Below are positions 1-64,000 of a DNA stretch of 64,000 bases, in pieces. The notes under the pieces were generated by a model. That model was not told where the DNA came from. It saw only the letters and a program-made list of their open reading frames with translations, and made no database searches. The stretch is from Nitrospirota bacterium (lineage in GTDB: Bacteria; Nitrospirota; UBA9217). The translations under genes were made by a program, and so were the position numbers. The first letter of the stretch is position 1. Every line of letters starts with the position of its first letter. The DNA is taken from assembly GCA_963663225.1 (NCBI GenBank), contig OY760142.1, positions 1,856,001-1,920,000 of the forward strand. Direction: 5' to 3'.

Positions 1-1827
1 AAACAGGGCGGCACGCGGCGCGGTGCGAACATGGGAATTCTCCAGGTGGACCATCCGGACATCCTCGACTTTATCACCTGCAAGCAGCAGAATGACCGCC
101 TGAACAACTTCAATATTTCCGTGGCCATGACCGACACGTTCATGGAAGCCGTTGAATGCGACGGCGAGTACGACCTGGTTTCTCCCCGGAACAAAAAAGC
201 GGTCAGAAAATTCAAGGCTACCAAGGTATTCGACACCATCGTAAACATGGCCTGGAAGAACGGAGACCCGGGGATCATTTATCTGGACCGCATTAATCAG
301 TACAATCCTACCCCGCACATAGGCATGGTGGAGTCCACCAATCCCTGCGGAGAGCAGCCGTTGCTTCCCTATGAATCCTGCAACCTCGGCTCCATCAACT
401 TGTCCAGAATGCTGGCCCCGCACGGCGGAGCCGTGGACTATGAAAAACTCCGGCGTACCGTGCGTCTGGGAGTGCACTTTCTCGATAATGTGATCGACGT
501 CAACCGGTATCCCATAGAGAAGATATCGGAAACGACCCGTGCAAACCGCAAGATCGGCCTGGGCGTCATGGGTTTCGCGGACATGCTGCTCGAACTGGGA
601 ATCCCCTACAATTCCGATGAGGCGGTGAAGCTTGGTGGAGCAGTGATGAAGTTCATCACTGATGAAGGACGGAAAATGAGCGAGGAGCTTGCCGGGGAGC
701 GCGGGGCTTTTCCCAACTTTCAAGGAAGTATTTACGACAAGCCGGGTGTGGCTCCTGTGCGGAATGCCACGGTGACGACGATTGCCCCGACGGGGACGCT
801 TTCCATTATCGCGGGCTGTTCGAGCGGCATTGAACCGCTTTTCGCGCTTACCTTTGTCAGGAAGGTTTTGGATGGGGCAGAACTGCTGGAAGTAAACCCC
901 GTCTTTGAGAAGACGGCAAAAGCAAGAAACTTCTACTCCGACACGCTTATGAAAGAAATCGCGGAGCACGGCGGATGCACGGGCATCAAACTGGTGCCCG
1001 AAGATGTGCAGCGGGTGTTCGTCACAGCCCATGACATTACGCCGGAGTGGCATATCCGCATGCAGGCCGCATTCCAGAAATACACCGATAATGCCGTGTC
1101 CAAAACCGTGAATTTCCCGCACAGCGCCACCCATGACGATGTAAGAAAAGTATATTTGCTGGCGCACAAACTGGGTTGCAAAGGGGTGACCATTTACCGC
1201 GACGGATCGCGCGATGAGCAGGTGCTGCACAGCGGAGCTACGGAGAAGGCGCGCAAGGCTGCAGCTGTTCCCGCACCGCCTGCGCAGGCAGAAGACAAAA
1301 AACCGAGGCATCGTCCGGCTCTTACGCAAGGCGTTACGCAGAAAATACCCACAGGCTGCGGCAACCTTTATATTACGATCAACGAAGACGAGGAGGGGAT
1401 CTGCGAAGTCTTTTCCACCATGGGGAAGTCGGGCGGCTGCGCAGCGAGCCAGTCGGAAGCGGTAAGCCGCATGGTCTCTCTTGCACTTCGGTCCGGGGTC
1501 TCCATAGACTCCATTGTCAGACAGGTAAAGGGAATTCGCTGCCCTTCACCGGCGTGGGGAGAAGGCGGATCCATTCTGTCTTGCCCGGACGCCATCGGCC
1601 GGGCCTTGGAGCGCTATCTTAAGGAACATGTAAGCCAGTATCGTCAGCATCACAAACCGAAGGCGAGCGTTCAACCGGTATCAGGTCAGGTATTGTCGGA
1701 TTGCACGGCAGGGACCGGGAAAAACCACCTCGGGCTGTGCCCGGAATGCCCGGACTGCGGCGGATTGCTTGAATTTGGCGAAGGGTGTGCTTTCTGCCGG
1801 GGATGTGGTTTCTCGAAGTGCGGATAA
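1..1827 (+). CDS. nrdJ: Class II (B12-dependent) ribonucleotide reductase, 5'-truncated by window edge
   Basis: Frame open from base 1 (KQGGTRRGANMG); TNPCGEQPL active-site motif, CNLGSINL, TIAPTGTLS, C-terminal SCPD domain and CxxC zinc ribbon. Confidence 0.95.
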   Translation, partial: KQGGTRRGANMGILQVDHPDILDFITCKQQNDRLNNFNISVAMTDTFMEAVECDGEYDLVSPRNKKAVRKFKATKVFDTIVNMAWKNGDPGIIYLDRINQYNPTPHIGMVESTNPCGEQPLLPYESCNLGSINLSRMLAPHGGAVDYEKLRRTVRLGVHFLDNVIDVNRYPIEKISETTRANRKIGLGVMGFADMLLELGIPYNSDEAVKLGGAVMKFITDEGRKMSEELAGERGAFPNFQGSIYDKPGVAPVRNATVTTIAPTGTLSIIAGCSSGIEPLFALTFVRKVLDGAELLEVNPVFEKTAKARNFYSDTLMKEIAEHGGCTGIKLVPEDVQRVFVTAHDITPEWHIRMQAAFQKYTDNAVSKTVNFPHSATHDDVRKVYLLAHKLGCKGVTIYRDGSRDEQVLHSGATEKARKAAAVPAPPAQAEDKKPRHRPALTQGVTQKIPTGCGNLYITINEDEEGICEVFSTMGKSGGCAASQSEAVSRMVSLALRSGVSIDSIVRQVKGIRCPSPAWGEGGSILSCPDAIGRALERYLKEHVSQYRQHHKPKASVQPVSGQVLSDCTAGTGKNHLGLCPECPDCGGLLEFGEGCAFCRGCGFSKCG

Positions 1828-1924
1828 TGTGCCGTGCCGTGCTCTCTGGAAGTCAGATGTTTAGACAGAAGAGAACCTTGTATAGAGGATATGAGTATAA
1901 ACTGTTGAATTTAAAGGATTATTA

Positions 1925-2116
1925 GTGGGAATTGATCAGGTGATCATAGAACTGTATCGTTTGGCTGAGACGAAGAAATGGGATGGAAAATCCACCGATG
2001 AGGCACTTTTTGCGGCAATCGAAAGGATGGAACAACTGTTGGAGCAGAAACAGGCCGAGAAAAGAAGAAGTACTACTGCTCATGCAAACAAGAAGCCGCC
2101 AAGAATATGGTGTTAA
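1925..2116 (+). CDS. Small hypothetical protein
   Basis: 63-aa GTG-start ORF filling the intergenic gap; no recognised motif. Confidence 0.4.
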   Translation: MGIDQVIIELYRLAETKKWDGKSTDEALFAAIERMEQLLEQKQAEKRRSTTAHANKKPPRIWC

Positions 2117-2140
2117 CTGTGAATAAAATCATAAAAAAAC

Positions 2141-2169
2141 TTGACATTTACCCGATATAATTCTACAGT
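2141..2169 (+). promoter_or_regulatory. Sigma70-type promoter
   Basis: TTGACA-17 nt-TACAGT. Confidence 0.55.
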
Positions 2170-2361
2170 AGCGTTTGACAAGAAGCTTAATATACAACCT
2201 GACTTGTGTGCGGTTTTCAAAGTATTCTGAACGCAAGACGATCACTCCGCGAAAGCAGTCCCGCTTGTAATCTCCGGATTACGAACGGGTTTACGATAGG
2301 CGTACTGTTATTAAACCCGTATGAAAACGGGTCATCAGCTTATTCAAGGAGGAAGGCACGT

Positions 2362-2718
2362 ATGGGGAACGAGAAGATCGTGCAGTATGAGTGCAGGGTG
2401 TGCGGCAGAAAGATAGATGTAACGAGGACCGGCGACGTGTATGAAGAGCCGGTGTATTGCTGCGGTCTTGAGTCAGCGGAAATCAACGTACAGGAAGTGC
2501 CGGCGGTTCAGGAAGCACCGGTAGCCGTAAAGAAACCGGCGAAAAAGAAGACCAAGAAGAAAGTCGTTGCAAAGAAAAAGGCCAAGAAAAAAGCGGCAAA
2601 AAAGACGGTAAAAAAAGCCGTAAAAAAGAAAGCGACCAAGAAGAAAACAACCAAGAAAAAAGCAACGAAAAAGAAAGTCGCCAAAAAGGCAAAAAAAGCA
2701 GTAAAGAAAAAAAGATAG
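2362..2718 (+). CDS. Desulforedoxin-like CxxC..CC domain fused to Lys/Ala-rich histone H1-like tail
   Basis: AAGGAGG RBS before ATG 2362; YECRVCG...VYCCG followed by KKAxKK-type repeats. Confidence 0.75.
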   Translation: MGNEKIVQYECRVCGRKIDVTRTGDVYEEPVYCCGLESAEINVQEVPAVQEAPVAVKKPAKKKTKKKVVAKKKAKKKAAKKTVKKAVKKKATKKKTTKKKATKKKVAKKAKKAVKKKR

Positions 2719-2754
2719 TAATGCATGGTTCAGCAATACTGCATAGTATTCACG

Positions 2755-2792
2755 ATAGGGCTTCCGGAAAAGACCGGAAGCCCTATTTATTT
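2755..2792 (+). terminator. Rho-independent terminator
   Basis: ATAGGGCTTCCGG / CCGGAAGCCCTAT 13-bp stem with T-rich tail. Confidence 0.8.
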
Positions 2793-2822
2793 GTGCAATT
2801 CAGTTATGACCAATGTTGACTT

Positions 2823-3662
2823 ATGGAACATGCGGATTTAAAATTTGGTATGCAGTTCAAAAAAAATACGGAACGTAAAATACAGCGGCTTACCGGCAGG
2901 GCCATTGGCGATTTCGGCATGATCGTGAACCATGACCGGGTTCTGGTCGCGTTGTCCGGCGGAAAGGACAGCTGGACGCTTCTCCATATGCTGGAACGCC
3001 TGCGGCGGCGTGCCCCGATTGATTTTACGCTTATCGCAATTACCGTCCATCCCGGATTCTCAACGTTTCAGACAGATTTCCTGGAAAAATACCTTCGCAG
3101 GCACGAATTCGAATACCGCATTGTTCATGCGCCCATTTATTCAATCATGCTTGAAAAACTCTCGTCCGGCGACACACCCTGCGCATTATGCTCACGAATC
3201 AGGCGCGGGGTGCTGTACACACAGGCACGAGAACTGGGATGTACGAAAATCGCTCTTGGCCATCACCGCGAAGATTTTATCGAAACGCTGCTGTTGAACC
3301 AGTTTTACAATGGCAAGATCAAGGCCATGGCGCCGATTCTGAACGCTGATGATGGTCAGAATGTGGTTATCAGGCCGTTGGTATATGCTCCTGAAGAGAC
3401 TATTATCCAGTATGCGGCGGCCGCCGGGTTCCCGATCGTCTGTTGCAGCTGCCCGGTATGTGGAAATCAGGACCTGAAGCGCGTGAAGATGAAAAGCCTT
3501 TTGGAAAATCTTGAGCGGGAGCATCCTGGAATTAAGGCAAGTTTACTGACCTCCCTCGCTGATGTGGAGTATCGCCATCTGTTGGTGCGGGAACAGGGGC
3601 TTGCGCACAGCAGGTTGCTGAAAAAAGGATCATCAGGAGGCATGCCGCCTTTCGATGAATAG
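2823..3662 (+). CDS. ttcA: tRNA 2-thiocytidine(32) synthetase
   Basis: PP-loop SGGKDS, CALC and CPVC motifs, LGHHRED, IRPL. Confidence 0.9.
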   Translation: MEHADLKFGMQFKKNTERKIQRLTGRAIGDFGMIVNHDRVLVALSGGKDSWTLLHMLERLRRRAPIDFTLIAITVHPGFSTFQTDFLEKYLRRHEFEYRIVHAPIYSIMLEKLSSGDTPCALCSRIRRGVLYTQARELGCTKIALGHHREDFIETLLLNQFYNGKIKAMAPILNADDGQNVVIRPLVYAPEETIIQYAAAAGFPIVCCSCPVCGNQDLKRVKMKSLLENLEREHPGIKASLLTSLADVEYRHLLVREQGLAHSRLLKKGSSGGMPPFDE

Positions 3663-3838
3663 CAAACAAACGGCAGGGTTGAATAATCATAAATTGGGTA
3701 TCAGGAATTAATCTTTGGGAGGGTATTTCCAACAGTGCCGATACCCTTTAAGCTTTTTAATTGTTTGACTTTCTGCATACGCACCGCCTATAATAAAGAC
3801 AATACGAGAACATCCATCCGACTGGCACGGAGGCTGAT

Positions 3839-4543
3839 ATGTCCGGCGCAAAGAAGCTGGGGGAAATGCTGAAAGAAGCGGGTCTCATCGATGATTTCCA
3901 GCTCCAAACTGCATTATCACATCAGCGCAACTGGGGAGGGAAACTGGGCTCCATCCTCATCGAACTGGAGTTCGTCAGAGAAGAAGACATCGCGAGGGTC
4001 ATTGCGCAGAAACTGCACATTCCCCATATTAATCTCTTCGAACCGGAAATTCCCGAAAACATAGTTAAAATGATCAAGTCTGACATTGCAAAAAAATACA
4101 ATGCAATGCCGGTCAAGAAAGAGGGGGGGGCGCTGGTTCTCGCCATGTTTGACCCCTTCGATCTCAAGGCGGCGGATGAGATCCGGTTTATCACCGGCCT
4201 TACCATAAAGCCTACCCTTGCCATGGAGTCAGAAATCAGGGATGCCATCAGAAAATATTACGATGGGGAACGGGTGGACCGCACGCAGGCGAGGTCATTG
4301 TATCATCAACGGGAGAGAGAGCCCGGGAAGATGGAAATTATTCACGCACGGGATCCTATCAAATCGAAAAAACCGGGAACTGATGACGACGCCCCGCTTC
4401 CGGCCAAGGATGCTGCGGCTTTCCAGGAGCTGAGTGATGCCAAGATGCGGATAGATGCGTTGATTGCCTTGCTGATAGAGAAAAAAATAATTACCCGTGA
4501 AGAACTCGTCAGCATGATTTACCAGAAAAAAATAGGACTATAA
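3839..4543 (+). CDS. Stand-alone GspE/PilB N-terminal (MshEN-like) domain protein without ATPase domain
   Basis: KLGEMLKEAGLIDDFQLQTALSHQ...KLGSILIE; LAMFDPFD; no Walker A. Confidence 0.8.
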   Translation: MSGAKKLGEMLKEAGLIDDFQLQTALSHQRNWGGKLGSILIELEFVREEDIARVIAQKLHIPHINLFEPEIPENIVKMIKSDIAKKYNAMPVKKEGGALVLAMFDPFDLKAADEIRFITGLTIKPTLAMESEIRDAIRKYYDGERVDRTQARSLYHQREREPGKMEIIHARDPIKSKKPGTDDDAPLPAKDAAAFQELSDAKMRIDALIALLIEKKIITREELVSMIYQKKIGL

Positions 4544-4586
4544 CCACGGATTGAGACTCCAGAACACACGAGGCAGGGCCGACCAC

Positions 4587-5009
4587 ATGGCAAAGAACGA
4601 CAAAAAGAACAATATGAGTAATATTTTTTTGTTCAGCACGCTGTTGGTTTTTTTTCTGAGCGCCGGCGCGGCGCTCGCGCAGGACCATAACGGGCCCCGG
4701 ATCGAAGTCAGGGAAATGCGGTATGATTTCGGAAAGGTGCCCCAGGGGGAGCAGGCAACCCATATTTTTCAGGTGCGCAATGCCGGGAACGAACCGCTCG
4801 TTATTGACCGGGTTGTTCCGTCATGAGGCTGCTCAGCCGCGGTGATTAGTTCTAATCACCTGGAACCGGGAATTGCCGGGCAGATACAGGTCAGTGTGGA
4901 TACCCGGGGGAGAAACGGTCTCCTCGCGAAATACATCACGATCTATTCCAATGATCGTACGAACCCGGTAATAACCCTGAACGTAACCATGGACATTGTC
5001 AAAAAATAA
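4587..5009 (+). CDS. Exported DUF1573-type Ig-like protein with in-frame TGA at 4824-4826, probable selenocysteine (U-G-C motif)
   Basis: Signal peptide ..AALA|QD; YDFGKV..FQVRNAGNEPLVI..PS*GCSAA..LEPG..IYSND continuing in frame to TAA 5007-5009; start could be 4614. Confidence 0.8.
4841..4860 (+). promoter_or_regulatory. Candidate bacterial SECIS element
   Basis: GGTGATTA-GTTC-TAATCACC hairpin; loop starts with G, 22 nt after the TGA. Confidence 0.7.
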
Positions 5010-5054
5010 CCGGGAAAAAGTGGGAAAACCTGTTTTTAATGTAGAACTATTTCC

Positions 5055-5084
5055 TTGACAATTTTCAGCCCGGTATGTTACTGT
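5055..5084 (+). promoter_or_regulatory. Sigma70-type promoter of aminotransferase-serA-purA cluster
   Basis: TTGACA-18 nt-TACTGT with TGn extension. Confidence 0.5.
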
Positions 5085-5329
5085 CCATATCAGTAAACTG
5101 GTCCATCAGGGTTCCAAACACCCAATAGAGAGGCAGTACGATCTTGAAACAGCACAGACATCCTCAATACCCCAGCGACATGCCTACCCCGGGCATAGGT
5201 CCCGCCCCGGCGGGACTATCTTAATTTTCGTCGCACAAATCAGTCATCTTTTTAACTATATCTCGCTTGCGTATGCTTGCGTTAAAAAACCGACGGTTGT
5301 TTCGTCTTACATTGTTGGAGGGTAACACT

Positions 5330-6469
5330 ATGCAAAAAAAATATCTTTTGGCTCCCGGCCCCACCCCGGTGCCGTCCGAGGTGTTGCTGGCAATGGCCAT
5401 GCCGATTATTCATCACCGCGCACCGGATTTTCTGCCGGTGCTTGATTCCGCCAAAAAAGGTCTGCAGTGGGTTTATCAGACCAAAAACGACGTGTTGATT
5501 CTGTGCAGCACCGGCACCGGCGGCATGGTTGGTGCGGTAAACAACTTCCTGAATCCCGGCGATGATGTCCTCGTAGTGAACGGCGGTAAATTCGGTGAAC
5601 GCTGGACCAATATCTGCAAAGCCTATGGCATGAAAATCGAGGAAATCGTTGTTGAGTGGGGCTATGCGGTAAAACCGGAGCAGGTCGAGGCAGCGCTCAA
5701 GAAGAATCCAAAAATCAAGGCGGTCTTTGTGCAGGCGAACGAGACTTCGACCGGCGTGTACCACGACGTCAAGGCCCTTGCGGCTGTGGTGAAGAAGACC
5801 GATGCGTTGTTTGTCGTTGATGCCATCTCGGCACTCGTTGCACATGATATCAGAACCGACGAGTGGGGAATCGATGTTCTGGTGGGCGGTTCTCAAAAAG
5901 GAGTCATGCTTCCGCCCGGGCTGGCTTTTGTGTCGGTAAGCGACAAAGCATGGAAAATGGCAGATTCCGCGAAGTCCCCCAAATTCTATTTCAACTTCAA
6001 GAAAGAACGCGACAACCTGGCCAAAAATCAGACCAATTTTTCCTCGGCGGTCTCGCTCATCATCGGGTTGAACGCGAGCATCAAATTGCTGCAGGAAGAA
6101 GGGTTGCAGAATGTGTTCGCGCGTCATGAGCGGCTTGCCAATGCAACCCGCGCGGCTGTAGCGGCGCTCGACCTTAAACTTTTCCCCAAGGAAAACCCGA
6201 GCCTCGCCCTCACGGCTATTGAAGCGCCAGCGGGCGTAGACGGCCAGGCGATTTACAAGAACCTCAGGGAGAAATACGGCATCACGGGGGCCGGCGGACA
6301 AGACAAATTAAAAGGAAAAATATTCCGCATTGCTCATCTGGGGTATGCCGATACGTTCGACATCATAACCGCCGTATCCGGCATCGAGATGGTATTGAAA
6401 GGCCTCGGCCACCCGGTGAAACTCGGCGCGGGTGTGGCAGCAGCTGAAGAAATATTAATGAAAAAATAA
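5330..6469 (+). CDS. Class V PLP aminotransferase (alanine/serine-glyoxylate family; probably acts as phosphoserine aminotransferase)
   Basis: GGAGG RBS, ATG 5330; LLAPGPT, NETSTG, VDAIS, GSQKG (PLP Lys), FRIAHLG; adjacent to serA. Confidence 0.9.
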   Translation: MQKKYLLAPGPTPVPSEVLLAMAMPIIHHRAPDFLPVLDSAKKGLQWVYQTKNDVLILCSTGTGGMVGAVNNFLNPGDDVLVVNGGKFGERWTNICKAYGMKIEEIVVEWGYAVKPEQVEAALKKNPKIKAVFVQANETSTGVYHDVKALAAVVKKTDALFVVDAISALVAHDIRTDEWGIDVLVGGSQKGVMLPPGLAFVSVSDKAWKMADSAKSPKFYFNFKKERDNLAKNQTNFSSAVSLIIGLNASIKLLQEEGLQNVFARHERLANATRAAVAALDLKLFPKENPSLALTAIEAPAGVDGQAIYKNLREKYGITGAGGQDKLKGKIFRIAHLGYADTFDIITAVSGIEMVLKGLGHPVKLGAGVAAAEEILMKK

Positions 6470-6475
6470 ACCATA

Positions 6476-6532
6476 TGCCACGGAGGTTCAGAAGCCGGTT
6501 TGATTTTCCCAGGATTCTGCTCCTCCGTGGCA
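6476..6532. repeat. Intergenic inverted repeat
   Basis: TGCCACGGAGG (6476-6486) / CCTCCGTGGCA (6522-6532). Confidence 0.6.
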
Positions 6533-6551
6533 AAGCTTTTGTGGAGGATAT

Positions 6552-8129
6552 ATGAAAGTTCTCATCAGCGACGATCTCTCTCCCAACGGAGTTGAGATTT
6601 TGCGCAAAGCAGGACTCGAAGTGGATGCGCGGAGCAAGACCTCGGTAGAGGAGATAGAAAAAATCATCGGGCAGTATGATGCTCTTGTTATCCGCTCGGC
6701 AACCAAAGTCACGAAGGAGCTCTTGGAGAAAGCGACAAACCTTAAAGTCGTCGGCAGGGCGGGAAGCGGACTTGACAACGTGGACATTCCTGCCGCGACA
6801 AAAAAGGGCGTTGTGGTCATGAATACGCCGGGCGGCAACACCATCACGACGGCAGAGCACGCCATCGGCATGATTTTCGCCTGTGCACGGCTGATCCCTC
6901 AGGCTTATGCATCCATGAAGGCGGGCAAGTGGGAAAAGAAAAAATTCGAGGGCGTAGAGCTGTATGACAAAACGCTGGGCATCATCGGGTTGGGCGCCAT
7001 CGGCAGCGTGGTGGCAAACCGCTGCACCGCCATCGGCATGAAGGTGCTTGCCTATGATCCGTTTATCTCAGCGGAGAAAGCCAAAAGCCTGGGCATCGAA
7101 CTGACGAATCTCGCCACCATCTATAAGCAGTCTGACTTCATCACGGTCCATACTCCGAAGACAAAAGAGACTGCAAACCTGATCAACAAGGACACGATCG
7201 CACAGATGAAGAACGGTGTGCGCATCATCAACTGCGCGCGCGGCGGCATTGTGGTGGAACAGGATCTCTATGAAGCGCTGAAGAGCGGAAAGGTTGCGGG
7301 CGCGGCTTTCGATGTTTTTGAGAAAGAACCGCCGGAAAACCATCCCCTGATGACACTGGACAACTTTATCGCAACGCCCCATCTCGGAGCATCCACCAAG
7401 GAGGCCCAGGAGAATGTGGCCGTGGCAATTGCTGAACAGATCGTCGATTATCTCATCGCAGGGACTGTGCGAAATGCGGTGAACGTTCCTTCGGTGCCGG
7501 CTGACCAGCTTCCCACGCTTGCGCCGTACATTAACCTCGCAGAGCGGATGGGCCTGTTTCAGGCGCAGATCTGCGAAGGCGGTCTTACCCAAGTTGTGGT
7601 GGAATACAGCGGCGATGTTGCAAGCCTGAAGCTTGAGCCGATGACACTTGCTGCCCTGAAGGGCCTGCTTGCGCCCACGTTGCAGGAAAACGTCAATTAC
7701 GTGAATGCTCCGCTTATCGCCAAAGATCGCGGTATTGAAGTCAAGGTGTCTACGTCAGACGATACCAAAGAATACACGAGCCTTATTACGATCAAGGTGA
7801 AAACAGTCGGAAAGGAACTGTCCGTATCCGGGACCCTGAACAGCAAAAAGGAACCGCGCATCATCCAGGTGGACGATTTCCCGATGGAAACGGTGCCGGA
7901 CGGCGACATGCTTGTGCTGAAGAACAATGACAAACCCGGTGTGATCGGCGGAATCGGGACGCTCCTGGGGCAGAACGGAATCAACATTGCGCGCATGCAG
8001 TTCGGGCGCGAGGTGCAGGGCGGTCTTGCCATGTCGGTTGTGAGCATTGACAGCCAGGTGCCGGACAGCCTTTTGGAAAAGGTCAGAAACCTTCCGAATG
8101 TCCTGTCCGTAAAACAGATCAAAATATAA
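6552..8129 (+). CDS. serA: D-3-phosphoglycerate dehydrogenase (long form with ASB and ACT domains)
   Basis: GRAGSGLDNVD, GLGAIG, INCARGG, TPHLGAST, C-terminal DKPGVIG ACT domain. Confidence 0.96.
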   Translation: MKVLISDDLSPNGVEILRKAGLEVDARSKTSVEEIEKIIGQYDALVIRSATKVTKELLEKATNLKVVGRAGSGLDNVDIPAATKKGVVVMNTPGGNTITTAEHAIGMIFACARLIPQAYASMKAGKWEKKKFEGVELYDKTLGIIGLGAIGSVVANRCTAIGMKVLAYDPFISAEKAKSLGIELTNLATIYKQSDFITVHTPKTKETANLINKDTIAQMKNGVRIINCARGGIVVEQDLYEALKSGKVAGAAFDVFEKEPPENHPLMTLDNFIATPHLGASTKEAQENVAVAIAEQIVDYLIAGTVRNAVNVPSVPADQLPTLAPYINLAERMGLFQAQICEGGLTQVVVEYSGDVASLKLEPMTLAALKGLLAPTLQENVNYVNAPLIAKDRGIEVKVSTSDDTKEYTSLITIKVKTVGKELSVSGTLNSKKEPRIIQVDDFPMETVPDGDMLVLKNNDKPGVIGGIGTLLGQNGINIARMQFGREVQGGLAMSVVSIDSQVPDSLLEKVRNLPNVLSVKQIKI

Positions 8130-9509
<1,380 letters not shown>

Positions 9510-9632
9510 GTTTGAGAAACTTTCATTCTGCTGCAGTGCAATGGCTGCAGTAAAAATTGATTGCAGGTTATTTTTATTGGTCTTTACGGCCTCGATGGTA
9601 ATCGCATCGTTGCACAGAAAGTTTATTTTATA

Positions 9633-9661
9633 TTGACAAACAAGGCGCTTATTGATATTAT
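9633..9661 (+). promoter_or_regulatory. tRNA operon promoter
   Basis: TTGACA-17 nt-TATTAT with extended -10 TG. Confidence 0.75.
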
Positions 9662-9685
9662 ACGCCTCTTCGTCACACTAGTGAC

Positions 9686-9761
9686 GGGCCGGTAGCTCAG
9701 TTGGTAGAGCACCGCCCTTTTAAGGCGGGTGTCCTGGGTCCGAATCCCAGCCGGCTCACCA
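9686..9761 (+). tRNA. tRNA-Lys(TTT)
   Basis: Cloverleaf GGGCCGG..CCGGCTC-A-CCA; anticodon arm CCGCC-CTTTTAA-GGCGG; T loop TCCGAAT (variant). Confidence 0.93.
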
Positions 9762-9833
9762 AAATAATTCAGAGTGAATTGCAGATTGCGGGCTTCGATC
9801 CGCAGACACTCAGTTCACAGTTCAAAATTTATT

Positions 9834-9911
9834 GTCCCCATCGTCTAGCCCGGCCCAGGACACCGCCCTTTCACGGCGATAACAGGGGTTCGAATCCCCT
9901 TGGGGACGCCA
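9834..9911 (+). tRNA. tRNA-Glu(TTC)
   Basis: GTCCCCA..TGGGGAC-G-CCA; anticodon loop CTTTCAC; GGTTCGAATCC. Confidence 0.96.
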
Positions 9912-9912
9912 A
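9868..9912 (+). repeat. att core, left junction of island 1 (tRNA-Glu 3' half)
   Basis: 45 bp identical to 19248-19292. Confidence 0.93.
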
Positions 9913-9918
9913 TCTTTC

Positions 9919-9955
9919 AAAGAGTTACGGCATTTGCTGTAACTCTTTTTCTTTT
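9919..9955 (+). terminator. Terminator after tRNA-Glu, supplied by the island
   Basis: AAAGAGTTACGGC-ATTT-GCTGTAACTCTTT followed by T tract. Confidence 0.75.
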
Positions 9956-10995
9956 GAATGTGCTAGATTTGTGCTAAATTCCCCATAACTTTTTTCTAAC
10001 TGGCTTATTGCGTTGGCTAAGTGCTTTGGACTAATGTGAGCATAACGCCGAGTCATCCTTGTATCTTTATGTCCCATCAGATCAGCCAGCGTGTCGAGGT
10101 CAACTCCTGCCTGCCTGTTCCATGATGCAAAGCAATGCCTCAGATCATGAAACCTGAAATCTTGAATCTCTGCTTTTTTGAGTGCTTCCTTAAAAGCCCT
10201 TTGTAGCTGCATTGAGGTAATCTGTTTCCCATCTTCATGACAGAAAACATAAGGGTTGTCTAAGTGAACCACTCTTAAAGCTTCCTTCAAGGCTTCCATA
10301 GCAGGTGCTGCAACAGGAATAATCAGATTCTCACCGTTCTTTGTTTCTGAACCATCTAAAGAAATGGTTTTTGCAAACATATTTACCTGATTGCGTTTCA
10401 GGTTCAGAACGTTGCCTTTTCTTAATCCTGTCCATGCAGCCACGATAACAATATTTCGAAGCCAGCTATCGCACTTACTAAGGAGCTTGTGATATTCCCC
10501 AAATGAAAGATACCGAAGCCGTTTTTTATCGGCTTTTGCTATTCCTTCAATCGGAGGAACATCTTTGACCCACATCCAACGTTTTTTAGCCAGATTGAAC
10601 ATCCGTTTTAGGATATTCAGTTTTCTAACAATCGTTGCAGGTTTATCGCCTTCACTTTTTCTCTTCTGCTTAAAATCGTCTATCAGAGCAGGATTGACTT
10701 GGGAAAGGGAGTAAGAACCAAAGAACTCTTTTAACTGCTTCAGGTAGCTTTCTACAGATCGCCAGCTTTTAAGCTCTTTGAAATCCGTAGACTCGTATTT
10801 CTCGACAAGTTCTAGAAAGGTTCTACTACTTCCCTCATCAACATCTAACCATTTACCCTCGGCAATCTGGGCCATGACTTTGTGATAGATTTTCTCAGCT
10901 ATCTTTCTGTCATTTGTGCCAGTAGGCTTTCTGATTTGCCTGTTCTGATAATTAAATCTCATCCACCAGGCTTGGCCTCGTCTGTACAGTCCCAT
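9925..10995 (-). CDS. Tyrosine recombinase / integrase
   Basis: TGLRKGN, FHDLRH, LMGHKD, RRYAH catalytic residues; N-terminal arm-binding-like region; next to att. Confidence 0.95.
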   Translation of the reverse strand: MGLYRRGQAWWMRFNYQNRQIRKPTGTNDRKIAEKIYHKVMAQIAEGKWLDVDEGSSRTFLELVEKYESTDFKELKSWRSVESYLKQLKEFFGSYSLSQVNPALIDDFKQKRKSEGDKPATIVRKLNILKRMFNLAKKRWMWVKDVPPIEGIAKADKKRLRYLSFGEYHKLLSKCDSWLRNIVIVAAWTGLRKGNVLNLKRNQVNMFAKTISLDGSETKNGENLIIPVAAPAMEALKEALRVVHLDNPYVFCHEDGKQITSMQLQRAFKEALKKAEIQDFRFHDLRHCFASWNRQAGVDLDTLADLMGHKDTRMTRRYAHISPKHLANAISQLEKSYGEFSTNLAHSKEKELQQMP

Positions 10996-11309
10996 TAAAC
11001 CTCCTTCCTGAGACCTTGCATTTGGCCTGGTTTCCCGTTGGATGAATTATACCTTGAGTTCTTAACACTATCAATGGCCTGTTTAACGATATTATCTATA
11101 CCCAAAACATTGCCTTTATTTGGGATTACGGTGGGCTCAGCTTTAAATTTACGAGACGACTTGATCCAATCTATAACCTCTTCCATATCAAAGCGAATTA
11201 ACCCATTCAGCTTATGAAAAGGGATAGTTCCTTGATGCACCCACGAGTAAAGAGTAGATACCTTGACCATGAGAAACTCAGATACTGTTTTAATGCTTAC
11301 CAGCTTCAT
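10995..11309 (-). CDS. Excisionase-like helix-turn-helix protein
   Basis: IKTVSEFLMVKVSTLYSWVHQGTIPFHKLNGLIRF; translationally coupled to int. Confidence 0.85.
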   Translation of the reverse strand: MKLVSIKTVSEFLMVKVSTLYSWVHQGTIPFHKLNGLIRFDMEEVIDWIKSSRKFKAEPTVIPNKGNVLGIDNIVKQAIDSVKNSRYNSSNGKPGQMQGLRKEV

Positions 11310-11310
11310 A

Positions 11311-11622
11311 TCAACCCTTGTGCTTCCTTTTTCTGTCTTCAGTAAATATTTCTTTATACCATTTGGTACGTTCTTTACTTGGTGCTACGAACCAATAAAC
11401 GCCTTTCTTGCGAGTCTCGTTAATTAATTCTTCTCCGGATTGACCCCGTCGCTCCATTTCTGCGAGTTTGACTTCTTCCTTGGCCTCTTTATCTGTAATA
11501 ACCTTGCCTTTGAAGATACGACAAACATCTTTAGCCGTAATAAAAGGCTGTTCCGGTTCAGGCTTGAATTTAGTAAACAAATCACCTTGTTTGTGGGGTT
11601 TTTTCTTCATGGATAGCCTCAA
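11311..11622 (-). CDS. Hypothetical protein of island core
   Basis: ORF coupled between rep and xis; no recognised motif; start uncertain. Confidence 0.6.
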   Translation of the reverse strand: MRLSMKKKPHKQGDLFTKFKPEPEQPFITAKDVCRIFKGKVITDKEAKEEVKLAEMERRGQSGEELINETRKKGVYWFVAPSKERTKWYKEIFTEDRKRKHKG

Positions 11623-12761
11623 AACGGTACTTCGTCATCATCAGGTTTATTGAACAGTTTCTTTTTAAGCTTTATCTTCTTACTCACATAATCCATACTG
11701 TCAGTAAAGCCGCTAGTGCCTTTATTTTCATTCAGAAAGCTTGCGTCTAGGTAAGCTCCTGCATCACGCAAGAAACTTAACGCAGCAGCTGATAGATTGG
11801 ATTCGTCATAACCGTATAAAGCCGCATATGCGAGCAGATACCCAAGACCGTTAACAAATAGCCTTTTCATGTTAGGAAACCTTGATTTGCTTATGTCGCG
11901 TTGTATCCCGGTATATCCGCCATCAACAAACATGATTTTTTGTATTTCTGACCATACAGGAGCGGTTTCCCAGCGGCTTCTATTTACGTCTCCGTTATCA
12001 TCAGCCAGTTTAAGCCAATCATGAGTGCAATATCTCCAAATATCATTAATCTTGTTCGTAAGATCAGGTATTGTTAAAGCACCTAGTTGAGATAAAACCA
12101 GCCTTTTAATCTCGAATTCAAGACGCATAATCTTTTGTCCTTCTGTCCAGCCTTGTTTTGCCCAAATCTCCTTAAACCAATCCTTATGAGTCCGGATAAT
12201 TTCTATTGTTTTGTCATACAGGCGTGCTGATATATCGCCACCTTGACCGATTGACCAACCAGTAAAGTCATTATTATCCCAAAAGGCATTAATACGCCTT
12301 GCAGGTGAAATCCATTCTTTATTGTCAACATTTGCAAAACTCACATCAGTAATAAAATCGATAAAGATATCTACACGACTTATCTTTTCTTCATAGACAC
12401 CGTCAATTAACGCATCTATGACAGTTCTTAATTGCCTCATGGACTCATCAAGGCCCTTACAATTAAGCAATTCGCTTGAAACTTGGACATAGACAGCAGG
12501 AACCTTTTTACTTCCTGCCCCTGCTATCTGGATACGGAACCAGTTATCTACGATCACATAGCTGTATACGCCAGCCCCTTTATCTTTGACCTCAAAACAA
12601 TGTTTTCCAATAACCATTTTTGCTTCGGCTTGGTCTTGGATATCGCTTGAACGGGCTAGCTGCTTTTTAGATTCAAGATTGATTAATAAGCCGCTTTTCA
12701 ACGTTCCCCGGTAAGATAAATAAATACTGTCAATTCCCTTATGGACTACCTTAAACTCCAT
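11619..12761 (-). CDS. Replication initiation factor, Rep_trans family (rolling-circle initiator / MOB_T-like)
   Basis: GIDSIYLS, SRVDIFIDF, ARLYDKTIE (putative catalytic Tyr), MRLEFEIK motifs. Confidence 0.8.
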   Translation of the reverse strand: MEFKVVHKGIDSIYLSYRGTLKSGLLINLESKKQLARSSDIQDQAEAKMVIGKHCFEVKDKGAGVYSYVIVDNWFRIQIAGAGSKKVPAVYVQVSSELLNCKGLDESMRQLRTVIDALIDGVYEEKISRVDIFIDFITDVSFANVDNKEWISPARRINAFWDNNDFTGWSIGQGGDISARLYDKTIEIIRTHKDWFKEIWAKQGWTEGQKIMRLEFEIKRLVLSQLGALTIPDLTNKINDIWRYCTHDWLKLADDNGDVNRSRWETAPVWSEIQKIMFVDGGYTGIQRDISKSRFPNMKRLFVNGLGYLLAYAALYGYDESNLSAAALSFLRDAGAYLDASFLNENKGTSGFTDSMDYVSKKIKLKKKLFNKPDDDEVPF

Positions 12762-12783
12762 AACTCTCCTTTCTTGTATTTAG

Positions 12784-12813
12784 ACAGTGCTGTGATACTA
12801 GGCTCCGCACTGT
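12784..12813. other. Candidate rolling-circle nick site hairpin (dso/oriT)
   Basis: ACAGTGC / GCACTGT stem immediately upstream of rep. Confidence 0.5.
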
Positions 12814-12890
12814 TTTAAAACTCAAACCATGCCACAGCGAGCCCGCCAGCCTTCGGCTGTTGCGGGGCTCTCTGTGGTGATTGCTCTGAA

Positions 12891-12920
12891 AATAAAAAAG
12901 CCATGGCGATTACCATGGCT
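12891..12920 (-). terminator. Terminator for 13006-13986 gene
   Basis: Minus strand AGCCATGG-TAATCG-CCATGGCT-TTTTTATT. Confidence 0.6.
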
Positions 12921-13005
12921 AGAAAATACAATATGATGACATTAATTTCCCGGACTCTGATAGGTCTATTTTTTGTCCGTGAAGTGTTTAAGCTATTGAA
13001 AAGGT

Positions 13006-13986
13006 TTATTTGCCGTACAGAGGATAGATATGTCTTTGAAGAAATTTATCAAGACCGGAAGGATATTCAGGAGGATTTAAACCACAGTCCTTTAAGAAAT
13101 GGTAAAGTTGATTCAGCTTTAAAGTATTTAACCCCATCAGCCAGAAAAACCATAAAACAATATACGTCTCATACTGAGGAGCTTCTTTCGCTATAGGTTT
13201 TTTCTCAATAGCCCTCGCCAGCTTTTGAAAGAAAACGACATCACCGGATAATTGAGCCTTCATGAGCCTTTGTTTAACAACGTCTGTACAAAGAAGCGTC
13301 TTATCTACTCTTATGGCTTTTAAAAGTGAAGAATCATTTTCTTCCTGCAAAAGTTCGTAAATTGATTTTTGAAAGGCTATTTGTGAAAATATTGAATGAT
13401 TGACGTTCATAAAAGTATTGAGAGCTGAAGGTCTATCCAATAGCTTTACTTGGTTATTGTCTAAGTCTGTATTCTTTTCCAGGTCTTGAAATATCAACCG
13501 ACACATTAAAGAATAGTAAAAAGTGAGCGCGTCGGAAACTGCCTGATTAATAGCTTTTTCCCTGTTTTTGCCATACAATTTGGCTAGCTGTTTGGAGAAA
13601 GAAGCATCACAAAGAGATTCAATTTTTGATTCATAATATTTTTTACTTGCCTCAGGTAGTTTGCCTGCTAAAGTGAATAAAAATTTCTCTAATCTGTGCT
13701 GTCTTTTCTTATTACTCCGGTAGCTTTCAAACCTCTTAACAACACTATCTGAATCAAGATAGCCCTCGTATGCCTCATTTACAAGCCGGGTAAGTTCTTT
13801 GCCATCGTAGCCTGTTTGCCAACCAGTGCTATTTAATATGATTTGCTGAAAATTGTCGTTTATAGCAAAAAAGCCGTCATCTGAAGCACTCTTAATTTCT
13901 CTAAAAAAGCGTAATAAGGTTTTAACCGCAGCATCAAACTCAGGATCAATTTTTGATTTCCAGCTATGTTTATTGAATGAAACCAT
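13006..13986 (-). CDS. Hypothetical protein (326 aa), island 1
   Basis: Long ORF in AT-rich DNA; no recognised family. Confidence 0.75.
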   Translation of the reverse strand: MVSFNKHSWKSKIDPEFDAAVKTLLRFFREIKSASDDGFFAINDNFQQIILNSTGWQTGYDGKELTRLVNEAYEGYLDSDSVVKRFESYRSNKKRQHRLEKFLFTLAGKLPEASKKYYESKIESLCDASFSKQLAKLYGKNREKAINQAVSDALTFYYSLMCRLIFQDLEKNTDLDNNQVKLLDRPSALNTFMNVNHSIFSQIAFQKSIYELLQEENDSSLLKAIRVDKTLLCTDVVKQRLMKAQLSGDVVFFQKLARAIEKKPIAKEAPQYETYIVLWFFWLMGLNTLKLNQLYHFLKDCGLNPPEYPSGLDKFLQRHIYPLYGK

Positions 13987-14392
13987 TAAGGCAGTTTATC
14001 AAATAAACATAAAATTTCAAACTGTAATATTGAATAAATTGTTCTTGTTTTTAGCAAAATTTAACGTTATTCTTTTACGAAGTAAAAAAATATTGGCTAA
14101 TACTTGTTGATAACTGCAGATTTTGCGATCAATGTGAGTCTGCAGTCTTGATGCGGAAATCGACAACCTCTCAATTTTGATATTCCGTTTTCCTGTAATA
14201 TCAGATTTAGTTTCTTAATATTGATATCTGCCGTCATTTTTAAGGATATATCCTTTTCAAACAATTGATAAATAAATATTCTTATGATATCATCCGCTTA
14301 TATAATATTTTGTTAGCCACTTGAAAAAATACATTGAATTATTGCCCGACAAATAGTCTTCCTTGGCTATCTTAAAGACAAAAGAGGATAAA

Positions 14393-16096
14393 ATGCAAAA
14401 CCTATTAAACGACCTAACCGCTCTACTTTCCAAAGACGATCGACTTGTCGTTGAAGGAAAGTTACTTAAGAACAAAGTCATCGAACTGGCTCTTGCAATG
14501 GATGGCGATTTAATAAAATCACTGTTAAAAGATAAAGGCATCAAGAAGCATTTTTTTGCCGATGTTGACGGTATTTTGGTTTTCGACAAAATAAAATTCC
14601 AGCGTTTTGTTTCAAATAAAGAATTTCTCACAGATAGTTATACTGCGTTCAAAAACAAAATCGGCTTGGTCGATGAACAGGGCGAGTACATTACAAATAG
14701 TCAGAATGTTGTTCTTGCCTGGCCGTATAAAGATTGTGTGCTTGAAGGTGGTCAAACAAAGGAAGACCAGAAGCGAGATGAAATATTCTGGAATGAAACG
14801 CTTGCTCCGGATGAAATAGACAGACTGCTTGCTCCGAAAGTATTCACCAGATGGAAGAAACATGATTCAAAAGGCGAGCATGAATTAACAGCAGGAAAAG
14901 AGAAAATTGATTTCAAAAAAGAAAATTTAATTATTCGGGGAAATAATTTATTAGCTTTGCATTCATTACGTAAAGAATATGCACGCCAGGTTAAACTTAT
15001 ATACATCGATCCTCCATATAATACAGGAAATGATAGTTTTGGATATAACGATTCATTCAATCACAGTACTTGGTTAACATTTCTAAAAAATAGATTGGAA
15101 ATTGCAAAAGACTTGTTAAGTGACAATGGCAGTATATACATTCAGTTGGATAATAATGAAGTTCACTATGCCAAAGTATTATGCGACTCAGTATTCGGAA
15201 TAAATAATTTTCAAAGAGAAATTATTTGGGACATATCCGTGTTGTCTGGTTATAAAACAATGGTAAATAATTGGATTAGAGGACATGACACAATTCTCTT
15301 TTATTCAAAGAAAAGCGAGTCACTTCATTTCAACAAAATATATGTTGACCATAAACAAGAATACATTGATATGTTTAACAAAGAGGATGAAGGAGGGAAA
15401 TATCTTGTAGCTCACGGAAAAAAACGATATCTAAAAGATGTATTAGAAAAGGGGAAAGCAATAGGAGATGTTTGGAATGATATAATGTCATTTCAACAGC
15501 AACCTACATCTGCTGAAAGACTAGAGTTTTCAGGGCAGAAACCTGAAACTTTATTAGAAAGAATAATTAAATCAGCTACAGATGAGAATGATATTGTTTT
15601 AGACTTTTTTCTTGGTTCAGGGACAACTTCTGTTGTTGCTCACAAATTAAAGCGAAGGTATATCGGAATAGAACAACTTGATTACGGTAAAAATGATTGT
15701 AAATTCCGATTGAAGAATATAATTAAGGGTGATAACACAAGTGTATCAAAATCAAACAAATGGCAAGGTGGTGGCTCGTTTATTTATTGTGAACTTGCCG
15801 AATGGAACGAAGCATCTATTTCAGAAATAAAAAAATCAAAAACATCAAAAGAACTCCTAACTATCTGGAAAGACATTCAGGAAAAAGCCTTTATTAGTTA
15901 TAATGTTGACCCTAAAACAATAAACGAGAATATTTCTGACTTTGAAAAACTGCCGATTGAAGACCAAAAGAAATTCCTTATCGAAACACTCGATAAGAAT
16001 CAGCTTTATGTCAATTACAGTGAAATTGAAGACGATGATTACAAGATTTCGGATACTGACAAAAAATTGAATCGCATGTTTTATGGTGAGGTGTAA
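14393..16096 (+). CDS. mod: Type III restriction-modification methyltransferase subunit
   Basis: GAGGA RBS, ATG 14393; IYIDPPY motif IV preceding DFFLGSGTT motif I (beta class); QKPETLLERII. Confidence 0.93.
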   Translation: MQNLLNDLTALLSKDDRLVVEGKLLKNKVIELALAMDGDLIKSLLKDKGIKKHFFADVDGILVFDKIKFQRFVSNKEFLTDSYTAFKNKIGLVDEQGEYITNSQNVVLAWPYKDCVLEGGQTKEDQKRDEIFWNETLAPDEIDRLLAPKVFTRWKKHDSKGEHELTAGKEKIDFKKENLIIRGNNLLALHSLRKEYARQVKLIYIDPPYNTGNDSFGYNDSFNHSTWLTFLKNRLEIAKDLLSDNGSIYIQLDNNEVHYAKVLCDSVFGINNFQREIIWDISVLSGYKTMVNNWIRGHDTILFYSKKSESLHFNKIYVDHKQEYIDMFNKEDEGGKYLVAHGKKRYLKDVLEKGKAIGDVWNDIMSFQQQPTSAERLEFSGQKPETLLERIIKSATDENDIVLDFFLGSGTTSVVAHKLKRRYIGIEQLDYGKNDCKFRLKNIIKGDNTSVSKSNKWQGGGSFIYCELAEWNEASISEIKKSKTSKELLTIWKDIQEKAFISYNVDPKTINENISDFEKLPIEDQKKFLIETLDKNQLYVNYSEIEDDDYKISDTDKKLNRMFYGEV

Positions 16097-16098
16097 AG

Positions 16099-18702
16099 AT
16101 GCCTCAGACCTTAAATGATGTTTTATCAGCATTGCAAACAGCGGGCATTCCTTTCCCGAGAACCCCTAAATATATTGAAAGCAATTTAAACCCTGCCTTT
16201 GAGCTAAGACCATACCAAATCGAAGCATTTGGCCGCTTTTTGCATTACCTTGATAATGAAAAGCTCCGGCAAAAACCTGCTCAACTGCTATTCCATATGG
16301 CAACAGGAAGCGGGAAAACACTCATAATGGCAGGAGCAATACTTCATCTCTACACCAAGGGCTATAGAAACTTTCTTTTCTTCGTAAACAGTACAAATAT
16401 TATTGAAAAAACGCGCGATAATTTTCTTAATCCGCAGTCATTGAAATACCTGTTTTCTGAAACAGTAGCGTTTGGGGATAAGAAGGTTCAAATTAAGGAA
16501 GTAGAAAATTTTCAATCGCCCAATGATGATTGTATTAATATCGTCTTTTCAACCATTCAGGGTTTGCATTCTCGACTGAATACGCCGCGTGAAAATTCTG
16601 TAACATACGATGATTTTGTAAATAAAAATATTGTTCTGATTTCAGATGAAGCACACCACATCAATGTAGACACAAAAAAAGGAAAAATATCTGCGGACGA
16701 AGCAGAGGACTTGTATTCTTGGGAAACAACGGTTCAGCGCATTTTTCGATCTAATAATGAGAATCTCTTGCTTGAATTTACCGCGACCGTTGACTTGTCA
16801 GTTCCAGAAATAGCTTCAAAGTATTCAGATAAAATTATTTTTGACTATCCATTGAAGCAGTTCCGACTGGATGGCTATTCTAAAGAGGTTAAAGTACTTC
16901 AATCCGACGTAGAACTCATTCAAAGAGCTTTGCAGGCAATTATTCTAAGTCAATACCGGAGAAAAGTATTTGAAAAATATAAGAAACTCATTAAACCAGT
17001 ATTGCTTTTCAAGTCAAAAACTATTGCAGATAGCAAGTCATTTTATTCTGATTTCATTACAAAGATAAAATCACTTAAAAAATCAGATGTTTCTCAAATA
17101 TTGAAAAGTAAAGACGCAGTGTTAAGCAAGTGTTCTGCATATTTTGAAAATAACGATATAACAGTTGAAAATCTAATTGAAGAATTGAAAAACGATTTTG
17201 CAGAAGAAAAATGTATTGAAGTAAACAGCAAAGAGGAAAGCGAAGCAAAACAAATCGCAGTGAATACTCTTGAAAACAGCAACAATGAATATCGAGCGGT
17301 TTTTGCTGTCGATAAATTAAATGAAGGATGGGATGTTCTTAACCTGTTTGATATTGTCAGGCTTTATGAAACAAGGGATGCAGATACTAAAACCGGTAAG
17401 CCTGGAAAAACGACCATTGCAGAAGCTCAGTTAATCGGACGAGGCGCAAGGTATTGTCCTTTCCAAATAGACGATACTCAACTAAAATATCAACGAAAAT
17501 ATGACGAAGACCTTGAAAACGAACTTCGTATTTGCGAGGAATTGTATTATCATAGTGCTTACAATCCAAAATATATACATGAATTACACAATGCCCTTCA
17601 CGAAATTGGAATAAAAGATAATACAGCAAAGGAAATCCAGCTTGAATTCAAAATGGATTTCAAGGAAACAGAGCTCTACAAGAGCGGAGCGGTTTTTAAA
17701 AATGAGCAAATACGCTATGATCGTTCTGGCTTGTTTTTTCTGCCAAATACAATCACAGAAAAACCGTATCGTTTTAACTTGAAAACGGGAGCAGTTCAAT
17801 CTTCGCTTGTCTTTGATGATGACACATCAGGGACAATTTCAAAAAAGCAAAAAGATTTTCCGCTTTTCAGTTTTGGTGTGCCAATAATCAGAAAAGCAAT
17901 ATCCCGTCTTGAGTTCTATCGCTTTAACAATCTTAAATCTTTCCTGCCGAATGTAAAATCAATTACAGAATTTATAACTTCAAATAACTATCTTGGAAAA
18001 ATCAAAGTCGAGGTATCCGGAGCAGAGGACGCTTTAACAAACATAAACCTTGCTCACAAAGTAAATATTGCTGTTCAAATCTTGATTGATATAAGCAACA
18101 CACTTCAATCTGATAAAATTGAATATCAAGGAACAAAAGAATTCAAACCGTATGATTTTAAAACTATTTTCAAAGATAAAAAACTCAATATAGTGGTCAG
18201 AGACAGTAGCGATCAAGAGTATGGTATACCGCAATCACAAACTCTCAATCAAAATCTCCGCATGGATTTGAGTAAAAAGGACTGGTATGTTTTTACAGAC
18301 AATTACGGAACTTCTGAAGAAAAGTATCTCGTTAAATACATCGATAAAGCCTACGAGCAATTAAAGAGGAAATACTCAGAGGTATTCCTTGTTAGAAATG
18401 AACGCCATTTCCAACTATACAATTTTGATGATGGAAAACCTGTCGAGCCGGATTTTGTTTTATTTCTGAAAAAGAAGTCAGGAGATGAGACGCTTCATTA
18501 TCAAGTGTTCATAGAGCCAAAGGGCGAACATTTACTTGAACATGATGCGTGGAAAGAAAGTTTTTTTAAGTCATTAAAAAAACAGCATAAAATAAATGTG
18601 CTTTGGAAATCAAAAAAATATGTAATCTGGGGAATGCCTTTTTATAATGAAAATGTTAGAAAGCAGGATTTTGAAAATGCGTTTAATGAAATTACAACGT
18701 GA
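16099..18702 (+). CDS. res: Type III restriction endonuclease subunit
   Basis: MATGSGKT Walker A, DEAHH, LNEGWD, QLIGRGAR, C-terminal PDF..IEPKG nuclease motif. Confidence 0.93.
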   Translation: MPQTLNDVLSALQTAGIPFPRTPKYIESNLNPAFELRPYQIEAFGRFLHYLDNEKLRQKPAQLLFHMATGSGKTLIMAGAILHLYTKGYRNFLFFVNSTNIIEKTRDNFLNPQSLKYLFSETVAFGDKKVQIKEVENFQSPNDDCINIVFSTIQGLHSRLNTPRENSVTYDDFVNKNIVLISDEAHHINVDTKKGKISADEAEDLYSWETTVQRIFRSNNENLLLEFTATVDLSVPEIASKYSDKIIFDYPLKQFRLDGYSKEVKVLQSDVELIQRALQAIILSQYRRKVFEKYKKLIKPVLLFKSKTIADSKSFYSDFITKIKSLKKSDVSQILKSKDAVLSKCSAYFENNDITVENLIEELKNDFAEEKCIEVNSKEESEAKQIAVNTLENSNNEYRAVFAVDKLNEGWDVLNLFDIVRLYETRDADTKTGKPGKTTIAEAQLIGRGARYCPFQIDDTQLKYQRKYDEDLENELRICEELYYHSAYNPKYIHELHNALHEIGIKDNTAKEIQLEFKMDFKETELYKSGAVFKNEQIRYDRSGLFFLPNTITEKPYRFNLKTGAVQSSLVFDDDTSGTISKKQKDFPLFSFGVPIIRKAISRLEFYRFNNLKSFLPNVKSITEFITSNNYLGKIKVEVSGAEDALTNINLAHKVNIAVQILIDISNTLQSDKIEYQGTKEFKPYDFKTIFKDKKLNIVVRDSSDQEYGIPQSQTLNQNLRMDLSKKDWYVFTDNYGTSEEKYLVKYIDKAYEQLKRKYSEVFLVRNERHFQLYNFDDGKPVEPDFVLFLKKKSGDETLHYQVFIEPKGEHLLEHDAWKESFFKSLKKQHKINVLWKSKKYVIWGMPFYNENVRKQDFENAFNEITT

Positions 18703-18763
18703 ATCGCCTACGCTAATCCAACGCTTCGGCTAAACAATCGAGCAATAATGAAAAATCAAGTGG

Positions 18764-19024
18764 CTAAAAAAGCGGATCGAGACAGACGCCCCTGCGGGGC
18801 AACCGCTCATCCGCCGCATTATTTTCTTTTGACTTCCTGAATGCGTATCCCGTAAGGGAATATGATGCTGTTAAATTCATTTTTTTTGGTACACGCTTTA
18901 CGTCAATGTCGTACTCGCACTGATGCTGTCCTTGAACAAGAGGAATGGGATTTAATTCTTTCAGCACCTTTTCCCGATTTGATTTCGGCACGAGTTTTCC
19001 AATCCACATGTCATAGTATTTCAT
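18764..19024 (-). CDS. Small hypothetical protein
   Basis: GGAGG RBS upstream of ATG; 86 aa. Confidence 0.55.
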   Translation of the reverse strand: MKYYDMWIGKLVPKSNREKVLKELNPIPLVQGQHQCEYDIDVKRVPKKMNLTASYSLTGYAFRKSKENNAADERLPRRGVCLDPLF

Positions 19025-19091
19025 GATTCTGACCTCCGAAAATAACTACGACCGTCGAGAGGGTTGCAAACTCGCGCCCGTCACGGCCCAA

Positions 19092-19120
19092 TGTGCTAAT
19101 AATGTGCTAAATTTGTGCTA
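19092..19120 (+). repeat. Putative integrase arm-type sites (TGTGCTA x3)
   Basis: Copies at 19092, 19103, 19114 (11-bp period); same motif at 9959 and 9970. Confidence 0.7.
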
Positions 19121-19247
19121 GAAAATTTCCTAACAAGCATGAAGAGCATAATAAACATAAAATATGTAAACCTATAACTCCTTGATTTTATAAGTAACAC
19201 AGGAAACCAGGCGACAAGTCAAGGTTATTATTTTTAGTTGTTTTCGG

Positions 19248-19292
19248 CTTTCACGGCGATAACAGGGGTTCGAATCCCCTTGGGGACGCCAA
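19248..19292 (+). repeat. att core between islands 1 and 2
   Basis: Exact copy of tRNA-Glu 3' 45 bp. Confidence 0.93.
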
Positions 19293-19296
19293 ATTA

Positions 19297-19473
19297 TCAA
19301 GAGGTTAGCGTATTCGCTAGCCTCTTTTCTTTTTCAAACGTTGCAGAAACGCAGCACTTTTCTTTGGCATCCAGTACATTTACCGCTTCCCTCAAGTTTT
19401 CAGGAGAAAGATGGCTGTACCTGATTATCATCCGCAAGTCTTTATGTCCCAGCAGTTCCTTTACAATTAAAAG
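19297..19473 (-). pseudogene. Tyrosine integrase C-terminal fragment
   Basis: Translates LLIVKELLGHKDLRMIIRYSHLSPENLREAVNVLD...*. Confidence 0.85.
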
Positions 19474-19621
19474 CCATGTAAAATACTATACGAATTATCT
19501 CTATTATGATATAGTGAGTTGAAAAATGTTTAATATTAGTGAACTAGTCGAGTCCTGCGATAATAACACGCGTGTGCCTTTAATGAAGAACTTCTAATAT
19601 GGAGTAGGTAATGGGGGTGTC

Positions 19622-20467
19622 ATGCATAAAACGGCTGCTGTGCTTAGTGCCTATGTTTGCACCCTAGTTCTTTTGGCGGGTTGTGCCTCAGCAAACTTGA
19701 AAAACACAACCGCATTGAATGATAGCGGCTACACGGTTGTCATTATCGGAGGTTCAAACAGCACTCCGACACAACTGGAGTTGCTACACAAGAACTTTCC
19801 CGGATCTGTCGTGATAATACCTGAAATATACTATCCTTTGTGGTTGGGATCTGATGCTGTTTTGCGGAAGCTCAGAGAAAAAGGCATTACAGGAAAATTA
19901 GTGCTCATTGGGCATTCTTGGGGTGGTCTTATTGCACGCGAGATTGATGGAGAACATCCGAATCTGGCTAAGGCTGTTGTGACAATCGCGACACCGTGCG
20001 GGAACTTCAGGTATACTCCGGATGCCCTTTCGGGCATGGTGATACGGCCGCAAGACAGCAACAGTAGAACGCCGTTGTACATCATCGGAGCCTACAGGGA
20101 GGATGCAGCGAAAAGATGGTGGATGACCACGGAAAAATCAGACGGAGTGGTAGATATCGCATCAGTAATGGCAATGGGAGAAAGAGCCGTCAACGGTTCT
20201 ACGGTCTTGGAAAAGGAGCATAACGAGCTTTTACAGGATGCCGGTGTAATTATGCAAATTAAAAAATGGCTTTCGCAGACAGAGGACGACGAGCTGATTG
20301 CCCGGGAAGTTGAGGTTGCAAAGCCGATTCTTAACAATCGCAAAGTGGCGCTTTTACGCTGGTCTTTTATGACGGGGTTCTTTCACACGATTTTATTAGA
20401 TTTATTGTATAAAGAATGTGACATGGGTTTTTACTGTGAGAATGAAAATTCAACCAAGAAAAACTGA
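19622..20467 (+). CDS. Alpha/beta hydrolase lipoprotein
   Basis: Lipobox LAGC; GHSWGG nucleophile elbow; SDGVV; His in KEHNEL. Confidence 0.8.
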   Translation: MHKTAAVLSAYVCTLVLLAGCASANLKNTTALNDSGYTVVIIGGSNSTPTQLELLHKNFPGSVVIIPEIYYPLWLGSDAVLRKLREKGITGKLVLIGHSWGGLIAREIDGEHPNLAKAVVTIATPCGNFRYTPDALSGMVIRPQDSNSRTPLYIIGAYREDAAKRWWMTTEKSDGVVDIASVMAMGERAVNGSTVLEKEHNELLQDAGVIMQIKKWLSQTEDDELIAREVEVAKPILNNRKVALLRWSFMTGFFHTILLDLLYKECDMGFYCENENSTKKN

Positions 20468-20556
20468 ATTAACTATTGTTATTCATACGTGGAATCTGTT
20501 GTTATAAGATTATTTTAATGCAACTCCAAACGAGCCACTACTAAAAGGGAGGTTTT

Positions 20557-20982
20557 ATGAAACTGGGAAGATGGTCTATGGCAATTATCGTTGCAGTTAT
20601 TTTTGCAGGGTGCAGTACCTCTGCTAGTTTCAAGCTTCCTCCAAACACTGACTTAATGATTAGCGACGAACGTGTGGTTTTCCAATCTAAGGATGAAGCA
20701 GGGTATCCAGAATTTAAGCGGACGCCTTTTTTCTGGACCTCACTTATGGGTATTGACTACGCGCTTATTCAGGATGGCAAAATTATAAAAAAAGACAGAT
20801 TGCCCGCGAGATTTAGAGTCATCTCGGTCTTCTTCCCGCCATACGCATTAATTTATTGGCCATTGGGTTTTAAGTTAAAATGCTATGACCTTTCGGATAT
20901 CAAAAAGGAGTTTATAGAAGAGTGTTCTACCTCTGAACAGATGGTTTCTAAGAGCACAGCTACAACAAATATAACTAAATAA
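20557..20982 (+). CDS. Hypothetical lipoprotein
   Basis: GGAGG RBS; lipobox FAGC. Confidence 0.75.
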   Translation: MKLGRWSMAIIVAVIFAGCSTSASFKLPPNTDLMISDERVVFQSKDEAGYPEFKRTPFFWTSLMGIDYALIQDGKIIKKDRLPARFRVISVFFPPYALIYWPLGFKLKCYDLSDIKKEFIEECSTSEQMVSKSTATTNITK

Positions 20983-21029
20983 CATCAGGGCATAATAATT
21001 AAAATAGTAGCGTTTTAATAGGAGGCACC

Positions 21030-21632
21030 GTGAAAATTAAAGTATGTTAATTATTATCGTTGCGACATCCTTGTTTGGCTGTTATGTTCCAACAATTGAC
21101 AAACAAGTAGATCGCCTTATGCCATCTCGATAACAAAAAAGACCAAGCAAATAGCGATTAGTAAAATAACGAACTCTATAGAAACCGCAAGGTATATTGG
21201 CTTAAATTACGGAGGAGTTGCTTGTCTTCTCTGCGACTCGATAACTTGGCGAAATGCTGGAAAAATTGACTATCAGAGGTTGGCAGATATTGCCAGAAAA
21301 AAATGACAGATAATAACTACAATTTGATTGGGAGCGCATATTCTCCTTTTAACGAAAAATATAATAGGCAATCTCAGTATCTGCTTGAAGGAATAATATT
21401 CGATGTGGCAATGAATACATGCGATATTAATAAAAAAAAGAAAGGTATTGCATTTGTAAAAGTTAATTGGGAACTTTTTGATCAAAAAATAAAAAATATT
21501 ACTTTGACTTTTTCAAGTGAAGGGGTTGCAATGGTAGATAGCTTTTCAAATATCGGTGGTGATTTTTTGATTGAAAAAGCATTTTCGATGGCTGTAGATA
21601 ATATGTTAGCCAATCAGAAGTTTTATGATTAG
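21030..21632 (+). pseudogene. Frameshifted lipoprotein gene
   Basis: AGGAGG-GTG start; LFGC lipobox in a shifted frame; further frame breaks near 21130 and 21300 before the 21303-21632 ORF. Confidence 0.5.
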
Positions 21633-21948
21633 CTGGTAAATCTTGAAGAAAAATAAAATATGCGCAGGGTTGCCGCGCTGCTGCTGACTATATCTGACTT
21701 ATAGAACCTTAAAGGACTGAAATGAGTAGAATGATATAACTACTTGATTGTGCGAAACTATTGTTTTTGCCAAAAACACCCGGCATCATTGACATCGCCG
21801 AGTAATCAGTATATATTGTGTAACACAATCTTGCAATAATTAGCACTCGCTAAGAAAACTACCTTGCTTTGCGCTCATTTTGCGGTTCTCAGTATTAATT
21901 CTACTCAATATATGGTGGATAACTTGTTAAGAAAGATATGAGGTAACT

Positions 21949-22704
21949 ATGGGACTCAAAAAAGTTATACGCAAACTTACTGGCAAAGGTAAAGAGCCGA
22001 AAGTTGAATATTGCCAGGATGGTTTACAGACCATTCACAATCACGACTTCATGAAGGACCCTTCGTTCCTCAAAGCGTATGAGCGGGGCTGCCGCGCTGC
22101 TGCTGACTATAATTGGCACTGGCGTGTTCACATTGGATTGTGGGCTGCCTTCACTGCTAGCAAACTTCAGGGGGATTTTGTTGAATGCGGAGTGAACCGT
22201 GGTTTCCTCAGCTCAGCTATCATGGAATTCCTTAATTGGGATTCTCTGAACAGAACCTTCTATTTGCTTGACACTTTCGAGGGACTGGATAAGCGCTATG
22301 TTTCGCATGAGGACCACAAATCTGGCGCGATAGAGAAGTACGAATCTTTATTGGAAGACGGGTTTTACGTCCTAGGGGTTGAGTCCGTTAAGGCCAATTT
22401 CTCCCAATGGAAGAACATACGGATAATTCAGGGAAGTATTCCAGAAACGCTTAAACAAGTTGAGACAAAACATGTCGCCTATCTTCATATTGACATGAAT
22501 TGCTCACCACCAGAAATTGCGGCGATAAATTTTTTCTGGGATATCCTGCTTCCAGGAGGTATCGTCCTCCTGGATGATTACGCATATCGTGGCTATGAAG
22601 CGCAGAAATATGCGATGGATGATTTTGCAAAAGCACACAATGTAATGTTCGCATCTCTTCCAACCGGACAGGGGCTTCTCGTAAAACCGCCGGTGAAAGT
22701 ATAA
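21949..22704 (+). CDS. TylF/MycF/NovP-family O-methyltransferase
   Basis: GDFVECGVNRG, LLDTFEG, YLHIDMN, GGIVLLDDY. Confidence 0.88.
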   Translation: MGLKKVIRKLTGKGKEPKVEYCQDGLQTIHNHDFMKDPSFLKAYERGCRAAADYNWHWRVHIGLWAAFTASKLQGDFVECGVNRGFLSSAIMEFLNWDSLNRTFYLLDTFEGLDKRYVSHEDHKSGAIEKYESLLEDGFYVLGVESVKANFSQWKNIRIIQGSIPETLKQVETKHVAYLHIDMNCSPPEIAAINFFWDILLPGGIVLLDDYAYRGYEAQKYAMDDFAKAHNVMFASLPTGQGLLVKPPVKV

Positions 22705-22931
22705 CCGCGATCTGCACGAGAGAATCTATCGTCAATGGATTAGTGCTGAGATGGTTTACGCGTGCTTGTTCTTTTATAAAAACGTAGCATAAACGTAGCA
22801 GAATTTGACTTATTAGGCCTTAAAGGACAGAAAATACCGAAATGGTTGGAATGGTTTAACTGGTTGATTGTATAGTAAAAAGTAAAAAAATGCAGGTAAG
22901 AGGCCTAGTTAGTAAAACTGCCAATTTACAA

Positions 22932-22976
22932 CTTTCACGGCGATAAAAGGGGTTCGAATACTCCAGGGGACGCCAA
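22932..22976 (+). repeat. Degenerate third att copy
   Basis: 40/45 identity to tRNA-Glu 3' end, followed by 38 bp identical to 9913-9950. Confidence 0.88.
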
Positions 22977-23035
22977 TCTTTCAAAGAGTTACGGCATTTG
23001 CTGTAACTCTTTTTTTTGAATTTGATAACATCCCT

Positions 23036-23204
23036 CTAGCTCTTCTCAAGTTGGCTGATTGCGCTGGCAAGGTGCTTCGGACCGATATGCGCGTATCTTA
23101 TGGCCCATGAGGTCGGCCAGAGTATCCAGATCCACTCCCGCCTGTCTGTTCCATGAAGCGATGCAATGCCGCAGATCGTGGAATCTGGAATGCTGGATTT
23201 CCGC
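23036..23204 (-). pseudogene. Integrase C-terminal remnant closely related to the island 1 integrase
   Basis: AEIQHSRFHDLRHCIASWNRQAGVDLDTLADLMGHK, frameshifting deletion, then RYAHIGPKHLASAISQLEKS*. Confidence 0.9.
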
Positions 23205-23544
23205 AATCAAGGATGCATTCCTACTTCATACCCAGATAATGCTTGCCAACAGGGTATTTCAAGAGAAAAGAATAGTAAATATGATACAAAAAGTATGAAA
23301 TATGTATAAAAAAATATAAGTTATTACAATAATTATTTGTTGACATTCTGGGGGGACGCTGTTATCTTCTCATTAGTTATGCATGCTGTCCGTAGGTTTT
23401 TCGTTTGCTCATTAAAGTTTTTTTCGACATGAAAGATGTAGGTTACTCGGTTATTATGACTGATTTCGAAATGCCAGTTGTTTCGGTAAGACGGTTGTTC
23501 GTATCTTGATCAGTCATTTTGGGTAATTCAGGTTAGTTTTAATA

Positions 23545-23931
23545 ATGAGTGGTTTTCAGAGAAATACATCTCACCAAAAAAACGCCGCAAATAATAAAAT
23601 ATCTACCGTATTACTAAAGCCGTCGGTACAGATTTTTTTTATTGTCCCCGTTGTTGTTTTTGCCGGCACATTTGCCGACTTAAGGCTGCTTTATTTATTT
23701 TTTGGAATATGGGTTTGTACTTTGATAAGCTATGGATTGTCTCTTTTGATACTCAGTCTGTTGCCATCATATGTGCTTGAGTTGCATCCAAGGTTGAACC
23801 CCTATATAAAAAAATTTTTAAATACCGCTTCAATATTGCTCTACGGTGGAATTTTAGGATTTCTTTATCTGTGGTTATATGTTGAACTGAAAATACCCGG
23901 TTTCGAGTTATTGCAAAAATTAGAAATATAA
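23545..23931 (+). CDS. Hypothetical membrane protein
   Basis: 128 aa with three hydrophobic segments. Confidence 0.55.
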   Translation: MSGFQRNTSHQKNAANNKISTVLLKPSVQIFFIVPVVVFAGTFADLRLLYLFFGIWVCTLISYGLSLLILSLLPSYVLELHPRLNPYIKKFLNTASILLYGGILGFLYLWLYVELKIPGFELLQKLEI

Positions 23932-23967
23932 AACGAAATCATTTTGAGTTAAGCAAACTCTTTCATT

Positions 23968-24705
23968 CTATGAGCCAGATTGCACGCTGTTTTCTTTGAG
24001 ACGGATTTCAACCCTTCTGTTCCTGGCTCTATTGTCCTGTGTATCATTCTGTACAAGCGGTTTCTGGTCAGCATTGCCCTTAACAGAAAGACGTGAAGGA
24101 TCTATTTCGTGGCGCATGATGAAATATTTCAGCACATTCGTTGCCCGCGCGACGGACAGTTCCCAGTTCGATGGATACTTGTGGGTTCGGATCGGGACAT
24201 TGTCTGTATGCCCTTCTATTTCAACCTGAAATAAAGGATGCTGTTGAATGATGAGGGCAATGTTGTCGAGGATTGGTTCAGAGCTCTGCAGGGGTTCAGC
24301 TTCACCCGGCCGAAAAGTGACTTTTTCTTTCATGGAGATAACAACTTCTTTGTCCGCGGCGTGAACAAAAACCTCATTTTCCAACTCCAGCCGTTTTATG
24401 TCTGCATTCATTTCCTCAACCATTTTCTTCTGAATTGTGGCGGCAGTATCCTGGTCGCCTGAGAGTGCAGACGTTTCATGTGGGTTCGGCCTGGATTCTT
24501 TTGGTACAGTCGCTCCGGCGTTCCTTGTCATGACCGTAAATACCACAAAGAGCAAAAGCAGCAATGAAAGAACATCACTGAGAGTAATAAGCCAGTTGCT
24601 GTCAAAATCGTTTAGGACTGATAAACCCTGCTTTCTAAGAGTTTTTAATCGAAATGGCTGCATGATCTGTGCTTCGAGTATCTTTTCTTTTTGGTTTTCT
24701 TCCAT
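23968..24705 (-). CDS. motB: MotB/PomB-like stator protein with OmpA-like domain
   Basis: WLITLSDVLSLLL TM with conserved Asp; IEGHTDN, SNWELSVARA, NRRVEI. Confidence 0.85.
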   Translation of the reverse strand: MEENQKEKILEAQIMQPFRLKTLRKQGLSVLNDFDSNWLITLSDVLSLLLLLFVVFTVMTRNAGATVPKESRPNPHETSALSGDQDTAATIQKKMVEEMNADIKRLELENEVFVHAADKEVVISMKEKVTFRPGEAEPLQSSEPILDNIALIIQQHPLFQVEIEGHTDNVPIRTHKYPSNWELSVARATNVLKYFIMRHEIDPSRLSVKGNADQKPLVQNDTQDNRARNRRVEIRLKENSVQSGS

Positions 24706-24732
24706 GCTGCTTTCTCCGTATCTGGTACAGTA

Positions 24733-25542
24733 TTATGCTGAATGCACGGTCAGTCCTGCCCGTGACAACACGAGGTCCACGTTCATCTTTGTACGACCCA
24801 AAACATTCCCCTCATAATTTCCGCTAATTCGTTCCTCGACGTATAATGGGTTTTGCCATTCATTCATTGATATGATGCCTTCTATAATGCCTTGCATAAT
24901 TTCCTCAGACTGGATAGTGCGCTCTTCCAGTTTCGCACAGATTGGAAGAACAAAAAGATTCGATATGATCACTCCGTAGAATGTAGACATCATTGCGACA
25001 GCCATAAGAGGTACGACATCATCTATCGACTGACTGATCTTGAATATTTTAATGAGGCTGATCACGGTCCCGGCGAGGCCGAGGGAAGGAGTAAGCCGTG
25101 CAATGGTTTTTAAAACATTCTGGCTGAAATGATAGTCTGTTATCCGGGTTGTCATTTCTCGTTCCATGGCGGTTCTTATATCTCTGCTGGTCCGATGGCT
25201 GATTAAAAGGTTCATTCCCAGCCGCAGGAATTCGTCCTTGATTGCTCGTATTTTTCTTTCCAGTCCACGGATGTCTGCTTTTCTTGACGTGCGTGCCAAG
25301 TCGAGCATTTCTTTCGCCAGTTCCTGCCTGTCTTTCATTGGATGAAATGAATCGAGTACGTCCGCAAAAGTCTTTTTCAATCGGCGAATCGAGAAGCCTA
25401 AAAAAAGCGCAATAATTGTTCCTCCTCCAACGATCATTAATGCATCTATATTAAAAATCATAGTTAGTCCGATGTTTCGGAATATCGTTGCAGAAAACAG
25501 TACAAGTGCAGTAAGAAAAAAAATAACTATGAACGAATACAT
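24733..25542 (-). CDS. motA: MotA/PomA-like stator protein
   Basis: ALMIVGGGT, PSLGLAGTVISL, STFYGVIISNLFVLPI. Confidence 0.85.
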   Translation of the reverse strand: MYSFIVIFFLTALVLFSATIFRNIGLTMIFNIDALMIVGGGTIIALFLGFSIRRLKKTFADVLDSFHPMKDRQELAKEMLDLARTSRKADIRGLERKIRAIKDEFLRLGMNLLISHRTSRDIRTAMEREMTTRITDYHFSQNVLKTIARLTPSLGLAGTVISLIKIFKISQSIDDVVPLMAVAMMSTFYGVIISNLFVLPICAKLEERTIQSEEIMQGIIEGIISMNEWQNPLYVEERISGNYEGNVLGRTKMNVDLVLSRAGLTVHSA

Positions 25543-25932
25543 AGTTTCTTCTCCCGGTAGTTAAATTATTAATCAAAACGAGATTTTTAACGCAATATTG
25601 ATGCCAAGGATGCATCTAAACGAAGCGGTTGTTATTGCAGGAATTTTGTTTATGGTTATTTATAGCGTAGACCGGTACAGAGGCAAAATGCGAAAAACAG
25701 GGAGAAAATTTTGCCTGACAGGCAAGGTTTTCCTAATAGAGTTAACCGTAAATAGAGATTTAAGAAGTTGGTGGGAGAGAATTACTAATTTGAATCATAA
25801 TGCCATGTCATCAACGGTATAAAGCGTCACCAGCTGATAATTGCATTGTTACAGATTACATTTACCCAGAGAGAAATGTTCATTTTTTGATGAATTTCTT
25901 TCTTATCTCGTGACCATTCCATTTCTCCACAA

Positions 25933-25965
25933 AGAATCCGCAGGCTCCTGCGGATGGGACTCCAC
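25933..25965 (+). repeat. Partial copy of dispersed hairpin repeat
   Basis: ATCCGCAGGCTCCTGCGGAT hairpin plus GGGACTCCAC, resembling the 3' end of 53513-53624. Confidence 0.4.
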
Positions 25966-26239
25966 GTATCCTCGTACGGAAAGAACAGAGCAAAACGACA
26001 ATCCTACTGTTGTGCTGAATGCAGTCAGATCTAATATTGCAAAGCCGCCCATGTATATCACGTTGCTGCATAATTGCTCTTAATGCAACTTTATGCTAAC
26101 ATGAAATAGCATCCTTTATTTAAAGCATAATCCTGAACAAATACCTCAGTTATAGAATATTGTTTATTATCATTCGGTTATAAGTCCAATTTTATGAAGG
26201 TTGTACAAACGGTTAATCAAAACTGAAAGCACTCAACTT

Positions 26240-29200
26240 ATGGAATATAAACTTGAAGAACTGATAGATATCAAGCATTTCCAATCGCTGCTGGACCGAT
26301 TAAACGAAATATATTTCTTTCCTTCCGCGATTGTCGATAATGAGGGGAATATCCTTACCACCACGGCGTGGCAAGACATCTGTACGAAATTTCACAGAAA
26401 AAACAAAATATCTGAGCTTGAATGCATTAAGAGCGACCAGTATATTCTCTGTCATCTTGCTGAAGCTAACCCCGCCGTAATCTACCGTTGTCCTCATGGT
26501 CTCATAGAAAGCGCTACCCCCCTGATCATAGATGGAAAACACCTGGGAAACTTTTTCACCGGACAATTTTTCCTTGAAAAACCGGATCTGGCTTTCTTTA
26601 AGAAACAAGCCGTGAAATATGGATTTGACGAAGAGCAATATCTGGAAGCCGTACGGAATGTGCCTATCTGGACGCAACAAAAGCTGGATCAGTACCTTTT
26701 CTTTGTTAAAGGGTTGATTGCGGTAATAGCCAAAACAGGGCTTAGGACTCTGCAAGAAATTGAGTCGAATAGAAAGATCTGGGAGAGCAAAGATCAGCAC
26801 AGGGCCGTTATCCAGATGGCCAGTGAAGGATTTTGGACGCTTGATCTGCAGGGGCGTTTTTTACAGGTCAATGAAGCCTACTGCAGGATGAGCGGCTACA
26901 GCGTCCAGGAATTACTGAGTATGAGCATATCGGATGTCGAAGCAAAAGAGAGTCCTGCCGACACTGCTGCGCATATCAAGACGGTAATGGCTGAGGGGCA
27001 GGCCAGATTTGAGACGAAGCACCGACGAAAAGACGGCACTGTCTATGACCTAGAAGTCAGCACACAGTACCAGGCCGGTAGGGAAGGACGGTTTGTAACG
27101 TTTCTCCACGATATCACGGAAAAAAAGCGGTCGGAAGAGGCACTCAGGGTGAGCGAAGAAAAATTCAGAAAAGTTTTTTTTGCCAGCGCTGATTCCATTA
27201 ATATCAACCGGCTCGAGGACGGCATGTATGTTTCCATCAACCATGGATTTACCGCGATGACCGGTTTTACAGAGGCCGACGTCATCGGCAAAACTTCCTT
27301 GGAGTTGAATATCTGGGTTGATCCGGCAGATCGCATGAATGTCATAAGGCAATTACGGGAGAATGGAGAGGTCAAAAACTACGAGGCGTTGTTCCGCGCA
27401 AAAGATGGACGAATTCTCACAGGACTGATGTCCGCCAGGATCGTCGAAATCGATCACGTGTTGTACAATGCCAGTATTACCCGAGACATTACTGAATATA
27501 AAGCCCACGTGATAGAAATCGAGCGTCTGAACCGGCTTTACTCGGTATTGAGCCACATCAATCAAACCGTTGTTAAAGTTCAGTCGCAACAAGAGCTCTT
27601 TTCCGAAGTCTGCCGCGTTTTGGTGGAATACGGCGGACTTAAGCAGGCTTGGATCGGATGGCATGATCCGGCAAATCATCGGGTGCTGGTCGTTGCACAG
27701 TGCGGTGATGAAACCGGATATCTAAAAAATATATGTGTTTATGCCGATGACAGACCCGAAGGCTGCGGTCCGACCGGTACTGCCATGAAAGATGGGAAAC
27801 CCTTCGTCAGCAATGATTTTCTCAATGACACGCGCACGCTGCCCTGGCGCAAAGCAGCTGCTCTTACTTCGTGGCGTTCCGCGGCGGCGTTTCCCATCCG
27901 TTTTGAGAATGAAGTGCGCTATGCATTGACGGTGTATGCGCCTGAAAAAGATTATTTCGGAGACCGTGAAGTATTGCAGCTCGAAGAGATTGCTGCGACC
28001 GTGTCGTTCGGCCTTGACACGCTTAAAAACGAAGTGCAGAAAAATGAAAATGAAAAACGTTACAGAATGCTGTTTGAGTCCATGACGAACGGGTTTGCCT
28101 TGCATGAGATTATCTGTGACGAACAGAAGAATCCCCGCGATTATCGGTTTCTGGAAGTGAATCCCGCGTTTGAGAACCTGACGGGATTAAAAGCCTCGGA
28201 CGTCATCGGAAAAACCGTGTTTGAAGTATTGCCGGATATAGAAAAATGGTGGATAGAAACCTATGGCAGGGTCGCCCTAACCGGCAAATCAGAACATTTC
28301 ACGAAATTCGATAAGAACCTTGAACGTTGCTATGAAATTATGGCATACTCTCCGCAGCCCGGTCGATTTGCTGCCATTATTACAGACGTTACGGAAAAGG
28401 AAAAAATGGAGGATCAGCTTCGCCAGTCCCAGAAGCTTGAATCGCTTGGTGCCCTCGCGGGGGGCATTGCCCATGATTTCAACAATATACTTACTGCCAT
28501 CATAGGATACGCGAATATAGCCCAGATCCAGATGCCGGAGGACGACCCAAGACGCCTGAACATCGAGCACATACTCGATGCCTCCAATCATGCTGCAAAT
28601 CTGACGAAAGACCTCCTTTTATTCAGCCGTAAGCAGCAGAGCGCAAAGCAAACCGTGGATTTGAATCAAATCGTCAAAAAAGTAGAACGATTTCTGAAGC
28701 GGATCATAGGCGAGGACATAGAATGCCGGATATCGCTCTACGCGAACGTGGTGCCGGTTCTCGCCGACGGTCATCAACTTGAGCAGGTCTTGATAAATCT
28801 CGCATCAAATGCCCGAGACGCTATGCCGGGAGGAGGCACCCTTGCCATCACAACGGAGCAGGTGCAGTTGAATGACGGCACCCTTTCCGTGAGAGGTGAT
28901 ATCAGGCCCGGCAAATATGTATTGCTCACGGTATCGGACACAGGCATGGGAATGGATGAAACCACAAGGAAACGCATTTTCGAACCGTTTTTCACGACTA
29001 AAAATGTGGGCAAAGGCACAGGCCTGGGGCTGGCAGTAGTGTACGGAATTATTAAACAGCACGAAGGCTTCATCAATGTGTACAGCGAGCCTGGCCATGG
29101 TACGATGTTTAAAATATATTTACCGGCCATGGTGCTGGACAGGGAACAGGCGGAAGCCGAAAAAGCGGCAGAGCCACCTCCCCAAGGAGGCACCGAGACC

Positions 29201-29560
29201 ATTCTGCTAGCGGAAGACAATGAAATGGTCAGAAATCTCAATAAAACGGTGCTCGAAGAGTTCGGTTATAAAGTAATCGAGGCAATTGACGGTGAGAATG
29301 CGGTAAACAGCTTTTTGCAATTCAAAGATACTATCAAACTCCTTGTGTTTGATAGTATTATGCCCAAGAAAACCGGGAAAACGGCGTATGACGAAATCAG
29401 ATCGGTTCGGCCTGATATCAAGATTATTTTTTTGAGCGGGTACGCTCCTGAACTTGTTCGTCAGCGATTTCAGCTTGATGACACTGCTGTTGTCGCCAGC
29501 AAACCAATTTCACCGAAAGAACTTCTAAAACTGGTCCGTTCTACGCTGGATGCCGAATAA
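26240..29560 (+). CDS. Hybrid sensor histidine kinase (PocR-PAS-PAS-GAF-PAS-HisKA-HATPase-REC)
   Basis: PocR CTKFHR..C..YRCPHGL..GQFF; AHDFNN H-box; [14 protein letters not shown]; ETILLAEDN receiver. Confidence 0.92.
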   Translation: MEYKLEELIDIKHFQSLLDRLNEIYFFPSAIVDNEGNILTTTAWQDICTKFHRKNKISELECIKSDQYILCHLAEANPAVIYRCPHGLIESATPLIIDGKHLGNFFTGQFFLEKPDLAFFKKQAVKYGFDEEQYLEAVRNVPIWTQQKLDQYLFFVKGLIAVIAKTGLRTLQEIESNRKIWESKDQHRAVIQMASEGFWTLDLQGRFLQVNEAYCRMSGYSVQELLSMSISDVEAKESPADTAAHIKTVMAEGQARFETKHRRKDGTVYDLEVSTQYQAGREGRFVTFLHDITEKKRSEEALRVSEEKFRKVFFASADSININRLEDGMYVSINHGFTAMTGFTEADVIGKTSLELNIWVDPADRMNVIRQLRENGEVKNYEALFRAKDGRILTGLMSARIVEIDHVLYNASITRDITEYKAHVIEIERLNRLYSVLSHINQTVVKVQSQQELFSEVCRVLVEYGGLKQAWIGWHDPANHRVLVVAQCGDETGYLKNICVYADDRPEGCGPTGTAMKDGKPFVSNDFLNDTRTLPWRKAAALTSWRSAAAFPIRFENEVRYALTVYAPEKDYFGDREVLQLEEIAATVSFGLDTLKNEVQKNENEKRYRMLFESMTNGFALHEIICDEQKNPRDYRFLEVNPAFENLTGLKASDVIGKTVFEVLPDIEKWWIETYGRVALTGKSEHFTKFDKNLERCYEIMAYSPQPGRFAAIITDVTEKEKMEDQLRQSQKLESLGALAGGIAHDFNNILTAIIGYANIAQIQMPEDDPRRLNIEHILDASNHAANLTKDLLLFSRKQQSAKQTVDLNQIVKKVERFLKRIIGEDIECRISLYANVVPVLADGHQLEQVLINLASNARDAMPGGGTLAITTEQVQLNDGTLSVRGDIRPGKYVLLTVSDTGMGMDETTRKRIFEPFFTTKNVGKGTGLGLAVVYGIIKQHEGFINVYSEPGHGTMFKIYLPAMVLDREQAEAEKAAEPPPQGGTETILLAEDNEMVRNLNKTVLEEFGYKVIEAIDGENAVNSFLQFKDTIKLLVFDSIMPKKTGKTAYDEIRSVRPDIKIIFLSGYAPELVRQRFQLDDTAVVASKPISPKELLKLVRSTLDAE

Positions 29561-29637
29561 TACCAAAACATATTATTAGTGAAACAATTGTATGATGAGA
29601 GAGGTATCCCGTCTTCAACGATGCCCAAGGGAGTAAA

Positions 29638-30618
29638 ATGAAAAAAAACTTTTTTTCTCGATTATTTACCGGTATGCAATTCTTGTTTTTCGCACTGTCT
29701 TTAGCTGGATGCGGCGGTAGCAGCGGCAGTGATAACAGCTTCCTCAATATATATGCGGCAACGCAGGGTGGGTTGTCCATCTCGCTGGATGGTGGAGCAA
29801 CCTTTGTCAACCGGACAACCGCACATGGATTGGGCAATAACAGCATAGGGGGCGTAACTATATCGGGTTCCACGATCTACGCCGCAACCCAGGGCGGGTT
29901 GTCCATCTCGACCAACGGTGGTTCGGTTTTTACCAACCGAACAACCACGAACGGACTCGGGAGCAACATTGTGCACAATGTTTTTGTGTCAAATTCCATT
30001 ATTTACGCGGCGACTCTCGGCGGGCTGTCCATCTCGACCAACGGCGGTACGACCTTTACCAACTATACAACAGCCAACGGTCTGGGAAATAACGAAGTCC
30101 AAAGTGTTTTTGTGTCTGGGGCAGCTGTTTACGCGGCGACTGATGAAGGTTTATCCATCTCGACCAATGGCGGCATGTCGTTTACCAACTATACAACAAC
30201 AAGCGGTCTGGGAAGTAATTATGTTTATGACGTTTATATCTCTGGTTCCACCATTTACGCGGCGACTGACGCCGGGCTGTCCATTGCAGCCAGCGGCAGC
30301 ACAACGTTTACCAATCACACAACTGGATTGGGCAGTAATTTGGTACATGGCGTTTTTGTGTCCGGTTCCTCCGTTTATGCGGCAACGTACGGCGGGCTGT
30401 CTATTTCCACGAACGACGGCACGACATTCACCAACTATACCACCGCAAACGGGTTGGGAAGCAATGTCGTGGAGAGTGTCTTTGTGTCCGGGTCAACTAT
30501 ATACGCGGCAACTACCGGCGGATTATCCATTTCTACGAACGGCGGTACGACATTCACAAACTACACCACTGCTAACGGATTAGGGAACAATATAGTATGG
30601 GAAATATATGCCCGATAG
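29638..30618 (+). CDS. Lipoprotein with seven ~42-aa repeats (probable beta-propeller)
   Basis: Lipobox LAGC; IYAATxGGLSISTNGGxTFTNYTTANGLGxNxVxxVFVSG repeats. Confidence 0.88.
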   Translation: MKKNFFSRLFTGMQFLFFALSLAGCGGSSGSDNSFLNIYAATQGGLSISLDGGATFVNRTTAHGLGNNSIGGVTISGSTIYAATQGGLSISTNGGSVFTNRTTTNGLGSNIVHNVFVSNSIIYAATLGGLSISTNGGTTFTNYTTANGLGNNEVQSVFVSGAAVYAATDEGLSISTNGGMSFTNYTTTSGLGSNYVYDVYISGSTIYAATDAGLSIAASGSTTFTNHTTGLGSNLVHGVFVSGSSVYAATYGGLSISTNDGTTFTNYTTANGLGSNVVESVFVSGSTIYAATTGGLSISTNGGTTFTNYTTANGLGNNIVWEIYAR

Positions 30619-30790
30619 GTTGCCTCGATTTCCATAACAATATCCACATAAAACGCGTCAGCATCTACTATAATTATAGAAAGTAAAGCATGTCTGGAAT
30701 TGACATCCCGATTGGGGAAAGCTGCAGTAATTCTGCTGATTAAGCCGACAGGCAGGGAGCAGTTTCGCCTGCTCCTTGAGGGGGGGGAGG

Positions 30791-31030
30791 ATGGGAGATT
30801 GCCCGATGATAAGTGCGTGTATTTTTTTTAAAGATCAAATGACTTTGCTGCCGGATATAGTAATAGTCATGAAAGACAAATATTGCAGAAATAATTTTGA
30901 GTCTTGTGCGCGATATATCGTAAACACGGCACTGGGCAAAGGGAACGTGCCGAACACATTGTATCCGTTTGAAATCTCAAAAGTTGAAGGAATTATTGCT
31001 GATTCTAAAACAAAGCCTCCCCGCGAATAG
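30791..31030 (+). CDS. Small Cys-containing hypothetical protein
   Basis: G-rich RBS; CPxxxxCIFF..YC..CARY..VP..LYP pattern. Confidence 0.7.
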   Translation: MGDCPMISACIFFKDQMTLLPDIVIVMKDKYCRNNFESCARYIVNTALGKGNVPNTLYPFEISKVEGIIADSKTKPPRE

Positions 31031-31043
31031 CAGATGAGCCCGA

Positions 31044-32003
31044 TCAGCTCTGGCAGGAGGTTTTTGCATAATCCGGAAACTTCCATGCATATATTTTTGC
31101 CGTCAGGGCGGCGAACGGCTGCTGAAAAAGCATGGCAAGCGCGATGGGGATGGCCGTCTCCGGGGGAAAGTAGCTGGTGGCAATGACAAGACCCATCGCG
31201 ATGTTTCTCATGCCGGCATTGTAGATGATCGAAAGAGTTGTCGGATGGTCGGTCCGGATTATTTTCCCCGCCGTGTATCCCACAAAATAGCCAATGGCCA
31301 CGATAAGGCCGGTAACAAGTAAAATCCTTACGATAAAAAAACTCCATATAATCGAGGTGGAAACAAACGCAGCATTCAGGAAGATGATGCCGAAAAGGGA
31401 AAAACGGGACAGAATGCCGCCGGCACCTTCGGCAAAAGGTGCAGTTTTTCCTTTTGATAAATCATGAGCCAGCATCCCGAGCAGGCTCGGCAGGGTGACC
31501 ATGATCAGCAAATCAATGATCATGGCGGTATAATCGATGCTGACGGAGACCCCGGCGATAAAAAAGATGAACACCGGCAGCAGGACCGGAGCGATCATGG
31601 TGTCCAGCGTGACCGTGACCAGCGAAACCGGGACGTTTCCTTTCACGATGGAGGTCCACACGACAGAGGTGACGCCCACCGGTATCGCGGCGCTGATCAG
31701 ATACCCGATCCGGATCAGGTGGTGATCGGAGAAAAAAAGAAGGCCTATTATCCAGGCGGTAAGGGGGGTCGCAACATGCACAACGCACAGAATATACAAG
31801 GGGATTTTCGGATTGCGGGAGATGGTGAAAAACTCACGAAGACTGATCCCGAGCGATGTGAAGAATGTCATGCAGGTGAACAGCGCAATAATAATATTTT
31901 TGAGAAACGGAGTCGGCGTGAGTGGGAAAAAATATCCGCACACAAGGATAAATAAAACGGACTGGAAAATATGCCGGTTGAGCCAGGTATTGGCTTTTTT
32001 CAT
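31044..32003 (-). CDS. Bile acid:sodium symporter (BASS) family transporter
   Basis: Multi-TM; PVGVTSVVWT, GNVPVS, GMRN motifs. Confidence 0.88.
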   Translation of the reverse strand: MKKANTWLNRHIFQSVLFILVCGYFFPLTPTPFLKNIIIALFTCMTFFTSLGISLREFFTISRNPKIPLYILCVVHVATPLTAWIIGLLFFSDHHLIRIGYLISAAIPVGVTSVVWTSIVKGNVPVSLVTVTLDTMIAPVLLPVFIFFIAGVSVSIDYTAMIIDLLIMVTLPSLLGMLAHDLSKGKTAPFAEGAGGILSRFSLFGIIFLNAAFVSTSIIWSFFIVRILLVTGLIVAIGYFVGYTAGKIIRTDHPTTLSIIYNAGMRNIAMGLVIATSYFPPETAIPIALAMLFQQPFAALTAKIYAWKFPDYAKTSCQS

Positions 32004-32109
32004 GGCTGCTGTTTGCTCAATCTGAAGAACATACGATTATGCGCATCAGATGCTTTCTGAATGCCTTCTCGATGAGCTGCTTGCGCAGGATGTCTCTCCT
32101 GTCACGTTT

Positions 32110-33411
32110 TTAGTATGACCGCGCATCAAAGATGCGCTTTGTCTTTTTTCCCGACCTCGGCAAACTGCCGTAAGGCGCAATCTCAACCGCGCTCGAAACC
32201 ATAAGAATGTGTTTCAATTTTCTGGCAATAGCCTCGGACAAGGTCTTGTCGGTGATTTCGTGACCGTTGGCGCCGCGCTCCACTTTGATCGTCATGTAAT
32301 CTTTCCCGTCGTCGCGCCGTTCAAGGTGAATCTGATATTCGCTGCCTGTTCCGTTGATGCCGGACAATATCTCATCAATCTGCCCTGGATACACATTTAC
32401 ACCCCTCAGGATAAACATGTCATCCGACCTGCCGAGTATCTTGTCGTGCCGCGGCAGGCCGCATCCACAAGGGCAATCGTCGTTGAGCAGTCTGGTCAGG
32501 TCGCGTGAACGGTAGCGGATAAGCGGTGATCCTTCTTTGCAGAGGGTGGTGAAGACCATTTCGCCGATTTCACCCGGCGCTACCGGGTGCAGGGTTTCCG
32601 GGTTCAGTATTTCCAGAATATAAAAATCCGCCCAGTAATGAATCCCGGTGTTATACGTGCAGCTCAAACCGGTCCCCGGACCGTACAGCTCGGTGAGGCC
32701 GGTGATGTCATACACTTCTTCGATGCCCAGCAGGTCCTTGATGGTCCTGATCATGCTGTCGCTTGCACGCTCCGCTCCCAGGATCACTTTTCTGAGTCGG
32801 ATTTTTTCCCGCAGACCAAGACGATGAACTTCTTCCGCGAGGAGAAGCGCCATTGATGCAGTTGAGCAAACGACCGTAGTCTGCATATCGACCAGAAAAG
32901 TGCACTGCATTTCCATATTGCCGGGACCGATGGGAATGGCGAGAGCGCCGAACCGTTCGCATCCGTTCTGAAAGCCGACCCCGGCGGTCCAGAGGCCGTA
33001 GCCGACGCATATCTGTATACGGTCCTCCTGCGTCACGCCGGCCATTTCATAGCACCTGCCGAACATGTACGCCCAATCGTCAATGTCCTTCTGCGTATAG
33101 CAGAGAACCTTCCGTTTTCCGGTTGTGCCGGAGGAGGAGTGTATTCTCACAATCTCACTGAAATCAGCGGCCCGGAGCGGAAATGGATAATCATTTCTCA
33201 GATCATCCGCACTGGTAAAAGGCAGTTTTCCGATATCTTCGAGCGTACGGATATCTTCGGGCCGGACATCTGCTGCTTTCATGCGGTCGCGATAGAAATC
33301 CGAGCGGGAATATGCACGGGAGACCGTCCATTGCAGCCCCTTCAGCTGGTGCTCACGAAGTCCCGCCGGTGTATCAGCTTTTGATGGAAACCTTTTTAAA
33401 GAGCCACTCAT
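32110..33411 (-). CDS. paaK: Phenylacetate-CoA ligase family
   Basis: HSSSGTTGK, YGLWTAG, GLTELYGPG, IRYRSRD, GRSDDM, GVNVYP. Confidence 0.88.
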   Translation of the reverse strand: MSGSLKRFPSKADTPAGLREHQLKGLQWTVSRAYSRSDFYRDRMKAADVRPEDIRTLEDIGKLPFTSADDLRNDYPFPLRAADFSEIVRIHSSSGTTGKRKVLCYTQKDIDDWAYMFGRCYEMAGVTQEDRIQICVGYGLWTAGVGFQNGCERFGALAIPIGPGNMEMQCTFLVDMQTTVVCSTASMALLLAEEVHRLGLREKIRLRKVILGAERASDSMIRTIKDLLGIEEVYDITGLTELYGPGTGLSCTYNTGIHYWADFYILEILNPETLHPVAPGEIGEMVFTTLCKEGSPLIRYRSRDLTRLLNDDCPCGCGLPRHDKILGRSDDMFILRGVNVYPGQIDEILSGINGTGSEYQIHLERRDDGKDYMTIKVERGANGHEITDKTLSEAIARKLKHILMVSSAVEIAPYGSLPRSGKKTKRIFDARSY

Positions 33412-33974
33412 GGATTGCTAATTGTCCTTTCGCCGCAGCGGACGCCATGCTCAAACGCTGAAAGAGATGCAGCGAGAAGCTTATCGCGTCCGGATAGTTT
33501 CTGTTTTAAGACTGCTCTGATGTCATCAGCGTTGCAGAAGAATGTTCTGCCGTTTCGCGTGAGGCGGGAAACGGCAAACCCTGTGAGAATAAGGTTTGCT
33601 GCCCGGTTCTGTCCGATTTCACGGGCGGCCGCATCCGCGTCCATCCAGTGCGATTCGGCGGCCGCAATGGCTGATGAAGCATTGGTAATGATGATGCCTC
33701 CCGGCTTCAGATAGGGGCCGTGAATGGCCAGATTACCTTGCTTGAGCAGAATCAGGATGTCCGCCATGCCCGGCTTCACAAGAGGACTCGTAAAATCGCC
33801 TATCTTAAGGTGTGAAACAACTATGCCCCCGCGCTGCGCCATACCGTGCGTTTCCGCTGTCAATATTCTCTGCCCCCGGTAAACAGCTGTTTCGGCAAGC
33901 AACCGTGTAATAAACAGGATACCCTGACCGCCTACTCCGCTTAAAACGATCTGGTATTTTTCCGAACCCGCCAT
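33408..33974 (-). CDS. iorB: Indolepyruvate:ferredoxin oxidoreductase beta subunit
   Basis: GVGGQG, ETHGMAQRGG; ATG 33974 coupled to iorA stop. Confidence 0.9.
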   Translation of the reverse strand: MAGSEKYQIVLSGVGGQGILFITRLLAETAVYRGQRILTAETHGMAQRGGIVVSHLKIGDFTSPLVKPGMADILILLKQGNLAIHGPYLKPGGIIITNASSAIAAAESHWMDADAAAREIGQNRAANLILTGFAVSRLTRNGRTFFCNADDIRAVLKQKLSGRDKLLAASLSAFEHGVRCGERTISNP

Positions 33975-35791
33975 TAATCCTCCCCGCGTTTTATTGCGCC
34001 TTTGGGACACGCATGAATACAAACCCCGCACCCTGCGCATGCTCCGTCATTGATGACGGCCCGTTTCCCGGCTGTATCGTACTCTATGGCAGGGCATTCG
34101 AACTGTTTGATGCAATAGGCGCAGCCGTCGCACGAATCAGATATGTACACGCGTATGCGTTTGCGCCTTGCATCATCGCTTTCTTTGTTCACGAGACAGG
34201 GATAACGGGCGATCACGACGGCAACGCCGTTATTCCTTGTGAAAGAATCCGCTTCCTTCAGGATTTCAACAAATGCAGGCAGGTCATAAGGATTGCCGAC
34301 GCGGCAGAATCGGATGCCGCAGCCTTTGACAATGTCTTCGATAGAAAGTTTCGGCATCTGGTCGCCACAGGCGTCCACGCCTGCGGCGGGCGTGGGCTGG
34401 TTTCCGGTCATGGCGGTCGTTGCATTATCGAGGACCACCAGCACAAAACGCGCATCCTGGGTCACTGCGTCCATGAGCGGCGGCACCCCGGAATGGAAAA
34501 AGGTCGAGTCTCCGATCGTGGCCACAACGTCTTTATGAATGCCGCTCTGTCTGAACGCCTGATAAAAACCGGACGCCTGGCTGATCGACGCGCCCATGCA
34601 GAGAACGGTGTCGATAGCGCCGAGGTTCAGCCCGAGCGTATAACATCCTATGTCGCTGGTATAAATGGCTTCAGGGAAAGTTTTTTTAATCGCAAAAAAG
34701 CTGGCGCGATGAGGGCAACCTGCGCAGAGACACGGTCTTTTTCCACCTGCGTCAGATGCGGCCGGTGCGGATTTTTGCGGCGACCCATGAAAACGGTTTA
34801 TTGCGTCCTCGATTATTTCGGGCAGTAATTCGCCCGCCTGAGGTATCCGGCCGTTGAGCCGTCCTTTTACCAGATGCCGGTCCGCGATCTGCATCTCGAT
34901 GACCGGCGCGTTCTCTTCAATGATCAGAACTTCATCGTACGTGTTCAGCAGGTTTTCGATAAATGCCGTATGGAGCGGAAAGGGTTGCACAACCTGCCAT
35001 ACGGCAATACTGTCCGTAATCCCCAGGTTCGCCACGATCTCGCTGGCATGGGCATATGCAACACCTGAGGCCACGATGGCTTTTGACGCATTGACTCCCG
35101 GATTCAAAAGACGCGGAGCTGTTGGCGCATAGGCCGCAATCCCGGACAATTTTTCGTTCAGTTTTTTATGCAGGGTATAGCGGAATTTTGGTGTTGCGGC
35201 CCATCTGGCCGGATCCCGCTTGAGGTAAGCGGTGCGACGCATGTCGTTGATGTCTTTCAGCTCGACGTCCTGTCCGCCGTGGCAGACCCTCGTGGTCGGC
35301 CTGAGCATGACCGGGACTTCATAGGTCTCTGAAAGCTCATAGGCCAGGGCGACAAAATCCCGTGCCTGCTCAGGATTGCAGGGATCCAGGACCGGTACTT
35401 TTGCGAACAAGGCCATCAAACGGCTGTCCTGCTCGGTTTGGGAAGAGTGAGGGCCCGGATCGTCCGCGCTGATGACGATAAATCCGCCTTTCACGCCCAT
35501 GTATGCCGCGCTCATAAAAGGATCGGACGCGACATTAAGCCCCACCTGCTTCATGCTGACCGCGGTGCGAAGACCAGCAATGCTGCCGGCATAAGCGGTT
35601 TCCAGCGCAGTCTTCTCGTTCAGAGTCCAGCGGACATGAATGTTCAGGGAAAGTTTGTCACGCCACGAGACAACAGCGGGAAGAATTTCCGACGCAGGCG
35701 TGCCGGGGTAGGAAAGGGCCATGGAACAGCCGTTCTCCACAAGCCCCCTGGCAATGGCTTCATTGCCTATCATAAGCAAACGAGTATTCAT
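33974..35791 (-). CDS. iorA: Indolepyruvate:ferredoxin oxidoreductase alpha subunit
   Basis: GNEAIARG, YPGTPASE, MKQVGLNVA, CAGCPH, DIGCY, GDSTF, C-terminal ferredoxin motifs. Confidence 0.93.
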   Translation of the reverse strand: MNTRLLMIGNEAIARGLVENGCSMALSYPGTPASEILPAVVSWRDKLSLNIHVRWTLNEKTALETAYAGSIAGLRTAVSMKQVGLNVASDPFMSAAYMGVKGGFIVISADDPGPHSSQTEQDSRLMALFAKVPVLDPCNPEQARDFVALAYELSETYEVPVMLRPTTRVCHGGQDVELKDINDMRRTAYLKRDPARWAATPKFRYTLHKKLNEKLSGIAAYAPTAPRLLNPGVNASKAIVASGVAYAHASEIVANLGITDSIAVWQVVQPFPLHTAFIENLLNTYDEVLIIEENAPVIEMQIADRHLVKGRLNGRIPQAGELLPEIIEDAINRFHGSPQKSAPAASDAGGKRPCLCAGCPHRASFFAIKKTFPEAIYTSDIGCYTLGLNLGAIDTVLCMGASISQASGFYQAFRQSGIHKDVVATIGDSTFFHSGVPPLMDAVTQDARFVLVVLDNATTAMTGNQPTPAAGVDACGDQMPKLSIEDIVKGCGIRFCRVGNPYDLPAFVEILKEADSFTRNNGVAVVIARYPCLVNKESDDARRKRIRVYISDSCDGCAYCIKQFECPAIEYDTAGKRAVINDGACAGCGVCIHACPKGAIKRGED

Positions 35792-36085
35792 TACTGCCTC
35801 TTTTCCGGGCTGGATTTCCGCACAAAAATAATATATTAAGCCGAGGGGAAATGATATGTCAAGTAATAAGAAATGATTGTATAGGCGGAAAACATATCGC
35901 AAACGCTTCAGTGGCAAGAGAAAACAGAAGCTGGGAGCGAATGCAGGCCATTTAAAAAAACGCACGATCCTTGATTTTTTGTAAATTCTATACTATCGTA
36001 TTTCCAGAAGCTTTTCCGGTGCGCGGCATTTCAGCAATCACCTGCTTGCATAAATCCATAACGCTGTTTTATCAGGAGGCTGTCC

Positions 36086-36274
36086 ATGGCAAAACGACCG
36101 GTTGTAGATGAAGACCTGTGCATAGGCTGCGGCCACTGCGCGGAAGTGTGCCCCAAGGTGTTCGAGATAGTGAACGACAAGTCCACCGTAATCGGACCGG
36201 ACCAGTGCGCAACCTGCAATTGCCAGGAGGCAATTGACAGCTGCCCGGTCCAGGCGATCAGGTGGGAAGAATAA
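36086..36274 (+). CDS. Ferredoxin
   Basis: AGGAGG RBS; CIGCGHC..CP and CPVQAI. Confidence 0.92.
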   Translation: MAKRPVVDEDLCIGCGHCAEVCPKVFEIVNDKSTVIGPDQCATCNCQEAIDSCPVQAIRWEE

Positions 36275-36296
36275 CAAGAAGTCTGACCAGAGTCGC

Positions 36297-36680
36297 ATGT
36301 TCAAGCCGTTGATCATTTTCTGTTTGATCGTCTGCGTATTGCTGATCACCACCTGTGCCATGGCGCCGCTCAGAAAAGAGCGGAGGGATATCAGCACGCT
36401 TCCCGACGGAGTCTACGCGGGAAGCGCCAGCAACTGGCCGAACAAGGCGGAAGTGCGGGTGACGATGCGGGAAGGCAGGATCATCGATATTACCGTGGTG
36501 CGTTACTGGGCGTCGTGGATTGGCAGGAAGGCCGTGCCGGTGATTCCCCAGAGAATCATCGACAAACAGTCGGCAGACGTGGACGCGGTGACCGGGGCTA
36601 CGAACAGCAGCAGAGTGATCATGCGTGCAGTGGATGATGCGCTGGAACGGGGCGGACTGAAGCTCGGGGAGACACCCTAG
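36297..36680 (+). CDS. Extracytoplasmic FMN-binding domain protein
   Basis: Signal/TM segment; DGVYAG; VDAVTGATNSS flavinylation motif. Confidence 0.85.
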   Translation: MFKPLIIFCLIVCVLLITTCAMAPLRKERRDISTLPDGVYAGSASNWPNKAEVRVTMREGRIIDITVVRYWASWIGRKAVPVIPQRIIDKQSADVDAVTGATNSSRVIMRAVDDALERGGLKLGETP

Positions 36681-36924
36681 CAGGAAAAAGAGCGGACTTT
36701 AACCGTAAACGGTACTGATGAAGCATGCAGGGATAGGGCCAATATACACTTGCGCCATCGGCCATAAGGATGAAATAATAATTCTTGACATTCAAGGGCA
36801 GAAGTGAGATGTTATACGCAGAAGTTCCGGATGTTCTTGTAGGGAAACCGCAAAGACAGATAGACTTTGCGGCTTTTTTTTGTCCTTTTCCGTCGCTTCA
36901 ATTCACTAGAGGAGGTAGCTCATC

Positions 36925-37125
36925 ATGGAGACAGGTTCAGTAAAGTGGTTCAATGATTCCAAAGGGTTTGGATTCATTACCCGTGAAAAAGGCGGCGACG
37001 TGTTCGTTCATTTTGGCGACATACAGGACAGTGGTTTCAAATCATTGTCCGAAGGTCAACAAGTGCAGTTCGATGTCGTTGACTCGCCGAAAGGCCCCAA
37101 GGCAGCAAATGTTATAAAGCTTTAA
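36925..37125 (+). CDS. Cold-shock protein
   Basis: [21 protein letters not shown]. Confidence 0.96.
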
Positions 37126-37144
37126 TTGATCTTTTGCAGTATTG

Positions 37145-37176
37145 CAGGCCCTGTGTATTCAGGGCCTGTTTTTTTT
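37145..37176 (+). terminator. Rho-independent terminator after csp
   Basis: CAGGCCCTG / CAGGGCCTG stem followed by T8. Confidence 0.85.
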
Positions 37177-37205
37177 GCAGAGGTCCCCAGGAAGAAAGGA
37201 GTATC

Positions 37206-37586
37206 ATGCGAGCAAAAATATCGTATAAGGAGAAATTGGGCATCGAAAAAGCCGCCCTGGTCGCCGCTGGTCTTATCTCAGAGCGTCACGCAGGGATCAC
37301 GGGCATCGAATTTCATATGACGTATTATAAAAGCGGGCAGAACACGGTGCTCATGAAACGCACGCTCAACTTCACCCCCCGTGACTATGCTGATTTCAAT
37401 CTGAAATGCACGGAGTATGGATGTACAGATGGGGGATTCAATCTCGGTCCTGTGGTTGCTGATTTGGTCGAACATCGCAAGAGATCGTGCAAGGGTAAGA
37501 TTTTTTGCCGCGGCACGAATTATCCCAGAGGACATGCCAGCATAGATTACGAAGTCAGTATCCAGTACGGCAAGCAGGAGAGATAG
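37206..37586 (+). CDS. Hypothetical protein
   Basis: AAGGAG RBS, ATG 37206; CxxxxCxxGGF and distal Cys/His. Confidence 0.7.
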   Translation: MRAKISYKEKLGIEKAALVAAGLISERHAGITGIEFHMTYYKSGQNTVLMKRTLNFTPRDYADFNLKCTEYGCTDGGFNLGPVVADLVEHRKRSCKGKIFCRGTNYPRGHASIDYEVSIQYGKQER

Positions 37587-37609
37587 AAGTCCTACAAGAT
37601 AGATATACA

Positions 37610-37641
37610 AAAAAAGAGCAGACCGTAAAATTGGCCTGCTC
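37610..37641 (-). terminator. Terminator after hsp20
   Basis: Minus strand GAGCAGGCC..GGTCTGCTC followed by T tract. Confidence 0.7.
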
Positions 37642-37654
37642 CAGAACGTTCTTT

Positions 37655-38170
37655 CTATGCGGCCTTCTTTGATTCGGACGCGATCTGCTTCTTCTCTTCC
37701 TTTGCAGCCTCAATATGAACCTTCCGGGCCGCGGACATCGCCGGTGCAGGCACCGTGATCTCAAGGATCCCGTTCGAGAATTTGGCCTTCAGATCATCGG
37801 TTTTTATGCCCTCGGGCAGGGCAAAACGCCGTTCAAATGAGCCGTAGTTGATCTCCCGATGGATGTAGTTTTCTTCCCGGGTGTCCTTCTCAGCCTTCCG
37901 TTCTCCCCTGATGATCAGTTCCCGGTCAGTGATGCTGACGTCCAGGTCCTTCGGGTCCACACCCGGCAGCTCAGCTTTAAACACGAGCTGATTGTCCTTG
38001 GTGTAGCTTTCCACTGAAGGCATCCAGAGCATCGGATGTTCGGCAATTGCCCGTGATCCGAGCATCCGGTCAAACAACCGGTCCATCTCGTGCTGCATCG
38101 AGCGAAGCTCATCAAACGGATCCCACCGTTTCATCGTCCGGAAAGGATCCCACCGTGTCAGGCTTTTCAT
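37655..38170 (-). CDS. Hsp20/alpha-crystallin small heat shock protein
   Basis: AELPGV, IRGERK, YGSFERRFALP, FSNGILEI; ATG 38170 after GGAGG. Confidence 0.93.
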   Translation of the reverse strand: MKSLTRWDPFRTMKRWDPFDELRSMQHEMDRLFDRMLGSRAIAEHPMLWMPSVESYTKDNQLVFKAELPGVDPKDLDVSITDRELIIRGERKAEKDTREENYIHREINYGSFERRFALPEGIKTDDLKAKFSNGILEITVPAPAMSAARKVHIEAAKEEKKQIASESKKAA

Positions 38171-38591
38171 AGAAATCCCTCCTTCCAATGTGAATTTTAG
38201 GCCTAGGCATCGGAGCCTTTACTTTACCACGCTTTCGCGGTTTTGGGCCGGTGATGCCCTTCAATACCCTGACGGCCATACTGCATTTTTAAACTGCAAA
38301 ATCCTCACGTGTGTTCACCTCCTGTGTATTTTCTAGTTTAACTATACTGCCGGATACAGGGTATGTCAAATTGATCATCGGTTGCGCAAAAAAGTATTAT
38401 CTAAAAAAACGCACGAAAACCGACGTATTAAAACAGAAACCATTTATTACAGATAATTCCTGGTTTTTGGATGCCTTGCGGCAGCAAATACGAAATACAA
38501 GGACAAAGAATTGAAAAATTGGTGCAACTTTTTTATTCCGGCAACTTGACAAACAACAAACCACCTACTAATCTTAAGAATAATTACTGAT

Positions 38592-38984
38592 ATGTTCCCT
38601 ATCAGACGGTACAGCAAGCAGCGTCAGAAAATTTTTGAGCTCATCAAGATGAGCAGATCGCACCCTACGGCGCAATGGCTGTATGGCGCCCTGAAAAAAG
38701 TCGCACCGTCCATAAGCTTGGGTACTGTTTACAGAAATATCCACATCCTCGTAGAAGAAGGAAAAATAACAGGCAGGGCATATGGCGGCGGTACTGAACA
38801 CTACGACGCCATAAGAGATGTTCATTATCATTTTATCTGCAGCAGCTGCGGTGCCGTCAGTGATTTTCCGATGCCCGTCAAGGAGGTGATTACGAGAGAA
38901 GCACAGAAAATTTCCACTCACTCTATTTCAGGCCACACTATTCAATTCCACGGAATATGCGAACAATACAGAAAACAGGCTTGA
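38592..38984 (+). CDS. Fur/PerR family transcriptional regulator
   Basis: HPTA, SLGTVYRN, HYHFICSSC, FHGIC. Confidence 0.9.
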   Translation: MFPIRRYSKQRQKIFELIKMSRSHPTAQWLYGALKKVAPSISLGTVYRNIHILVEEGKITGRAYGGGTEHYDAIRDVHYHFICSSCGAVSDFPMPVKEVITREAQKISTHSISGHTIQFHGICEQYRKQA

Positions 38985-39017
38985 ATATAACAGAACAAAA
39001 ATCGAAAGGAGAACGGA

Positions 39018-39491
39018 ATGAAAGGTAACGAAAAGCTAATCGAAACACTCAACTCGCTTCTTGCAGACGAGTTGACGGCAATCAATCAGTACATGGTGCA
39101 TTCTGAGATGTGCGCGAACTGGGGTTATGAAAAGCTCCATAAACATTTTGAAAAACGGGCGATTGTCGAAATGAAACACGCGGAAAGCCTGATCGGGCGC
39201 ATTCTTTTCCTTGAAGGAATACCCACGGTCACCAATTTGAAAAAAATAGCGATCGGCGATGTCGTTCCGAAGCAGCTCGCGAACGATCATGCAGCCGAGG
39301 AAGGCGCCATCAAAGCGTATAATGACGCCATCGTGCTTGCCGGAGAAGTCCGCGACCATGCGACACGGGACATGTTGCAGCAGATTCTGAACGACGAAGA
39401 CGGTCATCTCGATGAAATCGAGGAATTGCAGGACCAGATAAACCAGATGTCGTTGCAGATTTTCCTGACGACGCAGGTAAAAGAAAAGTAA
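39018..39491 (+). CDS. bfr: Bacterioferritin
   Basis: MKG.., DELTAINQY, EMKHA, RILFLEG, DEDGH. Confidence 0.92.
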   Translation: MKGNEKLIETLNSLLADELTAINQYMVHSEMCANWGYEKLHKHFEKRAIVEMKHAESLIGRILFLEGIPTVTNLKKIAIGDVVPKQLANDHAAEEGAIKAYNDAIVLAGEVRDHATRDMLQQILNDEDGHLDEIEELQDQINQMSLQIFLTTQVKEK

Positions 39492-39495
39492 AGTT

Positions 39496-39529
39496 TTTTC
39501 CTCTCCCGGCAATTGCCGGGAGAGGAAAA
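39496..39529. terminator. Perfect 34-bp palindrome after bfr (terminator-like or stabilising hairpin)
   Basis: TTTTCCTCTCCCGGCAATTGCCGGGAGAGGAAAA. Confidence 0.55.
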
Positions 39530-39773
39530 CCGGCTCTTCAGAGAACGGGAGATTGGCATTTTTTGTGCGGCATGAATCGCGTCCCTGGTGCCTGTTTCCC
39601 TGCTGCTCCGATATGAATCCCATCCGCAAGACTCCCCGTCCGTCTCCGCATTATTTCATCAAAAACATTGCCTTCGCAAATGTTCTTCGCTACAATACCG
39701 TATTAAAAAGTCATTATTCACGATTCGCACGTCGGTGCAAAAAAAGCGAAGTCCATATCCGGAAAGGGTTTCC

Positions 39774-40661
39774 ATGAAAAAAAAACCAATGGCAGAAGGT
39801 AAACGAAAAGGACCTGCTGATCCGACCTGTCCCTCCTCTGAGGGCCAGTCCCATTGTCAGAGTCTGTATTGCTATATAAAAGAGGTTTTTCCCCGGACCG
39901 CCCAAAAACAGCTGGGAGATTGGCTGTTGACGGCAGAAAAACAATCATTTGAACCTGAGCCGCTGCTCTTTCTTGCAGTGATATCCGGCTCCTATTTCAG
40001 GATGCACGATCCCGACAAAATAGTTAAGGAGACACTGGACTATCTTTACGGCTGGCTTACCTGGGGGAATGCTCAACACCGGATGAATCCTGGCATAGCC
40101 GAACTGCTTGTGGATGCGTTGGCCCCGAACATCAGGTCGGCAATGGAAAAAACAGGACGGCTTCCGGAGTTGCCCGGCGGCAGGCAGGCCCGCGGGAAGA
40201 ATGTTCCCTCGGATGTGCGAGGAGCATGGATTGCCGCGCTGCTTATGGCAAACTGCCTGAAAGCAGAACGCAAAAAAGCGGGCAGCGCCGATAAGCGGGT
40301 GATGGAATTAGCGGCAATTCTTCTGGGGCGGAAAGCGGACCCTGCCTTCTTCAAGGAATTCAACCGTTGCCGCAGCAAAGCATCGGGAAAAATTATTGCC
40401 GGTCTGACGGACAATTTAATCAAAGAATATAGTAACGCCGTAAAATATGACGGCATAAAAGTAGGAGACCCTGCGCCGGCTGAAAAACGCAGTGTACAAT
40501 ATGCCGAGTGGAAGTCACGTCACAAGACCCTCGCGCATGCGAGTGCTGAATTTGGATGGGAAGTGTTTTGCAGCAATATTATAAACAAAGTTCCGATTCC
40601 AGTCTGGAAACCGCTTTGGACGATACCGATGGCACCGGCCAGCCGGAAAAATGCCGACTGA
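39774..40661 (+). CDS. Hypothetical protein
   Basis: Long ORF, probable ATG 39774; no recognised motif. Confidence 0.6.
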   Translation: MKKKPMAEGKRKGPADPTCPSSEGQSHCQSLYCYIKEVFPRTAQKQLGDWLLTAEKQSFEPEPLLFLAVISGSYFRMHDPDKIVKETLDYLYGWLTWGNAQHRMNPGIAELLVDALAPNIRSAMEKTGRLPELPGGRQARGKNVPSDVRGAWIAALLMANCLKAERKKAGSADKRVMELAAILLGRKADPAFFKEFNRCRSKASGKIIAGLTDNLIKEYSNAVKYDGIKVGDPAPAEKRSVQYAEWKSRHKTLAHASAEFGWEVFCSNIINKVPIPVWKPLWTIPMAPASRKNAD

Positions 40662-40825
40662 AAAAGACTGCCTGAAAAAAACACTGCTATGCGGCATCAA
40701 CCATATTGGTCGACAGTTCTGCCTTCTTGCCCGTAATTATCCTCACCGGCCGTCATTCTTTTGAAACCGTCTCGTTGTTCCCTGTTGATAAAATTATTGT
40801 ATGCAGCAGCCCCTTCCTGCATGGT

Positions 40826-40907
40826 TCAATCCCTGCGACAGGGTTTAGCCGGTAGAGGAATGCAGGAAGTCGCGGAAAAATCTGATTCCTGCCGGAGGAG
40901 ACTCTAC
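40826..40907 (+). repeat. Dispersed intergenic repeat, decayed copy
   Basis: Shares TCAATCCCTGCGACAG, GAGGAATGCAGnAAGTCGCGG and TCCTGCCGGAGGnGACTCnAC with 53513-53624. Confidence 0.8.
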
Positions 40908-41101
40908 TCCTGCACCGTATCGTTTACGTGAAAAAGAACTAAAGTTTCGGGTGGAACTTACCGAAACAATAAGCAACTAATTGCGCAAATTTTAGATTGG
41001 TGAATCTTGTATTCAGATTGTAGAATACTCTGTAATATAAATAAATTTGACGTTTTCGCTCACGAACATATAAGCCGGACTCAGAATGAGAAAGGGTAAT
41101 C

Positions 41102-42889
41102 ATGGAGCTATTTAAGAATGTCTATAATTACTTGGAAGCGCATTTTTTCAACTCTCTGGTAAAAAAAATCGTCGGCAACATCCTGTCGTTTTTTATCATG
41201 ACGATCCTTCTCTTCGGACTTTGCTGGTGGGGCATCGCATCGGTGCGGGATTTCATGGTTGCCGTTAAAATCGACGAGGCTGTCTCAGCAGGTTTGCAGG
41301 CCAAGCTGAACCTTATATCGATACTGTCGGCCTGTCTTCTTGTGATCTCGGTCGTGCTTCTGATTGTGACGATTTCCCTGTTAAAGTTTTCCATGGTCCG
41401 GCCCATTACCGGCATTTCCAGAACATTCACCGAGGAAGACATATCAAAGGATCTTCCTTTGATGACTCATGATGAAATCCGCGATTTGTCGGAAGCATAC
41501 AACGCGTTTATTAAAAAAATCCGAGTAATTTTAAGCACGACACGCCAAACTGCGCTCAAGATCGCTCTCGAATCGACAAAAGTCTCAAAAGGATTCAAGG
41601 ATTCCTCAGCTGATGCGCAAAAACAGGGAGAATTTGCCAACGTAATTCTTACGACCAGCAAGGACGTCAATGCGGCGATCAACGAGGTTTCTCAGAATGC
41701 GGTGACTATTTCAACTTCAACGACGGAGCACCTGAAAACAGCTACCGCTTCTCTGAAGGAATTGGATGAAGTCAATGCGAAAATCGGGGACATGACGAAA
41801 AAACTTTCCGGATTCGGAATGACGGTCGTTGAATTAAACAAGAATTCGGAAAAAATAAAGGACATCGTTCTGCTTATCAAAGGCATCTCCGATCAGACAA
41901 ACCTTCTCGCACTGAATGCGGCCATTGAGGCCGCACGGGCAGGGGAGCAGGGCCGTGGTTTTGCCGTTGTTGCCGATGAAGTGCGCAAATTGGCGGAACG
42001 GGTCAACGGAGCAACAGAGGAAATTTCCGTCAACATAAACACGATGCTTGAACGGGTGCAGGTGACGTTGAACGAATCGAGCGAAATCAATGAGCACATG
42101 CTGACGACAAAGGAAATCGTGGCAAAAACATCGGGAGATTTCACGCGCATGGTCAAGGATTTTGAAAACAACAGCATGCAGCTGAACAGGATTGCGTCAG
42201 CGATTGAAGAATTGTCGCAGACCAACGGCGAAATCACCAGACAGGTCGAGGATATTCATGCCTTAAGCCGCTCTGTTGCGAATAGTCTCGAAGGGTCTTC
42301 AGTCTTTTCCAACGGCTTGAATAAAATCACCGAAACGATGCTTGAAAATGTGACCAAATTCAGGCTCGGGAGGGACAGTTTCGAAGAAGCATTTTTGAAG
42401 GTCAAGGGCTACAGAAGCCTGTATGAAAGCAAACTCGAAGCCGCATACAAAAAAGGGATCAATGTCTTGGATGCGAATTATAAACCGGTACCGAACACCA
42501 ACCCGCAGAAATATACAACGGCGTATAACAGCTTTGTCGACACAGAACTCCAGTCGCACTTTGACAAAGCGCTGCAGAAAATTTCAGGAAGCGTCTATTG
42601 CATTCTGACCGATGTCAACGGCTATATCGGAACCCACCACAGCCATCTTTCGAAGGAGATGACGGGCGATTACGAAAAGGATCTGCAGTACAGCAGGCAC
42701 CGGAAAATGTACTTCTCCAATGAGACAGAGAAGAGACGGTCGACGAACACCCAGCCGTTTTTATTCCAGACCTACCAGCGCGATACCGGTGAAATTATCA
42801 CCGACCTCTCGATGCCCATCTATGTGAACGGCAGGCATTGGGGCGCCGTCGTTGTGGGCATCAAACCGGAATCCCTGATGAAGAATTAG
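41102..42889 (+). CDS. Methyl-accepting chemotaxis protein with extra C-terminal domain
   Basis: 2 [40 protein letters not shown]; C-terminal ..[17 protein letters not shown]. Confidence 0.93.
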
Positions 42890-42902
42890 CGCTGCCCGCA
42901 CG

Positions 42903-44939
42903 TCACGCGGCATCCAGTGTTTCCCGCACCGTTTTCAGCAATACGCGCGGAGAAGCCGGTTTTTGAAGAAAGCGGACGTCGAGGCCAACCAGCGCCTGCG
43001 TTTCAAGGACGTCGGCCGTATACCCGCTTGTGAACAGGACCTTGACGTCAGGCCTCAGCCTCCGTATCTCATCGTACACGGCCTTCCCATTTTTTTTCGG
43101 CATAATCACATCAAGAATGACCAGGTGAACCGGCTTCCTGGATTCCGAGAATTCTCTTACTGCTTCCTCCCCGTCCCGAGCTTCTACAATGGTATAGCCC
43201 GCATCTTCCAGGACTGCCGTTGTCATTCTGCGGACCGCTTCATCGTCTTCTGCAATCAGGATTGTTTCCGTTCCGCCGCCGGTCTGCGGGGGAGATTCGC
43301 TTTTTGTCGCGTCGAGGGCCTGGACGGGGACAAGGGGGATGTAAATTTTAAAGGTTGCGCCTCTGCCCGGTTCACTATACACATTGATGTAGCCTTTGTG
43401 CTGTTTGATGATGCCGTACACCATCGCAAGCCCCAGACCGGTGCCCTTCCCGACTTCCTTTGTAGTAAAAAAAGGATCAAAAATTTTTTCCGTCGTTTCG
43501 CGGGACATCCCCATGCCGGTGTCCGAAACGATGATCAGTGCATAACTGCCAGGCGTCCCGTAGCCGTGTGCGTAATAAAATCCTTCATCAAGGTCGATCT
43601 TTCCGGTCTCGATGAACAGTTTTCCGCCCTCCGGCATTGCATCGCGCGCATTGGTGAGCAGGTTCATTAAAATCTGTTCAATTTGGCCCGGGTCCGCATT
43701 AATCGTCAGCGGCTCGTCTGACAGCGTGGTGCGCAGCTCTATGTCTTCTCTCAAGAGAGAGGGAAAGATTTTTTTCACGGTGCGTACGATATCATTGACC
43801 TTGACCAGCCGGGGTTCGACAATCTGTCTTCTGCTGTAGGCGAGAAGACTTTTGATCAGGTGAACGGCCCGTTCCGATGATGCAAGAATATGTTCGACAT
43901 TGTGCAGCAGCGGGTCATTTTTTGGAACCTGCATCTGGAGTATTGTTGCGTACCCGATGATTGCCGTAAGAATGTTGTTGAAATCGTGGGCTATGCCGCC
44001 GGCAAGTACCCCTATTGCTTCCATCTTCTGTGCGCTGCGGAGCTGGGTCTCCAGATGCATGCGGTCGGTGACATCTTCCCCGGAGCTCAGTATCCCGGAA
44101 AAAGTTCCCTCCGCATCCCTTAAGACCAGGTGGTGCCATGCAATCATGTGTTGGTTGCCGTTCGCGGCCAGCACCGGGCTTTCCATGTGCTTGAACTGGC
44201 CGAGGATCCCCTTTTGCAGCATTAAAAACACATTGCGTGATTCCTCCCGGTTTGTTTCCGGCACAAAGTTTTGAAACCAGTTTTTGTGGAGGATTTTTTG
44301 CTCGTCACAACCGATAATTTCGCGTCCCCTTCTGTTGATCATAGTGACGCGCTCATCAGCGTCGAGGGCGACGAGCATCACACCCGCTACATCGAGGTAT
44401 TTTTGGGCAGTGTCCCGTTCTTGTTTGACGGCGTCTTCGTTCCGTCGCAAGGCCTGGATCGGGAGCCTGTGCAGGACAAAAAGTGCAAAAATTCCGAGCG
44501 GCAGCATCAGCATTATCAGCAGACAGGTTTTTAAGATGAGGGGAAGGTAAGAGCGGGATATTTCTATTCTGCCGACGACCGTGCCTGAGTCGAAAAGCTC
44601 ACGGGTTTTTTTTATCACGGGAGGATGCAATGCTTCTTTTGTCTCGACAACAAGTTCGTTCCTTGCCGTAAAAACGCGCTTGATTTCGGTCGGCTCGTTT
44701 TTTGAGCGTGGGGCGAGGTATTCCTCCAGGCGCACATGTTCAACCTCCCACATGGCGGGGTTCTGGGTAATGAACTGGGTTATTATCCGGGCACTGATTT
44801 CGGCCTCTGTTTCGATGCTTCCCGATAGGTATTGATAGGAGAGGAGAAAATACCCGAACGGAATGATAAGCACAATCAATGAAATAATACTGCCCGCGAG
44901 CCACGAAATGATCCGGGTTATGTTTCTGACCAGCAGCAT
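42903..44939 (-). CDS. Membrane hybrid histidine kinase (PAS-HisKA-HATPase-REC)
   Basis: 2 [33 protein letters not shown]. Confidence 0.92.
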
Positions 44940-44941
44940 AG

Positions 44942-45799
44942 TTATTTTGCAGCCTCTGCTAAAAGAGGAATATTGCCTGTTTTCACAAGAATGGTGCGGC
45001 CGTCACCAGAACGAATAAAGTCACAAAAGATTTTGACCGGGCGGGGCGGTTGTTTGACAGTTATGAGAGAGAATGTTTTTGAAAAGGGATAAGAACCGCT
45101 GGCGAGTGTTTTGAGGTCTGGCCGAACGCCGTTCAAGGAGAGAATGCGTATTTTACGCTTTTCAGTGACAATCTGGGTCAGCGTGGAAAACCCGAATGCG
45201 CCCGGCGTTTTTTCAATTATACTCAAATTATCCTGGTCGGTTTTTGCGAGCAGCATTCCCTCTCGCTGCAGCGCGGCATCTACAAGACTGTTCATCTCCG
45301 GAGTCATTTTTCTAATCAGGCCGGTGTCGGCGTCGGCCGCAGGACGCAGGACCAGACGGACACGCTCTCCGTTTTTCCATGTTTTGAGCGTGCCTTTATA
45401 AATTGATTCAACGTCTCTGTTTGTCACATTGTTAATATGCATTTTATTATGAATAACAGGAACAAAAGGCGATTTTGCGTACTCTATCGGCACAAGACCG
45501 AGCGTTAATTCATCATTTATCAACGGTTTTGCCATTAATCCGATATCCAGCGAACCTTTTGCAACAGCCCTGACCGCACCGCTGCTGCCGATGCTGGGCA
45601 TGAAGATGATTTTTATTGAAGGATTTGATTTTTCAAAGGTTTTTGCGATTGATTTCATCGCACCAAGTGCGCTACCCGTACCTCCAATCCGTATAGTTTC
45701 CTGGGCGTTGGAGGCAAAGGGGGATAACGTGAGAAAAACCGTCAGAAGCACTATCTGCGCGCTTCCGTATGTCTTCCCTGCGATGTGCATTTCGGGCAT
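44942..45799 (-). CDS. PstS-like periplasmic substrate-binding protein
   Basis: IRIGGTGS, SIGSSGAV, DIG, IYKG..W, GSYP. Confidence 0.8.
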   Translation of the reverse strand: MPEMHIAGKTYGSAQIVLLTVFLTLSPFASNAQETIRIGGTGSALGAMKSIAKTFEKSNPSIKIIFMPSIGSSGAVRAVAKGSLDIGLMAKPLINDELTLGLVPIEYAKSPFVPVIHNKMHINNVTNRDVESIYKGTLKTWKNGERVRLVLRPAADADTGLIRKMTPEMNSLVDAALQREGMLLAKTDQDNLSIIEKTPGAFGFSTLTQIVTEKRKIRILSLNGVRPDLKTLASGSYPFSKTFSLITVKQPPRPVKIFCDFIRSGDGRTILVKTGNIPLLAEAAK

Positions 45800-45979
45800 G
45801 ATCCTTTCTTACGTCCAGAACCGATCCCACAAATGCCATCCCCCGGTACCAATGTATTATTGTTTCTATTGTATCTCGTAATATAATATTTTGCTATACT
45901 AAATTAACCTGTTGTTACAACAACTTCTCCCCTGACGCGGGCAGGGAAATGATAAATTGCCATTGAACAAGAGGACTGT

Positions 45980-46777
45980 ATGAACAAAAGATTTTTTCTT
46001 GTGGTGCTTTTTCTTTGCTGTATGCTTTCCTGCCAGACCGTGCCGATTACCGGCAGACAGCAGCTCAGCCTGCTTCCCGGTGACACAGTGCTTTCGATGA
46101 GCTTTGCTTCCTACAAGGAGTTTATGGGGAAACACAAGGTAGTGAGAGACACTGATGACGCTCGCATGGTTCGGCGGGTGGGGCAGCGGATACAGAGTGC
46201 GGTGGAACGCTATTTTTCAGGACACGGCATGTCGGAACGGCTCAAAGGATATCAATGGGAGTTCAACCTTGTCGAGGACAAGGAAGTCAATGCGTGGTGC
46301 ATGCCTGGCGGGAAGGTCGTTGTCTATACCGGCATCCTGCCGGTTACACGCGATGAGACGGGGCTTGCCGTGGTTTTAGGACATGAAATTTCTCATGCCG
46401 TTGCCAGCCATGGGGACGAGCGAATGAGCCAGGGGCTTGTTGCGCAGATGGGCGGCCTCGCGCTTTCTGTCGCGCTTTCGCAGCAGCCGAGAGAGACAAA
46501 TGATCTGTTCTTGGCAGCCTATGGCGTCGGTGTCCAGGTCGGAGCCCTGCTTCCCTATAGCAGACTGCATGAGTCGGAAGCCGACCAGCTGGGTTTGATT
46601 TTCATGGCCATGGCGGGGTATGATCCGCACAGCGCGATTGAGTTTTGGAAGAGAATGGCAGCGTCAAAAAAGGGCGGGGCGCCGGTTGAATTGCTCAGCA
46701 CCCACCCCGCAGATGCGACGCGGATCAAAAACATCGAGTCGCATCTTTCCGATGCTATGACATACTATCGAAAATAA
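45980..46777 (+). CDS. M48 family metallopeptidase lipoprotein
   Basis: LSC lipobox; NAWCMPGG, HEISH, ESEAD, STHP. Confidence 0.92.
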   Translation: MNKRFFLVVLFLCCMLSCQTVPITGRQQLSLLPGDTVLSMSFASYKEFMGKHKVVRDTDDARMVRRVGQRIQSAVERYFSGHGMSERLKGYQWEFNLVEDKEVNAWCMPGGKVVVYTGILPVTRDETGLAVVLGHEISHAVASHGDERMSQGLVAQMGGLALSVALSQQPRETNDLFLAAYGVGVQVGALLPYSRLHESEADQLGLIFMAMAGYDPHSAIEFWKRMAASKKGGAPVELLSTHPADATRIKNIESHLSDAMTYYRK

Positions 46778-46805
46778 CAGGTGAGGTGCAGCTTACGATG
46801 ATGCT

Positions 46806-46871
46806 TTATAGAGCATATTGCATGAACAGCAGCAAATCCCTGTGTTCTTCGGCAATGAGGATGGTTTCCCG
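46806..46871 (-). pseudogene. Remnant of receiver domain
   Basis: RETILIAEEHRDLLLFMQYAL* just downstream of, and out of frame with, the kinase. Confidence 0.55.
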
Positions 46872-46923
46872 GTTCAGTGCTCTTTCTCAGGCGGGTTTGG
46901 AGCACTGCCGCTTTCGTGTCCGG

Positions 46924-49251
46924 CTATATGGCCGGCAGATAGATATAAACCGAGGTTCCTTTTCCCGGTTCGCTTGAGACAGCGGTGAATCCCTTGTGCT
47001 GACTGACGATGCCATGCACAATCGAAAGCCCGAGCCCGACCCCTTTCCCGACCTCTTTTGTCGTAAAAAATGGTTCGAATATTTTTTGTTTTTCAGCTTC
47101 GGTCATCCCGCAACCGGTATCCGAGACAACAATAACGACATAAGTCCCGTTTTCAGGGACACCGTGGGTCTGCGAAAAAACGTTGTCCATTGCCGCGCGA
47201 CGGGTCTCAATCGTGAGCGTTCCACCTTGGGGCATGGCGTCGCGTGCGTTAACGGCCAGGTTCAGCAATACTTGGCCCATCTGGATGCGGTCTGCAGTGA
47301 TGGCCGGGTCTTCTTCCGTCAGCAGCAGTTTCAACCCGATGTCTTCACCGAGAAGCCTTTGCAGGAGTTTTTCCATGCTTTGCACGATTTCATTGACCTG
47401 GCACGGTTTCAGCTCCAGCAGCTGCTTTCTGCTGAAGGCAAGAAGGCTCCGGGTGAGGTTTGCGGCGCGTTCGGAAGCGGCGGCTATCTGGTCAACGTGT
47501 TTTTTCAGCGGGTCCTCCTGGCCCATTTCATTCTGCAATAACGTGCAGTAGCCCATAAGGATCAGAAGGATGTTGTTGAAGTCGTGTGCCAAACCGCCGG
47601 CAAGCGTGCCGATGGCTTCCATTTTCTGCGCATGGAGAAGCTGCTCCCGCAGAGCGGTTTTTTCCTCTTCAGCCTGCCGGTGCTCCACGATTTCGATTTG
47701 CAGCTGAAGGGTACGGTCTTTGACCCTGCTTTCCAGTTCCTCGTTTATGCGCTGGAGTGCTTCTTCCGCGTTTTTCCGGTCCGTGATGTCGGAAAGAAAA
47801 CCTTCTACGAAGAGAGGATCACCGGCAGGATCGCGCACCAGGCGGGCGTTGATGGAAACCCAGACTTTTTTCCCGTCTTTACGGAAAAACTGGGTCTCAA
47901 ATCCCGTTACTATTCCTTGTTTAAGAAGCGAAGCGAGAAACATATCCCGTTCCGCCGGATGAACATAGAGCTGCTGCTTGATATCGGTTATTGCCGTAGT
48001 AAATTCTTCCGGTGAATCATAGCCGAGTATGTTGGCGATTGCCGGATTGGCGCTTAATAGATGCCCTGCGGGTGTTGCCTGATAGATTCCTTCGATGGCG
48101 TTTTCGAAAATACTGCGGTATTGCGCCTCCGTGTTGCGGATGATGGCTTCCCGCTGTGCCAATTGGATGGCCATGTCATTGAAGTTTGTTGCAAGTTGTC
48201 CGAATTCATCCTGTGATTGCACCTTCAGGGCCTCTACTCTCAAATTTCCTGCTGCAATTTCCCGGACGTGTTCGGTCAAGTCATGCAGCGGGCGGGTCAG
48301 GCGTCTGGATGTCAGGACAATGGCAGCGCATGCCGCGATGAGAATGGCCAGCATTATGACCAGCAGCGATCTGACCATGCGCGAAGCAGGGGAAAAAAAT
48401 TCTTTTTCCGGCACAACGGTTGCCACGGACCATCCGGTGATCGGTATTGGCTGGTAGAAAGCTACGTTTTTTCGTCCCTGCAGCGTGTAGCGGTGCATGC
48501 CTGATGCGCCTGACGTCATGTGTTGTGCCAGTTCGCGTACAGAAGGTTCCTTAAAATCGTTCAAATTTTTTTTCATCGAGAAATTACTGTCGGGATGATA
48601 AATAAGCAGGCCGTCACTATCTACAACCATGCTGTAACCCGTTGGATATACTTTCAGGTTCTCCGCAAGCTTCTGTACGTATTCCAGAGAAATTCCCGCG
48701 CCGATCATTCCTTGGGGCCGATCGTGCTCATCTTGAATCGGCGCAACAAGAAATATTGTCGGTATGCCGGTGGTCCTGGATACAAGAGGCGGAGTAATCT
48801 GTGCCGCCCCTCCTGACATAATAGATTTGAAATAAGGACGGTCCGCGATCCGGCCGACAGAAATGGCATAGGTATTGCCGGTTTGTCGTACCGTATGATA
48901 TTCCCCTTGACGGTTGACCGCATAAATGTCCTGAAAGATATCGGGATGCTTTCCATGAAGAATTTTGTGACGGTTGATATTTTGAATGTCCAGCGCAGCG
49001 AAATTCCGGTTTATAGCTTTTGCCGCCGGAGTTGAGGCAATGGTCTCAGGCTCGATCAGCAGGGTCTTGAACCACAGATTGATGCTTTCAGCGGTTTTGC
49101 TGGTTGTGGCCAGCATGCTTGTCGTTAATTCCCGCTCGATGAGGTTGCTGATGTACCAGTGCGCTCCCGCGCTGAGTGCAAGAAACTCTGCGACGAGAAT
49201 GAGCATAAGCCATACTAGCAACTTGCTTCTATAGGAGAGGTTTTTAAACAA
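46924..49251 (-). CDS. Sensor histidine kinase (Cache-HAMP-PAS-HisKA-HATPase), receiver lost
   Basis: TTG start with GGAG; DRPYF Cache motif, DEFGQLA HAMP, AHDFNN, GKGVGLGL. Confidence 0.9.
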   Translation of the reverse strand: MFKNLSYRSKLLVWLMLILVAEFLALSAGAHWYISNLIERELTTSMLATTSKTAESINLWFKTLLIEPETIASTPAAKAINRNFAALDIQNINRHKILHGKHPDIFQDIYAVNRQGEYHTVRQTGNTYAISVGRIADRPYFKSIMSGGAAQITPPLVSRTTGIPTIFLVAPIQDEHDRPQGMIGAGISLEYVQKLAENLKVYPTGYSMVVDSDGLLIYHPDSNFSMKKNLNDFKEPSVRELAQHMTSGASGMHRYTLQGRKNVAFYQPIPITGWSVATVVPEKEFFSPASRMVRSLLVIMLAILIAACAAIVLTSRRLTRPLHDLTEHVREIAAGNLRVEALKVQSQDEFGQLATNFNDMAIQLAQREAIIRNTEAQYRSIFENAIEGIYQATPAGHLLSANPAIANILGYDSPEEFTTAITDIKQQLYVHPAERDMFLASLLKQGIVTGFETQFFRKDGKKVWVSINARLVRDPAGDPLFVEGFLSDITDRKNAEEALQRINEELESRVKDRTLQLQIEIVEHRQAEEEKTALREQLLHAQKMEAIGTLAGGLAHDFNNILLILMGYCTLLQNEMGQEDPLKKHVDQIAAASERAANLTRSLLAFSRKQLLELKPCQVNEIVQSMEKLLQRLLGEDIGLKLLLTEEDPAITADRIQMGQVLLNLAVNARDAMPQGGTLTIETRRAAMDNVFSQTHGVPENGTYVVIVVSDTGCGMTEAEKQKIFEPFFTTKEVGKGVGLGLSIVHGIVSQHKGFTAVSSEPGKGTSVYIYLPAI

Positions 49252-49564
49252 AATGTCTTATCTCCATAAAAAAACAGATGAGCACGGCCGTGATACTGCA
49301 GGAGCATCTCATCCGCGGAGCGTTCCATCCCGTTTGTAACCGTCCGTTACATTGGGAAAGTCGGTAACGATTGATAAACGCTGTGCTCCGTACAGCTAAA
49401 ATAAAATGGGAAGAGCGGAATGATTTAAGATGATTTATTATAACGAATCCTGCGGGAAAAAGGAAGGTTATGGAAGATAATGACTTTATGGGAAAAAACC
49501 AGCTTGCGGCCGCCGCGCCGGCGAAAGAATAATTTCAGCAAGCTATTCAAGCACCGCACGCTGG

Positions 49565-50620
49565 CTATTCTTGTGGATACCAGAACAGGTGGTTGAATGT
49601 AAGGCAGCAAGTTTCACCTTCGGCAAAGTCCGCGCTTCTTCTATTTTTTTGGATCCGCACTTCGGTATCGCAGATCATGACCCTGTAGTCAATGATGTCT
49701 CCCAGATAAACTTTTCTCTTAATAATGGCTTGAACGCCGCCTTGTTTACGGATGTCGATTTCCGAAGGCCTGCAGGCAAGAACCATTCTTTCGGACGTAC
49801 TATCCGACGGAAGATTTTTGCTGACGCATCCCGACTCCTCAGCGCCGGCAATGTAAGCGGCGCCGTTTTTAATGATGACCGGCAGAAAGTTCGAGAGCCC
49901 GATAAAGCTGAAGATAAACCGGTTCGTCGGTTTTGTGTAAACGTTCAGAGGCGTGTCCATCTGCTGAAGAACACCGTCCCGCATGACCATAATTCTGTCT
50001 GAAAGCGCCATGGCTTCCGATTGGTCATGAGTGACGAATATGATGGTGAAGCCGAACTTGCGTTGCAGGTCCTTGATTTCAAACCGCATTTCTTCTCGCA
50101 ATTTCGGATCCAGGTTTGACAAAGGTTCGTCCAGCAGCATTACATCAGGATTGATTGCAATGGCCCGGGCCAGTGCAATCCGCTGTTTCTGGCCGCTTGA
50201 CAGCTCGTTCGGGTACGCTGTTTCATACCTGGCAAGTCCGGTGTACAGGATCGCATTTTTCGTGCGTTCCGCAATTTCGTTGCGCGGCAATTTTCTGATC
50301 TGGAGCGGGAATGCCACATTGTTGAAAACATCCAGATGGGGCCAAACGGCAAATGCCTGGAATACCATGCCGAAGTTCCTCTGCTCCGGCGGCAGATAAT
50401 ACTTCTTATAGCTTGAGGAAAAAAGCTTTCCTCCGATGGAAATTTCTCCTTCGTCAAGGTCCTCGAAGCCTGCCACCATTCTGAGGGTTGTTGTTTTACC
50501 GCAGCCGGAAGGCCCCAGCATGGAGAAGCATTCTCCCTTTTCTATGTCGATGGTCAGGTTGTTGACGGCGGTGACCGCGCCGAAGCGCTTCGTTACACTC
50601 TGGAGTTTTACAAAGGACAC
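49565..50620 (-). CDS. ABC transporter ATP-binding protein (PotA/FbpC-like)
   Basis: [31 protein letters not shown]. Confidence 0.93.
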   Translation of the reverse strand: MSFVKLQSVTKRFGAVTAVNNLTIDIEKGECFSMLGPSGCGKTTTLRMVAGFEDLDEGEISIGGKLFSSSYKKYYLPPEQRNFGMVFQAFAVWPHLDVFNNVAFPLQIRKLPRNEIAERTKNAILYTGLARYETAYPNELSSGQKQRIALARAIAINPDVMLLDEPLSNLDPKLREEMRFEIKDLQRKFGFTIIFVTHDQSEAMALSDRIMVMRDGVLQQMDTPLNVYTKPTNRFIFSFIGLSNFLPVIIKNGAAYIAGAEESGCVSKNLPSDSTSERMVLACRPSEIDIRKQGGVQAIIKRKVYLGDIIDYRVMICDTEVRIQKNRRSADFAEGETCCLTFNHLFWYPQE

Positions 50621-50622
50621 GG

Positions 50623-52320
50623 CTAAACCACCCCCTCTGTCTTGGTCCGGGTCAACCGCTTGATCACCAGTTGCCCGGCTATGGTAATAAAGAGAGCCAC
50701 CGATGCGAGCGTCGCCGCATACACTGTCTCACCGTCTTCATTCAGCGTATAAATCGCCACGCCGATGGTCCTCGTGGTCGGACCGTACAGCAGAACAGAT
50801 GTCGTTAATTCGTGCAGGGCTGGCAGAAAAATGAGGAAAAAAGCGGCGGCCATGCCGGGTTTGATGAGCGGAATAACGATGTCCTTAAGCGCCTGCCAGT
50901 GTGTTGCACCGCAGGAGCGCGCGGCTTCTTCGAGCGAATCATGGACCTGTTCCAGCGCTGCGGAGTTCGATTTGAGTGAAAATGCCATGTACCGTGCGAT
51001 GTAGGCGACGAAAATGATCCAGGCCGTGTTGTACAAATTAATACCGAATTTTCCGCTCCACATCAGGATTACCCCCAATGCAATGACGGTTCCCGGTACG
51101 GAAAACGGCAGGACGCCCAGAAATTCGAGGATGTGTTTTCCACGGACTTTCATTTTGACGATTACGTATGAAATAAGTGTTCCCACGATCATGGTCACAA
51201 ATGCCGCGCCCAGTGAAAGAAAGAAACTGTTGAAAATGGCGTCCTTTGTCATTTTCCAGCTGAACAGGATATATTTGAGGTTGTCGAGCGTCATGTTCTC
51301 GGGAGTAAATTCGAGTCCGTAGGTTCTAAGCGTGCCGACCATGAAAATGGTGACTGTGGGAAGAATGACCGTGATCAGAAGATAGAGAATGCTGAAAATC
51401 AAGAGAGGAACTTTCAAACCCCGGAGTTTCAGCAGTACCGGGCGCATGCTCTTTCCGGCGATTACCTGAAAGCGACCGGCCTTCAGGACGAAATTTTGCG
51501 CATACAGAATAAGGCCCGCAGACATTACGAGGATGGACGCGAGGATTGTGCCGGTTCGTATGGCGGCAAAACTGCCGCCGCTCTGGTGCAGGCGTTCGTA
51601 AATTTTTGTAGGGATGTTGTAAATTCCCGACTCGGTGCCGAGGATTGCCGGAACTCCGAAATGTGCCAGGGAGTAGAGTGCCACAAGAAGCGCTCCCGCG
51701 GCAATGCTGGGCAGCATGAGGGGAAGGGTTATTTTGCGGGTGATGGTAACAAGACCGGCGCCTGAAATGCGGGCGGATTCTTCAAGGGTGGGGTCCATTC
51801 GTTCCAGCGCGCCGGAAACCTGGATAAAAACAAAAGGAAAGAGATACATGGTCTCCACGGCAATAATTCCTGCAAGACTGTAAATATTGAACAGTGACTC
51901 GTCAAGGCCGAATATCCCCGAGAGAAATTTGTTTACATATCCGGAGCGCGGTGAAAGCAGCATTTTCCACGCAAGAGCGCCGATGAACGACGGCATCATG
52001 AAGGGAACCAGAAACAGCAGCTTCATGGTGTTTTTAAACGGCAGGTCGGTGCGGGATACGAGCCAGGCAAAAAAGACCCCGATGACGGTGCAGCAGCAGG
52101 TTACTCCTGCGGCTATTACAACCGAGTTTTTGAGCGCTTCGTACGTGTCCGGTTCACCCAACACTTTCACAATATCGTTTACATTAAACTGACCATCGAC
52201 AAAAAGCGCCGTCCAGAAAATGAGGAGCACCGGTATTGCCACCACCACGACCAGTACCAGCACGGAAAGTGCAAGAAGGATTTGGGCGATGCTCATGGAC
52301 TTCAGATACCGTTTTATCAT
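50623..52320 (-). CDS. ABC transporter permease with two TM modules (FbpB/AfuB-like)
   Basis: Two EAA loops (LEESARISGA, LEEAARSCGA); ATG 52320. Confidence 0.92.
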   Translation of the reverse strand: MIKRYLKSMSIAQILLALSVLVLVVVVAIPVLLIFWTALFVDGQFNVNDIVKVLGEPDTYEALKNSVVIAAGVTCCCTVIGVFFAWLVSRTDLPFKNTMKLLFLVPFMMPSFIGALAWKMLLSPRSGYVNKFLSGIFGLDESLFNIYSLAGIIAVETMYLFPFVFIQVSGALERMDPTLEESARISGAGLVTITRKITLPLMLPSIAAGALLVALYSLAHFGVPAILGTESGIYNIPTKIYERLHQSGGSFAAIRTGTILASILVMSAGLILYAQNFVLKAGRFQVIAGKSMRPVLLKLRGLKVPLLIFSILYLLITVILPTVTIFMVGTLRTYGLEFTPENMTLDNLKYILFSWKMTKDAIFNSFFLSLGAAFVTMIVGTLISYVIVKMKVRGKHILEFLGVLPFSVPGTVIALGVILMWSGKFGINLYNTAWIIFVAYIARYMAFSLKSNSAALEQVHDSLEEAARSCGATHWQALKDIVIPLIKPGMAAAFFLIFLPALHELTTSVLLYGPTTRTIGVAIYTLNEDGETVYAATLASVALFITIAGQLVIKRLTRTKTEGVV

Positions 52321-53429
52321 CACGCAACCACCTCTCCGGCCGCGACTTCCTTTTGGGAGAACCATTTTATATCGAGAAATTTCAGGCTGACGATGTCGCC
52401 TTCCTTAAACATGTTTTTTTGAGCAAGGGCTTCCTGAATGTCTTGTTGGACGCGTATTTCTACATCTCCCACAAGGACACGATAGTCAATTTGCGGCCCA
52501 AGATAGACCGCGCGCTTCAGCGTTCCCTGCAGGCCGGCGGCATTCCTTCCAATCCTGATATCGTGAGGGCGGCATGCCGCGACCATTCCCTCGGAGCGCA
52601 GCATGTCGTTGTTTGCGGAGGGTGGAACAAAGCCAAGGGAAGCATCGCTTCCCTGAATGCAGACTTGCCCGTTCCGGCTCTCCACCGGGATAAAGTTGGA
52701 AACACCCATGAACCTGAAGACAAAGCTGTCCGTGGGACGTTCAAAAATCTCATCCGGGGTCCCGATCTGACGGATGACTCCGGTTTTATCCATAATGGCG
52801 ACGCGATCGGATATGGCGAGAGCCACTTCCTGGTCATGCGTCACGTAGAGGATGGTCACATCGGTATTTTTTTGCAGCCCTTTTATCTCGAACCGCATTT
52901 CCTCCCGGAGGTTTGCATCAAGGTTGGAAAGCGGTTCATCAAGGAGCATGATTTCAGGCCGCGATACGAGGGCGCGCGCCAGTGCGACGCGCTGCTGCTG
53001 GCCGCCGGAAAGCTGGTAAGGGAGGCGCTGCTCCAGGGTGTTGAGATTCACCATGGCGATTGTTTTCAGGGTACGGTCATCCGCCTCTTCCTTCGGTATC
53101 CTCTGGATGAGGAGCGGATATATCACATTTTCGTACACGGTTTTATGGGGCCATACCGCATAATCCTGAAACACGACTCCGATACGGCGTTTTTCCGGCT
53201 GGAGATGGATTTTTTGAGCAGGGCTGGAAACCAGGGTATCGCCGATCCATATTTCACCGCTGTCCGGCTGCTCGAATCCTGCGATCATTCGCAGGACGAC
53301 TGTTTTCCCGCATCCGGATGGACCGAGAAACGTGAAACACTCGCCATCCTTGATGGTGATGTTCAAGTTCTTCACTACCATGTGTTTTCCATATGATTTT
53401 GTAACATTGAGCAGTCGTACATCGGCCAT
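52320..53429 (-). CDS. ABC transporter ATP-binding protein
   Basis: [25 protein letters not shown]. Confidence 0.93.
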
Positions 53430-53512
53430 AAGGATCCTCTGTCCAGACCGGACAGTCTATTGGGCTGCCTGGCCTGATAAAAAAAATGTTTGCAGCGCGA
53501 GAATGTTTCACA

Positions 53513-53624
53513 TCAATCCCTGCGACAGAGAATCCCCCGACTCTCGTCGGGGGAGGAATGCAGTAAGTCGCGGGAGGTCGTGTCTATCGAGGGAGCCTCC
53601 GGCTCCTGCCGGAGGGGACTCCAC
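53513..53624 (+). repeat. Dispersed two-hairpin repeat, possible IS200/IS605-derived miniature element
   Basis: TCCCCCGAC-TCTC-GTCGGGGGA and CCTCCGGC-TCCT-GCCGGAGG hairpins; homologous to 40826-40907. Confidence 0.75.
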
Positions 53625-53679
53625 ACAACAACGTGAATCCGGCGCTCTTTGATCGTTGGGGTGGCAGGCAAAGGTGATA

Positions 53680-54672
53680 TTACTTTGCCCGCATAATGGA
53701 GTCGAATTTCTTAATGATGGCTTCTTTTTCTTCCATCGTTTTGAGATAATCGAGCTTCATCGCGCGTTTTACCGCCTGATCCGTTGGAGGAAGTCCGTAT
53801 TTCTTTAATATCGGCACATCGGACCGAATGGGAAGGGTTCCGGATGCCGCGACAATGGTCTGGCCTTCCTTCGAGAGGAGAAAGTCGATGAATTTTCTCG
53901 CTGCCTGCTGATTAGGGGTGCCTTTGATAATGGCGACAGGGCTCGGAATGACGAGCATTTCCTTCGGGTAAGCGAAGCCGATGTTTGCACCTTTTTCCAT
54001 CTTATCCGTGACGATATAATCAACACCTAGTGCGGCTTTAAGGTCTCCCGATGCCGTATCATCAACCACCTGTCCGGATCCCTGTCCTACTTTTGCGCCG
54101 TTTTCCTTCAACTTATGAATGTAATCCCATCCCATGGTGTTGACGATCATGGCGATGCTCATGAACGCCGTTCCGGAGAGGGCGGGATTCGCAATGCCGA
54201 ATCCGCCTTTAAAACGCGGGTCCAGCAGATCCTGCCATGATTTAGGAGCAGCGCTCACTTTTTTTGTATTGTAGGAAATCCCGAGGGTGCCGAGCCGGGC
54301 AGGAGTGAAATAACCTTCAGGATCTTTCACGGTGCTTTTGACGTTTTTGGCTTCGGGAGAAGAATATTTTTCAAGCATGCCTTCCTTTTTGAGCTGATAA
54401 AAATCCGGCACTTCGCTGTGCCACAGGACGTCCACGGTCATCTTTCCTGATTGGCGTTCAGCAGCGATCTTTGCCATGAGTTTGCCGGCACCGGCTGAAT
54501 AATAATCAAACGTAATGTCAGGATATTTCTTTACGAATGCATCACGGAGTTTCCCAATAAGGCTTTCTTTCATGGACGTATAAACCATGAGTTTTTCAGC
54601 AGCGAATGCGGCCTGCCCGGTGCTGCACAGCATGAACGAGAGTGCGATTAAACAACCCAGCAACTTTTTCAT
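53680..54672 (-). CDS. ABC transporter substrate-binding protein (AfuA/FbpA-like)
   Basis: Signal peptide; VYTS, NPALSGT, AARKFIDFLLSKEGQ. Confidence 0.9.
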   Translation of the reverse strand: MKKLLGCLIALSFMLCSTGQAAFAAEKLMVYTSMKESLIGKLRDAFVKKYPDITFDYYSAGAGKLMAKIAAERQSGKMTVDVLWHSEVPDFYQLKKEGMLEKYSSPEAKNVKSTVKDPEGYFTPARLGTLGISYNTKKVSAAPKSWQDLLDPRFKGGFGIANPALSGTAFMSIAMIVNTMGWDYIHKLKENGAKVGQGSGQVVDDTASGDLKAALGVDYIVTDKMEKGANIGFAYPKEMLVIPSPVAIIKGTPNQQAARKFIDFLLSKEGQTIVAASGTLPIRSDVPILKKYGLPPTDQAVKRAMKLDYLKTMEEKEAIIKKFDSIMRAK

Positions 54673-54834
54673 CTGTTATTCCTCCTTTTAGTTTCAGTGA
54701 ATGATGAATGTTTATCCTCTGCACAAGAGAGAGCGGGAGTTTGCGTCCAAAACACAGCGTGCTTTTCGATCCGGGTTTCCATACTAAACGTCTATTGTAA
54801 ATATAGGCAGCGCGCGTATTTTTTCAATAATGAA

Positions 54835-55797
54835 CTACCAGCTTCCTGAAGAGCCTCCGCCGCCCGATGAACCGCCGCTTCCTGAAAAACCGGAGCCTCC
54901 GGAGCTCCCTGAACTCCAGGAACTGCCGGAACCGCCGGACGTGAACGTGAAACCGCCGATCGATGCGCGTCCCTTGGTAAGGAGGTCTTTCTGCGCTTTG
55001 CTATACCATTCAGTTTTCTTAACCAGTAACTTCGCAATCGGAAAGAGCACCACGTAGGTCACGAGCAGATACAGCGCTCCTGTTGTGCCGACGACCATGA
55101 TGGGAAACATGGCCCAGAAGGGGATAAGAAAGAAATAGAGAAACCAGCCGACGCCGGGCGTCAGGACGCCGATTACGGTGAACAGGCCGATGATGCCGAA
55201 AATGAAGGCGCCGATGAGAATCCGTTCCGTCATCGGAAGGTCAGGGGTGTCGATGCTGAAGCCCGACGATGATTGCTTTTCGCCGCGGCCTGTGTTTTGG
55301 GCGCTGCCGGACAGCGCGCCTCCTTCAAGGACCGTGATGATGGATTGCACTCCCGCTTCAATGCCGCCGTCATAGTCCCCGTTTTTAAACCGGGGTGTCA
55401 TGGCATTTCGGATAATGCTGCCCGCGAGTGAGTCGGTCAGCACGCCTTCCAGTCCATAGCCCACCTCAATGCGCATGCGGCGGTCCTTTGGCGCGACAAT
55501 GATCAGAACACCGTTATCTTTTCCTTTTTTACCCAGTTTCCATGACTTGAAGACTTCATCGGCGTAATTCTCAATGCTCTCGCCGTCAAGTGCCGGGATT
55601 GTCAGTACGGCGATCTGGTTGGTTGTCCGGTCTTCGTGCGCTTTGAGGCGTTCGGTCAGAGAGCGGCGCATGTCGGTACTCAATATTTCAGCGTTGTCGG
55701 TAACGCGTCCCGTAAGGTAGGGGACGTCCACCGCTGAAGCATCACTCGTCATCAGGAGTATGAGGGCAGAAAACAGAACGCGGAAAATGAATTTCAT
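54835..55797 (-). CDS. TPM domain (YgcG-like) membrane protein
   Basis: VTDNAEIL, WKLGKKGKDNGVL, RIEVGYGLEG, Gly/Ser tail GGGGSSGSW. Confidence 0.92.
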   Translation of the reverse strand: MKFIFRVLFSALILLMTSDASAVDVPYLTGRVTDNAEILSTDMRRSLTERLKAHEDRTTNQIAVLTIPALDGESIENYADEVFKSWKLGKKGKDNGVLIIVAPKDRRMRIEVGYGLEGVLTDSLAGSIIRNAMTPRFKNGDYDGGIEAGVQSIITVLEGGALSGSAQNTGRGEKQSSSGFSIDTPDLPMTERILIGAFIFGIIGLFTVIGVLTPGVGWFLYFFLIPFWAMFPIMVVGTTGALYLLVTYVVLFPIAKLLVKKTEWYSKAQKDLLTKGRASIGGFTFTSGGSGSSWSSGSSGGSGFSGSGGSSGGGGSSGSW

Positions 55798-56453
55798 GGC
55801 CTCTCCTCCTCGATGATTTCGTCGGGAAGTTCATTCTTGGCAAGTGTGCCGGATGGCGCTGCGTGCAGATGTTCCTGCAGGCTGTTCAGACCTTCATTCA
55901 GTGCGCGGGCGACCTGGCCGGAGGCAAGAACAGCTGTCATGCGGGAAACGATTTCTTCCAGAGCAGTCCGGTCCAGGCGCTCAGCCAGTCCCGTGTCAGG
56001 CTGCACGACAACCTGCCGTTCAAAAAGGCTGATCAGCAACAGAATTCCCGTGCGGCGACTCGTGCCAAATAATTCATGGGAAAGGAAGAGGGATTGAGCA
56101 TGCTGCCGCACTTCCATTTCTGCGTGGTGGGCGTCAAGGAAGAATCGGGCAAACCACGGAACGGCAACACACAACAGAGCGCAGACAGCGCCGGCCATGA
56201 GCGTAGTGACGACGGCAAGCAGCACGGCATGGCCTGTATTCCAGGAAGGTCGAACCAGTTCCAGAATGGTAATGAAAAGTCCTATTACGGATGCTCCCAG
56301 CGCAAAGGCTTTCCAGGGCAGTTCGGCATATGTATCGCTGCGTTCGATGACCGCGAGCACAATCTGTGCGCCTGTCCGTTTTTCCGTTTCAGCTACCCGG
56401 TTATCTAGATCACAGCGCTCCTGATCACTGAGGGGTCGTGGCACGGTTATCAC
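55794..56453 (-). CDS. TPM domain membrane protein
   Basis: EKRTGAQIV, RTGILLLISLFERQV, NELPD. Confidence 0.85.
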   Translation of the reverse strand: MITVPRPLSDQERCDLDNRVAETEKRTGAQIVLAVIERSDTYAELPWKAFALGASVIGLFITILELVRPSWNTGHAVLLAVVTTLMAGAVCALLCVAVPWFARFFLDAHHAEMEVRQHAQSLFLSHELFGTSRRTGILLLISLFERQVVVQPDTGLAERLDRTALEEIVSRMTAVLASGQVARALNEGLNSLQEHLHAAPSGTLAKNELPDEIIEEERP

Positions 56454-56527
56454 CTCGCAGAGGGTAATTGTATGGTGTTCGAGACGGATGTTTATAAACG
56501 ACAGGCGAAGAATCGTTTGTTTCAGCT

Positions 56528-56860
56528 TCAGGAACCGGTGTCTTCCTGCTGGCTTTTGCGGTAATACTCGGCCACCGGGACGCTACTGCTCAGTCCGTTT
56601 TCAGCGGCAAGGTTTGCAACATCGTAGCCAAGACCCTCAAGCTTGTTGTTCCAGAGAATCTTGCCGGTAGCGACGTCGAGGCAAAACAGTTCGCCGCCGG
56701 TATGCGCGTATATCCTATTGTCTTCGACCAGCAGCGTCACAAAACGGTCGCCGCCCGCAAGCCCGCCCTTCAGCTTCGTTTTCCACAAAACACGTCCGAG
56801 CGATTTGTCAACCGCGGCAACATGTGCATTCACCCCGATAAAGATTGCATTGGATGACAT
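56528..56860 (-). CDS. Small PQQ-like beta-propeller repeat protein
   Basis: AVDKSLGRVLWK and CLDVATGKILWN Trp-docking motifs. Confidence 0.75.
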   Translation of the reverse strand: MSSNAIFIGVNAHVAAVDKSLGRVLWKTKLKGGLAGGDRFVTLLVEDNRIYAHTGGELFCLDVATGKILWNNKLEGLGYDVANLAAENGLSSSVPVAEYYRKSQQEDTGS

Positions 56861-56924
56861 GGGTTTCCTTTCTGCAATCAGTTGCCGAATTGTATCATAG
56901 ATGCATCCGGCTTTCGATCAATTT

Positions 56925-57332
56925 TCAGGAGATTTCATAGAATCCCGCTTGTGCTGCTTTTTCAGCCAGGGTTTTTAATGCGGTACTTTTTGTGTCTTTT
57001 GGATTTAATGTCAAGCACCAGTCCTTGGCAATGCTCTTGCGCTCGGCAAGCAGTTTTTCATATGTTTGAACAATACTCTCGGCTGGCTGGTCTGATGAAT
57101 TGCCGATCACCTGGCTGGAGAATTTGTTTATAATTGCCAGCCGGACTTTTCGCGCTGGCCCCGACGAGACGCTTCCGCCGCACGACACTATTACTTCATA
57201 AAAAAAGACCCACCCGAACGGTTTCTCAACCGTGCGTTCTTTCAGAACGGAGAACCAGCGCGTGTCAGTGGCGTTCTTGTTGAGCCTGCTGACCAGCAAC
57301 TCATGCGCTTCTTCTCTGTTGGAAATTGTCAT
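56925..57332 (-). CDS. YrhB/Imm35-like protein
   Basis: TVEKPFGWVFFY..IINK motif resembles YrhB-like domain. Confidence 0.55.
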   Translation of the reverse strand: MTISNREEAHELLVSRLNKNATDTRWFSVLKERTVEKPFGWVFFYEVIVSCGGSVSSGPARKVRLAIINKFSSQVIGNSSDQPAESIVQTYEKLLAERKSIAKDWCLTLNPKDTKSTALKTLAEKAAQAGFYEIS

Positions 57333-57365
57333 GGAAAATAATCCTGTCGAGTAAAAAACACCGGC

Positions 57366-58739
57366 TCAATTCTTAAAACTCTGCACCGGTGCGGGAATCC
57401 TACCGCCGAGAGAAATGAATCCCTCCGAGCCGCCGTCATTCGGGATGTTGATAATAGTAGCTTCGCCCAGCAGGCCGCCGAAGGATGCCTTGTCTCCCGC
57501 CTTTTTGCCGGGAACGGGAATCAGGCGTGCTGCCGTCGCCTTGCTGTTGATGACGCCGATGGCCATCTCGTCCGCGATGATGCCCGCGATGGTCGCGGCG
57601 GACGTGTCGCCCGGGATGGCCACCATATCGAGCCCCACGGAGCAGACGCTGGTCATTGCCTCCAGCTTCTCAATGGTAAGATGGCCCTTTCTTGCCGCTT
57701 CGGCGATGTTCAAATCTTCGCTTACGGGAATAAATGCCCCGCTCAATCCTCCGACGTACGAACTGGCAAAGATGCCGCCTTTTTTCACCGCATCGTTCAG
57801 CATGGCCAGAACGGCGGTCGAACCCGGATTGCCGATGCTTTTGAGGCCAAGACTCTGGAAGATTTCTCCCACGCTGTCGCCGACATTGGGCGTGGGGGCA
57901 AGGGAAAGGTCGGCCACGCCGAAAGGAATGCCGAGTTTGTCCGCGACCTGCCTGCCGATGAGTTCGCCGACGCGGGTCACCTTGAATGCCGTGCGTTTGA
58001 TGGTTTCGGAAAGGCGGCCGAGGTCGAGATGGGGGTCTGCTTCGCGCGCCCTGTCGATCGCTTTTTTTACGACACCCGGTCCGCTGACGCCCACGTTAAT
58101 CACTGCGTCGGGTTCGCCGACGCCGAGGTACGCTCCCGCCATGAAGGGAACGTCCTGGGGAATATTTGCGAAAACGACAAGTTTCGCGCAGCCGATGCCG
58201 TCGCGGTCTGCCGTGATTTCGGCAGTGCGTTTGATGGTTTTCCCCATGAGAGCCACGGCGTCCATGTTGATGCCCGCATGCGTCGACGCCACATTGACGG
58301 ACGAGCAGACGCGCGATGTTTTCGCAAGCGCGTCGGGGATCGCTTCGATGAGCGCGAGATCTCCCTTGGTAAAGCCTTTTTCAACCAGCGCGCTGAATCC
58401 GCCGATGAAATCAATCTTGAGCCTGCATGCCGTGTCATCCAGGGCCGTTGCAATCCTGCACATTTCTTCCGGTGAAAAACCGCAGGCGGCAACCGCGATG
58501 GGGCTTACGGCAATCCTTTTATTCACAACCGGGATGCCATATCTCAGACCGACTTCATCGCAAACATCAACGAGATTTCCCGCCAGGCGGGCGATTTTTT
58601 GCCCGGCATTGGCGATAAAGCGGTCTGCATCGTGGCTCGCGCAGTCAAACAGGCTGACGCCGAGCGTTACGGTGCGCACATCGAGGTTTTCGTTTTTGAG
58701 CATTTCGAGAGTGGCGATTATTTCACGGTCTGTCAGCAT
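57366..58739 (-). CDS. UPF0210 (DUF711, PFL-like) family protein
   Basis: LDVRTVTLG, VNKRIAVSP, GVSGPGVV, GGLSGAFIPVSED, VCSVGLDM. Confidence 0.92.
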   Translation of the reverse strand: MLTDREIIATLEMLKNENLDVRTVTLGVSLFDCASHDADRFIANAGQKIARLAGNLVDVCDEVGLRYGIPVVNKRIAVSPIAVAACGFSPEEMCRIATALDDTACRLKIDFIGGFSALVEKGFTKGDLALIEAIPDALAKTSRVCSSVNVASTHAGINMDAVALMGKTIKRTAEITADRDGIGCAKLVVFANIPQDVPFMAGAYLGVGEPDAVINVGVSGPGVVKKAIDRAREADPHLDLGRLSETIKRTAFKVTRVGELIGRQVADKLGIPFGVADLSLAPTPNVGDSVGEIFQSLGLKSIGNPGSTAVLAMLNDAVKKGGIFASSYVGGLSGAFIPVSEDLNIAEAARKGHLTIEKLEAMTSVCSVGLDMVAIPGDTSAATIAGIIADEMAIGVINSKATAARLIPVPGKKAGDKASFGGLLGEATIINIPNDGGSEGFISLGGRIPAPVQSFKN

Positions 58740-58742
58740 GGT

Positions 58743-59294
58743 TTACACTCGATTCAGTTGTTCGAAAATGTCCCGGTGTTGCAGGCTGATGTCCAGCCCC
58801 AGTTCCTTTGCCTGGCCATACAGGGCGGTTCTAAAAGCGTGCAGGTCCACGGAGGACGGAATATCGACTTCATAAATCATGACGTAGGACTGCTGCTTCT
58901 GGCCGCTCCGGAACACGGCTTTGAGGTTCGTGATGTTGACGTTGTAACGGGCGAGCATTTCGGTAACGCCTGTCATGAGACCCGGCCTGTCCGGCCCGAT
59001 GGTGGTGATGACGAAAGGGGAGCCGGCGGGTTGCGGGGCCGCCGACTCTTCTTGCAAAGGCCGCAGGTGAACAAAAAGCCCCAGGGGTTCGATCCGGCCA
59101 CGCAGTGCGGCAAGAATGGAACTTTCATCTGCGGTATCCTGCATCGAAGCGATGAAAATCCCGACGAATTCCGTCTGGAGAATTGTCTGACTCACATCTT
59201 CGAGATTGCAGCGCTGCTCAAAGAGCGTCCTTGAAACAGCAGCAATGATGCCCGGCCGGTCGGGACCCAGAACGAAAACGACGATTTTCTTCAC
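58743..59294 (-). CDS. Double ACT domain protein (GcvR-like)
   Basis: Two GPDRPG motifs; usual partner of DUF711. Confidence 0.88.
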   Translation of the reverse strand: MKKIVVFVLGPDRPGIIAAVSRTLFEQRCNLEDVSQTILQTEFVGIFIASMQDTADESSILAALRGRIEPLGLFVHLRPLQEESAAPQPAGSPFVITTIGPDRPGLMTGVTEMLARYNVNITNLKAVFRSGQKQQSYVMIYEVDIPSSVDLHAFRTALYGQAKELGLDISLQHRDIFEQLNRV

Positions 59295-59303
59295 GGTTTT
59301 TTC

Positions 59304-59810
59304 CTATAGGGAGCGGATAATCCGTTCGCAGACCTCTTCCTGCGAGAGTCCAGCGCACGGGATGGTGATGTTCGCATATTTTTTGTAAAGGGCGAACCGC
59401 TCGTGAAACAGATCCTCAAGGCTTTGGTCGCTTCTTTTTGCCAGGCCCCGGGTGCTGAAATTATGGATTCTTGATTCCAGTGTGGGCAGATCAACATGGA
59501 GGAACACAAGCACACCGAGCGATCGCAAGTGCTCCATGGCTGCCGGACTGTACACCGCGCTTCCACCGGTGGCAATGACATGGTTGTCGCATCGCAGGCC
59601 GAGAAGCACGGTCTCCTCGATTTTGCGCAATGCCATGTGGCCGTCTTGATCGACAATGTTTTGAAGGGGCCTGCCTTCCGCCAGTTGAATCAGCACGTCC
59701 GTGTCCGTAAAATTTCGAGCGGTCATTTTTGCCAGGATGACGCCCACCGTGCTTTTTCCCGCTCCCGGCATGCCGATTAAAATAATATTGGATTTCTTGC
59801 CAATCTCCAT
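59304..59810 (-). CDS. aroK: Shikimate kinase
   Basis: GMPGAGKST, DTD, VIATGGS, R..LY. Confidence 0.9.
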   Translation of the reverse strand: MEIGKKSNIILIGMPGAGKSTVGVILAKMTARNFTDTDVLIQLAEGRPLQNIVDQDGHMALRKIEETVLLGLRCDNHVIATGGSAVYSPAAMEHLRSLGVLVFLHVDLPTLESRIHNFSTRGLAKRSDQSLEDLFHERFALYKKYANITIPCAGLSQEEVCERIIRSL

Positions 59811-59846
59811 AGCGCTTGTTTCTGACGTAAGCGGCGCAGGCCGCTG

Positions 59847-60500
59847 CTATTTCCAGGAAACCGCGTTGAATGTGTTGTTGAATCTTTGTGCAAGCTGCGG
59901 GTAGAGCGCTCGGAACAGCTGGACATCCGAGGACTGCACAGTCGCGTCAGTATATGCACTGTAGGAATAGTTGTAGCGTACCCTGCGTCCCTCGAACGTA
60001 ATCGCATTGATCACGACTTCAAGGGTGCCGAGATGGAGTATTTCGCCCGGTTTCAGAGAAAACCGCAGGGGCTTTGTTTCCATATTTGCATTGACGGCAT
60101 AACTTCCCTGAAAAATATGGCAGTTCACGATTTGATAGTCTGAAGGCCTCGCCTGACCGACGAGAAGAGTTTCATAGGAGGAATAGGAATCTTGTTTGAT
60201 CCATCGGACGTTTTCTTCCTTGTTTGTACTGTAAATCCAGTCGAACCGCTGCTCGGAGTCCTTCTTGCTCAGAAAGTGGAGTTGCACATGACTGTTTGTC
60301 AGGAGGTTGGTTTTATCTATTATTTTAACCCGTGCCAGCACAACCGACGAAAAACCTTCCTCAAGAGAGTCCGTTGCCAGGTTTTTCACATTGAACCAGC
60401 TGGCGCAACCGGATGTTGAAAAGACGGCTGTGAGCAGCAGAAAAAGCAGGAGAACGGTGCCGGCTTTTTTCGGAATGGGAAAAATCATTTTACCTCTCAT
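59847..60500 (-). CDS. Hypothetical lipoprotein
   Basis: Hydrophobic signal ending SGC. Confidence 0.65.
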   Translation of the reverse strand: MRGKMIFPIPKKAGTVLLLFLLLTAVFSTSGCASWFNVKNLATDSLEEGFSSVVLARVKIIDKTNLLTNSHVQLHFLSKKDSEQRFDWIYSTNKEENVRWIKQDSYSSYETLLVGQARPSDYQIVNCHIFQGSYAVNANMETKPLRFSLKPGEILHLGTLEVVINAITFEGRRVRYNYSYSAYTDATVQSSDVQLFRALYPQLAQRFNNTFNAVSWK

Positions 60501-60519
60501 GCCGCATGGATGTCATGCG

Positions 60520-62292
<1,773 letters not shown>

Positions 62293-62331
62293 CTGATTTC
62301 CCTCGTTTTTTATTGGGTAAGACAGGGTTGG

Positions 62332-62361
62332 ATAATATCATTCAATGCGCTCGAAAGTCAA
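62332..62361 (-). promoter_or_regulatory. aspS promoter
   Basis: Minus strand TTGACT-18 nt-TATTAT with TG extension. Confidence 0.55.
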
Positions 62362-62402
62362 GTAGCAGGGCGCCGCTGGGCGTCTGCCGAGGCCGGTGGA
62401 AA

Positions 62403-63170
62403 CTATTTTTTTATTGAAGCGATACCGTCCTTCGCCGCATTCATCATCAGGAGTGTTTCGTTTGCCCAGAGGTTCAGGGTCATTCCTTTCGCGATCCACG
62501 GCATGAGGGCGTTCGCGGTCTGGAAGTGCGCGCCGGAGAACTTTTGCTTCTTTTTGGCGGCGGCAATAATCTTGTCCAGGGCCGCGACAAAATCAGGATG
62601 CTCAAACCGGCCCATGATGCCCATGCTCTGGCTCAAATCATTGGGACCGATGAAAGCGGCATCGATCCCGTCAACCGCGAGGAGAGCATCGATATTCTGC
62701 ACGCCGACGGGTGACTCAATCTGTACCATCAATATGGTTTCGTCATTTGCTTTTTTCATATACTCCACGGGATCGGCAATTTTCTCAAATCCGCTGTGTC
62801 CCCGAAGCAGCTGCACTCCTCTGTTGCCCAGCGGAGCATATTTGGCCAGGTCCACGAACAATCGGGCCTGTTCTGCTGTTTCGACATTGGGCAGCAGCAG
62901 TCCGCCTGCCCCCATGTCCAGGTATTTCTGCACGGCCTCGCGTCGAAGTTCGGGAATGCGCACCATCCCGCAGATGCCGGACTCACGCGCCACGGTAAGT
63001 ATCCTGGCGACGGTGGTGTAATCAAATGAGCCGTGTTCGCAGTCAATAATAAAATAGTCGAAACCGCAGACTTTGATGATTTTCGCGATTTCCGGATGAT
63101 CGAAGAGAACAACCATTGTTCCCAGAAGCTGTTCTCCTTTTTTCAGTTTTGTTTTCACGGTGTCGGTCAT
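62403..63170 (-). CDS. HpcH/HpaI aldolase family protein
   Basis: IDCEHG, VRIP, YAPLGNRG, QIES, FIGPNDL; ATG 63170 after AGGAG. Confidence 0.92.
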   Translation of the reverse strand: MTDTVKTKLKKGEQLLGTMVVLFDHPEIAKIIKVCGFDYFIIDCEHGSFDYTTVARILTVARESGICGMVRIPELRREAVQKYLDMGAGGLLLPNVETAEQARLFVDLAKYAPLGNRGVQLLRGHSGFEKIADPVEYMKKANDETILMVQIESPVGVQNIDALLAVDGIDAAFIGPNDLSQSMGIMGRFEHPDFVAALDKIIAAAKKKQKFSGAHFQTANALMPWIAKGMTLNLWANETLLMMNAAKDGIASIKK

Positions 63171-63254
63171 TATTGCTCCTCTCTGATTTCTGATGTTGTT
63201 GCCTGTGTTTTTTGACCGGGTGCCGGTGGCATGCACTGGAAGGTGTTGGGTGAT

Positions 63255-63494
63255 TCAACGCTTTGCGGATTTTTTGATTTTATCGACCACATCGGCGCCA
63301 AGACATTCCCTGGCAGAGGCACACCACTCTGCGCACGACGGTCCCAGGGGTCTTGCATGTAATGCACCGCACTCCTTGCAGAGGGTTTCCGTTTCATCAC
63401 TCCAAATCTCCAGCGCTGCACCGCATTTCCTGCATCGAATTTCTTCAGGCCAGGGTTGGCGGATTTCCCTGCTTCCGGGACAGTGCTCTTTCAT
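63255..63494 (-). CDS. Small Cys-rich zinc-ribbon protein
   Basis: CPG, CRKC, EIWSDE, CKEC, SCAEWC..AREC. Confidence 0.75.
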   Translation of the reverse strand: MKEHCPGSREIRQPWPEEIRCRKCGAALEIWSDETETLCKECGALHARPLGPSCAEWCASARECLGADVVDKIKKSAKR

Positions 63495-63533
63495 ATGCGG
63501 GAGCCTCTCAAGAGTGACCCAAAAAGGGAGGTG

Positions 63534-64000
63534 TTATTTTTGCCTATCATCGTCGACAATCTGTATTTTCAGATTGTAGGGAATGATCGCCCGGTTGATC
63601 TCGATGGGAATAAAGAGATTGACGGTTTTCCCCTTCAAGTCGGACGCGCTGAATCCCTCTTGGCCGAGCAGAGGCTTTACTTCATACTGCCCCGTTTTGG
63701 AAGACACGGACACATGCTCTATCGGGGTTATAGCCTCCTGGATGGATTTCCCCGGCAGCACGGTCTGGTCAGGAACAGGGTTGTTCCTGTCCTGATACCG
63801 GACGCCGGAATTCATAAGCCGGAAACGCCGCGCGTGAATGTCCGTGTATTCGCTTCGCTCCCAAAGAATTTTCAGGGGATGGTCGGAAAGATTTTTAATC
63901 CCCGCCTGGAACGAAGTTTCGCCGACGATAAGGGAAATTGAAATCATTTTGTCCTGGAATGACAGGTCTTCCGACGGGGCCGGCGCCAGGAGGCGGTATT
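63534..64000 (-). CDS. Hypothetical protein, 5' end beyond the window
   Basis: Frame is open to the window edge (YRLLAPAPSEDLSFQDKMIS...). Confidence 0.7.
   Translation of the reverse strand, partial: YRLLAPAPSEDLSFQDKMISISLIVGETSFQAGIKNLSDHPLKILWERSEYTDIHARRFRLMNSGVRYQDRNNPVPDQTVLPGKSIQEAITPIEHVSVSSKTGQYEVKPLLGQEGFSASDLKGKTVNLFIPIEINRAIIPYNLKIQIVDDDRQK

Follow-up and report, generated by a model that had tools for sequence, protein, structure and literature searches.

The DUF1573 gene at positions 4587–5009 on the forward strand is very probably a genuine selenocysteine (Sec)-decoded gene in which codon 80, an in-frame UGA, specifies Sec; this reading rests on comparative sequence evidence. 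The gene lies in a 64,000-nucleotide stretch of a Nitrospirota genome (contig OY760142.1, forward-strand positions 1,856,001 to 1,920,000), referred to here as the window. It is a new, mis-annotated member of a selenoprotein family described since 2007 and not a new kind of protein.

The gene and its read-through product

The locus contains a single gene that starts with an ATG at 4587, ends with a TAA at 5007–5009 and has one in-frame TGA at codon 80 (4824–4826), after which 60 further sense codons follow (4827–5006). Re-reading the sequence reproduced exactly the open reading frame limits, TGA position and downstream codon count of an earlier note on this DNA. The read-through product is 140 residues long and its translation contains ...VVPS-U-GCSAAVISSNHLEPG... 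The features of the gene are as follows.

4587..5009 (+): predicted complete selenoprotein coding sequence, 140 codons including TGA as Sec codon 80; orthologues likewise run full-length with one TGA each
4587..4679 (+): putative Sec-type signal peptide, with a basic n-region, a hydrophobic stretch and A-L-A preceding Q32, judged by eye
4701..4970 (+): DUF1573 (PF07610) Ig-like / ASH-PapD-like domain, residues 39–128, spanning the TGA
4824..4826 (+): probable Sec codon TGA (U80) of the S-U-G-C motif, residues 79–82; a TGA/Cys column in homologues
4830..4832 (+): Cys82 codon (TGC), partner of U80; column C82 is invariant in alignments A2 and A3
4841..4860 (+): candidate bacterial SECIS core, an 8-bp stem with a GUUC loop, supported by folding, covariation, RNAalifold and the bSECIS model

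The PF07610 profile matches the read-through protein across the TGA with 84.5 bits against a cut-off of 26.1 (E 5.6e-24; profile positions 1–90 of 98), so that the profile check proposed earlier confirmed the DUF1573 assignment. Residues 41–140 are predicted to form a β-sandwich with a pLDDT of 96–98. The top Foldseek matches to this model are ASH/PapD-like/HYDIN domains and PDB 2qsv; a sequence search of solved structures gave no match below E 0.1. Cys82 is the only Cys residue of the read-through product, and the mature protein would carry an exposed Ser-Sec-Gly-Cys turn that joins two β-strands at one tip of the sandwich.

All orthologues for which an ATG start was assigned (22 of the 24 Sec forms) have a hydrophobic N-terminus comparable to that of the window protein, and AF2 models residues 12–29 as a helix, at low pLDDT. 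From the N-terminus, judged by eye, and this low-confidence model helix, we infer a small exported (periplasmic) protein with a single DUF1573 domain. The ATG at 4614 is a possible alternative start of the coding sequence.

Open reading frame calling under translation table 11 splits the locus into a 79-aa frame (4587–4826) and a GTG-started 55-aa frame (4842–5009). The close database proteins are only 79-aa fragments that end at the TGA, which is the truncation that the earlier note had foreseen. The gene and its orthologues across the whole Nitrospirota family are mis-called as 79-aa fragments; the alignment together with the SECIS would let this annotation be corrected.

Decoding of codon 80

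We found a match to the gene in 33 of 41 related genomes, and 22 of the 24 genomes of the same GTDB family hold a full-length match with exactly one TGA, at 43–97% identity. At the motif column, 24 of the extracted loci have [ST]-U-G-C and 6 have [STP]-C-G-C; the U80 codon itself aligns with TGA in every one of the 24 Sec-form loci and with Cys in all 6 Cys-form loci. A wider scan of this column returned TGA in 20 loci and TGT/TGC in 60, where the 20:60 ratio of Sec to Cys is not a frequency, one of the two search patterns (SCGC...) finding Cys codons only. [STAP]-C-G-C aligns to U-G-C in all 60 Cys-form loci of the wider scan and in all 6 of the extracted set, and the S-C-G-C motif that the earlier note gave for this position of DUF1573 domains is indeed found there.

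Including a scan of named contigs, 31 distinct Nitrospirota Sec-form genes keep the TGA; these orthologues are kin, and the counts are not independent events. A metagenome contig from a different study spans 4500–5100 with 9 differences and leaves the TGA and the hairpin unchanged, its 2 downstream changes both being synonymous. The TGA is therefore not unique to this assembly, a possibility that the earlier note had raised. Purifying selection acts on the codons that follow the TGA, with dN/dS of 0–0.35 in 8 of 8 pairs; before the TGA, the ratio is 0.11–0.28 in the 6 pairs with unsaturated dS. Coverage from run X17, which is labelled RNA-Seq but is probably DNA, is confined to 4984–5100 within this region.

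The genome holds the full Sec set of selA, selB, selC and selD, as a search for these genes revealed: a tRNA-Sec with anticodon tca, SelA (520.6 bits), the SelB wing domain (80.2 bits) and SelD (372.2 bits). SelD is itself Sec-containing: its gene has an in-frame TGA, past which an 8-bp stem carries a GUU loop at a distance of 20 nt. Of the 24 U-form genomes, 19 yielded a SelA, against 2 of the 8 genomes with the Cys form only; the 5 U-form genomes in which it was not found are 63–96% complete (96% for G012).

A perfect 8-bp hairpin, GGTGATTA-GTTC-TAATCACC, occupies 4841–4860. Its loop lies 22 nt past the TGA (4827–4848) and reads GUUC, beginning with G and then U, in agreement with the earlier description. 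The bSECIS model as given in PMC13188914 has a loop of 3–9 nt, a stem of 4–16 bp, a G within the first two loop positions, a UGA spacing of 16–37 nt and an energy of ≤ −7.5 kcal/mol. The hairpin fits all of these constraints, with a loop of 4 nt, a stem of 8 bp, G1 and U2, a spacing of 22 nt and an energy of −8.2 kcal/mol for the hairpin alone.

By itself, the hairpin is only mildly unusual relative to chance. There are 32 perfect 8-bp hairpins with 3–8-nt loops on the forward strand of the window; this density predicts about 0.011 at an admissible distance from any given TGA, and such a hairpin accompanies 10 of the 1234 TGA triplets. The fold of 4815–4885 (71 nt) is not significant alone when compared with shuffles (z = −1.26). 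Rfam models at gathering thresholds gave two tRNAs and nothing else in the whole window, with no bacterial SECIS match, and a scan of 4540–5340 at E ≤ 1 gave no match.

The hairpin rises above chance because it is conserved and covaries in the orthologues. In alignment A1, 95.2% of the cells of the helix (columns 24–30/37–43) are paired, and 5 of the 7 helix pairs show compensatory, both-side changes, in 25 cells. The covariation score was reached by none of 500 shuffles, slid registers are at most 49% paired, and RNAalifold independently predicted the same helix; the hairpin thus passes the covariation check that had been suggested for it. Sec-form genes contain 20 distinct hairpin sequences, and the stem is a clean 7–8 bp in 21 of 24 Sec forms, those of L033, L036 and L041 being shorter or bulged. 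An in-register hairpin is found in 0 of 6 Cys forms and, in the wider scan, in 0 of 60 (best −5.8 kcal/mol).

The hairpin would sit within the coding sequence, with arms that also encode V-I-S-S-N-H. In helix pair 30–37, a synonymous third position (ATT/ATC, GTT/GTC) is tied to the first position of an Asn/Asp codon, and pair 28–39 ties Ile/Val to a synonymous site. Because these pairs link codon sites, RNA pairing constrains the protein sequence, and the gene provides a clean case of an RNA helix that dictates amino-acid choice (Ile/Val, Asn/Asp) within a coding region. We propose that the hairpin is a bacterial SECIS whose G-U apical loop would be bound by SelB carrying Sec-tRNA(Sec), and that SelB would deliver Sec once the ribosome meets the UGA 22 nt upstream of the loop.

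The TGA/Cys column, the covarying hairpin, the selection on downstream codons and the Sec machinery all support the proposal of the earlier note that the TGA encodes Sec. It is very improbable that the UGA is recoded otherwise or not only as Sec, either with Cys inserted via the Sec pathway at scarce selenium or by near-cognate Trp/Cys/Arg read-through, to give what is effectively a C-G-C protein. Cys insertion through SelA/SelB is possible under selenium limitation, which would accommodate such recoding, as would the 66 homologues in which Cys is functional at the U80 column. However, the gene has a covarying SelB-type hairpin and a complete selABCD set, the U form is linked to the presence of SelA, and a Cys codon, although one mutation away, is found in 0 of the 31 Sec-form genes. 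Least credible, with next to no probability, is a true stop that leaves a pseudogene or two short genes (79 aa, 4587–4826; 55 aa, 4842–5009) and an incidental or attenuator hairpin: the table-11 calls give exactly both short frames, the 79-aa product stands in public gene calls and the hairpin context is not significant versus shuffles, but a nonsense mutation would not last at one column in 31 genes of 43–97% identity, the Pfam domain runs across the TGA, downstream dN/dS is 0–0.35, half an Ig sandwich would not fold, and the hairpin covaries and is missing in Cys forms.

Possible roles of the U-G-C turn

With codon 80 read as Sec, the likeliest role of the U-G-C pair, plausible though short of probable, is that of a redox-active selenenylsulfide/selenol–thiol centre, whose electron-exchange partners would be periplasmic thioredoxin-fold proteins or cytochromes. 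The leads come from sister lineages. The cytochrome c domain PF13442 is fused to 6 of 6 Cys forms in three other Nitrospirota families, and in all 4 loci tested (L037, L038, L039 and L044), the start of the DUF1573–cytochrome c fusion gene is overlapped by a gene for a DsbA-like protein. In L042, the fusion polypeptide continues into a DsbA-like CxxC segment, and the L039 and L044 loci also include an AhpC/TSA-redoxin gene at a greater distance upstream. These associations of the sister-lineage Cys forms suggest that the window protein, too, may carry a selenol/thiol redox centre in the periplasm.

At the window locus, the gene stands alone, and neither a cytochrome c nor a DsbA-like gene lies near it; a homologue of either within ~4 kb was found in 0 of 80 further loci (L045–L124; tblastn, E ≤ 1e-4). 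The conserved neighbours (MshEN, an aminotransferase and SerA) are uninformative on redox chemistry. A conserved element downstream, at 5144–5224, has no Pfam or NCBIfam match in its 26-aa reading, and its predicted helices show covariation in 0 of 14 pairs. In other phyla, the Cys forms consist of DUF1573 domains in tandem and lack redox domains.

A metal-binding role is possible, at a low probability. The U-G-C turn would then be a site for soft metals or metalloids (Cu(I), Hg, Zn, As, Se) on a periplasmic chaperone or sequestering protein. Small exported β-sandwich metallochaperones exist, and a redox partner gene is present neither at the window locus nor in the 80 other loci; metal-related families (MerP/MerT-like, YHS, CobW-like) are also tabulated beside DUF1573 in reviews. 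However, two ligands on a single turn make a poor site unless the protein dimerizes, the conserved neighbourhood has no metal transporter or resistance gene, and cytochrome c and DsbA-like modules are the sole informative fusion partners.

The redox reading can be carried further, to a version we regard as unlikely. The DUF1573 U/C-G-C domain would be the catalytic part of a periplasmic redox relay not described so far, for which some Nitrospirota would build DsbA-like, DUF1573 (CGC) and cytochrome c modules into one operon or polypeptide; in the window family, it would act as a free-standing selenoprotein in trans with a Sec-containing DsbA-like protein. The genome's own DsbA-like protein also uses Sec, in the motif Y-Q-U-P-H-C. 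The structural matches, being non-enzymatic ASH/PapD-like domains, weigh against a redox relay. We also considered a replacement of DsbB: DsbB was not found in the genome, but a VKOR-like gene is present (31.9 bits) and leaves no obvious gap in the disulfide pathway, and the idea is retained only as part of this unlikely version.

It is improbable that the Sec/Cys pair is purely structural, or that the domain serves, as other ASH/PapD-like domains do, as an adhesin or scaffold and has no catalytic role. The best structural matches are scaffolding or adhesive Ig-like domains and the Ignavibacteria and Binatia Cys forms are tandem DUF1573 repeats, as such a role would have it, but costly Sec decoding and a covarying SECIS maintained across a bacterial family would be hard to explain. 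Known selenoproteins, moreover, are described as mostly redox proteins in PMC9312934 and PMC2398784, which also argues against a structural role. The fusions of Cys forms to cytochrome c and DsbA-like modules give this domain, a 'DUF' since before 2007, its first functional lead open to testing.

Comparison with known selenoproteins and redox systems

The earlier note left it undecided whether the Sec form was already catalogued, and it is. OS_HP2, a 'DUF1573 domain-containing protein', is among the selenoproteins in PMC1976440 (Zhang & Gladyshev, NAR 2007) and is also in the GOS selenoproteome (PLoS Genet 2008, PMC2398784); a DUF1573 selenoprotein with the motif UGC is given in the reviews PMC9312934 (2022) and PMC13188914 (2026). 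The window protein resembles OS_HP2, as presented in these sources, in belonging to pfam07610, in its motif (given as UxC or UGC), with Sec at the first Cys of C-G-C, and in its detection by Sec/Cys pairs and a SECIS hairpin. It differs in origin, the original OS_HP2 members having come from Olavius deltaproteobacterial symbionts and ocean metagenomes and the window gene from a Nitrospirota clade. The main text of the BSepDB paper mentions neither Nitrospirota nor OS_HP2.

The family also has an NCBIfam model, NF041425 (OS_HP2 family (seleno)protein), which scores 83.7 bits on the protein and 77.1 bits on the genome against a cut-off of 100 that none of the 41 related genomes passes. The family's U/C-x-C motif on a DUF1573 domain is present, as S-U-G-C at residues 79–82. 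Because the score is below the cut-off, we file the protein under the literature's broader 'DUF1573 selenoprotein, UGC' and not as a member of NF041425; our alignment and SECIS would allow the model to be widened. Through this gene, an uncultured, anaerobe-type lineage of Nitrospirota gains a putatively exported selenoprotein of non-enzyme fold in its selenoproteome.

Cys-containing DUF1573 proteins, such as PDB 2qsv from Porphyromonas gingivalis and the tandem-domain proteins of Ignavibacteria and Binatia, share the fold (for 2qsv, Foldseek E 1.4e-06, with 22% identity and an rmsd of 2.5 across 111 columns) and the [STA]-C-G-C turn. Unlike the window gene, they have Cys in place of Sec and no hairpin past the Cys codon, and they often contain a second DUF1573 domain and in some cases an additional PapD-like region. 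The DUF1573–cytochrome c fusions (L037–L040, L042 and L044) are 30–41% identical to the window protein in the DUF1573 domain and share its signal-peptide-like N-terminus and motif column. They differ in having Cys for Sec, a PF13442 cytochrome c domain at the C-terminus with an additional CxxCH ahead of it, and an overlapping or fused DsbA-like gene, whereas the window locus is without such partners.

Two better-known redox systems invite a functional comparison. The N-terminal domain of DsbD has an Ig-like fold with a redox Cys pair that serves thioredoxin-fold partners, and Mia40 has a CPC motif and passes electrons via Erv1 to cytochrome c. Neither DsbD nor Mia40 is matched in fold or sequence among the Foldseek matches listed, and we claim no membership in either family; the likeness is a functional analogy only, in that a small domain of an oxidising compartment exposes a vicinal chalcogen pair and, in the sister lineages, is joined to DsbA-like and cytochrome c modules. 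If the relay were true, disulfide formation or reduction would be coupled directly to c-type haem, and the system would be a bacterial analogue of Mia40–Erv1–cytochrome c.

An in-frame TGA within a DUF1573 gene

The earlier note had read the gene at 4587-5009 as that of a hidden exported selenoprotein, and its ORF, TGA, 60 downstream codons, hairpin and 22-nt spacing proved exact to the base. The features of the region, all in window coordinates, are as follows.

3839-4543, + strand: MshEN-domain gene (PF05157), 234 aa, immediately upstream of the DUF1573 gene
4587-5009, + strand: DUF1573 gene, ATG at 4587, TGA at 4824-4826, 60 in-frame sense codons, TAA at 5007-5009
4841-4848 and 4853-4860, + strand: perfect inverted repeat GGTGATTA/TAATCACC with loop GTTC, 22 nt from TGA to loop
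5040-5235: intergenic region between the DUF1573 gene and the aminotransferase gene (5327-6469)
9686-9758 and 9834-9908, + strand: two ordinary tRNA genes (Rfam RF00005)

A GAGG lies at 4570-4573, 14-17 nt 5' of the ATG. Reading through the TGA yields 140 residues with the motif V-P-S-U-G-C-S-A-A-V-I-S-S-N-H, and Pfam DUF1573 (PF07610) matches this product across the TGA (residues 39-128, E 5.6e-24), in agreement with the proposed family; the second match is a HYDIN/VesB-like Ig domain. On this evidence both halves of the locus are a single predicted domain. Table-11 ORF calling sees two ORFs at the locus, one of 79/91 aa and one of 55 aa that starts with GTG, and the close proteins in a 5.8-billion-protein collection are 79-aa truncations only, so annotation does truncate the gene as had been foreseen.

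The AlphaFold2 model, built from a 30-sequence alignment, is a beta-sandwich (pLDDT 96-98 at residues 41-140, pTM 0.72) in which the S-U-G turn lies between strands 71-78 and 82-86. Residues 12-29 form a low-confidence N-terminal helix that coincides with a putative signal peptide, recognized by eye from a K-rich n-region, a hydrophobic core and A-L-A before Q32, and the protein is probably exported. A sequence search of the PDB gave no significant match; Foldseek matched the model to ASH, PapD-like and HYDIN domains and to PDB 2qsv, a functionally uncharacterized protein from P. gingivalis that has this fold in common with it.

Conservation of the TGA and its hairpin

Of 41 related genomes searched in six frames, 33 gave matches. 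The same GTDB family is represented by 24 genomes; 22 of these have a match that is full-length, contains a single TGA and is 43-97% identical, while the remaining two, at 87% and 90% completeness, gave none. The TGA of the 24 extracted Sec-form loci falls in one column, [ST]-U-G-C, at which six loci belonging to other families of the phylum carry Cys, bearing out the expectation of TGA or Cys at this position. A scan of named contigs gave 80 loci, 20 TGA and 60 TGT/TGC, a ratio that is not a frequency because one of the two search patterns can find Cys codons only. All 20 TGA loci are labelled Nitrospirota, Nitrospiraceae or Nitrospiria, and 13 of them duplicate loci from the 41-genome search; the 60 Cys loci come from Ignavibacteria, Binatia, 'delta proteobacteria' and others. 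The distinct Sec-form genes total 31. An assembly from a different study differs at nine positions across the region, none in the TGA or hairpin, with three conservative replacements 5' and two synonymous changes 3' of the TGA. The TGA is thus not peculiar to one assembly. Some relatives (G007, G019) have two or three TGA-containing DUF1573 paralogues.

The hairpin on its own is weak evidence. Shuffled sequences fold as well as its 71-nt context (z = -1.26), and there are 32 perfect 8-bp hairpins on the + strand of the window, where 10 of 1234 TGA triplets have one downstream at a SECIS-compatible distance. In the alignment of the 24 Sec-form loci, a 7-bp helix (columns 24-30/37-43) is 95.2% paired, with both-side changes in five of seven pairs (25 cells), and none of 500 shuffles equals the real alignment in covariation score or in percentage paired, figures that overstate independence since the sequences are kin. 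With the 3' arm shifted by 1-3 columns, pairing falls to 21-49%, and RNAalifold, unguided, returns exactly this helix. The Sec forms use 20 different hairpin sequences (e.g. GCTGGTT/AACCGGC, CCTTGCC/GGCAAG and GGTGGCT/AGCCATC) around a nearly invariant A-G-T-T-C loop, and the coupling crosses codons: a T/C that is silent in an Ile/Val codon base-pairs with the A/G choosing between Asn and Asp, and an A/G choosing between Ile and Val base-pairs with a silent T/C. A clean 7-8-bp stem is present in 21 of 24, the stems of L033, L036 and L041 being shorter or bulged, and no comparable in-register stem was found in the 6 + 60 Cys forms. The divergent Sec forms L041 and L043 have quite different stem sequences and the same loop.

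Passages of PMC13188914 give the bSECIS constraints as a loop of 3-9 nt with G within the first two positions, usually then G or U, a stem of 4-16 bp, a spacing of 16-37 nt and an energy of at most -7.5 kcal/mol. The hairpin at 4841-4860 lies within all of these limits (4-nt loop, 8-bp stem, G-U, 22 nt, -8.2 kcal/mol), and by this comparative evidence it behaves as a SECIS.

Selection and selenocysteine machinery in the source genome

Across eight orthologue pairs, dN/dS 3' of the TGA is 0-0.35 (Nei-Gojobori), similar after the hairpin codons are dropped, indicating purifying selection downstream; 5' of the TGA it is 0.11-0.28 in pairs with unsaturated dS. The source genome (one contig, 3.26 Mb, 99% complete) encodes tRNA-Sec (anticodon tca), SelA, SelB and SelD. 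SelA is found in 19 of 24 U-form relatives, the five misses being 63-96% complete, and in two of eight relatives having the Cys form only. The conserved TGA/Cys column, covarying SECIS, selection and Sec machinery together support the interpretation as a Sec-decoded DUF1573 gene. None of the three outcomes that the earlier note named as refuting it was observed.

Two further genes of this genome serve as positive controls for the TGA-hairpin arrangement. The selD gene (contig C1, 522460-523788, - strand) has an in-frame TGA (G-A-G-U-A-C-K) with an 8-bp stem and GUU loop 20 nt downstream, and is itself a selenoprotein gene. A DsbA-like/Thioredoxin_4 gene (locus L126, 1405-2004; C1 about 2655339-2655938) has an in-frame TGA in Y-Q-U-P-H-C (U-x-x-C), followed 19 nt later by a 7-bp stem with a GUC loop; its product has a signal-peptide-like N-terminus and is probably another exported selenoprotein. 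The next ORF overlaps the end of this gene, has two CxxCH motifs and by eye is a putative di-haem cytochrome c peroxidase/MauG-like protein. Rfam gives a second tRNA-Sec match (L002, C1:522308-522451, - strand; 48.9 bits versus a cut-off of 47) only bases away from selD on its downstream side; it is 144 nt long against a 91-position model, and ARAGORN called no tRNA there.

Neighbourhood, possible function and the known family

The gene order PP-loop/TtcA-like, MshEN-domain, DUF1573, class-V aminotransferase, SerA holds throughout the 20 Nitrospirota loci, which are kin, as far as their flanks extend, and the MshEN gene is syntenic with the DUF1573 gene in each of the 19 loci whose flanks reach far enough. 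MshEN domains bind c-di-GMP. The MshEN and DUF1573 genes may be co-transcribed, because a promoter-like site lies at 3765-3794, 5' of the former, and no terminator-like site was found between it and 4587. These neighbours are uninformative on chemistry.

The intergenic region 5040-5235 has a promoter-like block (TTGACA...) and, after it, some 90 nt that barely vary from genus to genus and exceed the flanking proteins in conservation. A 25-30-aa ORF can be read in this stretch, with a TTG or GVG start at 5144 (peptide (M)KQHRHPQYPSDMPTPGIGP...), GAGAGG 11-13 nt upstream and a GC-rich hairpin with T-run at 5198-5217 at its end; the ORF is present in 17 of 21 sequences examined, with 5, 7 and 13 variable columns at codon positions 1, 2 and 3. 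Searches against Rfam, Pfam and NCBIfam gave no hit for the stretch, which may encode a small protein or leader peptide or act as an attenuator 5' of the aminotransferase-serA operon.

A functional lead comes from the Cys forms. In three other Nitrospirota families, each of the six Cys forms has a cytochrome c domain (PF13442) at its C-terminus, with an extra CxxCH before it. In four (L037, L038, L039 and L044) a DsbA-like gene (F-F-D-F-F-C-x-H-C) ends at the start of the fusion gene, L039 and L044 have an AhpC/TSA-redoxin gene further upstream, and in L042 the fusion polypeptide runs in frame into a DsbA-like CxxC segment before the locus ends. Such Rosetta-stone-type evidence suggests thiol-disulfide and haem partners for the C-G-C turn, and leads us to prefer the reading in which the Sec form would be a periplasmic selenol/thiol redox centre. 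Three observations count against generalising it: none of 80 loci (L045-L124) has a DsbA-like or cytochrome c homologue within about 4 kb, the Cys forms of other phyla are plain tandem DUF1573 proteins, and the source genome has a VKOR-like gene. DsbB was not found in that genome. A metal-binding role is possible, as is a purely structural one.

The family has already been catalogued. The best NCBIfam match is NF041425, 'OS_HP2 family (seleno)protein', named for 'Olavius symbiont's hypothetical protein 2', which a 2007 paper presented as a new selenoprotein (PMC1976440, Table 2) and the GOS paper of 2008 entered as 'OS_HP2, pfam07610, UxC' (PMC2398784). The reviews PMC9312934 (2022) and PMC13188914 (2026) also include the family. 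The passages available from four papers on the family assign no function to OS_HP2/DUF1573 selenoproteins. Our protein scores 83.7 bits, under the 100-bit cut-off, which none of the 41 related genomes passes. These scores, with the 79-aa database truncations, argue that the Nitrospirota clade is a sister group missed by current annotation. Because the OS_HP2 family is already known, novelty here would be limited to this mis-annotated clade and the functional lead from domain fusions.
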